A stretch of 64,000 nucleotides of DNA, from NCBI GenBank assembly GCA_046563655.1, contig CM102283.1, forward strand, positions 4,960,001 to 5,024,000, given 5' to 3'. The notes under the pieces were generated by a model, which was given only the letters and a program-made list of their open reading frames with translations, did not search any database and was not told the origin of the DNA. The DNA comes from Yuukianura sp. NJ FZ-2021. Its lineage: Eukaryota. Positions within the stretch are counted from its first letter, which is position 1, and every line of letters starts with the position of its first letter. Shown here one piece after another: positions 1 through 64,000 of the stretch. The translations under genes and the position numbers were made by a program.

Positions 1-3000
1 CAGGAATAGTTTCGCTTGTGTTTCAAGTTGAAATTAGATATGCTTTGGAACAACTATTTTATTAAAACCTGCTTGCATTTGGACAAAGAGTAAAGTGGAT
101 TTTTCTTCAAAATTTCTGAGTGCGACCTTTAGATTCTAAGGCTATGCTGACACCATCTAATTCCACTCTAACGCTATTCTACAATGGTGTTTGATGTGCC
201 AACAGGAATAGTTTCGCTTGTGTTTCAAGTTGAAATTAGATATGCTTTGGAACAACTATTTTATTAAAACCTGCTTGCATTTGGACAAAGAGTAAAGTGG
301 ATTTTTCTTCAAAATTTCTGAGTGCGACCTTTAGATTCTAAGGCTATGCTGACACCATCTAATTCCACTCTAACGCTATTCTACAATGGTGTTTGATGTG
401 CCAACAGGAATAGTTTCGCTTGTGTTTCAAGTTGAAATTAGATATGCTTTGGAACAACTATTTTATTAAAACCTGCTTGCATTTGGACAAAGAGTAAAGT
501 GGATTTTTCTTCAAAATTTCTGAGTGCGACCTTTAGATTCTAAGGCTATGCTGACACCATCTAATTCCACTCTAACGCTATTCTACAATGGTGTTTGATG
601 TGCCAACAGGAATAGTTTCGCTTGTGTTTCAAGTTGAAATTAGATATGCTTTGGAACAACTATTTTATTAAAACCTGCTTGCATTTGGACAAAGAGTAAA
701 GTGGATTTTTCTTCAAAATTTCTGAGTGCGACCTTTAGATTCTAAGGCTATGCTGACACCATCTAATTCCACTCTAACGCTATTCTACAATGGTGTTTGA
801 TGTGCCAACTTTTAGTCGAAGAACAGTTTCGCTTTTGTTTCGAGTTGAAATTAGATATGCTTTGGAACAGCTATTTTATTAAAACCCGCTTGCATTTGGA
901 CAAAGAGTAAAGGGGATTTTTCTTCAAAATTTATGAGTGCGACCTTTAGATTCTAAGGCTATGCTGACACCATCTAATTCCACTCTAACGCTATTCTACA
1001 ATGGTGTTTGATGTGCCAACAGGAATAGTTTCGCTTGTGTTTCAAGTTGAAATTAGATATGCTTTGGAACAACTATTTTATTAAAACCTGCATGCATTTG
1101 GACAAAGAGTAAAGTGGATTTTTCTTCAAAATTTCTGAGTACGACCTTTAGATTCTAAAGCTATGCTGACACCATCTAATTCCACTCTAACCCTATTTTA
1201 CAATGGTGTTTGATGTGCCAACAGGAATAGTTTCGCTTGTGTTTCAAGTTGAAATTAGATATGCTTTGGAACAACTATTTTATTAAAACCTGCTTGCATT
1301 TGGACAAAGAGTAAAGTGGATTTTTCTTCAAAATTTCTGAGTGCGACCTTTAGATTCTAAGGCTATGCTGACACCATCTAATTCCACTCTAACGCTATTC
1401 TACAATGGTGTTTGATGTGCCAACAGGAATAGTTTCGCTTGTGTTTCAAGTTGAAATTAGATATGCTTTGGAACAACTATTTTATTAAAACCTGCTTGCA
1501 TTTGGACAAAGAGTAAAGGGGATTTTTCTTCAAAATTTATGAGTGCGACCTTTAGATTCTAAGGCTATGCTGACACCATCCAATTCCACTCTAACGCTAT
1601 TCTACAATGGTGTTTGATGTGCCAACTTTTAGTCGAAGAACAGTTTCGCTTTTGTTTCGAGTTGAAATTAGATATGCTTTGGAACAGCTATTTTATTAAA
1701 ACCCGCTTGCATTTGGACAAAGAGTAAAGGGGATTTTTCTTCAAAATTTATGAGTGCGACCTTTAGATTCTAAGGCTATGCTGACACCATCTAATTCCAC
1801 TCTAACGCTATTCTACAATGGTGTTTGATGTGCCAAATTTTAGTCTAGGAATAGTTTCGCTTTTGTTTCAAGTTGAAATTAAGTATGCTTTGGAACAGCT
1901 ATTTTATTAAAACCTGCTTGCATTTGGACAAAGAGTAAAGTGGATTTTTCTTCAAAATTTATGAGTGCGACCTGAGTGTTTGATGTGCCAACAGGAATAG
2001 TTTCGCTTGTGTTTCAAGTTGAAATTAGATATGCTTTGGAACAGCTATTTTATTAAAACCCGCTTGCATTTGGACAAAGAGTAAAGTGGATTTTTCTTCA
2101 AAATTTATGAGTGCGACCTTTAGATTCTAAAGCTATGCTGACACCATCTAATTCCACTCTAACCCTATTTTACAATGGTGTTTGATGTGCCAACAGGAAT
2201 AGTTTCGCTTGTGTTTCAAGTTGAAATTAGATATGCTTTGGAACAACTATTTTATTAAAACCTGCATGCATTTGGACAAAGAGTAAAGTGGATTTTTCTT
2301 CAAAATTTCTGAGTACGACCTTTAGATTCTAAGGCTATGCTGACACCATCTAATTCCACTCTAACGCTATTCTACAATGGTGTTTGATGTGCCAACAGGA
2401 ATAGTTTCGCTTGTGTTTCAAGTTGAAATTAGATATGCTTTGGAACAGCTATTTTATTAAAACCCGCTTGCATTTGGACAAAGAGTAAAGTGGATTTTTC
2501 TTCAAAATTTCTGAGTGCGACCTTTAGATTCTAAGGCTATGCTGACACCATCTAATTCCACTCTAACGCTATTCTACAATGGTGTTTGATGTGCCAACAG
2601 GAATAGTTTCGCTTGTGTTTCAAGTTGAAATTAGATATGCTTTGGAACAACTATTTTATTAAAACCTGCTTGCATTTGGACAAAGAGTAAAGTGGATTTT
2701 TCTTCAAAATTTCTGAGTGCGACCTTTAGATTCTAAGGCTATGCTGACACCATCTAATTCCACTCTAACGCTATTCTACAATGGTGTTTGATGTGCCAAC
2801 TAGGAATAGTTTCGCTTGTGTTTCAAGTTGAAATTAGATATGCTTTGGAACAGCTATTTTATTAAAACCCGCTTGCATTTGGACAAAGAGTAAAGTGGAT
2901 TTTTCTTCAAAATTTCTGAGTGCGACCTTTAGATTCTAAGGCTATGCTGACACCATCTAATTCCACTCTAACGCTATTCTACAATGGTGTTTGATGTGCC

Positions 3001-6000
3001 AACAGGAATAGTTTCGCTTGTGTTTCAAGTTGAAATTAGGTATGCTTTGGAACAGCTATTTTATTAAAACCTGCTTGCATTTGGACAAAGAGTAAAGTGG
3101 ATTTTTCTTCAAAATTTCTGAGTGCGACCTTTAGATTCTAAAGCTATGCTGACACCATCTAATTCCACTCTAACCCTATTTTACAATGGTGTTTGATGTG
3201 CCAACAGGAATAGTTTCGCTTGTGTTTCAAGTTGAAATTAGATATGCTTTGGAACAACTATTTTATTAAAACCTGCTTGCATTTGGACAAAGAGTAAAGT
3301 GGATTTTTCTTCAAAATTTCTGAGTACGACCTTTAGATTCTAAGGCTATGCTGACACCATCTAATTCCACTCTAACGCTATTCTACAATGGTGTTTGATG
3401 TGCCAACAGGAATAGTTTCGCTTGTGTTTCAAGTTGAAATTAGATATGCTTTGGAACAACTATTTTATTAAAACCTGCTTGCATTTGGACAAAGAGTAAA
3501 GGGGATTTTTCTTCAAAATTTATGAGTGCGACCTTTAGATTCTAAGGCTATGCTGACACCATCCAATTCCACTCTAACGCTATTCTACAATGGTGTTTGA
3601 TGTGCCAACTTTTAGTCGAAGAACAGTTTCGCTTTTGTTTCGAGTTGAAATTAGATATGCTTTGGAACAGCTATTTTATTAAAACCCGCTTGCATTTGGA
3701 CAAAGAGTAAAGGGGATTTTTCTTCAAAATTTATGAGTGCGACCTTTAGATTCTAAGGCTATGCTGACACCATCTAATTCCACTCTAACGCTACTCTACA
3801 ATGGTGTTTGATGTGCCAAATTTTAGTTTAGGAATAGTTTCGCTTTTGTTTCAAGTTGAAATTAAGTATGCTTTGGAACAGCTATTTTATTAAAACCTGC
3901 TTGCATTTGGACAAAGAGTAAAGTGGATTTTTCTTCAAAATTTCTGAGTCCGACCTGAGTGTTTGATGTGCCAACAGGAATAGTTTCGCTTGTGTTTCAA
4001 GTTGAAATTAGATATGCTTTGGAACAGCTATTTTATTAAAACCCGCTTGCATTTGGACAAAGAGTAAAGTGGATTTTTCTTCAAAATTTCTGAATGCGAC
4101 CTTTAGATTCTAAGGCTATACTGACACCATCTAATTCCACTCTAACCCTATTTTACAATGGTGTTTGATGTGCCAACAGGAATAGTTTCGCTTGTGTTTC
4201 AAGTTGAAATTAGATATGCTTTGGAACAACTATTTTATTAAAACCTGCTTGCATTTGGACAAAGAGTAAAGGGGATTTTTCTTCAAAATTTCTGAGTGCG
4301 ACCTTTAGATTCTAAGGCTATGCTGACACCATACAATTCCACTCTAACGCTATTCTACAATGGTGTTTGATGTGCCAACTTTTAGTCGAAGAACAGTTTC
4401 GCTTTTGTTTCAAGTTGAAATTAGATATGCTTTGGAACAGCTATTTTATTAAAACCCGCTTGCATTTGGACAAAGAGTAAAGGGGATTTTTCTTCAAAAT
4501 TTATGAGTGCGACCTTTAGATTCTAAGGCTATGCTGACACCATCTAATTCCACTCTAACGCTATTCTACAATGGTGTTTGATGTGCCAAATTTTAGTCTA
4601 GGAATAGTTTCGCTTTTGTTTCAAGTTGAAATTAGATATGCTTTGGAACAGCTATTTTATTAAAACCTGCTTGCATTTGGACAAAGAGTAAAGTGGATTT
4701 TTACTCAAAATTTCTGATTGCGACCTTTAGATTCTAAGGCTATACTGACACCATCTAATTCCACTCTAACCCTATTTTACAATGGTGTTTGATGTGCCAA
4801 CAGGAATAGTTTCGCTTGTGTTTCAAGTTGAAATTAGATATGCTTTGGAACAGCTATTTTATTAAAACCTGCTTGCATTTGGACAAAGAGTAAAGTGGAT
4901 TTTTCTTCAAAATTTCTGAGTGCGACCTTTAGATTCTAAGGCTATGCTGACACCATCTAATTCCACTCTAACGCTATTCTACAATGGTGTTTGATGTGCC
5001 AACAGGAATAGTTTCGCTTGTGTTTCAAGTTGAAATTAGATATGCTTTGGAACAGCTATTTTATTAAAACCCGCTTGCATTTGGACAAAGAGTAAAGGGG
5101 ATTTTTCTTCAAAATTTATGAGTGCGACCTTTAGATTCTAAGGCTATGCTGACACCATCTAATTCCACTCTAACGCTATTCTACAATGGTGTTTGATGTG
5201 CCAACAGGAATAGTTTCGCTTGTGTTTCAAGTTGAAATTAGATATGCTTTGGAACAACTATTTTATTAAAACCTGCTTGCATTTGGACAAAGAGTAAAGT
5301 GGATTTTTCTTCAAAATTTCTGAGTGCGACCTTTAGATTCTAAGGCTATGCTGACACCATCTAATTCCACTCTAACGCCATTTTACAATGGTGTTTGATG
5401 TGCCAACTTTTAGTCGAGGAATAGTTTCGCTTGTGTTTCAAGTTGAAATTAGATATGCTTTGGAACAGCTATTTTATTAAAACCCGCTTGCATTTGGACA
5501 AAGAGTAAAGTGGATTTTTCTTCAAAATTTATGAGTGCGACCTTTAGATTCTAAGGCTATGCTGACACCATCTAATTCCACTCTAACGCTATTCTACAAT
5601 GGTGTTTGATGTGCCAAATTTTAGTCTAGGAATAGTTTCGCTGTTGTTTCAAGTTGAAATTAGATATGCTTTGGAACAGCTATTTTATTAAAACCTGCTT
5701 GCATTTGGACAAAGAGTAAAGTGGATTTTTCTTCAAAATTTCTGAGTGCGACCTTTAGATTCTAAGGCTATGCTGACACCATCTAATTCCACTCTAACGC
5801 TATTCTACAATGGTGTTTGATGTGCCAACAGGAATAGTTTCGCTTGTGTTTCAAGTTGAAATTAGATATGCTTTGGAACAGCTATTTTATTAAAACCTGC
5901 TTGCATTTGGACAAAGAGTAAAGTGGATTTTTCTTCAAAATTTCTGAGTGCGACCTTTAGATTCTAAGGCTATGCTGACACCATCTAATTCCACTCTAAC

Positions 6001-9000
6001 GCTATTCTACAATGGTGTTTGATGTGCCAACAGGAATAGTTTCGCTTGTGTTTCAAGTTGAAATTAGATATGCTTTGGAACAGCTATTTTATTAAAACCC
6101 GCTTGCATTTGGACAAAGAGTAAAGTGGATTTTTCTTCAAAATTTCTGAGTGCGACCTTTAGATTCTAAGGCTATGCTGACACCATCTAATTCCACTCTA
6201 ACGCTATTCTACAATGGTGTTTGATGTGCCAACAGGAATAGTTTCGCTTGTGTTTCAAGTTGAAATTAGATATGCTTTGGAACAACTATTTTATTAAAAC
6301 CTGCTTGCATTTGGACAAAGAGTAAAGTGGATTTTTCTTCAAAATTTCTGAGTGCGACCTTTAGATTCTAAGGCTATGCTGACACCATCTAATTCCACTC
6401 TAACGCTATTTTACAATGGTGTTTGATGTGCCAACAGGAATAGTTTCGCTTGTGTTTCAAGTTGAAATTAGATATGCTTTGGAACAGCTATTTTATTAAA
6501 ACCTGCTTGCATTTGGACAAAGAGTAAAGTGGATTTTTCTTCAAAATTTCTGAGTGCGACCTTTAGATTCTAAGGCTATGCTGACACCATCTAATTCCAC
6601 TCTAACGCTATTCTACAATGGTGTTTGATGTGCCAACTTTTACTCTAGGAATAGTTTCGCTTGTGTTTCAAGTTGAAATTAGATATGCTTTGGAACAGCT
6701 ATTTTATTAAAACCCGCTTGCATTTGGACAAAGAGTAAAGGGGATTTTTCTTCAAAATTTATGAGTGCGACCTTTAGATTCTAAGGCTATGCTGACACCA
6801 TCTAATTCCACTCTAACGCTATTCTACAATGGTGTTTGATGTGCCAACTTTTACTCTAGGAATAGTTTCGCTTGTGTTTCAAGTTGAAATTAGATATGCT
6901 TTGGAACAGCTATTTTATTAAAACCCGCTTGCATTTGGACAAAGAGTAAAGTGGATTTTTCTTCAAAATTTATGAGTGCGACCTTTAGATTCTAAGGCTA
7001 TGCTGACACCATCTAATTCCACTCTAACGCTATTCTACAATGGTGTTTGATGTGCCAACAGGAATAGTTTCGCTTGTGTTTCAAGTTGAAATTAGATATG
7101 CTTTGGAACAGCTATTTTATTAAAACCTGCTTGCATTTGGACAAAGAGTAAAGTGGATTTTTCTTCAAAATTTCTGAGTGCGACCTTTAGATTCTAAGGC
7201 TATACTGACACCATCTAATTCCACTCTAACGCTATTTTACAATGGTGTTTGATGTGCCAACAGGAATAGTTTCGCTTGTGTTTCAAGTTGAAATTAGATA
7301 TGCTTTGGAACAGCTATTTTATTAAAACCTGCTTGCATTTGGACAAAGAGTAAAGTGGATTTTTCTTCAAAATTTCTGAGTGCGACCTTTAGATTCTAAG
7401 GCTATGCTGACACCATCTAATTCCACTCTAACGCTATTCTACAATGGTGTTTGATGTGCCAACAGGAATAGTTTCGCTTGTGTTTCAAGTTGAAATTAGA
7501 TATGCTTTGGAACAACTATTTTATTAAAACCTGCTTGCATTTGGACAAAGAGTAAAGTGGATTTTTCTTCAAAATTTCTGAGTGCGACCTTTAGATTCTA
7601 AGGCTATGCTGACACCATCTAATTCCACTCTAACGCTATTCTACAATGGTGTTTGATGTGCCAACAGGAATAGTTTCGCTTGTGTTTCAAGTTGAAATTA
7701 GATATGCTTTGGAACAACTATTTTATTAAAACCTGCTTGCATTTGGACAAAGAGTAAAGTGGATTTTTCTTCAAAATTTATGAGTGCGACCTTTAGATTC
7801 TAAGGCTATGCTGACACCATCTAATTCCACTCTAACGCTATTCTACAATGGTGTTTGATGTGCCAACTAGGAATAGTTTCGCTTGTGTTTCAAGTTGAAA
7901 TTAGATATGCTTTGGAACAACTATTTTATTAAAACCTGCTTGCATTTGGACAAAGAGTAAAGTGGATTTTTCTTCAAAATTTCTGAGTGCGACCTTTAGA
8001 TTCTAAGGCTATGCTGACACCATCTAATTCCACTCTAACGCTATTCTACAATGGTGTTTGATGTGCCAACAGGAATAGTTTCGCTTGTGTTTCAAGTTGA
8101 AATTAGATATGCTTTGGAACAGCTATTTTATTAAAACCCGCTTGCATTTGGACAAAGAGTAAAGGGGATTTTTCTTCAAAATTTATGAGTGCGACCTTTA
8201 GATTCTAAGGCTATGCTGACACCATCTAATTCCACTCTAACGCTATTCTACAATGGTGTTTGATGTGCCAACAGGAATAGTTTCGCTTGTGTTTCAAGTT
8301 GAAATTAGATATGCTTTGGAACAGCTATTTTATTAAAACCTGCTTGCATTTGGACAAAGAGTAAAGTGGATTTTTCTTCAAAATTTCTGAGTGCGACCTT
8401 TAGATTCTAAGGCTATGCTGACACCATCTAATTCCACTCTAACGCTATTCTACAATGGTGTTTGATGTGCCAACAGGAATAGTTTCGCTTGTGTTTCAAG
8501 TTGAAATTAGATATGCTTTGGAACAGCTATTTTATTAAAACCTGCTTGCATTTGGACAAAGAGTAAAGTGGATTTTTCTTCAAAATTTCTGAGTGCGACC
8601 TTTAGATTCTAAGGCTATGCTGACACCATCTAATTCCACTCTAACGCTATTCTACAATGGTGTTTGATGTGCCAACAGGAATAGTTTCGCTTGTGTTTCA
8701 AGTTGAAATTAGATATGCTTTGGAACAACTATTTTATTAAAACCTGCTTGCATTTGGACAAAGAGTAAAGGGGATTTTTCTTCAAAATTTCTGAGTGCGA
8801 CCTTTAGATTCTAAGGCTATGCTGACACCATCCAATTCCACTCTAACGCTATTCTACAATGGTGTTTGATGTGCCAACTTTTAGTCGAAGAACAGTTTCG
8901 CTTTTGTTTCGAGTTGAAATTAGATATGCTTTGGAACAGCTATTTTATTAAAACCCGCTTGCATTTGGACAAAGAGTAAAGTGGATTTTTCTTCAAAATT

Positions 9001-12000
9001 TCTGAGTGCGACCTTTAGATTCTAAGGCTATGCTGACACCATCTAATTCCACTCTAACGCCATTTTACAATGGTGTTTGATGTGCCAACTAGGAATAGTT
9101 TCGCTTGTGTTTCAAGTTGAAATTAGATATGCTTTGGAACAGCTATTTTATTAAAACCTGCTTGCATTTGGACAAAGAGTAAAGTGGATTTTTCTTCAAA
9201 ATTTCTGAGTGCGACCTTTAGATTCTAAGGCTATGCTGACACCATCTAATTCCACTCTAACGCTATTCTACAATGGTGTTTGATGTGCCAACAGGAATAG
9301 TTTCGCTTGTGTTTCAAGTTGAAATTAGATATGCTTTGGAACAGCTATTTTATTAAAACCTGCTTGCATTTGGACAAAGAGTAAAGTGGATTTTTCTTCA
9401 AAATTTCTGAGTGCGACCTTTAGATTCTAAGGCTATGCTGACACCATCTAATTCCACTCTAACGCTATTCTACAATGGTGTTTGATGTGCCAACAGGAAT
9501 AGTTTCGCTTGTGTTTCAAGTTGAAATTAGATATGCTTTGGAACAACTATTTTATTAAAACCTGCTTGCATTTGGACAAAGAGTAAAGTGGATTTTTCTT
9601 CAAAATTTCTGAGTGCGACCTTTAGATTCTAAGGCTATGCTGACACCATCTAATTCCACTCTAACGCCATTTTACAATGGTGTTTGATGTGCCAACTTTT
9701 AGTCGAGGAATAGTTTCGCTTTTGTTTCAAGTTGAAATTAGGTATGCTTTGGAACAGCTATTTTATTAAAACCCGCTTGCATTTGGACAAAGAGTAAAGT
9801 GGATTTTTCTTCAAAATTTATGAGTGCGACCTTTAGATTCTAAGGCTATGCTGACACCATCTAATTCCACTCTAACGCTATTCTACAATGGTGTTTGATG
9901 TGCCAACAGGAATAGTTTCGCTTGTGTTTCAAGTTGAAATTAGATATGCTTTGGAACAGCTATTTTATTAAAACCCGCTTGCATTTGGACAAAGAGTAAA
10001 GTGGATTTTTCTTCAAAATTTCTGAGTGCGACCTTTAGATTCTAAGGCTATGCTGACACCATCTAATTCCACTCTAACGCTATTCTACAATGGTGTTTGA
10101 TGTGCCAACAGGAATAGTTTCGCTTGTGTTTCAAGTTGAAATTAGATATGCTTTGGAACAGCTATTTTATTAAAACCTGCTTGCATTTGGACAAAGAGTA
10201 AAGTGGATTTTTCTTCAAAATTTCTGAGTGCGACCTTTAGATTCTAAGGCTATGCTGACACCATCTAATTCCACTCTAACGCTATTCTACAATGGTGTTT
10301 GATGTGCCAACAGGAATAGTTTCGCTTGTGTTTCAAGTTGAAATTAGATATGCTTTGGAACAGCTATTTTATTAAAACCTGCTTGCATTTGGACAAAGAG
10401 TAAAGTGGATTTTTCTTCAAAATTTCTGAGTGCGACCTTTAGATTCTAAGGCTATGCTGACACCATCTAATTCCACTCTAACGCTATTCTACAATGGTGT
10501 TTGATGTGCCAACAGGAATAGTTTCGCTTGTGTTTCAAGTTGAAATTAGATATGCTTTGGAACAACTATTTTATTAAAACCTGCTTGCATTTGGACAAAG
10601 AGTAAAGTGGATTTTTCTTCAAAATTTCTGAGTGCGACCTTTAGATTCTAAGGCTATGCTGACACCATCTAATTCCACTCTAACGCTATTTTACAATGGT
10701 GTTTGATGTGCCAACTTTTAGTCGAAGAACAGTTTCGCTTGTGTTTCAAGTTGAAATTAGATATGCTTTCGAACAGCTATTTTATTAAAACCTGCTTGCA
10801 TTTGGACAAAGAGTAAAGTGGATTTTTCTTCAAAATTTCTGAGTGCGACCTTTAGATTCTAAGGCTATGCTGACACCATCTAATTCCACTCTAACGCTAT
10901 TTTACAATGGTGTTTGATGTGCCAACTTTTACTCTAGGAATAGTTTCGCTTTTGTTTCAAGTTGAAATTAGGTATGCTTTGGAACAGCTATTTTATTAAA
11001 ACCTGCTTGCATTTGGACAAAGAGTAAAGTGGATTTTTCTTCAAAATTTCTGAGTGCGACCTTTAGATTCTAAGGCTATGCTGACACCATCTAATTCCAC
11101 TCTAACGCTATTCTACAATGGTGTTTGATGTGCCAACAGGAATAGTTTCGCTTGTGTTTCAAGTTGAAATTAGATATGCTTTGGAACAACTATTTTATTA
11201 AAACCTGCTTGCATTTGGACAAAGAGTAAAGTGGATTTTTCTTCAAAATTTCTGAGTGCGACCTTTAGATTCTAAGGCTATGCTGACACCATCTAATTCC
11301 ACTCTAACGCTATTCTACAATGGTGTTTGATGTGCCAACAGGAATAGTTTCGCTTGTGTTTCAAGTTGAAATTAGATATGCTTTGGAACAGCTATTTTAT
11401 TAAAACCTGCTTGCATTTGGACAAAGAGTAAAGGGGATTTTTTTTCAAAATTTCAGAGTGCGACCTTTGGATTCTAAGGCTATGCTGACACCATCTAATT
11501 CCACTCTAACGCTATTCTACAATGGTGTTTGATGTGCCAACAGGAATAGTTTCGCTTGTGTTTCAAGTTGAAATTAGATATGCTTTGGAACAGCTATTTT
11601 ATTAAAACCTGCTTGCATTTGGACAAAGAGTAAAGTGGATTTTTCTTCAAAATTTCTGAGTGCGACCTTTAGATTCTAAGGCTATGCTGACACCATCTAA
11701 TTCCACTCTAACGCTATTCTACAATGGTGTTTGATGTGCCAACTTTTAGTCGAAGAACAGTTTCGCTTTTGTTTCAAGTTGAAATTAGATATGCTTTGGA
11801 ACAGCTATTTTATTAAAACCTGCTTGCATTTGGACAAAGAGTAAAGTGGATTTTTACTCAAAATTTCTGTGTGCGACCTTTACATTCTAAGGCTATGCTG
11901 ACACCATCTAATTCCACTCTAACGCTATTCTGCAATGGTGTTTGATGTGCCAAATTTTAGTCTAGGAATAGTTTCGCTTTTGTTTCAAGTTGAAATTAGA

Positions 12001-15000
12001 TATGCTTTGGAACAGCTATTTTATTAAAACCTGCTTGCATTTGGACAAAGAGTAAAGTGGATTTTTCTTCAAAATTTCTGAGTGCGACCTTTAGATTCTA
12101 AGGCTATGCTGACACCATCTAATTCCACTCTAACGCTATTCTACAATGGTGTTTGATGTGCCAACAGGAATAGTTTCGCTTGTGTTTCAAGTTGAAATTA
12201 GATATGCTTTGGAACAGCTATTTTATTAAAACCCGCTTGCATTTGGACAAAGAGTAAAGGGGATTTTTCTTCAAAATTTATGAGTGCGACCTTTAGATTC
12301 TAAGGCTATGCTGACACCATCTAATTCCACTCTAACGCTATTCTACAATGGTGTTTGATGTGCCAACTTTTAGTCGAAGAACAGTTTCGCTTTTGTTTCA
12401 AGTTGAAATTAGGTATGCTTTGGAACAGCTATTTTATTAAAACCTGCTTGCATTTGGACAAAGAGTAAAGTGGATTTTTCTTCAAAATTTATGAGTGCGA
12501 CCTTTAGATTCTAAGGCTATGCTGACACCATCTAATTCCACTCTAACGCTATTCTACAATGGTGTTTGATGTGCCAACAGGAATAGTTTCGCTTGTGTTT
12601 CAAGTTGAAATTAGATATGCTTTGGAACAACTATTTTATTAAAACCCGCTTGCATTTGGACAAAGAGTAAAGTGGATTTTTCTTCAAAATTTATGAGTGC
12701 GACCTTTAGATTCTAAGGCTATGCTGACACCATCTAATTCCACTCTAACGCTATTCTACAATGGTGTTTGATGTGCCAACAGGAATAGTTTCGCTTGTGT
12801 TTCAAGTTGAAATTAGATATGCTTTGGAACAACTATTTTATTAAAACCTGCTTGCATTTGGACAAAGAGTAAAGGGGATTTTTCTTCAAAATTTATGAGT
12901 GCGACCTTTAGATTCTAAGGCTATGCTGACACCATCTAATTCCACTCTAACGCTATTCTACAATGGTGTTTGATGTGCCAACTTTTAGTCGAAGAACAGT
13001 TTCGCTTTTGTTTCGAGTTGAAATTAGATATGCTTTCGAACAGCTATTTTATTAAAACCTGCTTGCATTTGGACAAAGAGTAAAGTGGATTTTTACTCAA
13101 AATTTCTGAGTGCGACCTTTAGATTCTAAGGCTATGCTGACACCATCTAATTCCACTCTAACGCTATTCTACAATGGTGTTTGATGTGCCAAATTTTAGT
13201 CTAGGAATAGTTTCGCTTTTGTTTCAAGTTGAAATTAGATATGCTTTGGAACAGCTATTTTATTAAAACCTGCTTGCATTTGGACAAAGAGTAAAGTGGA
13301 TTTTTCTTCAAAATTTCTGAGTGCGACCTTTAGATTCTAAGGCTATGCTGACACCATCTAATTCCACTCTAACGCTATTCTACAATGGTGTTTGATGTGC
13401 CAACAGGAATAGTTTCGCTTGTGTTTCAAGTTGAAATTAGATATGCTTTGGAACAGCTATTTTATTAAAACCCGCTTGCATTTGGACAAAGAGTAAAGGG
13501 GATTTTTCTTCAAAATTTATGAGTGCGACCTTTAGATTCTAAGGCTATGCTGACACCATCTAATTCCACTCTAACGCTATTCTACAATGGTGTTTGATGT
13601 GCCAACAGGAATAGTTTCGCTTGTGTTTCAAGTTGAAATTAGATATGCTTTGGAACAGCTATTTTATTAAAACCTGCTTGCATTTGGACAAAGAGTAAAG
13701 GGGATTTTTCTTCAAAATTTATGAGTGCGACCTTTAGATTCTAAGGCTATGCTGACACCATCTAATTCCACTCTAACGCTATTCTAAAATGGTGTTTGAT
13801 GTGCCAACTTTTAGTCGAAGAACAGTTTCGCTTTTGTTTCAAGTTGAAATTAGATATGCTTTCGAACAGCTATTTTATTAAAACCTGCTTGCATTTGGAC
13901 AAAGAGTAAAGTGGATTTTTCTTCAAAATTTATGAGTGCGACCTTTAGATTCTAAGGCTATGCTGACACCATCTAATTCCACTCTAACGCTATTCTACAA
14001 TGGTGTTTGATGTGCCAACAGGAATAGTTTCGCTTGTGTTTCAAGTTGAAATTAGATATGCTTTGGAACAGCTATTTTATTAAAACCTGCTTGCATTTGG
14101 ACAAAGAGTAAAGTGGATTTTTCTTCAAAATTTCTGAGTGCGACCTTTAGATTCTAAGGCTATGCTGACACCATCTAATTCCACTCTAACGCTATTCTAC
14201 AATGGTGTTTGATGTGCCAACAGGAATAGTTTCGCTTGTGTTTCAAGTTGAAATTAGATATGCTTTTGAACAGCTATTTTATTAAAACCTGCTTGCATTT
14301 GGACAAAGAGTAAAGGGGATTTTTCTTCAAAATTTATGAGTGCGACCTTTAGATTCTAAGGCTATGCTGACACCATCTAATTCCACTCTAACGCTATTCT
14401 ACAATGGTGTTTGATGTGCCAACAGGAATAGTTTCGCTTGTGTTTCAAGTTGAAATTAGATATGCTTTGGAACAGCTATTTTATTAAAACCCGCTTGCAT
14501 TTGGACAAAGAGTAAAGTGGATTTTTCTTCAAAATTTCTGAGTGCGACCTTTAGATTCTAAGGCTATGCTGACACCATCTAATTCCACTCTAACGCTATT
14601 CTACAATGGTGTTTGATGTGCCAACAGGAATAGTTTCGCTTGTGTTTCAAGTTGAAATTAGATATGCTTTGGAACAGCTATTTTATTAAAACCTGCTTGC
14701 ATTTGGACAAAGAGTAAAGGGGATTTTTCTTCAAAATTTATGAGTGCGACCTTTAGATTCTAAGGCTATGCTGACACCATCTAATTCCACTCTAACGCTA
14801 TTCTACAATGGTGTTTGATGTGCCAACTTTTAGTCGAGGAATAGTTTCGCTTTTGTTTCAAGTTGAAATTAGGTATGCTTTGGAACAGCTATTTTATTAA
14901 AACCCGCTTGCATTTGGACAAAGAGTAAAGTGGATTTTTCTTCAAAATTTCTGAGTGCGACCTTTAGATTCTAAGGCTATGCTGACACCATCTAATTCCA

Positions 15001-18000
15001 CTCTAACGCTATTCTACAATGGTGTTTGATGTGCCAAATTTTAGTCTAGGAATAGTTTCGCTTTTGTTTCAAGTTGAAATTAGATATGCTTTGGAACAGC
15101 TATTTTATTAAAACCTGCTTGCATTTGGACAAAGAGTAAAGTGGATTTTTCTTCAAAATTTCTGAGTGCGACCTTTAGATTCTAAGGCTATGCTGACACC
15201 ATCTAATTCCACTCTAACGCTATTCTACAATGGTGTTTGATGTGCCAACAGGAATAGTTTCGCTTGTGTTTCAAGTTGAAATTAGATATGCTTTGGAACA
15301 GCTATTTTATTAAAACCCGCTTGCATTTGGACAAAGAGTAAAGTGGATTTTTCTTCAAAATTTATGAGTGCGACCTTTAGATTCTAAGGCTATGCTGACA
15401 CCATCTAATTCCACTCTAACGCTATTCTACAATGGTGTTTGATGTGCCAACAGGAATAGTTTCGCTTGTGTTTCAAGTTGAAATTAGATATGCTTTGGAA
15501 CAACTATTTTATTAAAACCTGCTTGCATTTGGACAAAGAGTAAAGTGGATTTTTCTTCAAAATTTATGAGTGCGACCTTTAGATTCTAAGGCTATGCTGA
15601 CACCATCTAATTCCACTCTAACGCTATTCTACAATGGTGTTTGATGTGCCAACTTTTAGTCGAAGAACAGTTTCGCTTTTGTTTCAAGTTGAAATTAGGT
15701 ATGCTTTGGAACAGCTATTTTATTAAAACCTGCTTGCATTTGGACAAAGAGTAAAGGGGATTTTTCTTCAAAATTTATGAGTGCGACCTTTAGATTCTAA
15801 GGCTATGCTGACACCATCTAATTCCACTCTAACGCTATTCTACAATGGTGTTTGATGTGCCAAATTTTAGTCTAGGAATAGTTTCGCTTTTGTTTCAAGT
15901 TGAAATTAGATATGCTTTGGAACAGCTATTTTATTAAAACCTGCTTGCATTTGGACAAAGAGTAAAGTGGATTTTTACTCAAAATTTCTGAGTGCGACCT
16001 TTAGATTCTAAGGCTATGCTGACACCATCTAATTCCACTCTAACGCTATTCTACAATGGTGTTTGATGTGCCAACAGGAATAGTTTCGCTTGTGTTTCAA
16101 GTTGAAATTAGATATGCTTTGGAACAGCTATTTTATTAAAACCCGCTTGCATTTGGACAAAGAGTAAAGGGGATTTTTCTTCAAAATTTATGAGTGCGAC
16201 CTTTAGATTCTAAGGCTATGCTGACACCATCTAATTCCACTCTAACGCTATTCTACAATGGTGTTTGATGTGCCAACAGGAATAGTTTCGCTTGTGTTTC
16301 AAGTTGAAATTAGATATGCTTTGGAACAACTATTTTATTAAAACCTGCTTGCATTTGGACAAAGAGTAAAGGGGATTTTTCTTCAAAATTTATGAGTGCG
16401 ACCTTTAGATTCTAAGGCTATGCTGACACCATCTAATTCCACTCTAACGCTATTCTACAATGGTGTTTGATGTGCCAACTTTTAGTCGAAGAACAGTTTC
16501 GCTTTTGTTTCAAGTTGAAATTAGGTATGCTTTGGAACAGCTATTTTATTAAAACCTGCTTGCATTTGGACAAAGAGTAAAGGGGATTTTTCTTCAAAAT
16601 TTATGAGTGCGACCTTTAGATTCTAAGGCTATGCTGACACCATCTAATTCCACTCTAACGCTATTCTACAATGGTGTTTGATGTGCCAACAGGAATAGTT
16701 TCGCTTGTGTTTCAAGTTGAAATTAGATATGCTTTGGAACAACTATTTTATTAAAACCTGCTTGCATTTGGACAAAGAGTAAAGTGGATTTTTCTTCAAA
16801 ATTTCTGAGTGCGACCTTTAGATTCTAAGGCTATGCTGACACCATCTAATTCCACTCTAACGCTATTCTACAATGGTGTTTGATGTGCCAACAGGAATAG
16901 TTTCGCTTGTGTTTCAAGTTGAAATTAGATATGCTTTGGAACAGCTATTTTATTAAAACCTGCTTGCATTTGGACAAAGAGTAAAGTGGATTTTTCTTCA
17001 AAATTTATGAGTGCGACCTTTAGATTCTAAGGCTATGCTGACACCATCTAATTCCACTCTAACGCTATTCTACAATGGTGTTTGATGTGCCAACAGGAAT
17101 AGTTTCGCTTGTGTTTCAAGTTGAAATTAGATATGCTTTGGAACAACTATTTTATTAAAACCTGCTTGCATTTGGACAAAGAGTAAAGGGGATTTTTCTT
17201 CAAAATTTATGAGTGCGACCTTTAGATTCTAAGGCTATGCTGACACCATCTAATTCCACTCTAACGCTATTCTACAATGGTGTTTGATGTGCCAACTTTT
17301 AGTCGAAGAACAGTTTCGCTTTTGTTTCAAGTTGAAATTAGATATGCTTTGGAACAGCTATTTTATTAAAACCTGCTTGCATTTGGACAAAGAGTAAAGT
17401 GGATTTTTCTTCAAAATTTCTGAGTGCGACCTTTAGATTCTAAGGCTATGCTGACACCATCTAATTCCACTCTAACGCTATTCTACAATGGTGTTTGATG
17501 TGCCAACTAGGAATAGTTTCGCTTGTGTTTCAAGTTGAAATTAGATATGCTTTGGAACAACTATTTTATTAAAACCTGCTTGCATTTGGACAAAGAGTAA
17601 AGTGGATTTTTCTTCAAAATTTCAGAGTGCGACCTTTAGATTCTAAGGCTATACTGACACCATCTAATTCCACTCTAACTCTATTTTACAATGGTGTTTG
17701 ATGTGCCAACAGGAATAGTTTCGCTTTTGTTTCAAGTTGAAATTAGGTATGCTTTGGAACAACTATTTTATCAAAACCTGCTTGCATTTGGACAAAGAGT
17801 AAAGTGGATTTTTATTCAAAATTTCTGAGTGCGACCTTTAGATTCTAAGGCTATGCTGACACCATCTAATTCCACTCTAACGCTATTCTACAATGGTGTT
17901 TGATGTGCCAACAGGAATAGTTTCGCTTGTGTTTCAAGTTGAAATTAGATATGCTTTGGAACAGCTATTTTATTAAAACCCGCTTGCATTTGGACAAAGA

Positions 18001-21000
18001 GTAAAGGGGATTTTTCTTCAAAATTTATGAGTGCGACCTTTAGATTCTAAGGCTATGCTGACACCATCTAATTCCACTCTAACGCTATTCTACAATGGTG
18101 TTTGATGTGCCAACAGGAATAGTTTCGCTTGTGTTTCAAGTTGAAATTAGATATGCTTTGGAACAGCTATTTTATTAAAACCTGCTTGCATTTGGACAAA
18201 GAGTAAAGTGGATTTTTCTTCAAAATTTCTGAGTGCGACCTTTAGATTCTAAGGCTATGCTGACACCATCTAATTCCACTCTAACGCTATTCTACAATGG
18301 TGTTTGATGTGCCAACAGGAATAGTTTCGCTTGTGTTTCAAGTTGAAATTAGATATGCTTTGGAACAGCTATTTTATTAAAACCTGCTTGCATTTGGACA
18401 AAGAGTAAAGTGGATTTTTCTTCAAAATTTATGAGTGCGACCTTTAGATTCTAAGGCTATGCTGACACCATCTAATTCCACTCTAACGCTATTCTACAAT
18501 GGTGTTTGATGTGCCAACTAGTCGAAGAATAGTTTCGCTTTTGTTTCAAGTTGAAATTAGATATGCTTTGGAACAGCTATTTTATTAAAACCTGCTTGCA
18601 TTTGGACAAAGAGTAAAGTGGATTTTTCTTCAAAATTTCTGAGTGCGACCTTTAGATTCTAAGGCTATGCTGACACCATCTAATTCCACTCTAACGCTAT
18701 TCTACAATGGTGTTTGATGTGCCAACAGGAATAGTTTCGCTTGTGTTTCAAGTTGAAATTAGATATGCTTTGGAACAGCTATTTTATTAAAACCTGCTTG
18801 CATTTGGACAAAGAGTAAAGGGGATTTTTCTTCAAAATTTATGAGTGCGACCTTTAGATTCTAAGGCTATGCTGACACCATCTAATTCCACTCTAACGCT
18901 ATTCTACAATGGTGTTTGATGTGCCAACTTTTACTCTAGGAATAGTTTCGCTTGTGTTTCAAGTTGAAATTAGATATGCTTTGGAACAACTATTTTATTA
19001 AAACCTGCTTGCATTTGGACAAAGAGTAAAGTGGATTTTTCTTCAAAATTTCTGAGTGCGACCTTTAGATTCTAAGGCTATGCTGACACCATCTAATTCC
19101 ACTCTAACGCTATTCTACAATGGTGTTTGATGTGCCAACAGGAATAGTTTCGCTTGTGTTTCAAGTTGAAATTAGATATGCTTTGGAACAGCTATTTTAT
19201 TAAAACCCGCTTGCATTTGGACAAAGAGTAAAGGGGATTTTTTTTCAAAATTTATGAGTGCGACCTTTAGATTCTAAGGCTATGCTGACACCATCTAGTT
19301 CCACTCTAACGCTATTCTACAATGGTGTTTGATGTGCCAACAGGAATAGTTTCGTTTGTGTTTCAAGTTGAAATTAGATATGCTTTGGAACAGCTATTTT
19401 ATTAAAACCTGCTTGCATTTGGACAAAGAGTAAAGGGGATTTTTCTTCAAAATTTCTGAGTGCGACCTTTAGATTCTAAGGCTATGCTGACACCATCTAA
19501 TTCCACTCTAACGCTATTCTACAATGGTGTTTGATGTGCCAACTTTTAGTCGAAGAACAGTTTCGCTTTTGTTTCAAGTTGAAATTAGATATGCTTTGGA
19601 ACAGCTATTTTATTAAAACCTGCTTGCATTTGGACAAAGAGTAAAGTGGATTTTTCTTCAAAATTTCTGAGTGCGACCTTTAGATTCTAAGGCTATGCTG
19701 ACACCATCTAATTCCACTCTAACGCTATTCTACAATGGTGTTTGATGTGCCAACAGGAATAGTTTCGCTTGTGTTTCAAGTTGAAATTAGATATGCTTTG
19801 GAACAGCTATTTTATTAAAACCTGCTTGCATTTGGACAAAGAGTAAAGGGGATTTTTCTTCAAAATTTATGAGTGCGACCTTTAGATTCTAAGGCTATGC
19901 TGACACCATCTAATTCCACTCTAACGCTATTCTACAATGGTGTTTGATGTGCCAACAGGAATAGTTTCGCTTGTGTTTCAAGTTGAAATTAGATATGCTT
20001 TGGAACAACTATTTTATTAAAACCTGCTTGCATTTGGACAAAGAGTAAAGTGGATTTTTCTTCAAAATTTCTGAGTGCGACCTTTAGATTCTAAGGCTAT
20101 GCTGACACCATCTAATTCCACTCTAACGCTATTCTACAATGGTGTTTGATGTGCCAACAGGAATAGTTTCGCTTGTGTTTCAAGTTGAAATTAGATATGC
20201 TTTCGAACAGCTATTTTATTAAAACCTGCTTGCATTTGGACAAAGAGTAAAGTGGATTTTTCTTCAAAATTTATGAGTGCGACCTTTAGATTCTAAGGCT
20301 ATGCTGACACCATCTAATTCCACTCTAACGCTATTCTACAATGGTGTTTGATGTGCCAAATTTTAGTCTAGGAATAGTTTCGCTTTTGTTTCAAGTTGAA
20401 ATTAGATATGCTTTGGAACAGCTATTTTATTAAAACCTGCTTGCATTTGGACAAAGAGTAAAGTGGATTTTTCTTCAAAATTTCTGAGTGCGACCTTTAG
20501 ATTCTAAGGCTATGCTGACACCATCTAATTCCACTCTAACGCTATTCTACAATGGTGTTTGATGTGCCAACAGGAATAGTTTCGCTTGTGTTTCAAGTTG
20601 AAATTAGATATGCTTTGGAACAGCTATTTTATTAAAACCCGCTTGCATTTGGACAAAGAGTAAAGTGGATTTTTCTTCAAAATTTATGAGTGCGACCTTT
20701 AGATTCTAAGGCTATGCTGACACCATCTAATTCCACTCTAACGCTATTCTACAATGGTGTTTGATGTGCCAACAGGAATAGTTTCGCTTGTGTTTCAAGT
20801 TGAAATTAGATATGCTTTGGAACAGCTATTTTATTAAAACCCGCTTGCATTTGGACAAAGAGTAAAGTGGATTTTTCTTCAAAATTTATGAGTGCGACCT
20901 TTAGATTCTAAGGCTATGCTGACACCATCTAATTCCACTCTAACGCTATTCTACAATGGTGTTTGATGTGCCAAACTTTAGTCTAGGAGTAGTTTCGCTT

Positions 21001-24000
21001 TTTTTTCAAGTTGAAATTAGATATGCTTTGGAACAGCTATTTTATTAAAACCTGCTTGCATTTGGACAAAGAGTAAAGTGGATTTTTCTTCAAAATTTCT
21101 GAGTGCGACCTTTAGATTCTAAGGCTATGCTGACACCATCTAATTCCACTCTAACGCTATTCTACAATGGTGTTTGATGTGCCAACAGGAATAGTTTCGC
21201 TTGTGTTTCAAGTTGAAATTAGATATGCTTTGGAACAGCTATTTTATTAAAACCTGCTTGCATTTGGACAAAGAGTAAAGGGGATTTTTCTTCAAAATTT
21301 ATGAGTGCGACCTTTAGATTCTAAGGCTATGCTGACACCATCTAATTCCACTCTAACGCTATTCTACAATGGTGTTTGATGTGCCAACAGGAATAGTTTC
21401 GCTTGTGTTTCAAGTTGAAATTAGATATGCTTTGGAACAGCTATTTTATTAAAACCTGCTTGCATTTGGACAAAGAGTAAAGTGGATTTTTCTTCAAAAT
21501 TTCTGAGTGCGACCTTTAGATTCTAAGGCTATGCTGACACCATCTAATTCCACTCTAACGCTATTCTACAATGGTGTTTGATGTGCCAACAGGAATAGTT
21601 TCGCTTGTGTTTCAAGTTGAAATTAGATATGCTTTGGAACAGCTATTTTATTAAAACCTGCTTGCATTTGGACAAAGAGTAAAGGGGATTTTTCTTCAAA
21701 ATTTATGAGTGCGACCTTTAGATTCTAAGGCTATGCTGACACCATCTAATTCCACTCTAACGCTATTCTACAATGGTGTTTGATGTGCCAACAGGAATAG
21801 TTTCGCTTGTGTTTCAAGTTGAAATTAGATATGCTTTGGAACAACTATTTTATTAAAACCTGCTTGCATTTGGACAAAGAGTAAAGTGGATTTTTCTTCA
21901 AAATTTCTGAGTGCGACCTTTAGATTCTAAGGCTATGCTGACACCATCTAATTCCACTCTAACGCTATTCTACAATGGTGTTTGATGTGCCAACAGGAAT
22001 AGTTTCGCTTGTGTTTCAAGTTGAAATTAGATATGCTTTGGAACAGCTATTTTATTAAAACCTGCTTGCATTTGGACAAAGAGTAAAGTGGATTTTTACT
22101 CAAAATTTCTGTGTGCGACCTTTACATTCTAAGGCTATGCTGACACCATCTAATTCCACTCTAACGCTATTCTGCAATGGTGTTTGATGTGCCAAATTTT
22201 AGTCTAGGAATAGTTTCGCTTGTGTTTCAAGTTGAAATTAGATATGCTTTGGAACAGCTATTTTATTAAAACCTGCTTGCATTTGGACAAAGAGTAAAGT
22301 GGATTTTTCTTCAAAATTTCTGAGTGCGACCTTTAGATTCTAAGGCTATGCTGACACCATCTAATTCCACTCTAACGCTATTCTACAATGGTGTTTGATG
22401 TGCCAACAGGAATAGTTTCGCTTGTGTTTCAAGTTGAAATTAGATATGCTTTGGAACAGCTATTTTATTAAAACCTGCTTGCATTTGGACAAAGAGTAAA
22501 GTGGATTTTTCTTCAAAATTTCTGAGTGCGACCTTTAGATTCTAAGGCTATGCTGACACCATCTAATTCCACTCTAACGCTATTCTACAATGGTGTTTGA
22601 TGTGCCAACAGGAATAGTTTCGCTTGTGTTTCAAGTTGAAATTAGATATGCTTTGGAACAGCTATTTTATTAAAACCCGCTTGCATTTGGACAAAGAGTA
22701 AAGTGGATTTTTCTTCAAAATTTATGAGTGCGACCTTTAGATTCTAAGGCTATGCTGACACCATCTAATTCCACTCTAACGCTATTCTACAATGGTGTTT
22801 GATGTGCCAAACTTTAGTCTAGGAATAGTTTCGCTTTTGTTTCAAGTTGAAATTAGATATGCTTTGGAACAGCTATTTTATTAAAACCTGCTTGCATTTG
22901 GACAAAGAGTAAAGTGGATTTTTCTTCAAAATTTCTGAGTGCGACCTTTAGATTCTAAGGCTATGCTGACACCATCTAATTCCACTCTAACGCTATTCTA
23001 CAATGGTGTTTGATGTGCCAACAGGAATAGTTTCGCTTGTGTTTCAAGTTGAAATTAGATATGCTTTGGAACAGCTATTTTATTAAAACCCGCTTGCATT
23101 TGGACAAAGAGTAAAGGGGATTTTTCTTCAAAATTTATGAGTGCGACCTTTAGATTCTAAGGCTATGCTGACACCATCTAATTCCACTCTAACGCCATTT
23201 TACAATGGTGTTTGATGTGCCAACTTTTAGTCGAGGAATAGTTTCGCTTTTGTTTCAAGTTGAAATTAGACATGCTTTGGAACAGCTATTTTATTAAAAC
23301 CTGCTTGCATTTGGACAAAGAGTAAAGTGGATTTTTACTCAAAATTTCTGTGTGCGACCTTTAGATTCTAAGGCTATGCTGACACCATCTAATTCCACTC
23401 TAACGCTATTCTACAATGGTGTTTGATGTGCCAAATTTTAGTCTAGGAATAGTTTCGCTTTTGTTTCAAGTTGAAATTAGATATGCTTTGGAACAGCTAT
23501 TTTATTAAAACCTGCTTGCATTTGGACAAAGAGTAAAGGGGATTTTTCTTCAAAATTTATGAGTGCGACCTTTAGATTCTAAGGCTATGCTGACACCATC
23601 TAATTCCACTCTAACGCTATTCTACAATGGTGTTTGATGTGCCAACTTTTAGTCGAAGAACAGTTTCGCTTTTGTTTCAAGTTGAAATTAGATATGCTTT
23701 GGAACAGCTATTTTATTAAAACCTGCTTGCATTTGGACAAAGAGTAAAGTGGATTTTTCTTCAAAATTTCTGAGTGCGACCTTTAGATTCTAAGGCTATG
23801 CTGACACCATCTAATTCCACTCTAACGCTATTCTACAATGGTGTTTGATGTGCCAACAGGAATAGTTTCGCTTGTGTTTCAAGTTGAAATTAGATATGCT
23901 TTGGAACAACTATTTTATTAAAACCTGCTTGCATTTGGACAAAGAGTAAAGGGGATTTTTCTTCAAAATTTATGAGTGCGACCTTTAGATTCTAAGGCTA

Positions 24001-27000
24001 TGCTGACACCATCTAATTCCACTCTAACGCTATTCTACAATGGTGTTTGATGTGCCAACTTTTAGTCGAAGAACAGTTTCGCTTTTGTTTCGAGTTGAAA
24101 TTAGATATGCTTTGGAACAACTATTTTATTAAAACCTGCTTGCATTTGGACAAAGAGTAAAGTGGATTTTTCTTCAAAATTTCTGAGTGCGACCTTTAGA
24201 TTCTAAGGCTATGCTGACACCATCTAATTCCACTCTAACGCTATTCTACAATGGTGTTTGATGTGCCAACAGGAATAGTTTCGCTTGTGTTTCAAGTTGA
24301 AATTAGATATGCTTTGGAACAGCTATTTTATTAAAACCCGCTTGCATTTGGACAAAGAGTAAAGGGGATTTTTTTTTTCAAAATTTATGAGTGCGACCTT
24401 TAGATTCTAAGGCTATGCTGACACCATCTAATTCCACTCTAACGCTATTCTACAATGGTGTTTGATGTGCCAACAGGAATAGTTTCGCTTGTGTTTCAAG
24501 TTGAAATTAGATATGCTTTGGAACAGCTATTTTATTAAAACCTGCTTGCATTTGGACAAAGAGTAAAGGGGATTTTTCTTCAAAATTTATGAGTGCGACC
24601 TTTAGATTCTAAGGCTATGCTGACACCATCTAGTTCCACTCTAACGCTATTCTACAATGGTGTTTGATGTGCCAACTTTTAGTCGAAGAACAGTTTCGCT
24701 TTTGTTTCGATTTGAAATTAGATATGCTTTGGAACAACTATTTTATTAAAACCTGCTTGCATTTGGACAAAGAAGAGTAAAGTGGATTTTTCTTCAAAAT
24801 TTCTGAGTGCGACCTTTAGATTCTAAGGCTATGCTGACACCATCTAATTCCACTCTAACGCTATTCTACAATGGTGTTTGATGTGCCAACAGGAATAGTT
24901 TCGCTTGTGTTTCAAGTTGAAATTAGATATGCTTTGGAACAGCTATTTTATTAAAACCTGCTTGCATTTGGACAAAGAGTAAAGGGGATTTTTCTTCAAA
25001 ATTTAAGAGTGCGACCTTTAGATTCTAAGGCTATGCTGACACCATCCAATTCCACTCTAACGCTATTTTACAATGGTGTTTGATGTGCCAACAGGAATAG
25101 TTTCGCTTGTGTTTCAAGTTGAAATTAGATATGCTTTCGAACAGCTATTTTATTAAAACCTGCTTGCGTTTGGAGAAAGAGTAAAGTGGATTTTTCTTCA
25201 AAATTTCTGAGTGCGACCTTTAGGTTCTAAGGCTATGCTGACACCATCTAATTCCACTCTAACGCTATTCTACAATGGTGTTTGATGTGCCAACAGGAAT
25301 AGTTTCGCTTGTGTTTCAAGTTGAAATTAGATATGCTTTCGAACAGCTATTTTATTAAAACCTGCTTGCATTTGGACAAAGAGTAAAGTGGATTTTTCTT
25401 CAAAATTTATGAGTGCGACCTTTAGATTCTAAGGCTATGCTGACACCATCTAATTCCACTCTAACGCTATTCTACAATGGTGTTTGATGTGCCAAATTTT
25501 AGTCTAGGAATAGTTTCGCTTTTGTTTCAAGTTGAAATTAGATATGCTTTGGAACAGCTATTTTATTAAAACCTGCTTGCATTTGGACAAAGAGTAAAGT
25601 GGATTTTTACTCAAAATTTCTGAGTGCGACCTTTAGATTCTAAGGCTATGCTGACACCATCTAATTCCACTCTAACGCTATTCTACAATGGTGTTTGATG
25701 TGCCAACAGGAATAGTTTCGCTTGTGTTTCAAGTTGAAATTAGATATGCTTTGGAACAGCTATTTTATTAAAACCCGCTCGCATTTGCATTTGGACAAAG
25801 AGTAAAGTGGATTTTTCTTCAAAATTTATGAGTGCGACCTTTAGATTCTAAGGCTATGCTGACACCATCTAATTCCACTCTAACGCTATTCTACAATGGT
25901 GTTTGATGTGCCAACAGGAATAGTTTCGCTTGTGTTTCAAGTTGAAATTAGATATGCTTTGGAACAGCTATTTTATTAAAACCTGCTTGCATTTGGACAA
26001 AGAGTAAAGTGGATTTTTCTTCAAAATTTCTGAGTGCGACCTTTAGATTCTAAGGCTATGCTGACACCATCTAATTCCACTCTAACGCTATTCTACAATG
26101 GTGTTTGATGTGCCAACAGGAATAGTTTCGCTTGTGTTTCAAGTTGAAATTAGATATGCTTTGGAACAGCTATTTTATTAAAACCTGCTTGCATTTGGAC
26201 AAAGAGTAAAGTGGATTTTTCTTCAAAATTTATGAGTGCGACCTTTAGATTCTAAGGCTATGCTGACACCATCTAATTCCACTCTAACGCTATTCTACAA
26301 TGGTGTTTGATGTGCCAAATTTTAGTCTAGGAGTAGTTTCGCTTTTGTTTCAAGTTGAAATTAGATATGCTTTGGAACAGCTATTTTATTAAAACCTGCT
26401 TGCATTTGGACAAAGAGTAAAGTGGATTTTTCTTCAAAATTTATGAGTGCGACCTTTAGATTCTAAGGCTATGCTGACACCATCTAATTCCACTCTAACG
26501 CTATTCTACAATGGTGTTTGATGTGCCAACAGGAATAGTTTCGCTTGTGTTTCAAGTTGAAATTAGATATGCTTTGGAACAGCTATTTTATTAAAACCCG
26601 CTTGCATTTGGACAAAGAGTAAAGTGGATTTTTCTTCAAAATTTATGAGTGCGACCTTTAGATTCTAAGGCTATGCTGACACCATCTAATTCCACTCTAA
26701 CGCTATTCTACAATGGTGTTTGATGTGCCAAACTTTAGTCTAGGAGTAGTTTCGCTTTTGTTTCAAGTTGAAATTAGATATGCTTTGGAACAGCTATTTT
26801 ATTAAAACCTGCTTGCATTTGGACAAAGAGTAAAGTGGATTTTTCTTCAAAATTTCTGAGTGCGACCTTTAGATTCTAAGGCTATGCTGACACCATCTAA
26901 TTCCACTCTAACGCTATTCTACAATGGTGTTTGATGTGCCAACAGGAATAGTTTCGCTTGTGTTTCAAGTTGAAATTAGATATGCTTTGGAACAGCTATT

Positions 27001-29909
27001 TTATTAAAACCCGCTTGCATTTGGACAAAGAGTAAAGGGGATTTTTTTTTCAAAATTTATGAGTGCGACCTTTAGATTCTAAGGCTATGCTGACACCATC
27101 TAATTCCACTCTAACGCTATTCTACAATGGTGTTTGATGTGCCAACAGGAATAGTTTCGCTTGTGTTTCAAGTTGAAATTAGATATGCTTTGGAACAGCT
27201 ATTTTATTAAAACCTGCTTGCATTTGGACAAAGAGTAAAGTGGATTTTTCTTCAAAATTTCTGAGTGCGACCTTTAGATTCTAAGGCTATGCTGACACCA
27301 TCTAATTCCACTCTAACGCTATTCTACAATGGTGTTTGATGTGCCAACAGGAATAGTTTCGCTTGTGTTTCAAGTTGAAATTAGATATGCTTTGGAACAG
27401 CTATTTTATTAAAACCCGCTTGCATTTGGACAAAGAGTAAAGGGGATTTTTTTCAAAATTTATGAGTGCGACCTTTAGATTCTAAGGCTATGCTGACACC
27501 ATCTAATTCCACTCTAACGCTATTCTACAATGGTGTTTGATGTGCCAACAGGAATAGTTTCGCTTGTGTTTCAAGTTGAAATTAGATATGCTTTGGAACA
27601 GCTATTTTATTAAAACCTGCTTGCATTTGGACAAAGAGTAAAGTGGATTTTTCTTCAAAATTTATGAGTGCGACCTTTAGATTCTAAGGCTATGCTGACA
27701 CCATCTAATTCCACTCTAACGCTATTCTACAATGGTGTTTGATGTGCCAAATTTTAGTCTAGGAATAGTTTCGCTTTTGTTTCAAGTTGAAATTAGATAT
27801 GCTTTGGAACAGCTATTTTATTAAAACCTGCTTGCATTTGGACAAAGAGTAAAGTGGATTTTTCTTCAAAATTTCTGAGTGCGACCTTTAGATTCTAAGG
27901 CTATGCTGACACCATCTAATTCCACTCTAACGCTATTCTACAATGGTGTTTGATGTGCCAACAGGAATAGTTTCGCTTGTGTTTCAAGTTGAAATTAGAT
28001 ATGCTTTGGAACAGCTATTTTATTAAAACCTGCTTGCATTTGGACAAAGAGTAAAGTGGATTTTTCTTCAAAATTTATGAGTGCGACCTTTAGATTCTAA
28101 GGCTATGCTGACACCATCTAATTCCACTCTAACGCTATTCTACAATGGTGTTTGATGTGCCAACAGGAATAGTTTCGCTTGTGTTTCAAGTTGAAATTAG
28201 ATATGCTTTGGAACAGCTATTTTATTAAAACCCGCTTGCATTTGGACAAAGAGTAAAGTGGATTTTTCTTCAAAATTTATGAGTGCGACCTTTAGATTCT
28301 AAGGCTATGCTGACACCATCTAATTCCACTCTAACGCTATTCTACAATGGTGTTTGATGTGCCAAACTTTAGTCTAGGAATAGTTTCGCTTTTGTTTCAA
28401 GTTGAAATTAGATATGCTTTGGAACAGCTATTTTATTAAAACCTGCTTGCATTTGGACAAAGAGTAAAGTGGATTTTTCTTCAAAATTTCTGAGTGCGAC
28501 CTTTAGATTCTAAGGCTATGCTGACACCATCTAATTCCACTCTAACGCTATTCTACAATGGTGTTTGATGTGCCAACAGGAATAGTTTCGCTTGTGTTTC
28601 AAGTTGAAATTAGATATGCTTTGGAACAGCTATTTTATTAAAACCCGCTTGCATTTGGACAAAGAGTAAAGGGGATTTTTCTTCAAAATTTATGAGTGCG
28701 ACCTTTAGATTCTAAGGCTATGCTGACACCATCTAATTCCACTCTAACGCTATTCTACAATGGTGTTTGATGTGCCAACAGGAATAGTTTCGCTTGTGTT
28801 TCAAGTTGAAATTAGATATGCTTTCGAACAGCTATTTTATTAAAACCTGCTTGCATTTGGACAAAGAGTAAAGTGGATTTTTCTTCAAAATTTATGAGTG
28901 CGACCTTTAGATTCTAAGGCTATGCTGACACCATCTAATTCCACTCTAACGCTATTCTACAATGGTGTTTGATGTGCCAAATTTTAGTCTAGGAGTAGTT
29001 TCGCTTTTGTTTCAAGTTGAAATTAGATATGCTTTGGAACAGCTATTTTATTAAAACCTGCTTGCATTTGGACAAAGAGTAAAGTGGATTTTTCTTCAAA
29101 ATTTCTGAGTGCGACCTTTAGATTCTAAGGCTATGCTGACACCATCTAATTCCACTCTAACGCTATTCTACAATGGTGTTTGATGTGCCAACAGGAATAG
29201 TTTCGCTTGTGTTTCAAGTTGAAATTAGATATGCTTTGGAACAGCTATTTTATTAAAACCCGCTTGCATTTGGACAAAGAGTAAATGGGATTTTTTTTCA
29301 AAATTTATGAGTGCGACCTTTAGATTCTAAGGCTATGCTGACACCATCTAGTTCCACTCTAACGCTATTCTACAATGGTGTTTGATGTGCCAACAGGAAT
29401 AGTTTCGCTTGTGTTTCAAGTTGAAATTAGATATGCTTTCGAACAGCTATTTTATTAAAACCTGCTTGCATTTGGACAAAGAGTAAAGTGGATTTTTACT
29501 CAAAATTTCTGAGTGCGACCTTTAGATTCTAAGGCTATGCTGACACCATCTAATTCCACTCTAACGCTATTCTACAATGGTGTTTGATGTGCCAACAGGA
29601 ATAGTTTCGCTTGTGTTTCAAGTTGAAATTAGATATGCTTTGGAACAGCTATTTTATTAAAACCTGCTTGCATTTGGACAAAGAGTAAAGTGGATTTTTC
29701 TTCAAAATTTCTGAGTGCGACCTTTAGATTCTAAGGCTATGCTGACACCATCTAATTCCACTCTAACGCTATTCTACAATGGTGTTTGATGTGCCAACAG
29801 GAATAGTTTCGCTTGTGTTTCAAGTTGAAATTAGATATGCTTTGGAACAGCTATTTTATTAAAACCCGCTTGCATTTGGACAAAGAGTAAAGGGGATTTT
29901 TTTTTCAAA
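1..29909 (+). repeat. Tandem satellite 1, 202-bp monomer with frequent 211-bp variant (~146 copies; starts before the window)
   Basis: CAGGAATAGTTTCGC recurs at 1, 203, 405, 607 (period 202). The step 809->1020 is 211 because of a 9-bp insertion (TTTTAGTCG or TTTTAGTCT) after GTGCCAA(C/A). Copies are near-identical and AT-rich, and the ORF track shows nothing here. Confidence 0.98.
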
Positions 29910-30869
29910 GCCGTTCGAAAGCATATCTAATTTCAACTTGAAACACAAGCGAAACTATTCCTGTTGGCACATCAAACACCATTGTAGAATAGCGTTAGAG
30001 TGGAATTAGATGGTGTCAGCATAGCCTTAGAATCTAAAGGTCGCACTCAGAAATTTTGAAGAAAAATCCACTTTACTCTTTGTCCAAATGCAAGCAGGTT
30101 TTAATAAAATAGTTGTTCCAAAGCATATCTAATTTCAACTTGAAACACAAGCGAAACTATTCCTGTTGGCACATCAAACACCATTGTAGAATAGCGTTAG
30201 AGTGGAATTAGATGGTGTCAGCATAGCCTTAGAATCTAAAGGTCGCACTCAGAAATTTTGAAGAAAAATCCACTTTACTCTTTGTCCAAATGCAAGCAGG
30301 TTTTAATAAAATAGCTGTTCCAAAGCATATCTAATTTCAACTTGAAACAAAAGCGAAACTATTCCTAGACTAAAATTTGGCACATCAAACACCATTGTAG
30401 AATAGCGTTAGAGTGGAATTAGATGGTGTCAGCATAGCCTTAGAATCTAAAGGTCGCACTCATAAATTTTGAAGAAAAATCCACTTTACTCTTTGTGCAA
30501 ATGCAAGCAGGTTTTAATAAAATAGCTGTTCGAAAGCATATCTAATTTCAACTTGAAACACACGCAAAACTATTCCTGTTGGCACATCAAACACCATTGT
30601 AGAATAGCGTTAGAGTGGAATTAGATGGTGTCAGCATAGCCTTAGAATCTAAAGGTCGCACTCATAAATTTTGAAAAAAAAATCCCCTTTACTCTTTGTC
30701 CAAATGCAAGCGGGTTTTAATAAAATAGCTGTTCCAAAGCATATCTAATTTCAACTTGAAACACAAGCGAAACTATTCCTGTTGGCACATCAAACACCAT
30801 TGTAGAATAGCGTTAGAGTGGAATTAGATGGTGTCAGCATAGCCTTAGAATCTAAAGGTCGTACTCATA
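29909..30869 (-). repeat. Inverted block of satellite 1 (~4.7 monomers)
   Basis: After ...TTTTTCAAA (29909) the sequence reads AGCCGTTCGAAAGCATATCTAATTTCAACTTG..., the reverse complement of the monomer. It ends at GGTCGTACTCATA (30869). Confidence 0.97.
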
Positions 30870-33800
30870 TATTTTTCAACTAAGGTCTGATTGAATCCTG
30901 AGGAACGGAATTGTGCCAAGATAGCAATTTTAATTTGACGCTATGGAGACAGACTACAAAAATAGGGACATTTGTCTAGTTTGAGGATCTTCAAGTGGTG
31001 TTTTGAAACCAGTGTTGTTGAAAATATTTTTCAACTAACGTCTGATTGAATCCTGAGGAACGGAATTGTGCCAAGATAGCAATTTTAATTTGACGCTATG
31101 GAGACAGACTACAAAAATAGGGACATTTGTCTAGTTTGAGGATCTTCAAGTGGTTTTTCGAAACCAGTGTTGTTGAAAATATTTTTCAACTAAGGTCTGA
31201 TTGAATCCTGAGGAACGGAATTGTGCCAAGATAGCAATTTTAATTTGACGCTATGGAGACAGACTACAAAAATAGGGACATTTGTCTAGTTTGAGGATCT
31301 TCAAGTGGTTTTTCGAAACCAGTGTTGTTGAAAATATTTTTCAACTAAGGTCTGATTGAATCCTGAGGAACGGAATTGTGCCAAGATAGCAATTTTAATT
31401 TGACGCTATGGAGACAGACTACAAAAATAGGGACATTTGTCTAGTTTGAGGATCTTCAAGTGGTTTTTCGAAACCAGTGTTGTTGAAAATATTTTTCAAC
31501 TAAGGTCTGATTGAATCCTGAGGAACGGAATTGTGCCAAGATAGCAATTTTAATTTGACGCTATGGAGACAGACTACAAAAATAGGGACATTTGTCTAGT
31601 TTGAGGATCTTCAAGTGGTGTTTTGAAACCAGTGTTGTTGAAAATATTTTTCAACTAAGGTCTGATTGAATCCTGAGGAACGGAATTGTGCCAAGATAGC
31701 AATTTTAATTTGACGCTATGGAGACAGACTACAAAAATAGGGACATTTGTCTAGTTTGAGGATCTTCAAGTGGTGTTTTGAAACCAGTGTTGTTGAAAAT
31801 ATTTTTCAACTAACGTCTGATTGAATCCTGAGGAACGGAATTGTGCCAAGATAGCAATTTTAATTTGACGCTATGGAGACAGACTACAAAAATAGGGACA
31901 TTTGTCTAGTTTGAGGATCTTCAAGTGGTGTTTTGAAACCAGTGTTGTTGAAAATATTTTTCAACTAACGTCTGATTGAATCCTGAGGAACGGAATTGTG
32001 CCAAGATAGCAATTTTAATTTGACGCTATGGAGACAGACTACAAAAATAGGGACATTTGTCTAGTTTGAGGATCTTCAAGTGGTTTTTCGAAACCAGTGT
32101 TGTTGAAAATATTTTTCAACTAAGGTCTGATTGAATCCTGAGGAACGGAATTGTGCCAAGATAGCAATTTTAATTTGACGCTATGGAGACAGACTACAAA
32201 AATAGGGACATTTGTCTAGTTTGAGGATCTTCAAGTGGTGTTTTGAAACCAGTGTTGTTGAAAATATTTTTCAACTAAGGTCTGATTGAATCCTGAGGAA
32301 CGGAATTGTGCCAAGATAGCAATTTTAATTTGACGCTATGGAGACAGACTACAAAAATAGGGACATTTGTCTAGTTTGAGGATCTTCAAGTGGTTTTTTG
32401 AAACCAGTGTTGTTGAAAATATTTTTCAACTAAGGTCTGATTGAATCCTGAGGAACGGAATTGTGCCAAGATAGCAATTTTAATTTGACGCTATGGAGAC
32501 AGACTACAAAAATAGGGACATTTGTCTAGTTTGAGGATCTTCAAGTGGTGTTTTGAAACCAGTGTTGTTGAAAATATTTTTCAACTAACGTCTGATTGAA
32601 TCCTGAGGAACGGAATTGTGCCAAGATAGCAATTTTAATTTGACGCTATGGAGACAGACTACAAAAATAGGGACATTTGTCTAGTTTGAGGATCTTCAAG
32701 TGGTTTTTTGAAACCAGTGTTGTTGAAAATATTTTTCAACTAAGGTCTGATATTCAATCCTGAGGAACGGAATTGTACCAAGATAGCAATTTTAATTTGA
32801 CGCTATGGAGACAGACTACAAAAATAGGGACATTTGTCTAGTTTGAGGATCTTCAAGTGGTTTTTCGAAACCAGTGTTGTTGAAAATATTTTTCAACTAA
32901 GGTCTGATTGAATCCTGAGGAACGGAATTGTGCCAAGATAGCAATTTTAATTTGACGCTATGGAGACAGACTACAAAAATAGGGACATTTGTCTAGTTTG
33001 AGGATCTTCAAGTGGTTTTTTGAAACCAGTGTTGTTGAAAATATTTTTCAACTAAGGTCTGATTGAATCCTGAGGAACGGAATTGTGCCAAGATAGCAAT
33101 TTTAATTTGACGCTATGGAGACAGACTACAAAAATAGGGACATTTGTCTAGTTTGAGGATCTTCAAGTGGTTTTTTGAAACCAGTGTTGTTGAAAATATT
33201 TTTCAACTAACGTCTGATTGAATCCTGAGGAACGGAATTGTGCCAAGATAGCAATTTTAATTTGACGCTATGGAGACAGACTACAAAAATAGGGACATTT
33301 GTCTAGTTTGAGGATCTTCAAGTGGTTTTTCGAAACCAGTGTTGTTGAAAATATTTTTCAACTAAGGTCTGATTGAATCCTGAGGAACGGAATTGTGCCA
33401 AGATAGCAATTTTAATTTGACGCTATGGAGACAGACTACAAAAATAGGGACATTTGTCTGGTTTGAGGATCTTCAAGTGGTTTTTTGAAACCAGTGTTGT
33501 TGAAAATATTTTTCAACTAAGGTCTGAAATTCAATCCTGAGGAACGGAATTGTGCCAAGATAGCAATTTTAATTTGACGCTATGGAGACAGACTACAAAA
33601 ATAGGGACATTTGTCTAGTTTGAGGATCTTCAAGTGGTTTTTTGAAACCAGTGTTGTTGAAAATATTTTTCAACTAAGGTCTGATTGAATCCTGAGGAAC
33701 GGAATTGTGCCAAGATAGCAATTTTAATTTGACGCTATGGAGACAGACTACAAAAATAGGGACATTTGTCTAGTTTGAGGATCTTCAAGTGGTTTTTGAA

Positions 33801-36800
33801 ACCAGTGTTGTTGAAAATATTTTTCAACTAAGGTCTGATTGAATCCTGAGGAACGGAATTGTGCCAAGATAGCAATTTTAATTTGACGCTATGGAGACAG
33901 ACTACAAAAATAGGGACATTTGTCTAGTTTGAGGATCTTCAAGTGGTTTTTTGAAACCAGTGTTGTTGAAAATATTTTTCAACTAAGGTCTGATTGAATC
34001 CTGAGGAACGGAATTGTGCCAAGATAGCAATTTTAATTTGACGCTATGGAGACAGACTACAAAAATAGGGACATTTGTCTAGTTTGAGGATCTTCAAGTG
34101 GTTTTTGAAACCAGTGTTGTTGAAAATATTTTTCAACTAAGGTCTGATATTCAATCCTGAGGAACGGAATTGTACCAAGATAGCAATTTTAATTTGACGC
34201 TATGGAGACAGACTACAAAAATAGGGACATTTGTCTAGTTTGAGGATCTTCAAGTGGTTTTTCGAAACCAGTGTTGTTGAAAATATTTTTCAACTAAGGT
34301 CTGATTGAATCCTGAGGAACGGAATTGTGCCAAGATAGCAATTTTAATTTGACGCTATGGAGACAGACTACAAAAATAGGGACATTTGTCTGGTTTGAGG
34401 ATCTTCAAGTGGTTTTTTGAAACCAGTGTTGTTGAAAATATTTTTCAACTAAGGTCTGAAATTCAATCCTGAGGAACGGAATTGTGCCAAGATAGCAATT
34501 TTAATTTGACGCTATGGAGACAGACTACAAAAATAGGGACATTTGTCTAGTTTGAGGATCTTCAAGTGGTTTTTGAAACCAGTGTTGTTGAAAATATTTT
34601 TCAACTAAGGTCTGAAATTCAATCCTGAGGAACGGAATTGTGCCAAGATAGCAATTTTAATTTGACGCTATGGAGACAGACTACAAAAATAGGGACATTT
34701 GTCTAGTTTGAGGATCTTCAAGTGGTTTTTTGAAACCAGTGTTGTTGAAAATATTTTTCAACTAAGGTCTGATTGAATCCTGAGGAACGGAATTGTGCCA
34801 AGATAGCAATTTTAATTTGACGCTATGGAGACAGACTACAAAAATAGGGACATTTGTCTAGTTTGAGGATCTTCAAGTGGTTTTTTGAAACCAGTGTTGT
34901 TGAAAATATTTTTCAACTAAGGTCTGATTGAATCCTGAGGAACGGAATTGTGCCAAGATAGCAATTTTAATTTGACGCTATGGAGACAGACTACAAAAAT
35001 AGGGACATTTGTCTAGTTTGAGGATCTTCAAGTGGTTTTTTGAAACCAGTGTTGTTGAAAATATTTTTCAACTAAGGTCTGATATTGAATCCTGAGGAAC
35101 GGAATTGTGCCAAGATAGCAATTTTAATTTGACGCTATGGAGACAGACTACAAAAATAGGGACATTTGTCTAGTTTGAGGATCTTCAAGTGGTTTTTCGA
35201 AACCAGTGTTGTTGAAAATATTTTTCAACTAAGGTCTGATATTCAATCCTGAGGAACGGAATTGTACCAAGATAGCAATTTTAATTTGACGCTATGGAGA
35301 CAGACTACAAAAATAGGGACATTTGTCTAGTTTGAGGATCTTCAAGTGGTTTTTCGAAACCAGTGTTGTTGAAAATATTTTTCAACTAAGGTCTGATTGA
35401 ATCCTGAGGAACGGAATTGTGCCAAGATAGCAATTTTAATTTGACGCTATGGAGACAGACTACAAAAATAGGGACATTTGTCTGGTTTGAGGATCTTCAA
35501 GTGGTTTTTTGAAACCAGTGTTGTTGAAAATATTTTTCAACTAAGGTCTGAAATTCAATCCTGAGGAACGGAATTGTGCCAAGATAGCAATTTTAATTTG
35601 ACGCTATGGAGACAGACTACAAAAATAGGGACATTTGTCTAGTTTGAGGATCTTCAAGTGGTTTTTTGAAACCAGTGTTGTTGAAAATATTTTTCAACTA
35701 AGGTCTGATTGAATCCTGAGGAACGGAATTGTGCCAAGATAGCAATTTTAATTTGACGCTATGGAGACAGACTACAAAAATAGGGACATTTGTCTAGTTT
35801 GAGGATCTTCAAGTGGTTTTTTGAAACCAGTGTTGTTGAAAATATTTTTCAACTAAGGTCTGATATTCAATCCTGAGGAACGGAATTGTACCAAGATAGC
35901 AATTTTAATTTGACGCTATGGAGACAGACTACAAAAATAGGGACATTTGTCTAGTTTGAGGATCTTCAAGTGGTTTTTCGAAACCAGTGTTGTTGAAAAT
36001 ATTTTTCAACTAAGGTCTGATTGAATCCTGAGGAACGGAATTGTGCCAAGATAGCAATTTTAATTTGACGCTATGGAGACAGACTACAAAAATAGGGACA
36101 TTTGTCTGGTTTGAGGATCTTCAAGTGGTTTTTGAAACCAGTGTTGTTGAAAATATTTTTCAACTAAGGTCTGAAATTCAATCCTGAGGAACGGAATTGT
36201 GCCAAGATAGCAATTTTAATTTGACGCTATGGAGACAGACTACAAAAATAGGGACATTTGTCTGGTTTGAGGATCTTCAAGTGGTTTTTTGAAACCAGTG
36301 TTGTTGAAAATATTTTTCAACTAAGGTCTGAAATTCAATCCTGAGGAACGGAATTGTGCCAAGATAGCAATTTTAATTTGACGCTATGGAGACAGACTAC
36401 AAAAATAGGGACATTTGTCTAGTTTGAGGATCTTCAAGTGGTTTTTTGAAACCAGTGTTGTTGAAAATATTTTTCAACTAAGGTCTGATTGAATCCTGAG
36501 GAACGGAATTGTGCCAAGATAGCAATTTTAATTTGACGCTATGGAGACAGACTACAAAAATAGGGACATTTGTCTAGTTTGAGGATCTTCAAGTGGTTTT
36601 TTGAAACCAGTGTTGTTGAAAATATTTTTCAACTAAGGTCTGATTGAATCCTGAGGAACGGAATTGTGCCAAGATAGCAATTTGAATTTGACGCTATGGA
36701 GACAGACTACAAAAATAGGGACATTTGTCTAGTTTGAGGATCTTCAAGTGGTTTTTTGAAACCAGTGTTGTTGAAAATATTTTTCAACTAACGTCTGATT

Positions 36801-39800
36801 GAATCCTGAGGAACGGAATTGTGCCAAGATAGCAATTTTAATTTGACGCTATGGAGACAGACTACAAAAATAGGGACATTTGTCTAGTTTGAGGATCTTC
36901 AAGTGGTTTTTTGAAACCAGTGTTGTTGAAAATATTTTTCAACTAACGTCTGATTGAATCCTGAGGAACGGAATTGTGCCAAGATAGCAATTTTAATTTG
37001 ACGCTATGGAGACAGACTACAAAAATAGGGACATTTGTCTAGTTTGAGGATCTTCAAGTGGTTTTTTGAAACCAGTGTTGTTGAAAATATTTTTCAACTA
37101 AGGTCTGATTGAATCCTGAGGAACGGAATTGTGCCAAGATAGCAATTTTAATTTGACGCTATGGAGACAGACTACAAAAATAGGGACATTTGTCTAGTTT
37201 GAGGATCTTCAAGTGGTTTTTTGAAACCAGTGTTGTTGAAAATATTTTTCAACTAACGTCTGATTGAATCCTGAGGAACGGAATTGTGCCAAGATAGCAA
37301 TTTTAATTTGACGCTATGGAGACAGACTACAAAAATAGGGACATTTGTCTAGTTTGAGGATCTTCAAGTGGTTTTTTGAAACCAGTGTTGTTGAAAATAT
37401 TTTTCAACTAACGTCTGATTGAATCCTGAGGAACGGAATTGTGCCAAGATAGCAATTTTAATTTGACGCTATGGAGACAGACTACAAAAATAGGGACATT
37501 TGTCTAGTTTGAGGATCTTCAAGTGGTTTTTTGAAACCAGTGTTGTTGAAAATATTTTTCAACTAAGGTCTGATTGAATCCTGAGGAACGGAATTGTGCC
37601 AAGATAGCAATTTTAATTTGACGCTATGGAGACAGACTACAAAAATAGGGACATTTGTCTAGTTTGAGGATCTTCAAGTGGTTTTTTGAAACCAGTGTTG
37701 TTGAAAATATTTTTCAACTAAGGTCTGATTGAATCCTGAGGAACGGAATTGTGCCAAGATAGCAATTTTAATTTGACGCTATGGAGACAGACTACAAAAA
37801 TAGGGACATTTGTCTAGTTTGAGGATCTTCAAGTGGTTTTTTGAAACCAGTGTTGTTGAAAATATTTTTCAACTAACGTCTGATTGAATCCTGAGGAACG
37901 GAATTGTGCCAAGATAGCAATTTTAATTTGACGCTATGGAGACAGACTACAAAAATAGGGACATTTGTCTAGTTTGAGGATCTTCAAGTGGTTTTTTGAA
38001 ACCAGTGTTGTTGAAAATATTTTTCAACTAAGGTCTGATATTCAATCCTGAGGAACGGAATTGTGCCAAGATAGCAATTTTAATTTGACGCTATGGAGAC
38101 AGACTACAAAAATAGGGACATTTGTCTAGTTTGAGGATCTTCAAGTGGTTTTTCGAAACCAGTGTTGTTGAAAATATTTTTCAACTAAGGTCTGATTGAA
38201 TCCTGAGGAACGGAATTGTGCCAAGATAGCAATTTTAATTTGACGCTATGGAGACAGACTACAAAAATAGGGACATTTGTCTGGTTTGAGGATCTTCAAG
38301 TGGTTTTTTGAAACCAGTGTTGTTGAAAATATTTTTCAACTAAGGTCTGAAATTCAATCCTGAGGAACGGAATTGTGCCAAGATAGCAATTTTAATTTGA
38401 CGCTATGGAGACAGACTACAAAAATAGGGACATTTGTCTGGTTTGAGGATCTTCAAGTGGTTTTTTGAAACCAGTGTTGTTGAAAATATTTTTCAACTAA
38501 GGTCTGAAATTCAATCCTGAGGAACGGAATTGTGCCAAGATAGCAATTTTAATTTGACGCTATGGAGACAGACTACAAAAATAGGGACATTTGTCTAGTT
38601 TGAGGATCTTCAAGTGGTTTTTTGAAACCAGTGTTGTTGAAAATATTTTTCAACTAAGGTCTGAAATTGAATCCTGAGGAACGGAATTGTGCCAAGATAG
38701 CAATTTTAATTTGACGCTATGGAGACAGACTACAAAAATAGGGACATTTGTCTAGTTTGAGGATCTTCAAGTGGTTTTTTGAAACCAGTGTTGTTGAAAA
38801 TATTTTTCAACTAAGGTCTGATTGAATCCTGAGGAACGGAATTGTGCCAAGATAGCAATTTGAATTTGACGCTATGGAGACAGACTACAAAAATAGGGAC
38901 ATTTGTCTAGTTTGAGGATCTTCAAGTGGTTTTTTGAAACCAGTGTTGTTGAAAATATTTTTCAACTAAGGTCTGATTGAATCCTGAGGAACGGAATTGT
39001 GCCAAGATAGCAATTTTAATTTGACGCTATGGAGACAGACTACAAAAATAGGGACATTTGTCTAGTTTGAGGATCTTCAAGTGGTTTTTTGAAACCAGTG
39101 TTGTTGAAAATATTTTTCAACTAACGTCTGATTGAATCCTGAGGAACGGAATTGTGCCAAGATAGCAATTTTAATTTGACGCTATGGAGACAGACTACAA
39201 AAATAGGGACATTTGTCTAGTTTGAGGATCTTCAAGTGGTTTTTTGAAACCAGTGTTGTTGAAAATATTTTTCAACTAAGGTCTGATTGAATCCTGAGGA
39301 ACGGAATTGTGCCAAGATAGCAATTTTAATTTGACGCTATGGAGACAGACTACAAAAATAGGGACATTTGTCTAGTTTGAGGATCTTCAAGTGGTTTTTT
39401 GAAACCAGTGTTGTTGAAAATATTTTTCAACTAAGGTCTGATTGAATCCTGAGGAACGGAATTGTGCCAAGATAGCAATTTTAATTTGACGCTATGGAGA
39501 CAGACTACAAAAATAGGGACATTTGTCTGGTTTGAGGATCTTCAAGTGGTTTTTTGAAACCAGTGTTGTTGAAAATATTTTTCAACTAAGGTCTGAAATT
39601 CAATCCTGAGGAACGGAATTGTGCCAAGATAGCAATTTTAATTTGACGCTATGGAGACAGACTACAAAAATAGGGACATTTGTCTAGTTTGAGGATCTTC
39701 AAGTGGTTTTTTGAAACCAGTGTTGTTGAAAATATTTTTCAACTAAGGTCTGATATTGAATCCTGAGGAACGGAATTGTGCCAAGATAGCAATTTTAATT

Positions 39801-42800
39801 TGACGCTATGGAGACAGACTACAAAAATAGGGACATTTGTCTAGTTTGAGGATCTTCAAGTGGTTTTTTGAAACCAGTGTTGTTGAAAATATTTTTCAAC
39901 TAAGGTCTGATTGAATCCTGAGGAACGGAATTGTGCCAAGATAGCAATTTTAATTTGACGCTATGGAGACAGACTACAAAAATAGGGACATTTGTCTATT
40001 TTGAGGATCTTCAAGTGGTTTTTTGAAACCAGTGTTGTTGAAAATATTTTTCAACTAACGTCTGATTGAATCCTGAGGAACGGAATTGTGCCAAGATAGC
40101 AATTTTAATTTGACGCTATGGAGACAGACTACAAAAATAGGGACATTTGTCTAGTTTGAGGATCTTCAAGTGGTTTTGTGAAACCAGTGTTGTTGAAAAT
40201 ATTTTTCAACTAAGGTCTGATATTCAATCCTGAGGAACGGAATTGTACCAAGATAGCAATTTTAATTTGACGCTATGGAGACAGACTACAAAAATAGGGA
40301 CATTTGTCTAGTTTGAGGATCTTCAAGTGGTTTTTCGAAACCAGTGTTGTTGAAAATATTTTTCAACTAAGGTCTGATTGAATCCTGAGGAACGGAATTG
40401 TGCCAAGATAGCAATTTTAATTTGACGCTATGGAGACAGACTACAAAAATAGGGACATTTGTCTGGTTTGAGGATCTTCAAGTGGTTTTTTGAAACCAGT
40501 GTTGTTGAAAATATTTTTCAACTAAGGTCTGAAATTCAATCCTGAGGAACGGAATTGTGCCAAGATAGCAATTTTAATTTGACGCTATGGAGACAGACTA
40601 CAAAAATAGGGACATTTGTCTGGTTTGAGGATCTTCAAGTGGTTTTTTGAAACCAGTGTTGTTGAAAATATTTTTCAACTAAGGTCTGAAATTCAATCCT
40701 GAGGAACGGAATTGTGCCAAGATAGCAATTTTAATTTGACGCTATGGAGACAGACTACAAAAATAGGGACATTTGTCTAGTTTGAGGATCTTCAAGTGGT
40801 TTTTTGAAACCAGTGTTGTTGAAAATATTTTTCAACTAAGGTCTGATTGAATCCTGAGGAACGGAATTGTGCCAAGATAGCAATTTTAATTTGACGCTAT
40901 GGAGACAGACTACAAAAATAGGGACATTTGTCTAGTTTGAGGAACTTCAAGTGGTTTTTTGAAACCAGTGTTGTTGAAAATATTTTTCAACTAAGGTCTG
41001 ATTGAATCCTGAGGAACGGAATTGTGCCAAGATAGCAATTTGAATTTGACGCTATGGAGACAGACTACAAAAATAGGGACATTTGTCTAGTTTGAGGATC
41101 TTCAAGTGGTTTTTTGAAACCAGTGTTGTTGAAAATATTTTTCAACTAACGTCTGATTGAATCCTGAGGAACGGAATTGTGCCAAGATAGCAATTTTAAT
41201 TTGACGCTATGGAGACAGACTACAAAAATAGGGACATTTGTCTAGTTTGAGGATCTTCAAGTGGTTTTTTGAAACCAGTGTTGTTGAAAATATTTTTCAA
41301 CTAACGTCTGATTGAATCCTGAGGAACGGAATTGCGCCAAGATAGCAATTTTAATTTGACGCTATGGAGACAGACTACAAAAATAGGGACATTTGTCTAG
41401 TTTGAGGATCTTCAAGTGGTTTTTTGAAACCAGTGTTGTTGAAAATATTTTTCAACTAAGGTCTGATATTCAATCCTGAGGAACGGAATTGTACCAAGAT
41501 AGCAATTTTAATTTGACGCTATGGAGACAGACTACAAAAATAGGGACATTTGTCTAGTTTGAGGATCTTCAAGTGGTTTTTCGAAACCAGTGTTGTTGAA
41601 AATATTTTTCAACTAAGGTCTGATTGAATCCTGAGGAACGGAATTGTGCCAAGATAGCAATTTTAATTTGACGCTATGGAGACAGACTACAAAAATAGGG
41701 ACATTTGTCTGGTTTGAGGATCTTCAAGTGGTTTTTTGAAACCAGTGTTGTTGAAAATATTTTTCAACTAAGGTCTGAAATTCAATCCTGAGGAACGGAA
41801 TTGTGCCAAGATAGCAATTTTAATTTGACGCTATGGAGACAGACTACAAATAGGGACATTTGTCTAGTTTGAGGATCTTCAAGTGGTTTTTTGAAACCAG
41901 TGTTGTTGAAAATATTTTTCAACTAAGGTCTGATTGAATCCTGAGGAACGGAATTGTGCCAAGATAGCAATTTTAATTTGACGCTATGGAGACAGACAAC
42001 AAAAATAGGGACATTTGTCTAGCTTGAGGATCTTCAAGTGGTTTTTTGAAACCAGTGTTGTTGAAAATATTTTTCAACTAAGGTCTGATTGAATCCTGAG
42101 GAACGGAATTGTGCCAAGATAGCAATTTTAATTTGACGCTATGGAGACAGACTACAAAAATAGGGACATTTGTCTAGTTTGAGGATCTTCAAGTGGTTTT
42201 TTGAAACCAGTGTTGTTGAAAATATTTTTCAACTAACGTCTGATTGAATCCTGAGGAACGGAATTGTACCAAGATAGCAATTTTAATTTGACGCTATGGA
42301 GACAGAGTACAAAAATAGGGACATTTGTCTAGTTTGAGGATCTTCAAGTGGTTTTTCGAAACCAGTGTTGTTGAAAATATTTTTCAACTAAGGTCTGATT
42401 GAATCCTGAGGAACGGAATTGTACCAAGATAGCAATTTGAATTTGACGCTATGGAGACAGACTACAAAAATAGGGACATTTGTCTAGTTTGAGGATCTTC
42501 AAGTGGTTTTTCGAAACCAGTGTTGTTGAAAATATTTTTCAACTAAGGTCTGATTGAATCCTGAGGAACGGAATTGTGCCAAGATAGCAATTTTAATTTG
42601 ACGCTATGGAGACAGACTACAAAAATAGGGACATTTGTCTGGTTTGAGGATCTTCAAGTGGTTTTTTGAAACCAGTGTTGTTGAAAATATTTTTCAACTA
42701 AGGTCTGAAATTCAATCCTGAGGAACGGAATTGTGCCAAGATAGCAATTTTAATTTGACGCTATGGAGACAGACTACAAAAATAGGGACATTTGTCTAGT

Positions 42801-44527
42801 TTGAGGATCTTCAAGTGGTTTTTTGAAACCAGTGTTGTTGAAAATATTTTTCAACTAAGGTCTGATTGAATCCTGAGGAACGGAATTGTGCCAAGATAGC
42901 AATTTTAATTTGACGCTATGGAGACAGACTACAAAAATAGGGACATTTGTCTAGTTTGAGGATCTTCAAGTGGTTTTTTGAAACCAGTGTAGTTGAAAAT
43001 ATTTTTCAACTAAGGTCTGATTGAATCCTGAGGAACGGAATTGTGCCAAGATAGCAATTTTAATTTGACGCTATGGATACAGACTACAAAAATAGGGACA
43101 TTTGTCTAGTTTGAGGATCTTCAAGTGGTTTTTTGAAACCAGTGTTGTTGAAAATATTTTTCAACTAAGGTCTGATTGAATCCTGAGGAACGGAATTGTA
43201 CCAAGATAGCAATTTGAATTTGACGCTATGGAGACAGACTACAAAAATAGGGACATTTGTCTAGTTTGAGGATCTTCAAGTGGTTTTTTGAAACCAGTGT
43301 TGTTGAAAATATTTTTCAACTAAGGTCTGATTGAATCCTGAGGAACGGAATTGTGCCAAGATAGCAATTTTAATTTGACGCTATGGAGACAGACTACAAA
43401 AATAGGGACATTTGTCTAGTTTGAGGATCTTCAAGTGGTTTTTTGAAACCAGTGTAGTTGAAAATATTTTTCAACTAAGGTCTGATTGAATCCTGAGGAA
43501 CGGAATTGTGCCAAGATAGCAATTTTAATTTGACGCTATGGATACAGACTACAAAAATAGGGACATTTGTCTAGTTTGAGGATCTTCAAGTGGTTTTTTG
43601 AAACCAGTGTTGTTGAAAATATTTTTCAACTAAGGTCTGATTGAATCCTGAGGAACGGAATTGTACCAAGATAGCAATTTGAATTTGACGCTATGGAGAC
43701 AGACTACAAAAATAGGGACATTTGTCTAGTTTGAGGATCTTCAAGTGGTTTTTCGAAACCAGTGTTGTTGAAAATATTTTTCAACTAAGGTCTGATTGAA
43801 TCCTGAGGAACGGAATTGTGCCAAGATAGCAATTTTAATTTGACGCTATGGAGACAGACTACAAAAATAGGGACATTTGTCTGGTTTGAGGATCTTCAAG
43901 TGGTTTTTTGAAACCAGTGTTGTTGAAAATATTTTTCAACTAAGGTCTGAAATTCAATCCTGAGGAACGGAATTGTGCCAAGATAGCAATTTTAATTTGA
44001 CGCTATGGAGACAGACTACAAAAATAGGGACATTTGTCTAGTTTGAGGATCTTCAAGTGGTTTTTGAAACCAGTGTTGTTGAAAATATTTTTCAACTAAG
44101 GTCTGATTGAATCCTGAGGAACGGAATTGTGCCAAGATAGCAATGTTAATTTGACGCTATGGAGACAGACTACAAAAATAGGGACATTTGTCTAGTTTGA
44201 GGATCTTCAAGTGGTTTTTTGAAACCAGTGTTGTTGAAAATATTTTTCAACTAACGTCTGATTGAATCCTGAGGAACGGAATTGTGCCAAGATAGCAATT
44301 TTAATTTGACGCTATGGAGACAGACTACAAAAATAGGGACATTTGTCTAGTTTGAGGATCTTCAAGTGGTTTTTTGAAACCAGTGTTGTTGAAAATATTT
44401 TTCAACTAAGGTCTGATATTCAATCCTGAGGAACGGAATTGTACCAAGATAGCAATTTTAATTTGACGCTATGGAGACAGACTACAAAAATAGGGACATT
44501 TGTCTTTTTTTTTTTTTTTTTTTTTTT

Positions 44528-44598
44528 AAGAGTTAAATTTTTATTTCACAGTCACCTGCCAAAGGCAGGTTGAGAAAAGAAGTAGGATTTAAATTAGA
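44528..44598 (-). other. Short 3' UTR of the CRE-like element with stem-loop and polyadenylation signal
   Basis: Perfect hairpin ACCTGCC-TTT-GGCAGGT on - (44554-44570). AATAAA on - at 44540-44545, about 12 nt before the poly-A tail. Confidence 0.75.
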
Positions 44599-46958
44599 TT
44601 ATAATATGAATAACTCGTAAAGATCTTTTCCTGAGGGTAAGGTTCCCAAGATTGAGCAGGAGTTTCCGCGTTGAACAGCTAGGCTTATTCGTTGTAGGAA
44701 GAAGGTCGTGGCTCGCTTATCTCCAGATGCTTCTGACAGCCGATGTCCGATTTGTTTTAGTAGACGAAGACCTTCGGATCCGAATACACCTGATGTCTCG
44801 ACGGCAATGATGGATACCACGAAGCGAGATTCTAGGTCACGATAGAGATGATGTTTGTGTGTCTCTGCTAATTCGGCTGCATGACCATAGCGGGAAGACG
44901 ATGTCGAAAGGTAGGAATTTGCATAAGTGTCACGGCAGGTAAAGTCCCGGCAGAGGCAGCGTCCTGAGCTCCAAGGAATGAGAGTAACACCATCTGGCCG
45001 TTTGCCATCGGATCTGCTGCAGCCGACAGGTTCTTTAATTGAAGGAAATCCAGCGGTTTGTAATGCTCTGAAGATTATGTCGTTGACTGAGTTGTGACGC
45101 GAGTGTCTTCCGGCGCTACGCTTACAGCTTAAACCGTGGAGACCGTTACTTGACACCGGAGCACCGCACGAGCAGATATGAGGTTGGCATATATCAGTTC
45201 CTAGGCGAAGAGCACAAGAAATCCTAAAAGATTCGTCCGAAAGTAGAGTTCCAAGTTCTCCGGAGGGAATTGCGTGTAACCAATCTCCAGAATGTGGTGC
45301 AGCGGCAGCCAGTAGTCTTGCTTTGTCGATAAGGGTTGAAAAGTTCTGAACTAGGGAAGAAGAAATTTGCTTAAAGACTTGAATTTCCCAGAGGTTTTGA
45401 GATTTTTCGTCCTGTGGAATAACGAAGCCCAATTGAGACCAGTTGAACAAAGCCAAATCCATTGAATTGTCGAAGGGTGACAGGGAAGACGGCAGAAATG
45501 TAGAAATTAGCTCCGCACAACTATGGACTGATGCCAAAAACGAAAATGTAGCGCAGTCCTTAGCGTGGCAAACTCCTAATCCGCCCAAGTTCACCGGCAG
45601 ACTTGACTGAGACCAAGCGTGTAAAGACAAAGTAGAGTTGAGAATTGATTCCATCACTGCACGTAGCGCACAGTCGTATGCTTCGAGAAGATCGGTTTCC
45701 AAAAATGATGGAGCACATCGGAGGAAATATAGTAGTCTTGGGGTGGAAATTGAAGCTCGAAGCAGGTAGAACGCGATGTGGGCTGGTAATTCCGACAACT
45801 TGGATGAGAGTGACTTGAAGTACTCTGTTTTGCATTTGAGAATCCGACGAGTCGATTCTTTGAAAAGAGGCGCTCCTAGAAGTTCAGCTTGATCAGATTC
45901 AGGAAAGATGATGTCTGGAGAAACAGATTGGAATGATTGGACGATTGATCGGGATTCATCTGCGTCTGCGTTTAGGATGATGACTTCACATTTCCTTAGG
46001 TTGAGTTCTAGTCCAAACGAAGAGGCTTCTCTTTGGATGTACTTTAGATTTTCTAGAACGACATCCGGAGTATCGGCAATCGTTGCGTCGTCCAAATACC
46101 AGATGTTGAAATCAGTGGTTAAAGTAGAGGCCAGTTGGTGGATTGTTAAAGCGAAAAGAGCAGGACCAAGGGGATCCCCTGCTGCACTCCTAGTTTCGAT
46201 TTGATGCAAGCAGAGTCGTAGTAGAGATCTGAGTCGTGCGAATAAGCTTCAGAGACGAATTTGTAGAAGTCTGGAAGTATGGTCTTCACAATATCCAGCA
46301 TACGGTCTCTTCTAATTAAGTTGAAGGCATTGCGAAAGTCCATCTTGAGTAGAACCTTGGCAGAACCATGGTTGGCATTACAGAAGATTCTGGCAGCGTG
46401 GGCGACGGCTTCAGCACCATTCTTGATTCCAACGCCAACTTGGATCGGGCTTAAGGTTGAAGTAATGACATTCAACGAGTGAGATAGGATAAGTTTAGAC
46501 ACGAGGCGTCTCCAAGTAAGGCCGATTGCGATAGGACGAATGCCTCCTTTCTTCTTTTGGATTGCTAATAGAGTTGCGCCAAAAAAAATTCGTCTCACTT
46601 CATCGGGAAGAGAACCATTTGTAATGAAGTTACACAATCCAGAAACTGATGCTAGAAGAGCTGCTCCTTCATCGCCTGAGGACTTTGAAGTTAGTTCCTT
46701 TAGAATCTGTGGACGAAAAGAGTCCAGGCCTCCGGCGGATCCATTTGGGAATGACGAGATGGCTTTGATGACGTAACAGTTTTCAAAGATAACCTCAGAT
46801 CTCGGAGGTGCGGCAGGAAACGAGGTTGGTAGTGGATGATCGGGATGCAATTGGTGGAGAATGTTCAAAGTATCAGAGTCTTTGGAGGCTATGCAATCTT
46901 CGGAGACCAGGATTCGAACTGCACCGCGTATATCCCCGTCGGCTAGTTTAACCTCTTT
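44599..46958 (-). pseudogene. RT + zinc-knuckle/RLE coding region of the CRE-like element, N-terminally truncated, with one frameshift
   Basis: RT motifs: GIRPIAIGLTWRRLVSK, KMDFRNAFN, GVQQG|DPLGPALF, WYLDD. C-terminal motifs: CSC..H..C knuckle, RHN, KEP, RPDG, DFT, AE..K (PD-(D/E)xK-type). The two ORF-track ORFs join if one G is added to the G-run (CCCC at 46176-46179 on +). The first 9 aa of ORF 46146..46985 come from the satellite. Confidence 0.9.
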
Positions 46959-48271
46959 ACATTTGTCTAGTTTGAGGATCTTCAAGTGGTTTTTTGAAAC
47001 CAGTGTTGTTGAAAATATTTTTCAACTAAGGTCTGATTGAATCCTGAGGAACGGAATTGTGCCAAGATAGCAATTTTAATTTGACGCTATGGAGACAGAC
47101 TACAAAAATAGGGACATTTGTCTAGTTTGAGGATCTTCAAGTGGTTTTTTGAAACCAGTGTTGTTGAAAATATTTTTCAACTCAGAAACCAGTGTTGTTG
47201 AAAATATTTTTCAACTAAGGTCTGATTGAATCCTGAGGAACGGAATTGTGCCAAGATAGCAATTTTAATTTGACGCTATGGAGACAGACTACAAAAATAG
47301 GGACATTTGTCTAGTTTGAGGATCTTCAAGTGGTGTTTTGAAACCAGTGTTGTTGAAAATATTTTTCAACTAAGGTCTGATATTCAATCCTGATGAACGG
47401 AATTGTACCAAGATAGCAATTTTAATTTGACGCTATGGAGACAGACTACAAAAATAGGGACATTTGTCTAGTTTGAGGATCTTCAAGTGGTTTTTCGAAA
47501 CCAGTGTTGTTGAAAATATTTTTCAACTAAGGTCTAACGTCTGATTGAATCCTGAGGAACGGAATTGTGCCAAGATAGCAATTTTAATTTGACGCTATGG
47601 AGACAGACTACAAAAATAGGGACATTTGTCTAGTTTGAGGATCTTCAAGTGGTTTTTTGAAACCAGTGTTGTTGAAAATATTTTTCAACTAAGGTCTGAA
47701 ATTCAATCCTGAGGAACGGAATTGTACCAAGATAGCAATTTTAATTTGACGCTATGGAGACAGACTACAAAAATAGGGACATTTGTCTAGTTTGAGGATC
47801 TTCAAGTGGTTTTTCGAAACCAGTGTTGTTGAAAATATTTTTCAACTAAGGTCTGATTGAATCCTGAGGAACGGAATTGTGCCAAGATAGCAATTTTAAT
47901 TTGACGCTATGGATACAGACTACAAAAGTAGGGACATTTGTCTAGTTTGAAGATCTTCAAGTGGTTTTTTGAAACCAGTGTTGTTGAAAATATTTTTCAA
48001 CTAAGGTCTGAAATTCAATCCTGAGGAACGGAATTGTGCCAAGATAGCAATTTTAATTTGACGCTATGGATACAGACTACAAAAATAGGGACATTTGTCT
48101 AGTTTGAAGATCTTCAAGTGGTTTTTTGAAACCAGTGTTGTTGAAAATATTTTTCAACTAAGGTCTGATTGAATCCTGAGGAACGGAATTGTGCCAAGAT
48201 AGCAATTTTAATTTGACGCTATGGATACAGACTACAAAAATAGGGACTTTTTCTAATTTGAGGATCTTCAA

Positions 48272-48682
48272 TAGTGCTTCAAGTTCGTAGCAAAAATGGA
48301 AAGTTCGAACTTCGAACCTAAGTTCGAACTTTCTGAAAAGCAAGTTCGAACGTTCGAACCTTTTTTTTACATGCAAAAAGCAAGGGGCGGTGAAAAAAAT
48401 GGTGAGGGTGATAAATTTCACAACTCATATAAGATCTGTATTTCCCCTTGTATTTGAATTTTTTTCAAAAACTAGCTTAAAACAATAAGTGTAAAGTGAA
48501 CTAAAACTAGTTTCTGAGGCAATATGCCACGGTTTTTGTTGAAATCCATGCAGTGTTGAATATTTGCCAATATTGACGGGTAAGTTCGAACTCTTTTGGC
48601 TGAGGTTCGAACTTCGAACCTAGGAAAACAACCAGGTTCGAGTGCAGAAGTTCGAACTCTAAAGTTCGAACTTGAAGTACTA
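48272..48682. mobile_element. Non-autonomous hAT-type DNA transposon (MITE), 411 bp
   Basis: 16-bp TIRs TAGTGCTTCAAGTTCG / CGAACTTGAAGTACTA (1 mismatch). 8-bp TSD ATCTTCAA at 48264-48271 and 48683-48690. Many subterminal GTTCGAAC palindromes. An 8-bp TSD with YAG-starting TIRs is typical of hAT. Confidence 0.9.
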
Positions 48683-49120
48683 ATCTTCAAGTGGTTTTTT
48701 GAAACCAGTGTTGTTGAAAACATTTTTCAACTAAGGTCTGATTGAATCCTGAGGAACGGAATTGTGCCAAGATAGCAATTTTAATTTGACGCTATGGATA
48801 CAGACTACAAAAATAGGGACTTTTGTCTAGTTTGAGGATCTTCAAGTGGTTTTTTGAAACCAGTGTTGTTGAAAATATTTTTCAACTAAGGTCTGATTGA
48901 ATCCTGAGGAACGGAATTGTGCCAAGATAGCAATTTTAATTTGACGCTATGGAGACAGACTACAAAAATAGGGACATTTGTCTAGTTTGAGGATCTTCAA
49001 GTGGTTTTTTGAAACCAGTGTTGTTGAAAATATTTTTCAACTAAGGTCTGAAATTCAATCCTGAGGAACGGAATTGTGCCAAGATAGCAATTTTAATTTG
49101 ACGCTATGGAGACAGACGCT

Positions 49121-52100
49121 ATCATGAAATGGAAGAATTCTATCCGCTGAGCTTGTTGGTTTCTATTGCGTGATATTTTGTACTAGTTGGTCTCCATCGT
49201 GAATTTGTAAAATGTTTTGTAGTGTTCATAAGTTTTAGAGGCTGGTTCAGAGGATTCGGTTTTTACAGAGCGGTCTGCATAACGTCAAATTTTAAAATGT
49301 TCCGTATGCCTCCTAACGTCGCCTTGAAGTATCACATTTCGTGTTAGAAATATTTCTTGCTACACCATGGTTTCTAAAAACCATGCCCGAAATCATGAAA
49401 TGGAAGAATTCTACCCGCTGAACTAGTTGGTTTCTATTGCGTGATATTTTGTACTAGTTGGTCTCCATCGTGAATTTGTAAAATGTTTTAGAGTGTTCAT
49501 ATGTTTTAGAGGCTGGTTCAGAGGATTCGGTTTTTACAGAGCGGTTAGCATAACGTCAAATTTTAAAATGTTCCGTATACCTCCTAATGTAGCCTTGAAG
49601 TATCACATTTCGTGTTAGAAATATTTCTTGCTACACCATGGTTTCTAAAAACCATGCCCGAAATCATGAAATGGAAGAATTCTGCCCGCTGAACTAGTTG
49701 GTCTCTTTTGCGTGATATTTTGTACTAGTTGGTCTCCATCGTGAATTTGTAAAATGTTTTAGAGTGTTCATATGTTTTAGAAGCTGGTTCAGAGGATTCG
49801 GTTTTTACAGAGCGGTCTGCATAACGTCAAATTTTAAAATGTTCCGTATACCTCCTAATGTAGTCTTGAAGTATCACATTTCGTGTTAGAAATATTTCTT
49901 GCTACACCATGGTTTCTAAAAACCATGCCGGAAATCATGAAATAGAAGAATTCTACCCGCTGAACTAGTTGGTCTCTATTGCGTGACGTTTTGTACTAGT
50001 TGGTCTCCGTCGTGAATTTGTAAAATGTTTTGTAGTGTTCAGAAGCTTTAGAGGCTGGTTCAGAGGATTGGGTTTTTACTGAGCGTTCTGATGACGTCAA
50101 AATCTAAATGTTCCGTATGCCTCCTAATGTCGCCTTAAAGTGTCACATTTCGTGTTAGAAAGATTTGTTGCTACACCATGGTTTCTAAAAACCATGCCCG
50201 AAATCATGAAATGGAAGAATTCTACCCGCTGAACTAGTTGGTTTCTATTGCGTGATATTTTGTACTAGTTGGTCTCCATCGTGAATTTGTAAAATGTTTT
50301 AGGGTGCTCATATGTTTTAGAGGCTGGTTCAGAGGATTCAGTTTTTACAGAGCGGTTAGCATAACGTCAAATTTTAAAATGTTCCGTATACCTCCTAATG
50401 TCGCCTTGAAGTATCACATTTCGTGTTAGAAAGATTTCTTGGTACACCCTGGTTTCTAAAAACCATGCCCGAAATCATGAAATGGAATAATTCTACCCGC
50501 TGAGCTAGTTGGTCTCTATTGCGTGAAATTTTGTACTAGTTGGTTTCCGTCGTGAATTTGTAGAATGTTTTGTAGTGTTCATAAGTTTTAGAGGCTGTTT
50601 CAGAGGATTGGGGATTTACTGAGCGTTCTGATAACATCAAAATCTAAATGTTCCGTATGCCTCCTAATGTCGCCTTGAAGTATCACATTTCGTGTTAGAA
50701 ATATTTTTTGCTACACCATGGTTTCTAAAAACCATGCCGGAAATCATGAAATGGAAGAATTCTATCCGCTGAGCTAGTTGGTCTCTATTGCGTGAAATTT
50801 TGTACTAGTTGGTCTCCATCGTGAATTTGTAAAATGTTTTGTAGTGTTCATAAGTTTTAGAGGCTGGTTCAGAGGATTCGGTTTTTAGTGAGCGTTCTGA
50901 TGACGTCAAAATCTAAATGTTCCGTATGCCTCCTAATGTCGCCTTAAAGTGTCACATTTCGTGTTAGAAAGATTTGTTGCTACACCATGGTTTCTAAAAA
51001 CCATGCCCGAAATCATGAAATGGAAGAATTCTACCCGCTGAACTAGTTGGTTTCTATTGCGTGATATTTTGTACTAGTTGGTCTCCATCGTGAATTTGTA
51101 AAATGTTTTAGAGTGCTCATATGTTTTAGAGGCTGGTTCAGAGGATTCAGTTTTTACAGAGCGGTTAGCATAACGTCAAATTTTAAAATGTTCCGTATAC
51201 CTCCTAATGTCGCCTTGAAGTATCACATTTCGTCTTAGAAAGATTTCTTGGTACACCCTGGTTTCTAAAAACCATGCCCGAAATCATGAAATGGAATAAT
51301 TCTACCCGCTGAGCTAGTTGGTCTCTATTGCGTGAAATTTTGTACTAGTTGGTTTCCGTCGTGAATTTGTAGAATGTTTTGTAGTGTTCATAAGTTTTAG
51401 AGGCTGGTTCAGAGGATTCAGTTTTTACAGAGCGGTTAGCATAACGTCAAATTTTAAAATGTTCCGTATACCTCCTAATGTCGCCTTGAAGTATCACATT
51501 TCGTCTTAGAAAGATTTCTTGCTACACCATGCTTTCTAAAAACCATGCCGGAAATCATGAAATGGAAGAATTCTATGCGCTGAGCTAGTTGTTCTCTATA
51601 GCGTGAAATTTTGTACTAGTTGGTTTCCATCGTGAATTTGTAGAATGTTTTGTAGTGTTCATAAGTTTTAGAGGCTGTTTCAGAGGATTGGGGATTTACT
51701 GAGCGTTCTGATAACGTCAAAATCTAAATGTTCCGTATGCCTCCTAATGTCGCCTTGAAGTATCACATTTCGTGTTAGAAAGATTTCTTGGTACACCCTG
51801 GTTTCTAAAAACCATGCCCGAAATCATGAAATGGAATAATTCTACCCGCTGAGCTAGTTGGTCTCTATTGCGTGAAATTTTGTACTAGTTGGTTTCCGTC
51901 GTGAATTTGTAGAATGTTTTGTAGTGTTCATAAGTTTTAGAGGCTGTTTCAGAGGATTGGGGATTTACTGAGCGTTCTGATAACATCAAAATCTAAATGT
52001 TCCGTATGCCTCCTAATGTCGCCTTGAAGTATCACATTTCGTGTTAGAAATATTTTTTGCTACACCATGGTTTCTAAAAACCATGCCGGAAATCATGAAA

Positions 52101-52317
52101 TGGAATAATTCTATCCGCTGAGCTAGTTGGTCTCTATCGCGTGAAATTTTGTACTAGTTGGTCTCCATCGTGAATTTGTAAAATGTTTTGTAGTGTTCAT
52201 AAGTTTTAGAGGCTGGTTCAGAGGAGTGGGTTTTTACAGAGCGGTCTGCATAACGTCAAATTTTAAAATGTTCCGTATACCTCCTAATGTAGGCTTGATG
52301 TCTCACATTTCGTGTTA
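49121..52317 (+). repeat. Tandem satellite 3, 271/269-bp monomer (~12 copies, more diverged)
   Basis: ATCATGAAAT recurs at 49121, 49392, 49663, 49934, 50203. Each monomer has an internal ~30-bp duplication (ACTAGTTGGT...CGTGA..TTTGT twice) and the inverted repeat CATGGTTT-CTAA-AAACCATG. Confidence 0.95.
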
Positions 52318-52685
52318 AGTTAGGTTAGGTTAGTTAGTTTGGTTATTTATATTTTTAGTTAAGCATAGCTTTAAGTTTCCCGCCCTTTAAAACGAAAGGT
52401 CAGTTTTTCATGAGGCTTTGTGGACTTGTAGGGTTAAGTGTATAGTGTATCCCCTATACTTTACATTACTCAATTTTCTTCGTCTTTTGTGCGTCGGTTA
52501 GCGTCTGGCGTCGGCTATTCGGCTATTCTGTGTTTTCTCCTCTCCGTCTTTTGTCTGTTCCCATAAGTTTAAGTATAAGAATAAAACAAGATTCAGATAT
52601 TGAAGAGACAACATCCGCTTTTAAGTTTCTAGGTTGTCATAATTCGATTAATTGGTAAAATACTAATAAACAAGTAAACCTAACA
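52313..52685. mobile_element. Probable solo LTR (373 bp) of a family unrelated to the Gypsy element in this window
   Basis: Starts TGTTAAGTT and ends AACCTAACA (TG..CA, 8/9 terminal inverted repeat). Contains AATAAA motifs. The flanks TTTCG and ACCCA do not form a TSD. Confidence 0.55.
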
Positions 52686-52736
52686 ACCCACCACAGTCCA
52701 ATCGATCAGTCCATTTAGCAGTGTTTGAGAACCTAA

Positions 52737-53012
52737 GTGAAATTTACGGCTGACTTATCATACTTTACGGCGAAAGCTATGTAGCGGGAAATTTACGGCG
52801 AATCTATCATACTTTACGTCCAAAGCTATAGAGCGGGAAATTTACGACTGATTCATACTTTACGGCAATTGTCGTAAAGTGCAAGGAATCAGCCGTAAAT
52901 GCCCTACTTTACCGCAATAGTCGTAAAGTGCAATGAATCATCCGTAAATGCACCACTTTTGCGCAATTGTCCTAAAGAGCAATGACTCAGCGGTAAAGGC
53001 CCCACTTTACTG
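52737..53012. mobile_element. Fold-back MITE-like element, copy 1
   Basis: ~49-bp subrepeats containing TTTACGGCTGA are followed by ~50-bp subrepeats containing the inverse TCAGCCGTAAA. Ends CCCCACTTTACTG, like copy 2. Confidence 0.55.
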
Positions 53013-53119
53013 GATTCACCTTACTTCACGCCTATTTCCGCAAAATGGAAATTATAATGCTGAAACACCTCTTTGCTTTGTATCAAGTTACAACGCAAAC
53101 GAAAGGCCAAGTAGCCATA

Positions 53120-53309
53120 CAGTGTGAAATTTACGGCTGATTTATCATACTTTACGGCCAAAGCTATAAAGCGGGAAATTTACGGCTGAATCATACTTTA
53201 CGGCAATAGTCGTAAAGTGCAAATGCTCAGACGTAAATGCCCCACTTTCGCGCAACAGTCGTAAAGAGCAATGACTCAGCGGTAAAGGCCCTAGGGCCCC
53301 ACTTTACTG
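53120..53309. mobile_element. Fold-back MITE-like element, copy 2 (Tc1/mariner-like CAGT..ACTG ends)
   Basis: TA|CAGTGTGAAATTTACGGCTGA ... CCACTTTACTG|TG. Same subrepeats as copy 1 but fewer units. The right flank is TG rather than TA, so the superfamily is uncertain. Confidence 0.55.
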
Positions 53310-53556
53310 TGTTACGCTATAGGAGGGAAGACTTGCAGCTATATTAGGTCTTTTTACCTTCAATGTGGCTCATAGAAGGCTGGCTACATACTGTTTTTTG
53401 AAATTGTGTTTTTGATTGGTAGAGCAATATCTTTGTTAGGTTCCGTGTTAGTCAAGCAATTAACACTATTTATTTAAAAGTCATAACGCAAAGTGCACTT
53501 CTTGCAGCGGTGCCATTCGTGTATTCACAAAAAAAAAATTATTAATTTTTTTTTAT

Positions 53557-54153
53557 TTACCACCTTATACTACGCCGCAGATAAGGTATACCAATATGTA
53601 GTGCCATTTGACGGTTGCTCACATTGCTACAGTATATCAGGATAGATTTTACAACAGTTTTAATTGCATTGTATTTAGGGATCAAAACGGACTCCAGTAT
53701 TGCAGAACATATTGCCAAGAAACATCCACATGCCAGAAGATAAAATATCAACAATATTCTCGATCCCACACTGATTTTTTTTGGGCCAGCAATTATTACA
53801 TCGTCAGAGTATGACAGTACGCGCTTACCATCGCGTAAGTTAAACATGTAAGCATGAATACCATGGCGACTAATCATTACCCCAGATTCCGCGAGTCGGC
53901 GAAAACTCGTTAGTAAGGTTGATTCCACGATAACATCACGGCCTGTGATTGCACAACCATACACTAAATCATCTGGAAACAGGGTTTTATCCGGAAAATA
54001 ATAAAATTTTCTAGACACATTTCTTCCAAAAATTACTTCCGCTTTAAATTCGTAAAATTTCTTGGCATCAAAAATACTCCTGAAGTTGGACTGGATTCCT
54101 TCATTTTTACATTGTAAAAAATTTTCTTCATATTCGACATTACACGGCAAGAT
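53557..54153 (-). pseudogene. 3' part of a divergent ionotropic-receptor-like membrane protein gene, cut off by the HINE insertion
   Basis: Open frame with FRRLAESGV (resembles the L.E.G(I/L) motif of IR/iGluR S2 lobes) followed by a hydrophobic helix ILLIFYLLACGCFLAICSAILE (last TM-like). The ORF-track start MRLQKT lies inside the HINE. Family call is by resemblance only. Confidence 0.55.
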
Positions 54154-54652
54154 TTTAGTCTTCTGGAGACGCACGTCTACGACGTGCTGAAGAAGACTAT
54201 TGATACGACTTTGTCCGTCCGTCCGTCACACTTTTTAGGACTTTTTGCACTGAAACATTAGCCCCATTATTGACCGGGGGTTCTGTATCGCTCAAGTGTT
54301 TTCATTATGTCTACATTCCACTCAAAGTGTTATCTTAACAACGTAGAAGTGGGCGGCTACTTTACGTACCCGCAGTATCGTGGCTCCGCAATGCTGTTTT
54401 GGTTTCGATTGCACTCAAAGTATTTATAAACAACGGAGTTTTGATCTGGTCATTTTCTGGCAGTATGTTTAATTACGTTGTTAAATTAAGACTGATCAGA
54501 GGGTAGAAAATCCGGCTTAAATGTTTAATATGTGAATGGTGCACAACAGGGGTCAAAGTTGCATTTACTAGAAATTTTTATAATTTCGATTTTCACAAGC
54601 GATATCCGACCCCTCGAGCCAGCGTTAACGACCATATGATCAACAGGGATAC

Positions 54653-55057
54653 TGTTAGGAAAAACATAACGTCAACTTTTCTTAAAAGTTCATTTGAGTT
54701 CACATGCTAATTATCTGTCTTTTCGTTAAAGTTCATTTTCTGCAGAACAAAAGACATTTTCCTTTTGTTAGAGATCTAAAATTAGAAGTCTAATTTACTC
54801 ATGCTAATTTGGAGTTACTCGTAACTCCTCGTTTCCGTTTTGATGTTTCTTTCTGACCGTATAAATACGGCCAGCACCCAGCCCAATACATCCATTCTTT
54901 TCCTTCCAGTCTTTCTGGAACATTCCCTACTTGTAAGGCCTCACTGCGAGGTCAAGGACTTAGTGTCCTTGTCCCTATTGTATTGAATAAAGACAATAAC
55001 TTCATTCTTATTGCAAACTTGCAAAGTCGTCTACGGAGTTACATTCATTTCAGTACA
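54653..55057 (+). repeat. 5' LTR
   Basis: Direct repeat of 60968-61372 (6 mismatches counted by eye). TATAAATA at 54860-54867 and AATAAA at 54986-54991. Confidence 0.96.
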
Positions 55058-55059
55058 TT

Positions 55060-55077
55060 TGGTGGTACGAGCTGCTG
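55060..55077 (+). promoter_or_regulatory. Putative tRNA primer-binding site
   Basis: TGGTGGTACGAG... begins 2 nt after the 5' LTR; TGG is complementary to the tRNA CCA end. The cognate tRNA was not identified. Confidence 0.6.
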
Positions 55078-55083
55078 AAACCG

Positions 55084-55959
55084 ATGGCTTCCACAGGAAG
55101 TGATAATGCTCAACCTATGACCTCTGGGTCAACGCATGCGTTGCCCAGAGTGAATGACCTTAAGGCGGTGGTCCGTTCCGTGCCTCTATTTGACGGCAAG
55201 ACGAACGTAGATCTGTTGACCCTGAGGTTGGATGCACTATTGGCATCAGGTGCTCTGGACAGCGTCACGCTGATCCTGAACTTCCATCAATTGATGGAAG
55301 GTGAAGCACAAGAATGGTGGCGCTGGTCACAGGCCAAGTTCATCCGTGACTTGACCTTGGCCAATGCAGCCACAAGGTGGACAGAGCTCAAAGCTGAGCT
55401 TCGATCTTTTTATGACCCCGATGAGGTCAAATTAGAAATGAAGAAAAAATTAAAGGGCATTATACTTGCTAACTGCGACACTCCTTCTGAGTATGTCGCC
55501 AAGCGACTGTCATGTCTGTCGGTCATTGACCCCGACATGTCAGCCGAAAAGCAAGTTGAGAAATTGATTAAGGGTTTACCAGTTTCCATGAGAAACATGA
55601 TGACCCTTGTTGACCCTAAATCGCCTGCTGAATTTTTGCAAAAATTAAGAAAATGTGAAAAACCTACGTTCCATGACAGACGAGGGCAATTTCAAAATGC
55701 AAATTCCAGTAGTTCCAGTTCAGGAACACAAAAATTGAAGTCCAGTGACGGAAAGGAAACACCTTCAACGTCAGATACTGATTTGAATAAAAATTCAAAT
55801 CAACATTTCAAAAAACGAAAATACTGCACATTTTGTAAAAAGCCCGGTCATACATTGGATGACTGTTGGCACAAAAACAAAACCAAATCGGGAAGTGCTT
55901 CTTTCTCCTCAGCAGTTTTACCCGAGGAACAAACTGAGGAGACAAACACAAAAAACTAA
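55084..55959 (+). CDS. gag: Gag (291 aa): capsid-like region plus CCHC zinc knuckle
   Basis: VPLFDG, MEGEAQEWW, LIKGL capsid-like motifs; CTFCKKPGHTLDDC knuckle; position right after the PBS. Confidence 0.92.
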   Translation: MASTGSDNAQPMTSGSTHALPRVNDLKAVVRSVPLFDGKTNVDLLTLRLDALLASGALDSVTLILNFHQLMEGEAQEWWRWSQAKFIRDLTLANAATRWTELKAELRSFYDPDEVKLEMKKKLKGIILANCDTPSEYVAKRLSCLSVIDPDMSAEKQVEKLIKGLPVSMRNMMTLVDPKSPAEFLQKLRKCEKPTFHDRRGQFQNANSSSSSSGTQKLKSSDGKETPSTSDTDLNKNSNQHFKKRKYCTFCKKPGHTLDDCWHKNKTKSGSASFSSAVLPEEQTEETNTKN

Positions 55960-56002
55960 TTGTCACGGGTGATTACGCACACCCTAATTTAAAAACAGCG
56001 TA
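55950..56002 (+). promoter_or_regulatory. -1 programmed ribosomal frameshift signal (gag-pol)
   Basis: Slippery heptamer A AAA AAC (55950-55956) sits immediately before the gag stop, and the -1 frame is open into pol. Possible H-type pseudoknot: GGGTG/CACCC (55967-55971/55980-55984) and TACGC/GCGTA (55974-55978/55998-56002). Confidence 0.8.
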
Positions 56003-59000
56003 TAATTACAGTTTACAAAAAGTAAACAAACCTAAAATAGTTCAAAATACACTAATATTTGAAAATTCAAATTTTTCAAAAAATCAAAATCAATCCAGTA
56101 CTAGCGAAAGTTACGCTAGTAAAGTTAAACAAAATTTAAATAAAGTCAATTATTTTACGGAATCAGTTCCGGAAACCTCTGTAGAGGGCACTAAAGTGCA
56201 AGTGCCGTTCAGAAAATGGCGGTACGGTCCAAAACTTTTTACCGAACTTACGTTCGGTGACAAAACTTTCAAAATTCAAGTTGATGAAGGAGCTAACTTT
56301 AGCAGCATCGGCTTGGACTTTCTGAATGACCTTCAAGGTCAAATTCACAAACGATACAAAATTCCACCTGTCATAGTCAATACTGCCAACAGCCAAACAA
56401 GCATAGATGAAATGGTTGAATTGAAGTTCCACTTCAACGATGTACTCACAATTTGGGGATTTCACGTAATGAAGGGACTCAAGCCAAAAATGCTACTTGG
56501 GACTGATTGGACAACAAGAGACTTGAATAAACAGGAATTCACAAATATCGATGATGAAATACCAATTACTAATTGTCCTAAAAATGAGGAAAAATCGCAA
56601 CCAAATAAATTTAAACTGACAAAAACAGTACGGCTTCAAGCCAGAATGACCTCCAAGGTCGCTGTAAAGTCAGATAAAATTATTTCTGGTTCAATTATTA
56701 TGAATCCCAACATGACACTTTATGAGACACATGCCTTACTTCAACCTCATGTCTATTCAATTGTCAGGGATCATGAAACCGAATTATGGATCACAAATTT
56801 AAATGATTTTGAAGTGACCTTGAACAAAGGCACGACAATTGCATATGGCGAAATTTGTCCACCAAAGAAAAACATTTATGTATTCACTGAAGATGGCGAC
56901 ACCATCGATTCAGGGGAACAAACTTTTGGAAATTTCGATCCAAAACTAGGAGACAATTTGTCCAATGAACAGAAAAATGAAATGAGAAATTTAATAAATC
57001 AATTTCCAATGCTATTTGCGGAAGATGAGACCGAATTAGGGAAAACAAGCCTTGTTCGTCATCAAATTGACACGGGCACAAATCCTCCAATTAGGAATTA
57101 CCCCTATCGAGTTTCTTATCCACAAAGAAGCAAAATTAAGGAAAAAATAAATAAGCTTCTTGAAAGTGACATTATTGAAGAGTCAATTTCTCCTTGGTCA
57201 TCTCCAGTAATACTCGTTCCTAAAAAGGACGGAAGTTCAAGACTGGTGATTGACTATAGAAAATTAAATGCAATTACTAAGAAAAACTCTTATCCATTGC
57301 CTAGAATGGACGATGCATTGGATAGACTGTCAGGTGCCAAGTACTTTACTGTACTAGATTTGCTATCTGGGTTCTACCAAATCGAGTTAGACCCAAAAGA
57401 CAAAGAAAAAACGGCATTTATAACTCCTGACGGCCTGTACCAATTTAAGAGACTGCCTATGGGACTCTGTAATGCTCCATCTAGTTTCCAATATTTAATG
57501 GATTTGGTTTTATTAAACTTGAAATGGAACATTGTACTCGTTTACTTGGATGACCTTGTTGTTTGGGGAAGGACTTTTGAAGAGCACAATTCTAGACTCT
57601 TCACTGTTTTAAACCGACTCAAAGAAGCGGGACTAACCCTAAAAATCAGTAAATGTGTTTTTGGAACAAATAAACTTAATTACTTGGGCCACATAATATC
57701 TGAAGATGGAATTCAAGTAGATCCGAATAAAACAATTGCAATTGACAATTTTCCAATTCCAAAAAACCAGACCGACATTAAATCATTCTTAGGAATGTGC
57801 GGTTATTATAGACGATTTATTCAAAATTTTGGCAAAATTGCAATTCCTCTCACCCTTTTGACAAGAAAGAATCAAAAATTTGACTGGGGTGAAAAACAAA
57901 ATGAATCCTTTCAAAAACTAAAAGCATGTTTGGTCAAAAGTCCAATTTTGTCATATCCAATGGACAATGTCCCAACGGAAGTGCACTGTGATAGCAGTGG
58001 GTATGGAATCGGGGCAACCCTGGTCCAAATCCAAAATGGAAAACCCTGCGTCATAGCTTACGCTAGCCGAAGTATGACAGAAGCGGAACGAAAATATTCA
58101 GGACCCGAACAAGAATGTCTAGCAGTAGTCTTTTCTGTCAAAAAGTTTAGGCCATACATTTATGGAACCAAATATACAGTGTACACTGATCACTATGCCC
58201 TAAAATGGTTGTTTTCCATTAAAGATGTCAACAGTAGGCTGGCTAGATGGTCAATTACACTGCAAAATCAGGACATGACTATTGTACATAGACCAGGGAA
58301 AACTGCGAATGACGTTGACCCCTTGTCACGTTACCCAGTTGACCCACCAGAGAGCATGGACAGCTCTGAAGTTCTTGTTTTGGATGGCGTTCCTGACTTG
58401 TTTACAATAAACGAATTAAAAGTCAAACAGAGATCTGATCATTTTCTAAAATCCATCATTTTGTTCATTGAGTCTGAGGAAAATGGAGAGTACAATATAC
58501 CTCAACCTAATGTAAAACAATTACAAGACTATAGTTTGCAAAATGGCATTTTATTATTTCCAAATTTTGCACCCTCTGGCAACCAATGGAAAATTGTTCT
58601 TCCAAAATGCTTAAGAAAAGCTGTTCTAGATTCTCTGCATTCTGGAGATTTAGCAGGACATTTTGGAATTACCAAAACTTGGGAGTTAGTCCGAAGTAGG
58701 TTCCATTGGAAAGGAATGTACAAGGATACTAGAAAATATATCCTAGGGTGTGAAGTTTGCCAAAAATTTAGAAAACGAATTGGACCCGACTATAGCTTAA
58801 TGCAAAGCTTTAGCGATGTCACAAAGCCATTCGAAAGAGTAGGCATTGACTGGATTGGGCCCTTCACAAAATCCAAAAATGGCAACAAATATGCTATTGT
58901 TTTCATTGACCACTTCACCCGATACTCAGAAACTGTTGCCGCACCAAGTGCGACAGCAGAAGAGGTGGTAAAAGCCATTAAATCTAAAATTATTTACACT

Positions 59001-60236
59001 CACTCTCTTCCAAAAGAATTTGTGGTTGATAGAGGAAGGCATTTCACTGCAAATTTAGTAAAAGCTGCAGCAGAAGAATTTGGCTTTAAGCTAAAATTCA
59101 CAGCCCCCTACAATCCTCAAGCCAATGGAATGACTGAAAGATGCAACAAGACTCTTAAGAAAATTATTGCCAAAACTGTTGATGAAAACCAGAAAAATTG
59201 GGATTTATGCTTAGAGGAAGCGACATTTGCATATAACATTAAGAAGCATTCATCAACTGATTTTTCTCCATTTTATTTGGTTTTTGGTCGAGAAGCAGTT
59301 TTACCAATTGATTTACAGCTTCCTAATTTTGACTCTGACCAAGAACTAGATTTTGAGGAATTAGAGTACAATAGACACAAAGCTCAATTAAAATCTAATG
59401 AAAATCATCAAAAGTCAAAAATTAGAGTTAATGAGAACCGACATGAACATGATTTTCAAGTGGGCGAACTTGTTTTAAGATCAAAGCCAATTAAAAAGAA
59501 AGGTCTTTCCAAAGCATTTATTGCACAAAAGGATGGGCCATACAAAATCTTAAAACAAACCAGTCCTGTGAATTATGAAATTAAAAAACTAAATAGCAAG
59601 TCAAAAAAGCTAATTGTTCATGTTAAGGACTTAGAACATTTTAATTCTGAATTTGTGCCCAGCTCTGACAGTGATAGTGAAAGTGAAAGTAGCGTCACTG
59701 ATCAGAAGTGTAAAATTAACCAAAACAAACAAAAAGGTGATTCCCCTGCTATAAGCCCAGTAAAGAGGGAGAGGGAGAAGCCAGTGCAAAAGAGTACACA
59801 CTCCACTCACTCTATTCCCCCATCTCATTCTTCACAGTCAGCTGTAACTGACAACAAAAGTCAGAATTCAAAAATAAGCAAATACAGTTCAAATAGGGAA
59901 ATTAGTAGTGGTCACCGTTCCTTGTCCAACAGACAAATTAGTTCGAATGACTCTAGGTCATTGGCACGCCGTGTGCAAAATTCTGCTCCAGAAAGTGACA
60001 GTGACTGTGACAATGTGAGTGACCTCGAGGTTATAAATACCTCTGCCGACGAAAGACGACATGTCAGTTCATCGTCATCTTCGGAAGAAGAAGGAAGTCC
60101 AGCCTGGAACCCTCCAAAGGTCAACTCCACTCCAAAGGTCATCTCTGTTCCGCCAAAGGTCACCGAGCCCGCCAGAAAGTCAACTCGCCAAAGGAAAGTC
60201 CCTGACAGATTCGGAGCCTGGGTCACTGACTACTAG
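55953..60236 (+). CDS. pol: Pol polyprotein (protease, RT, RNase H, integrase, long Ser-rich tail), translated as a Gag-Pol fusion
   Basis: Protease VDEGANFSSI; RT SPWSSPVILVPKK, LPMGLCNAP, YLDD; RNase H CDSSGYGIGA, YTDH; integrase HHCC, GIDWIG / VDRG / ERCN and GPY. The ORF-track start (GTG at 56196) is internal to the open -1 frame. Confidence 0.95.
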   Translation, partial: KLIVTGDYAHPNLKTAYNYSLQKVNKPKIVQNTLIFENSNFSKNQNQSSTSESYASKVKQNLNKVNYFTESVPETSVEGTKVQVPFRKWRYGPKLFTELTFGDKTFKIQVDEGANFSSIGLDFLNDLQGQIHKRYKIPPVIVNTANSQTSIDEMVELKFHFNDVLTIWGFHVMKGLKPKMLLGTDWTTRDLNKQEFTNIDDEIPITNCPKNEEKSQPNKFKLTKTVRLQARMTSKVAVKSDKIISGSIIMNPNMTLYETHALLQPHVYSIVRDHETELWITNLNDFEVTLNKGTTIAYGEICPPKKNIYVFTEDGDTIDSGEQTFGNFDPKLGDNLSNEQKNEMRNLINQFPMLFAEDETELGKTSLVRHQIDTGTNPPIRNYPYRVSYPQRSKIKEKINKLLESDIIEESISPWSSPVILVPKKDGSSRLVIDYRKLNAITKKNSYPLPRMDDALDRLSGAKYFTVLDLLSGFYQIELDPKDKEKTAFITPDGLYQFKRLPMGLCNAPSSFQYLMDLVLLNLKWNIVLVYLDDLVVWGRTFEEHNSRLFTVLNRLKEAGLTLKISKCVFGTNKLNYLGHIISEDGIQVDPNKTIAIDNFPIPKNQTDIKSFLGMCGYYRRFIQNFGKIAIPLTLLTRKNQKFDWGEKQNESFQKLKACLVKSPILSYPMDNVPTEVHCDSSGYGIGATLVQIQNGKPCVIAYASRSMTEAERKYSGPEQECLAVVFSVKKFRPYIYGTKYTVYTDHYALKWLFSIKDVNSRLARWSITLQNQDMTIVHRPGKTANDVDPLSRYPVDPPESMDSSEVLVLDGVPDLFTINELKVKQRSDHFLKSIILFIESEENGEYNIPQPNVKQLQDYSLQNGILLFPNFAPSGNQWKIVLPKCLRKAVLDSLHSGDLAGHFGITKTWELVRSRFHWKGMYKDTRKYILGCEVCQKFRKRIGPDYSLMQSFSDVTKPFERVGIDWIGPFTKSKNGNKYAIVFIDHFTRYSETVAAPSATAEEVVKAIKSKIIYTHSLPKEFVVDRGRHFTANLVKAAAEEFGFKLKFTAPYNPQANGMTERCNKTLKKIIAKTVDENQKNWDLCLEEATFAYNIKKHSSTDFSPFYLVFGREAVLPIDLQLPNFDSDQELDFEELEYNRHKAQLKSNENHQKSKIRVNENRHEHDFQVGELVLRSKPIKKKGLSKAFIAQKDGPYKILKQTSPVNYEIKKLNSKSKKLIVHVKDLEHFNSEFVPSSDSDSESESSVTDQKCKINQNKQKGDSPAISPVKREREKPVQKSTHSTHSIPPSHSSQSAVTDNKSQNSKISKYSSNREISSGHRSLSNRQISSNDSRSLARRVQNSAPESDSDCDNVSDLEVINTSADERRHVSSSSSSEEEGSPAWNPPKVNSTPKVISVPPKVTEPARKSTRQRKVPDRFGAWVTDY

Positions 60237-60237
60237 A

Positions 60238-60956
60238 ATGGACATGGAACAGGAAGAACAACTATTGAACATGGATGAAGACTTGGGTAAGTCTAAATGT
60301 CCAGCTTTTCATGAAAGGTCATGAAAGGTCATTGTTTTTGTTCTATTCGTTGTGACATTTCGTGTAATGTCACGGCAATGTTCAGTCATTGCCCCACTAC
60401 GTCTACACTTTTCAAAATTTCTAATATTTCTTTTATTTTTTCAGATTCTCTCCAGCCGATGTCTCCAGTCTCACTCAACACTACTTCATCTACGATTCCG
60501 ATGCCGTCTACGTCAAAACCGCCAACCGTTCCGACTCTAATCAACTGTAATCCACCGGATGGAAGAATGGATTTCTCGAAATGGCGTATCCCTAAAAGAC
60601 CGATGACGGACGGGGAGTCACAGACTGTGAGACAACCGAGTAGAGCGGAGAAACGGCCATTCAACTTTGCCAGAATGTCAACGGCCTTGCCGCCGCGGGA
60701 ACGTCCCCCAAAACACAACAATTCATCAACTTCTAACCAATCCTCGTCACCTTCAACTTCTGGAGATTCTCCAATTCTGGTCCTGAGCAACGTTGGTCAG
60801 CTCAAAGCTGCTGTGGAGTCAATGACCCATCATCGACCTCGACCCAGACGATGCTTCACTTGTCAACGTGTTGGACACAGAGCAAAACACTGCTTCGTAC
60901 GTCGACCCCGTCAAGTTCCACGTAACCCAGATGCTCCAGGAGAAACATCCATTTAA
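60238..60956 (+). CDS. Predicted two-exon accessory ORF3 of the Gypsy element (exon 1 60238-60286, intron 60287-60444, exon 2 60445-60956; 186 aa, C-terminal CCHC knuckle)
   Basis: ATG 1 nt after the pol stop; donor G|GTAAGT; branch-like TTCTAAT plus polypyrimidine tract and TTTCAG| acceptor. The phase-1 join is in frame (MDMEQEEQLLNMDEDL-D-SLQPMSP...). Contains CFTCQRVGHRAKHC and stops at the PPT. Confidence 0.7.
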
Positions 60957-60967
60957 GGTGGTAGGAA
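60955..60967 (+). promoter_or_regulatory. Polypurine tract
   Basis: AAGGTGGTAGGAA directly before the 3' LTR. Confidence 0.75.
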
Positions 60968-61372
60968 TGTTAGGAAAAACATAACGTCAACTTTTCTTAA
61001 AAGTTCATTTGAGTTCACATGCTAATTATCTGTCTTTTCGTTAAAGTTCATTTTCTGCAGAACAAAAGACATTTTCCTTTTGTTAGAGATCTAAAATTAG
61101 AAGTCTAATTTACTCATGCTAATTTGGAGTTACTCGTAACTCCTCGTTTCCGTTTTGATGTTTCTTTCTGACCGTATAAATACGGCCAGCACCCAGCCTA
61201 GAACATTCATTCTTTTCCTTCCAGTCTTTCTGGAACATTCCCTACTTGTAAGGCCTCACAGCGAGGTCAAGGACTTAGTGTCCTTATCCCTATTGTATTG
61301 AATAAAGACAATAACTTCATTCTTATTGCAAACTTGCAAAGTCGTCTACGGAGTTACATTCATTTCAGTACA
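60968..61372 (+). repeat. 3' LTR
   Basis: Direct repeat of 54653-55057, followed by TSD ATAC. Confidence 0.96.
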
Positions 61373-61869
61373 ATACATAAACGTTGAGTTGTGCATTCAC
61401 ATGAACCAATTATGATTTAAAAGAAAGGATATTCGACTCATCCTCCTCAGCGTTCAATTTTGTGCATGATGCACAAAGCTAAATTTCGATATCAGTATTT
61501 TGACGCCGTTTGGTTCACGCTGTTTTCGCTAATAAGTACATTGCCACGGCAACACCGATAATACATTATGTGCATCCTGCTCAACAAATTAAGAACATCA
61601 ATTTAGTGCAAATATTTTGGGGCGCAAAACTGGAACATGATTTTATTGCATTTAAATGCCATTGGCAACCCAGTTTTGGTGTAACGCATGTACAAAATAG
61701 GACCTCACATCCGCGCTGAAAATTTTGAGCGACGTTTTGGTACATACGCTACATCAAAACGGTTTCTCAGTACTTCTACAGTTTTGAGGCAGGCCGGCTT
61801 AAGTCGCATCAATTGTCAACTCCCTCCAGAAGACCTATGCTCAACCCTTGAGCATTGCCCTACCTTGTT

Positions 61870-62760
61870 TATATTCTCGAGGAATGTGTGCATAGACAGT
61901 TTAGTGTTGCTTTGTTGTTTCATTTTTTAAATCGTAGACGCATGTTAGCAGCCAAAGAATCCTTGTTATTAAAGTTTAAGCGTGCTCCGAAATGCTTAAA
62001 CCTCTTCAGCCAGAAATACTGCACAGCAAGAGCTACATATTCTAAGCAGGTCTGTCCTTCTACAAAATCTGCATCACCCGAACGGAGGATTGTTTGTAGT
62101 CATTTGGGAGATGGCAACAATACGTGTACTCTGGATTAACCCATTCCACAAGTGTAGTTCCGATATAATGCTTCTTCAATTGAATCCAACGCATGTTCTG
62201 CAAATGCAAGTGCAAGTGACGTAGTAACAATCCCTTTGTAACCATTTGTGAGCAACAAGGCCATCAACAGAAATGTTGCGGTAAACGCTTGTAGCCCCTT
62301 GCCCCGTATGCCTGGGATATTGGACAATGATGGTCCGACTTCCAATAAAGTTGCGTAAATAAACAACGGAACTTGATATGATACAGCTTGGTATTGCGGG
62401 CAAACAAAGAAAAATATGCAAATAAATGCCAAAGTGGTACACATGACGATCCACGTTCATCTAAGACTGGGTATAATGTTACAGCAGCCGACATCTGGGA
62501 AGGGAGATCGACTGTTTTTTTAACACGATTCGAGGCAAACAATTTTTTTAAACAACGAAAAACTACTTGCAGAAAACTGATATCCAAAATTGTTTGCAGA
62601 AAATCAAAACTTTGAAAAAACTTTGCGGAGAATCGATATGTACCAAAAAGCTTCCAGGAAATAGAGACGTACAAAGCAGCTTTCAGATAATCGACACGAG
62701 CTTGCAAAAATTCTTGCAGGCTTTGACTTTTTTAAAAGAAGAAGTGCGCATGTGGTACCT
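61870..62760 (-). pseudogene. 5'/central part of the same divergent ionotropic-receptor-like gene, with several frameshifts and stops (upstream boundary uncertain)
   Basis: LYPVLDE-(shift)-TWIVMCTTLAFICIF (M1-like), LFIYATLLEVG (pore-loop-like), FLLMALLLTNGYKGIVTTSL (M3-like), then LDSIEEAL. Same strand as, and collinear with, the 53557-54153 fragment once the HINE is removed. Confidence 0.55.
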
Positions 62761-62785
62761 CTTTGAGCAGGATTTCATGAATGTC

Positions 62786-62894
62786 TTTTTTTCGGGCGTC
62801 TCGATTCTCTAGTTGTTTTTCGGCGTCTCAATTCTCTACGAGTTTTTTTTCGACGTCTCAACTCTCGGCTGGTTTTTCTGACGTCTATATTCTC
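62786..62894. repeat. Degenerate ~30-bp minisatellite, 4 copies
   Basis: TTTTTCG(G/A)CGTCTC(A/G)ATTCTC-like unit repeated four times with substitutions. Confidence 0.7.
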
Positions 62895-64000
62895 ATTTAG
62901 CATTGAGCTCCTTCCTAAACCATATATTCTCTACATTGCTCGGTAAGCACAAAGCTATCACAACTTCAGGGGGCGGCAAAAATGCCTTAGCGACCAAAAC
63001 CGATTCTTTATTTGTTTACAATTTCACTCACAGTGACGTCACTCCGAGTGAAAATACAGGTTCATCCGAGTTTTTAAGCTATTTTTAAGTTTGCGGCGAA
63101 AGTATTGAGACTAAAATGCTGAAAATTTTGAACAACACTGTAAATGAGTGAACTCGGAGTCAAAGAAATCCCATAGCAACTCAGTTTTGAAAAAACAATT
63201 TTCAACGACCGTACCTATAAGTATTCTATTTACCTTGTCACAACTTGAGATCTTCAGCTGTACTTTATGGAAATAGTACTTAAAGTATGTGTTGTGGATG
63301 TTAGATGTAGATGTTATATATACAAATAGAAATGAAGCTTCGTCACCGCAAATCGTAACGCGTACTACATAGTTTATATATCATCAAGTCATCTTACCGG
63401 TTTTTATATTGCCGGAACTTCCATTGTATGGAGCCAAAAGAAACTCCCGCAATGAGGGTATTAGGCACTTTGCCGTGAGTGGATGAGACAGGGGATAAGG
63501 AGACAGGGACAACTTTTCATCCCCAACTTTTTAAGAATTATCCACGACAGATTGCCGAGGAGTTTTTCGTTAAGGGGATAATTCCAGGGATAACACATCA
63601 CTTAGCTAGAAGCGCGAATTTGATTTGAAATTTGGATCAATTATGTTTCAAGAAAGAAGGTGTAGCGTCTCGCACCGCTACTCTCCAGAATATGGCCGCA
63701 GCCACGCCCTCTCAGACTCCGAATAAACTCTGAGTCAGCAGACTCATCAACTCCCGAAAGGCCAGAAACTCACCGAAAACAACAGAACCACATCAGTGGT
63801 TAAATATATAAAATATATTTAATAAACTGATGAATAATCGGTGTGACAATCTCAATCACTAATCATAACTACCTCTGATCTCCTCACTCTCAAAACCACA
63901 AAACCAGACTGATCTAACTCTATACAAAAAGCCTATCCTCGCTCGCTCCTCGCCTCTCTTCAAATCTACCGCGAGCCACATCATCATCTCAACCTGCCCC

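Follow-up and report, generated by a model that had tools for sequence, protein, structure and literature searches.

A complete and young Ty3/gypsy LTR retrotransposon in the window (the whole 64-kb stretch of DNA analysed here) carries, between pol and its 3′ LTR, a third open reading frame (ORF3) that ends in a CCHC zinc knuckle. Comparison with related elements indicates that ORF3 is a real accessory gene, encoding a knuckle protein rather than an envelope (env), and a shared derived trait of one gypsy clade. The splice acceptors found just ahead of ORF3 in the relatives strongly suggest that it is expressed by way of splicing, and our best guess at its function, held with less certainty than the mode of expression, is that of an RNA-binding accessory protein. 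Taken as a whole, a clade-defining accessory gene that would be read from a spliced subgenomic mRNA and would play a post-transcriptional, RNA-binding role is in our judgement the best explanation, and a reasonably probable one. Accessory ORF3s of LTR retrotransposons are a known kind of gene; what appears to be new is a knuckle-encoding ORF after pol across a pol clade, together with the acceptors that precede it in the relatives.

Element architecture and ORF3 in the window

The element lies at positions 54653 to 61372 of the window, and its LTRs have TG...CA ends (Table 1). Across gag and pol, Pfam domains follow in the order Retrotrans_gag, RVT_1, RT_RNaseH, Integrase_H2C2, rve and Integrase_p58_C. 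The pol frame encodes 1346 aa and opens 22 nt 5′ of the gag stop. Slippery heptamers for –1 frameshifting take the form X XXY YYZ, and on this basis the A AAA AAC in the gag/pol overlap is likely to be the frameshift site that gives access to pol. An overlap of gag and pol with pol in the –1 frame was also seen in all six relatives whose frames were read (L002, L004, L006, L008, L009 and L010). The nearest relatives of pol in the database share 35–45% identity, the nearest named one being an uncharacterised Daphnia magna protein (35%). There is no second copy of the element within the 64-kb window. A search for closer relatives of the family gave none in viral_contigs and seven pattern matches in genome_contigs, none of which was confirmed; an Rfam scan of the window gave no matches.

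Table 1. Features of the gypsy element, with their positions in the window
Feature	Position	Strand	Remarks
Target-site duplication ATAC	54649–54652 (5′ copy), 61373–61376 (3′ copy)	+	
5′ LTR, 405 bp	54653–55057	+	TATA-like box near 54860 and AATAAA near 54990, read from the sequence
Candidate leader splice donor ctt/GTAAGG	54933–54938	+	Inside the LTR, 3′ of the TATA-like box; use putative
Primer-binding-site-like stretch	55060–55077	+	Begins TGG, 2 nt past the 5′ LTR
gag, 291 aa	55084–55959	+	Retrotrans_gag domain and one CCHC knuckle
Alternative candidate donor gaa/GTGATA	55100–55105	+	After gag codon 5; phase 1, the phase of the 60444 acceptor; weak, use putative
pol frame (PR-RT-RNase H-integrase)	55938–60236	+	–1 relative to gag; stop TAG at 60234–60236
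Heptamer A AAA AAC	55950–55956	+	In the gag/pol overlap, gag frame, directly before the gag stop
ORF3 exon 1	60238–60286	+	ATG, 15 further codons and 1 nt; acidic; EE.LL-type motif
Putative intron, 158 nt	60287–60444	+	GTAAGT, TTCTAAT branch-like site at 60419–60425, T-rich tract, CAG
ORF3 exon 2	60445–60956	+	S/T/P-rich, predicted disordered, basic C-terminus; TAA at 60954–60956
CX2CX4HX4C zinc knuckle of ORF3	60852–60893	+	
Polypurine tract	60955–60967	+	Abuts the 3′ LTR
3′ LTR	60968–61372	+	6 mismatches relative to the 5′ LTR

Repeats and a further retroelement-like region lie elsewhere in the window. Just 5′ of the element are a tandem array of about eight units of 269–271 bp (50000–52294) and a small second array with 49-bp spacing (52726–53289). 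On the minus strand, positions 44599–47021 hold a pair of long ORFs, of 549 and 291 aa, that overlap each other and by eye resemble the reverse transcriptase of a non-LTR retrotransposon.

ORF3 had been predicted from the sequence alone as an acidic exon, an intron-like segment and a second exon closing in a knuckle, and every one of these features was recovered where it had been placed. The gene takes up all of the sequence between the pol stop and the polypurine tract: its ATG lies one base past the stop, and its own stop codon overlaps the tract. Exon 1 (49 nt, i.e. 16 codons and 1 nt) encodes seven acidic residues. Exon 2 is phase-compatible with it and is read in the same frame as pol. 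Joined in frame, the two exons give a conceptual product of 186 aa, of which 44% is S, T, P or R and which has a single CCHC knuckle. Left unspliced, the frame of the ORF3 ATG reaches a stop after 28 aa. The three frames of the putative intron hold 3, 3 and 1 stops, and its GC content is 34%, against 50% in exon 2.

The two ends of the putative intron are the best-scoring splice sites of the element. The G/GTAAGT donor at 60287 is the sole GTAAGT in the 7.2-kb element stretch and ranks first of its 354 GTs, while the acceptor, a CAG ending at 60444 that follows the branch-like site and a pyrimidine tract, ranks first of 425 AGs; the simple donor score and the simple pyrimidine-tract score used here were home-made and are not trained splice models. 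Standing 158 nt apart in the correct order and phase, the pair is stronger than expected by chance. A fusion of pol to ORF3 through a GTGAGT at 60015 was also considered and was rejected, as that donor ends in phase 0 and would miss the knuckle frame of exon 2.

An intron at this position is found in the window copy only and is absent from all relatives. The internal intron is best regarded as a plausible, copy-specific feature whose splicing is putative. Because exon 1 supplies the acidic N-terminus and the EE.LL-type motif that relatives carry in an uninterrupted ORF, the comparison nonetheless supports a two-exon model; with the head and motif in exon 1 and the remainder of the protein in exon 2, joining the exons would restore the family architecture.

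Distribution and conservation of ORF3 among relatives

Metagenome contigs were scanned with a four-sequence pol alignment. This matched 592 stretches, 392 of which encode relatives, and the best 80 were retained, so that our survey of the sequence downstream of pol comprises 81 rows (80 loci and the window). A CCHC pattern was found no more than 1.8 kb past the pol stop in 15 of the 81 rows. In 13 of these it closes an ORF of 97–213 aa beginning at or just after the pol stop, and these 13 ORF3 elements are the window element, L001, L002, L003, L004, L006, L007, L009, L010, L021, L035, L048 and L061. All of them have a knuckle of their own in gag, upstream of pol. Wherever LTRs can be recognised (L002, L006, L010 and L048), ORF3 sits between pol and the 3′ LTR. 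The downstream knuckle of L071 was rejected as an ORF3, since it belongs to the gag-protease region of a neighbouring element; L070, which has a CCHC downstream of pol and falls outside the clade described below, was not counted among the 13.

A pol tree was built with FastTree from pol positions 251–1120 of 77 of the 81 rows, with L059, L060, L062 and L065 left out on account of low coverage. The 13 ORF3 elements are all contained in a single 20-tip clade (SH-like support 0.994), and a knuckle ORF after pol was found in none of the 20 loci outside this clade that have at least 600 nt of sequence downstream. Among the remaining tips of the clade, L008, L014 and L022 show a pyrimidine tract, an AG and an ATG just before the contig ends, and in L008 and L022 the N-terminal sequence of ORF3 can additionally be matched. 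L013 has nothing recognisable in its 196 nt downstream of pol, and the contigs of L005, L012 and L015 extend at most 51 nt beyond it.

The original prediction had proposed that a reverse transcriptase phylogeny be used to place the family, and that relatives be examined for conservation of the frame and of the splice sites. The pol tree does group the ORF3 elements, and the ORF3 frame is open across the 13 elements, but the splice sites of the internal intron are found in no relative. For the three closest pairs of ORF3s, pN is 0.34–0.44 and pS is 0.75–0.77; as synonymous sites are saturated, these values are given as such rather than as a dN/dS ratio. The ORF3 proteins have thus changed far less than silent sites while their frames were kept open, and on these comparisons ORF3 appears to be under selection.

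L035 (1–7538) contains the end of one element, with the end of pol and an ORF3 at 1575–2111, followed by a second related pol at 4816–7533. In L048 and L061 pol is broken into several frames; ORF3 is intact in L048 and split over three frames in L061.

Splice sites and the expression of ORF3

The most consistent signal near ORF3 in the relatives is an acceptor ahead of its start codon. For 6 of the 11 relatives scored (L002, L003, L004, L006, L007 and L009), the best AG of the entire contig is found 0–4 nt 5′ of the ORF3 start codon. The acceptor preceding ORF3 in the remaining five ranks 4/745, 8/349, 15/505, 12/567 and 8/520, which places it within the top 0.5–3%. L001, which is among the four nearest relatives, has no AG or acceptor near the ORF3 ATG. 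For the window copy, the AG directly before the ATG at 60238 is a weak acceptor (rank 110/425), because pol extends right up to the ATG, and the top-ranked acceptor at 60444 lies 207 nt further 3′. The ORF3 of L010 (L010:5564–6052) opens right at a strong acceptor AG and has not a single Met, which means that an exon further 5′ has to supply the start codon; two candidate donors of L010, one after gag codon 2 and the other after codon 4, are in phase with this ORF3.

Donor evidence is less clear than acceptor evidence. The best donor candidate in the leader ranks 1/306 in L004, 3/404 in L006, 5/323 in L009, 6/353 in L008, 8/490 in L002, 11/354 in the window (at 54933), 20/684 in L061, 26/467 in L010 and 39/492 in L007, and is unimpressive in L007, L010, L061 and the window. 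L048 has a GTAAGT 59 nt past its 5′ LTR. In L008 a tiny intron-like unit stands 3′ of the primer-binding site and 5′ of the gag ATG, at about 187–235; it consists of tag/GTAAAT, about 45 nt, a T-rich tract and CAG, and may be a leader intron or may provide the donor for the ORF3 mRNA.

A conserved acceptor combined with the lack of an obvious conserved donor is the pattern described for the env gene of errantiviruses, which is expressed from a spliced subgenomic mRNA (according to the portion of PMC13669377 available to us), and by this analogy we infer a spliced subgenomic mRNA for ORF3. With the acceptor before the ATG as the main signal in the relatives, ORF3 is probably expressed through a long-range subgenomic splice, and the short intron of the window copy is probably an extra feature rather than the control point. 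The original interpretation is borne out in part: a gene distinct from env is upheld, and splice-dependent expression is suggested by the strong acceptors before ORF3 in relatives and by the top-ranked sites of the putative intron, but the internal intron does not hold up as the control point.

Other readings of ORF3 were weighed against this one. By far the least probable, and in our view very improbable, is that it is a chance open stretch between pol and the LTR with a fortuitous knuckle pattern. Searches with the single protein did find only knuckle-repeat matches, and its Pfam score falls below the cut-off. Against this, 13 diverged elements keep an ORF after pol that ends in a knuckle despite saturated synonymous sites, the feature is confined to one clade, and the knuckle is modelled by AlphaFold2 with a pLDDT of about 91; the position of the relatives' ORFs between pol and the 3′ LTR also argues against their being gag genes of neighbouring elements. 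Some more credence, though still little, is due to the idea that the gene is real in the clade and dead in the window copy, the 158-nt segment being an insertion or a decayed stretch that breaks ORF3. It would fit with the uninterrupted state of every relative at the corresponding place and with a 10-nt tandem duplication inside the segment, and L061 shows that decay of ORF3 can occur. However, the segment is flanked by the top-ranked donor and acceptor, contains a branch-like site and can be removed exactly in frame. It is also not repeated elsewhere in the window, and the element around it looks intact, with gag and pol open and LTRs differing at 6 of 405 positions.

The most serious competitor, which we nevertheless consider unlikely, takes 60444 itself as the subgenomic acceptor of the window copy, joined directly from the donor at 54933 or 55100, with exon 1 skipped or used as an alternative. 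Translation would in that case begin with the first gag codons, or at a Met located 14 nt inside exon 2, and the product would have no acidic head. Among 425 acceptors 60444 ranks best, like the pre-ORF3 acceptors of 6 of the 11 scored relatives, and the ATG at 60238 is preceded by a weak AG. Exon 2 matches the donor that follows gag codon 5 in being phase 1; moreover, the Met-less ORF3 of L010, with its in-phase candidate donors after gag codons 2 and 4, offers a parallel, as does the Cer1 protein CERV, which has its N-terminus in common with GAG in the part of its description available to us (PMC10309623). On the other hand, relatives have an acidic head of EE.LL type which in the window copy can come from exon 1 only, the single best donor of the element stands exactly at the end of exon 1 and in phase, and the GTGATA at 55100 makes a poor donor.

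In the explanation that we favour, ORF3 is a clade-defining gene whose subgenomic mRNA would arise by splicing from a 5′-leader donor, or from one within the first gag codons, to the strong acceptor just before ORF3, and unspliced RNA would continue to serve as genome and gag-pol mRNA. Under exon definition, a strong downstream donor can compensate for a weak acceptor. In the window copy, the very strong donor at 60287 would similarly help to define the 49-nt exon 1, offsetting the weak acceptor upstream of it, and removal of the intron would unite the acidic head with the knuckle-bearing body of the protein.

The ORF3 protein, its possible role and known systems

Across the clade, ORF3 proteins share a layout consisting of an acidic head, a short EE.LL-type motif, a variable S/T/P-rich linker and a basic C-terminus with one or two CCHC knuckles. 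Net charge over the first 40 residues is –7 to –13 in 10 of 12 ORF3 proteins (L001 and L010 being the exceptions) and over the last 50 residues is +2 to +15 in all 12. The CX2CX4HX4C spacing of the window knuckle is found in all 13 ORF3s. The Cys and His columns are the only invariant ones in the alignment, which leaves shared architecture and the short motif as the basis for homology beyond the knuckle. Against zf-CCHC (PF00098) the window knuckle scores 17.6 bits, below the gathering cut-off of 20.8; among the ORF3s of five relatives, those of L001 (25.6) and L009 (21.6) pass, those of L006 (16.5) and L035 (18.4) fall below and that of L007 gives no match.

The protein had been described at the outset as distinct from env, and this view stands: none of the 12 ORF3 proteins contains a transmembrane helix, the highest Kyte-Doolittle mean over 19 aa being 0.81 in the window ORF3 and at most 0.92 across the 12, and the sole Pfam match is zf-CCHC. 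Errantivirus env, by comparison, is a membrane fusion glycoprotein that has a signal peptide and is held in the membrane by a transmembrane anchor. Structure prediction, one of the checks suggested in the original prediction, gives a confident knuckle and mostly coil elsewhere. The AlphaFold2 model of exon 2, made with a 12-row alignment, has a mean pLDDT of 64 and is mostly low-confidence coil, with one helix (residues 116–126) and confident knuckle blocks at pLDDT 91–92; apart from the short helix and the knuckle, the protein is thus predicted to be mostly disordered.

The best matches of the ORF3 knuckle among solved structures are HIV-1 NC and Lin28, both weak (E 0.02–0.04), and the nearest ESM Atlas clusters are retroviral knuckle proteins (best score 0.85, to be taken as a lead only). 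With exon 2 as a single query, no match near full length was obtained, and an exhaustive HMMER search gave six matches, all by way of knuckle repeats. A profile search with ORF3 returned only the ORF3s of L010 and L035, both from contigs already in the dataset.

The combination of a disordered acidic-basic dipole, an NC-type knuckle and a splice acceptor is read most economically as an RNA-binding protein with a post-transcriptional role. We propose that ORF3 would bind the element's own RNA through its Arg-rich knuckle region and act after transcription, either as an NC-like chaperone or as an adaptor for the export or packaging of unspliced RNA. A more specific version would make the clade a group of 'complex' retroelements, with ORF3 as a Rev- or CERV-like regulator that is made only from spliced RNA and binds unspliced genomic RNA, its acidic head recruiting export or packaging machinery. 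If this were true, splicing and the amount of protein would be linked in a feedback loop that switches between regulatory and genomic RNA, and the window intron would add a second splicing-dependent gate. This version is conceivable, yet we think it rather doubtful. Leucine-rich nuclear export signals fall into classes that can be written as regular expressions, and in a crude test these matched 6 of 12 ORF3 N-termini, with 6.3 expected from shuffled sequences; there is thus no enrichment, and the test lends the export reading no support.

We compared ORF3 with known systems as they are described in the portions of the cited papers available to us. The closest in concept is the CERV protein of Cer1, a Ty3/gypsy element of C. 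elegans. CERV is made from a spliced mRNA, has a Cys-rich, putatively zinc-binding region and is needed to export the unspliced genomic RNA (PMC10309623). Both are accessory proteins of gypsy-type elements with a Cys-rich region, spliced in the case of CERV (PMC10309623) and putatively so in that of ORF3. CERV, with 517 aa encoded by five exons, overlaps with the gag region and has the same N-terminus as GAG, and its H, M and G domains are folded and accompanied by a C4-type loop (PMC10309623). The ORF3 protein, compared with it by description only, is 186 aa long, is encoded 3′ of pol, is predicted to be disordered and bears a CCHC knuckle. Errantivirus env likewise follows pol as the third ORF, ahead of the 3′ LTR, and has a well-conserved acceptor just upstream (PMC13669377); ORF3 differs from it as a knuckle protein devoid of signal peptide, transmembrane helix and glycoprotein domain. 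LTR retrotransposons of bdelloid rotifers have non-env ORF3s of GDSL esterase, DEDDy exonuclease, coiled-coil and transmembrane types, and the authors of that study note that ORF3s are typically expressed from spliced messages (PMC5408684). These are lineage-specific non-env genes like the window ORF3, but encode enzymes or membrane proteins, and the terms 'zinc' and 'CCHC' do not occur in the main text of the paper (PMC5408684). The nucleocapsids of retroviruses and retrotransposons (PF00098) have the same CX2CX4HX4C knuckle in a basic setting; ORF3, in contrast, is a separate gene after pol rather than the C-terminus of Gag, with an acidic head and no capsid domain, in an element whose gag keeps a knuckle of its own. 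The plant element Ogre is cited as an intron-bearing LTR retrotransposon spliced in part of its transcripts (PMC3735527) and resembles the window element in retaining a sense-strand intron, the splicing of which is putative in the latter. The Ogre splice falls between the main ORFs and the window intron inside an accessory gene, and the two belong to unrelated lineages, one of plants and the other apparently of animal type.

Our literature search, within the portions of the papers available to us, turned up no gypsy element described as having a CCHC ORF3; Repbase, GyDB and paper supplements lay outside its scope and may hold such a description. A 2026 survey of gypsy elements with env likewise uses neither 'zinc' nor 'CCHC' (PMC13524379), and in the accessible part of Llorens et al. 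additional genes among Ty3/gypsy elements are mentioned only for the Tat clade and fungal chromoviruses (PMC2774666).

A small accessory protein conserved in a deep gypsy clade, behind a conserved acceptor, would be a second case alongside CERV and unrelated to it. To our knowledge, animal-type LTR retrotransposons seldom carry accessory genes besides env, and these are little understood, Cer1 CERV being the one case studied functionally. Conservation of both ORF3 and its acceptor would suggest repeated origins, outside retroviruses, of regulated splicing coupled to an RNA-binding regulator, and interest would be greater still if the Rev- or CERV-like reading were confirmed. At about 100–200 aa, ORF3 is compact and easily tested. 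A knuckle-ending ORF after pol can also serve as an annotation marker for a clade that gene callers now miss (two called proteins were found).

The C-terminal region of ORF3 varies in its Cys-rich content within the clade. Two CCHC knuckles are present in the ORF3s of L001, L003 and L010. A second Cys-rich tail of CX2C...CX2C type follows the knuckle in L004 (5936–6412), L006 (5958–6446), L007 (6726–7367) and L061 (7920–8483), and the ORF3s with this tail have no second CCHC.
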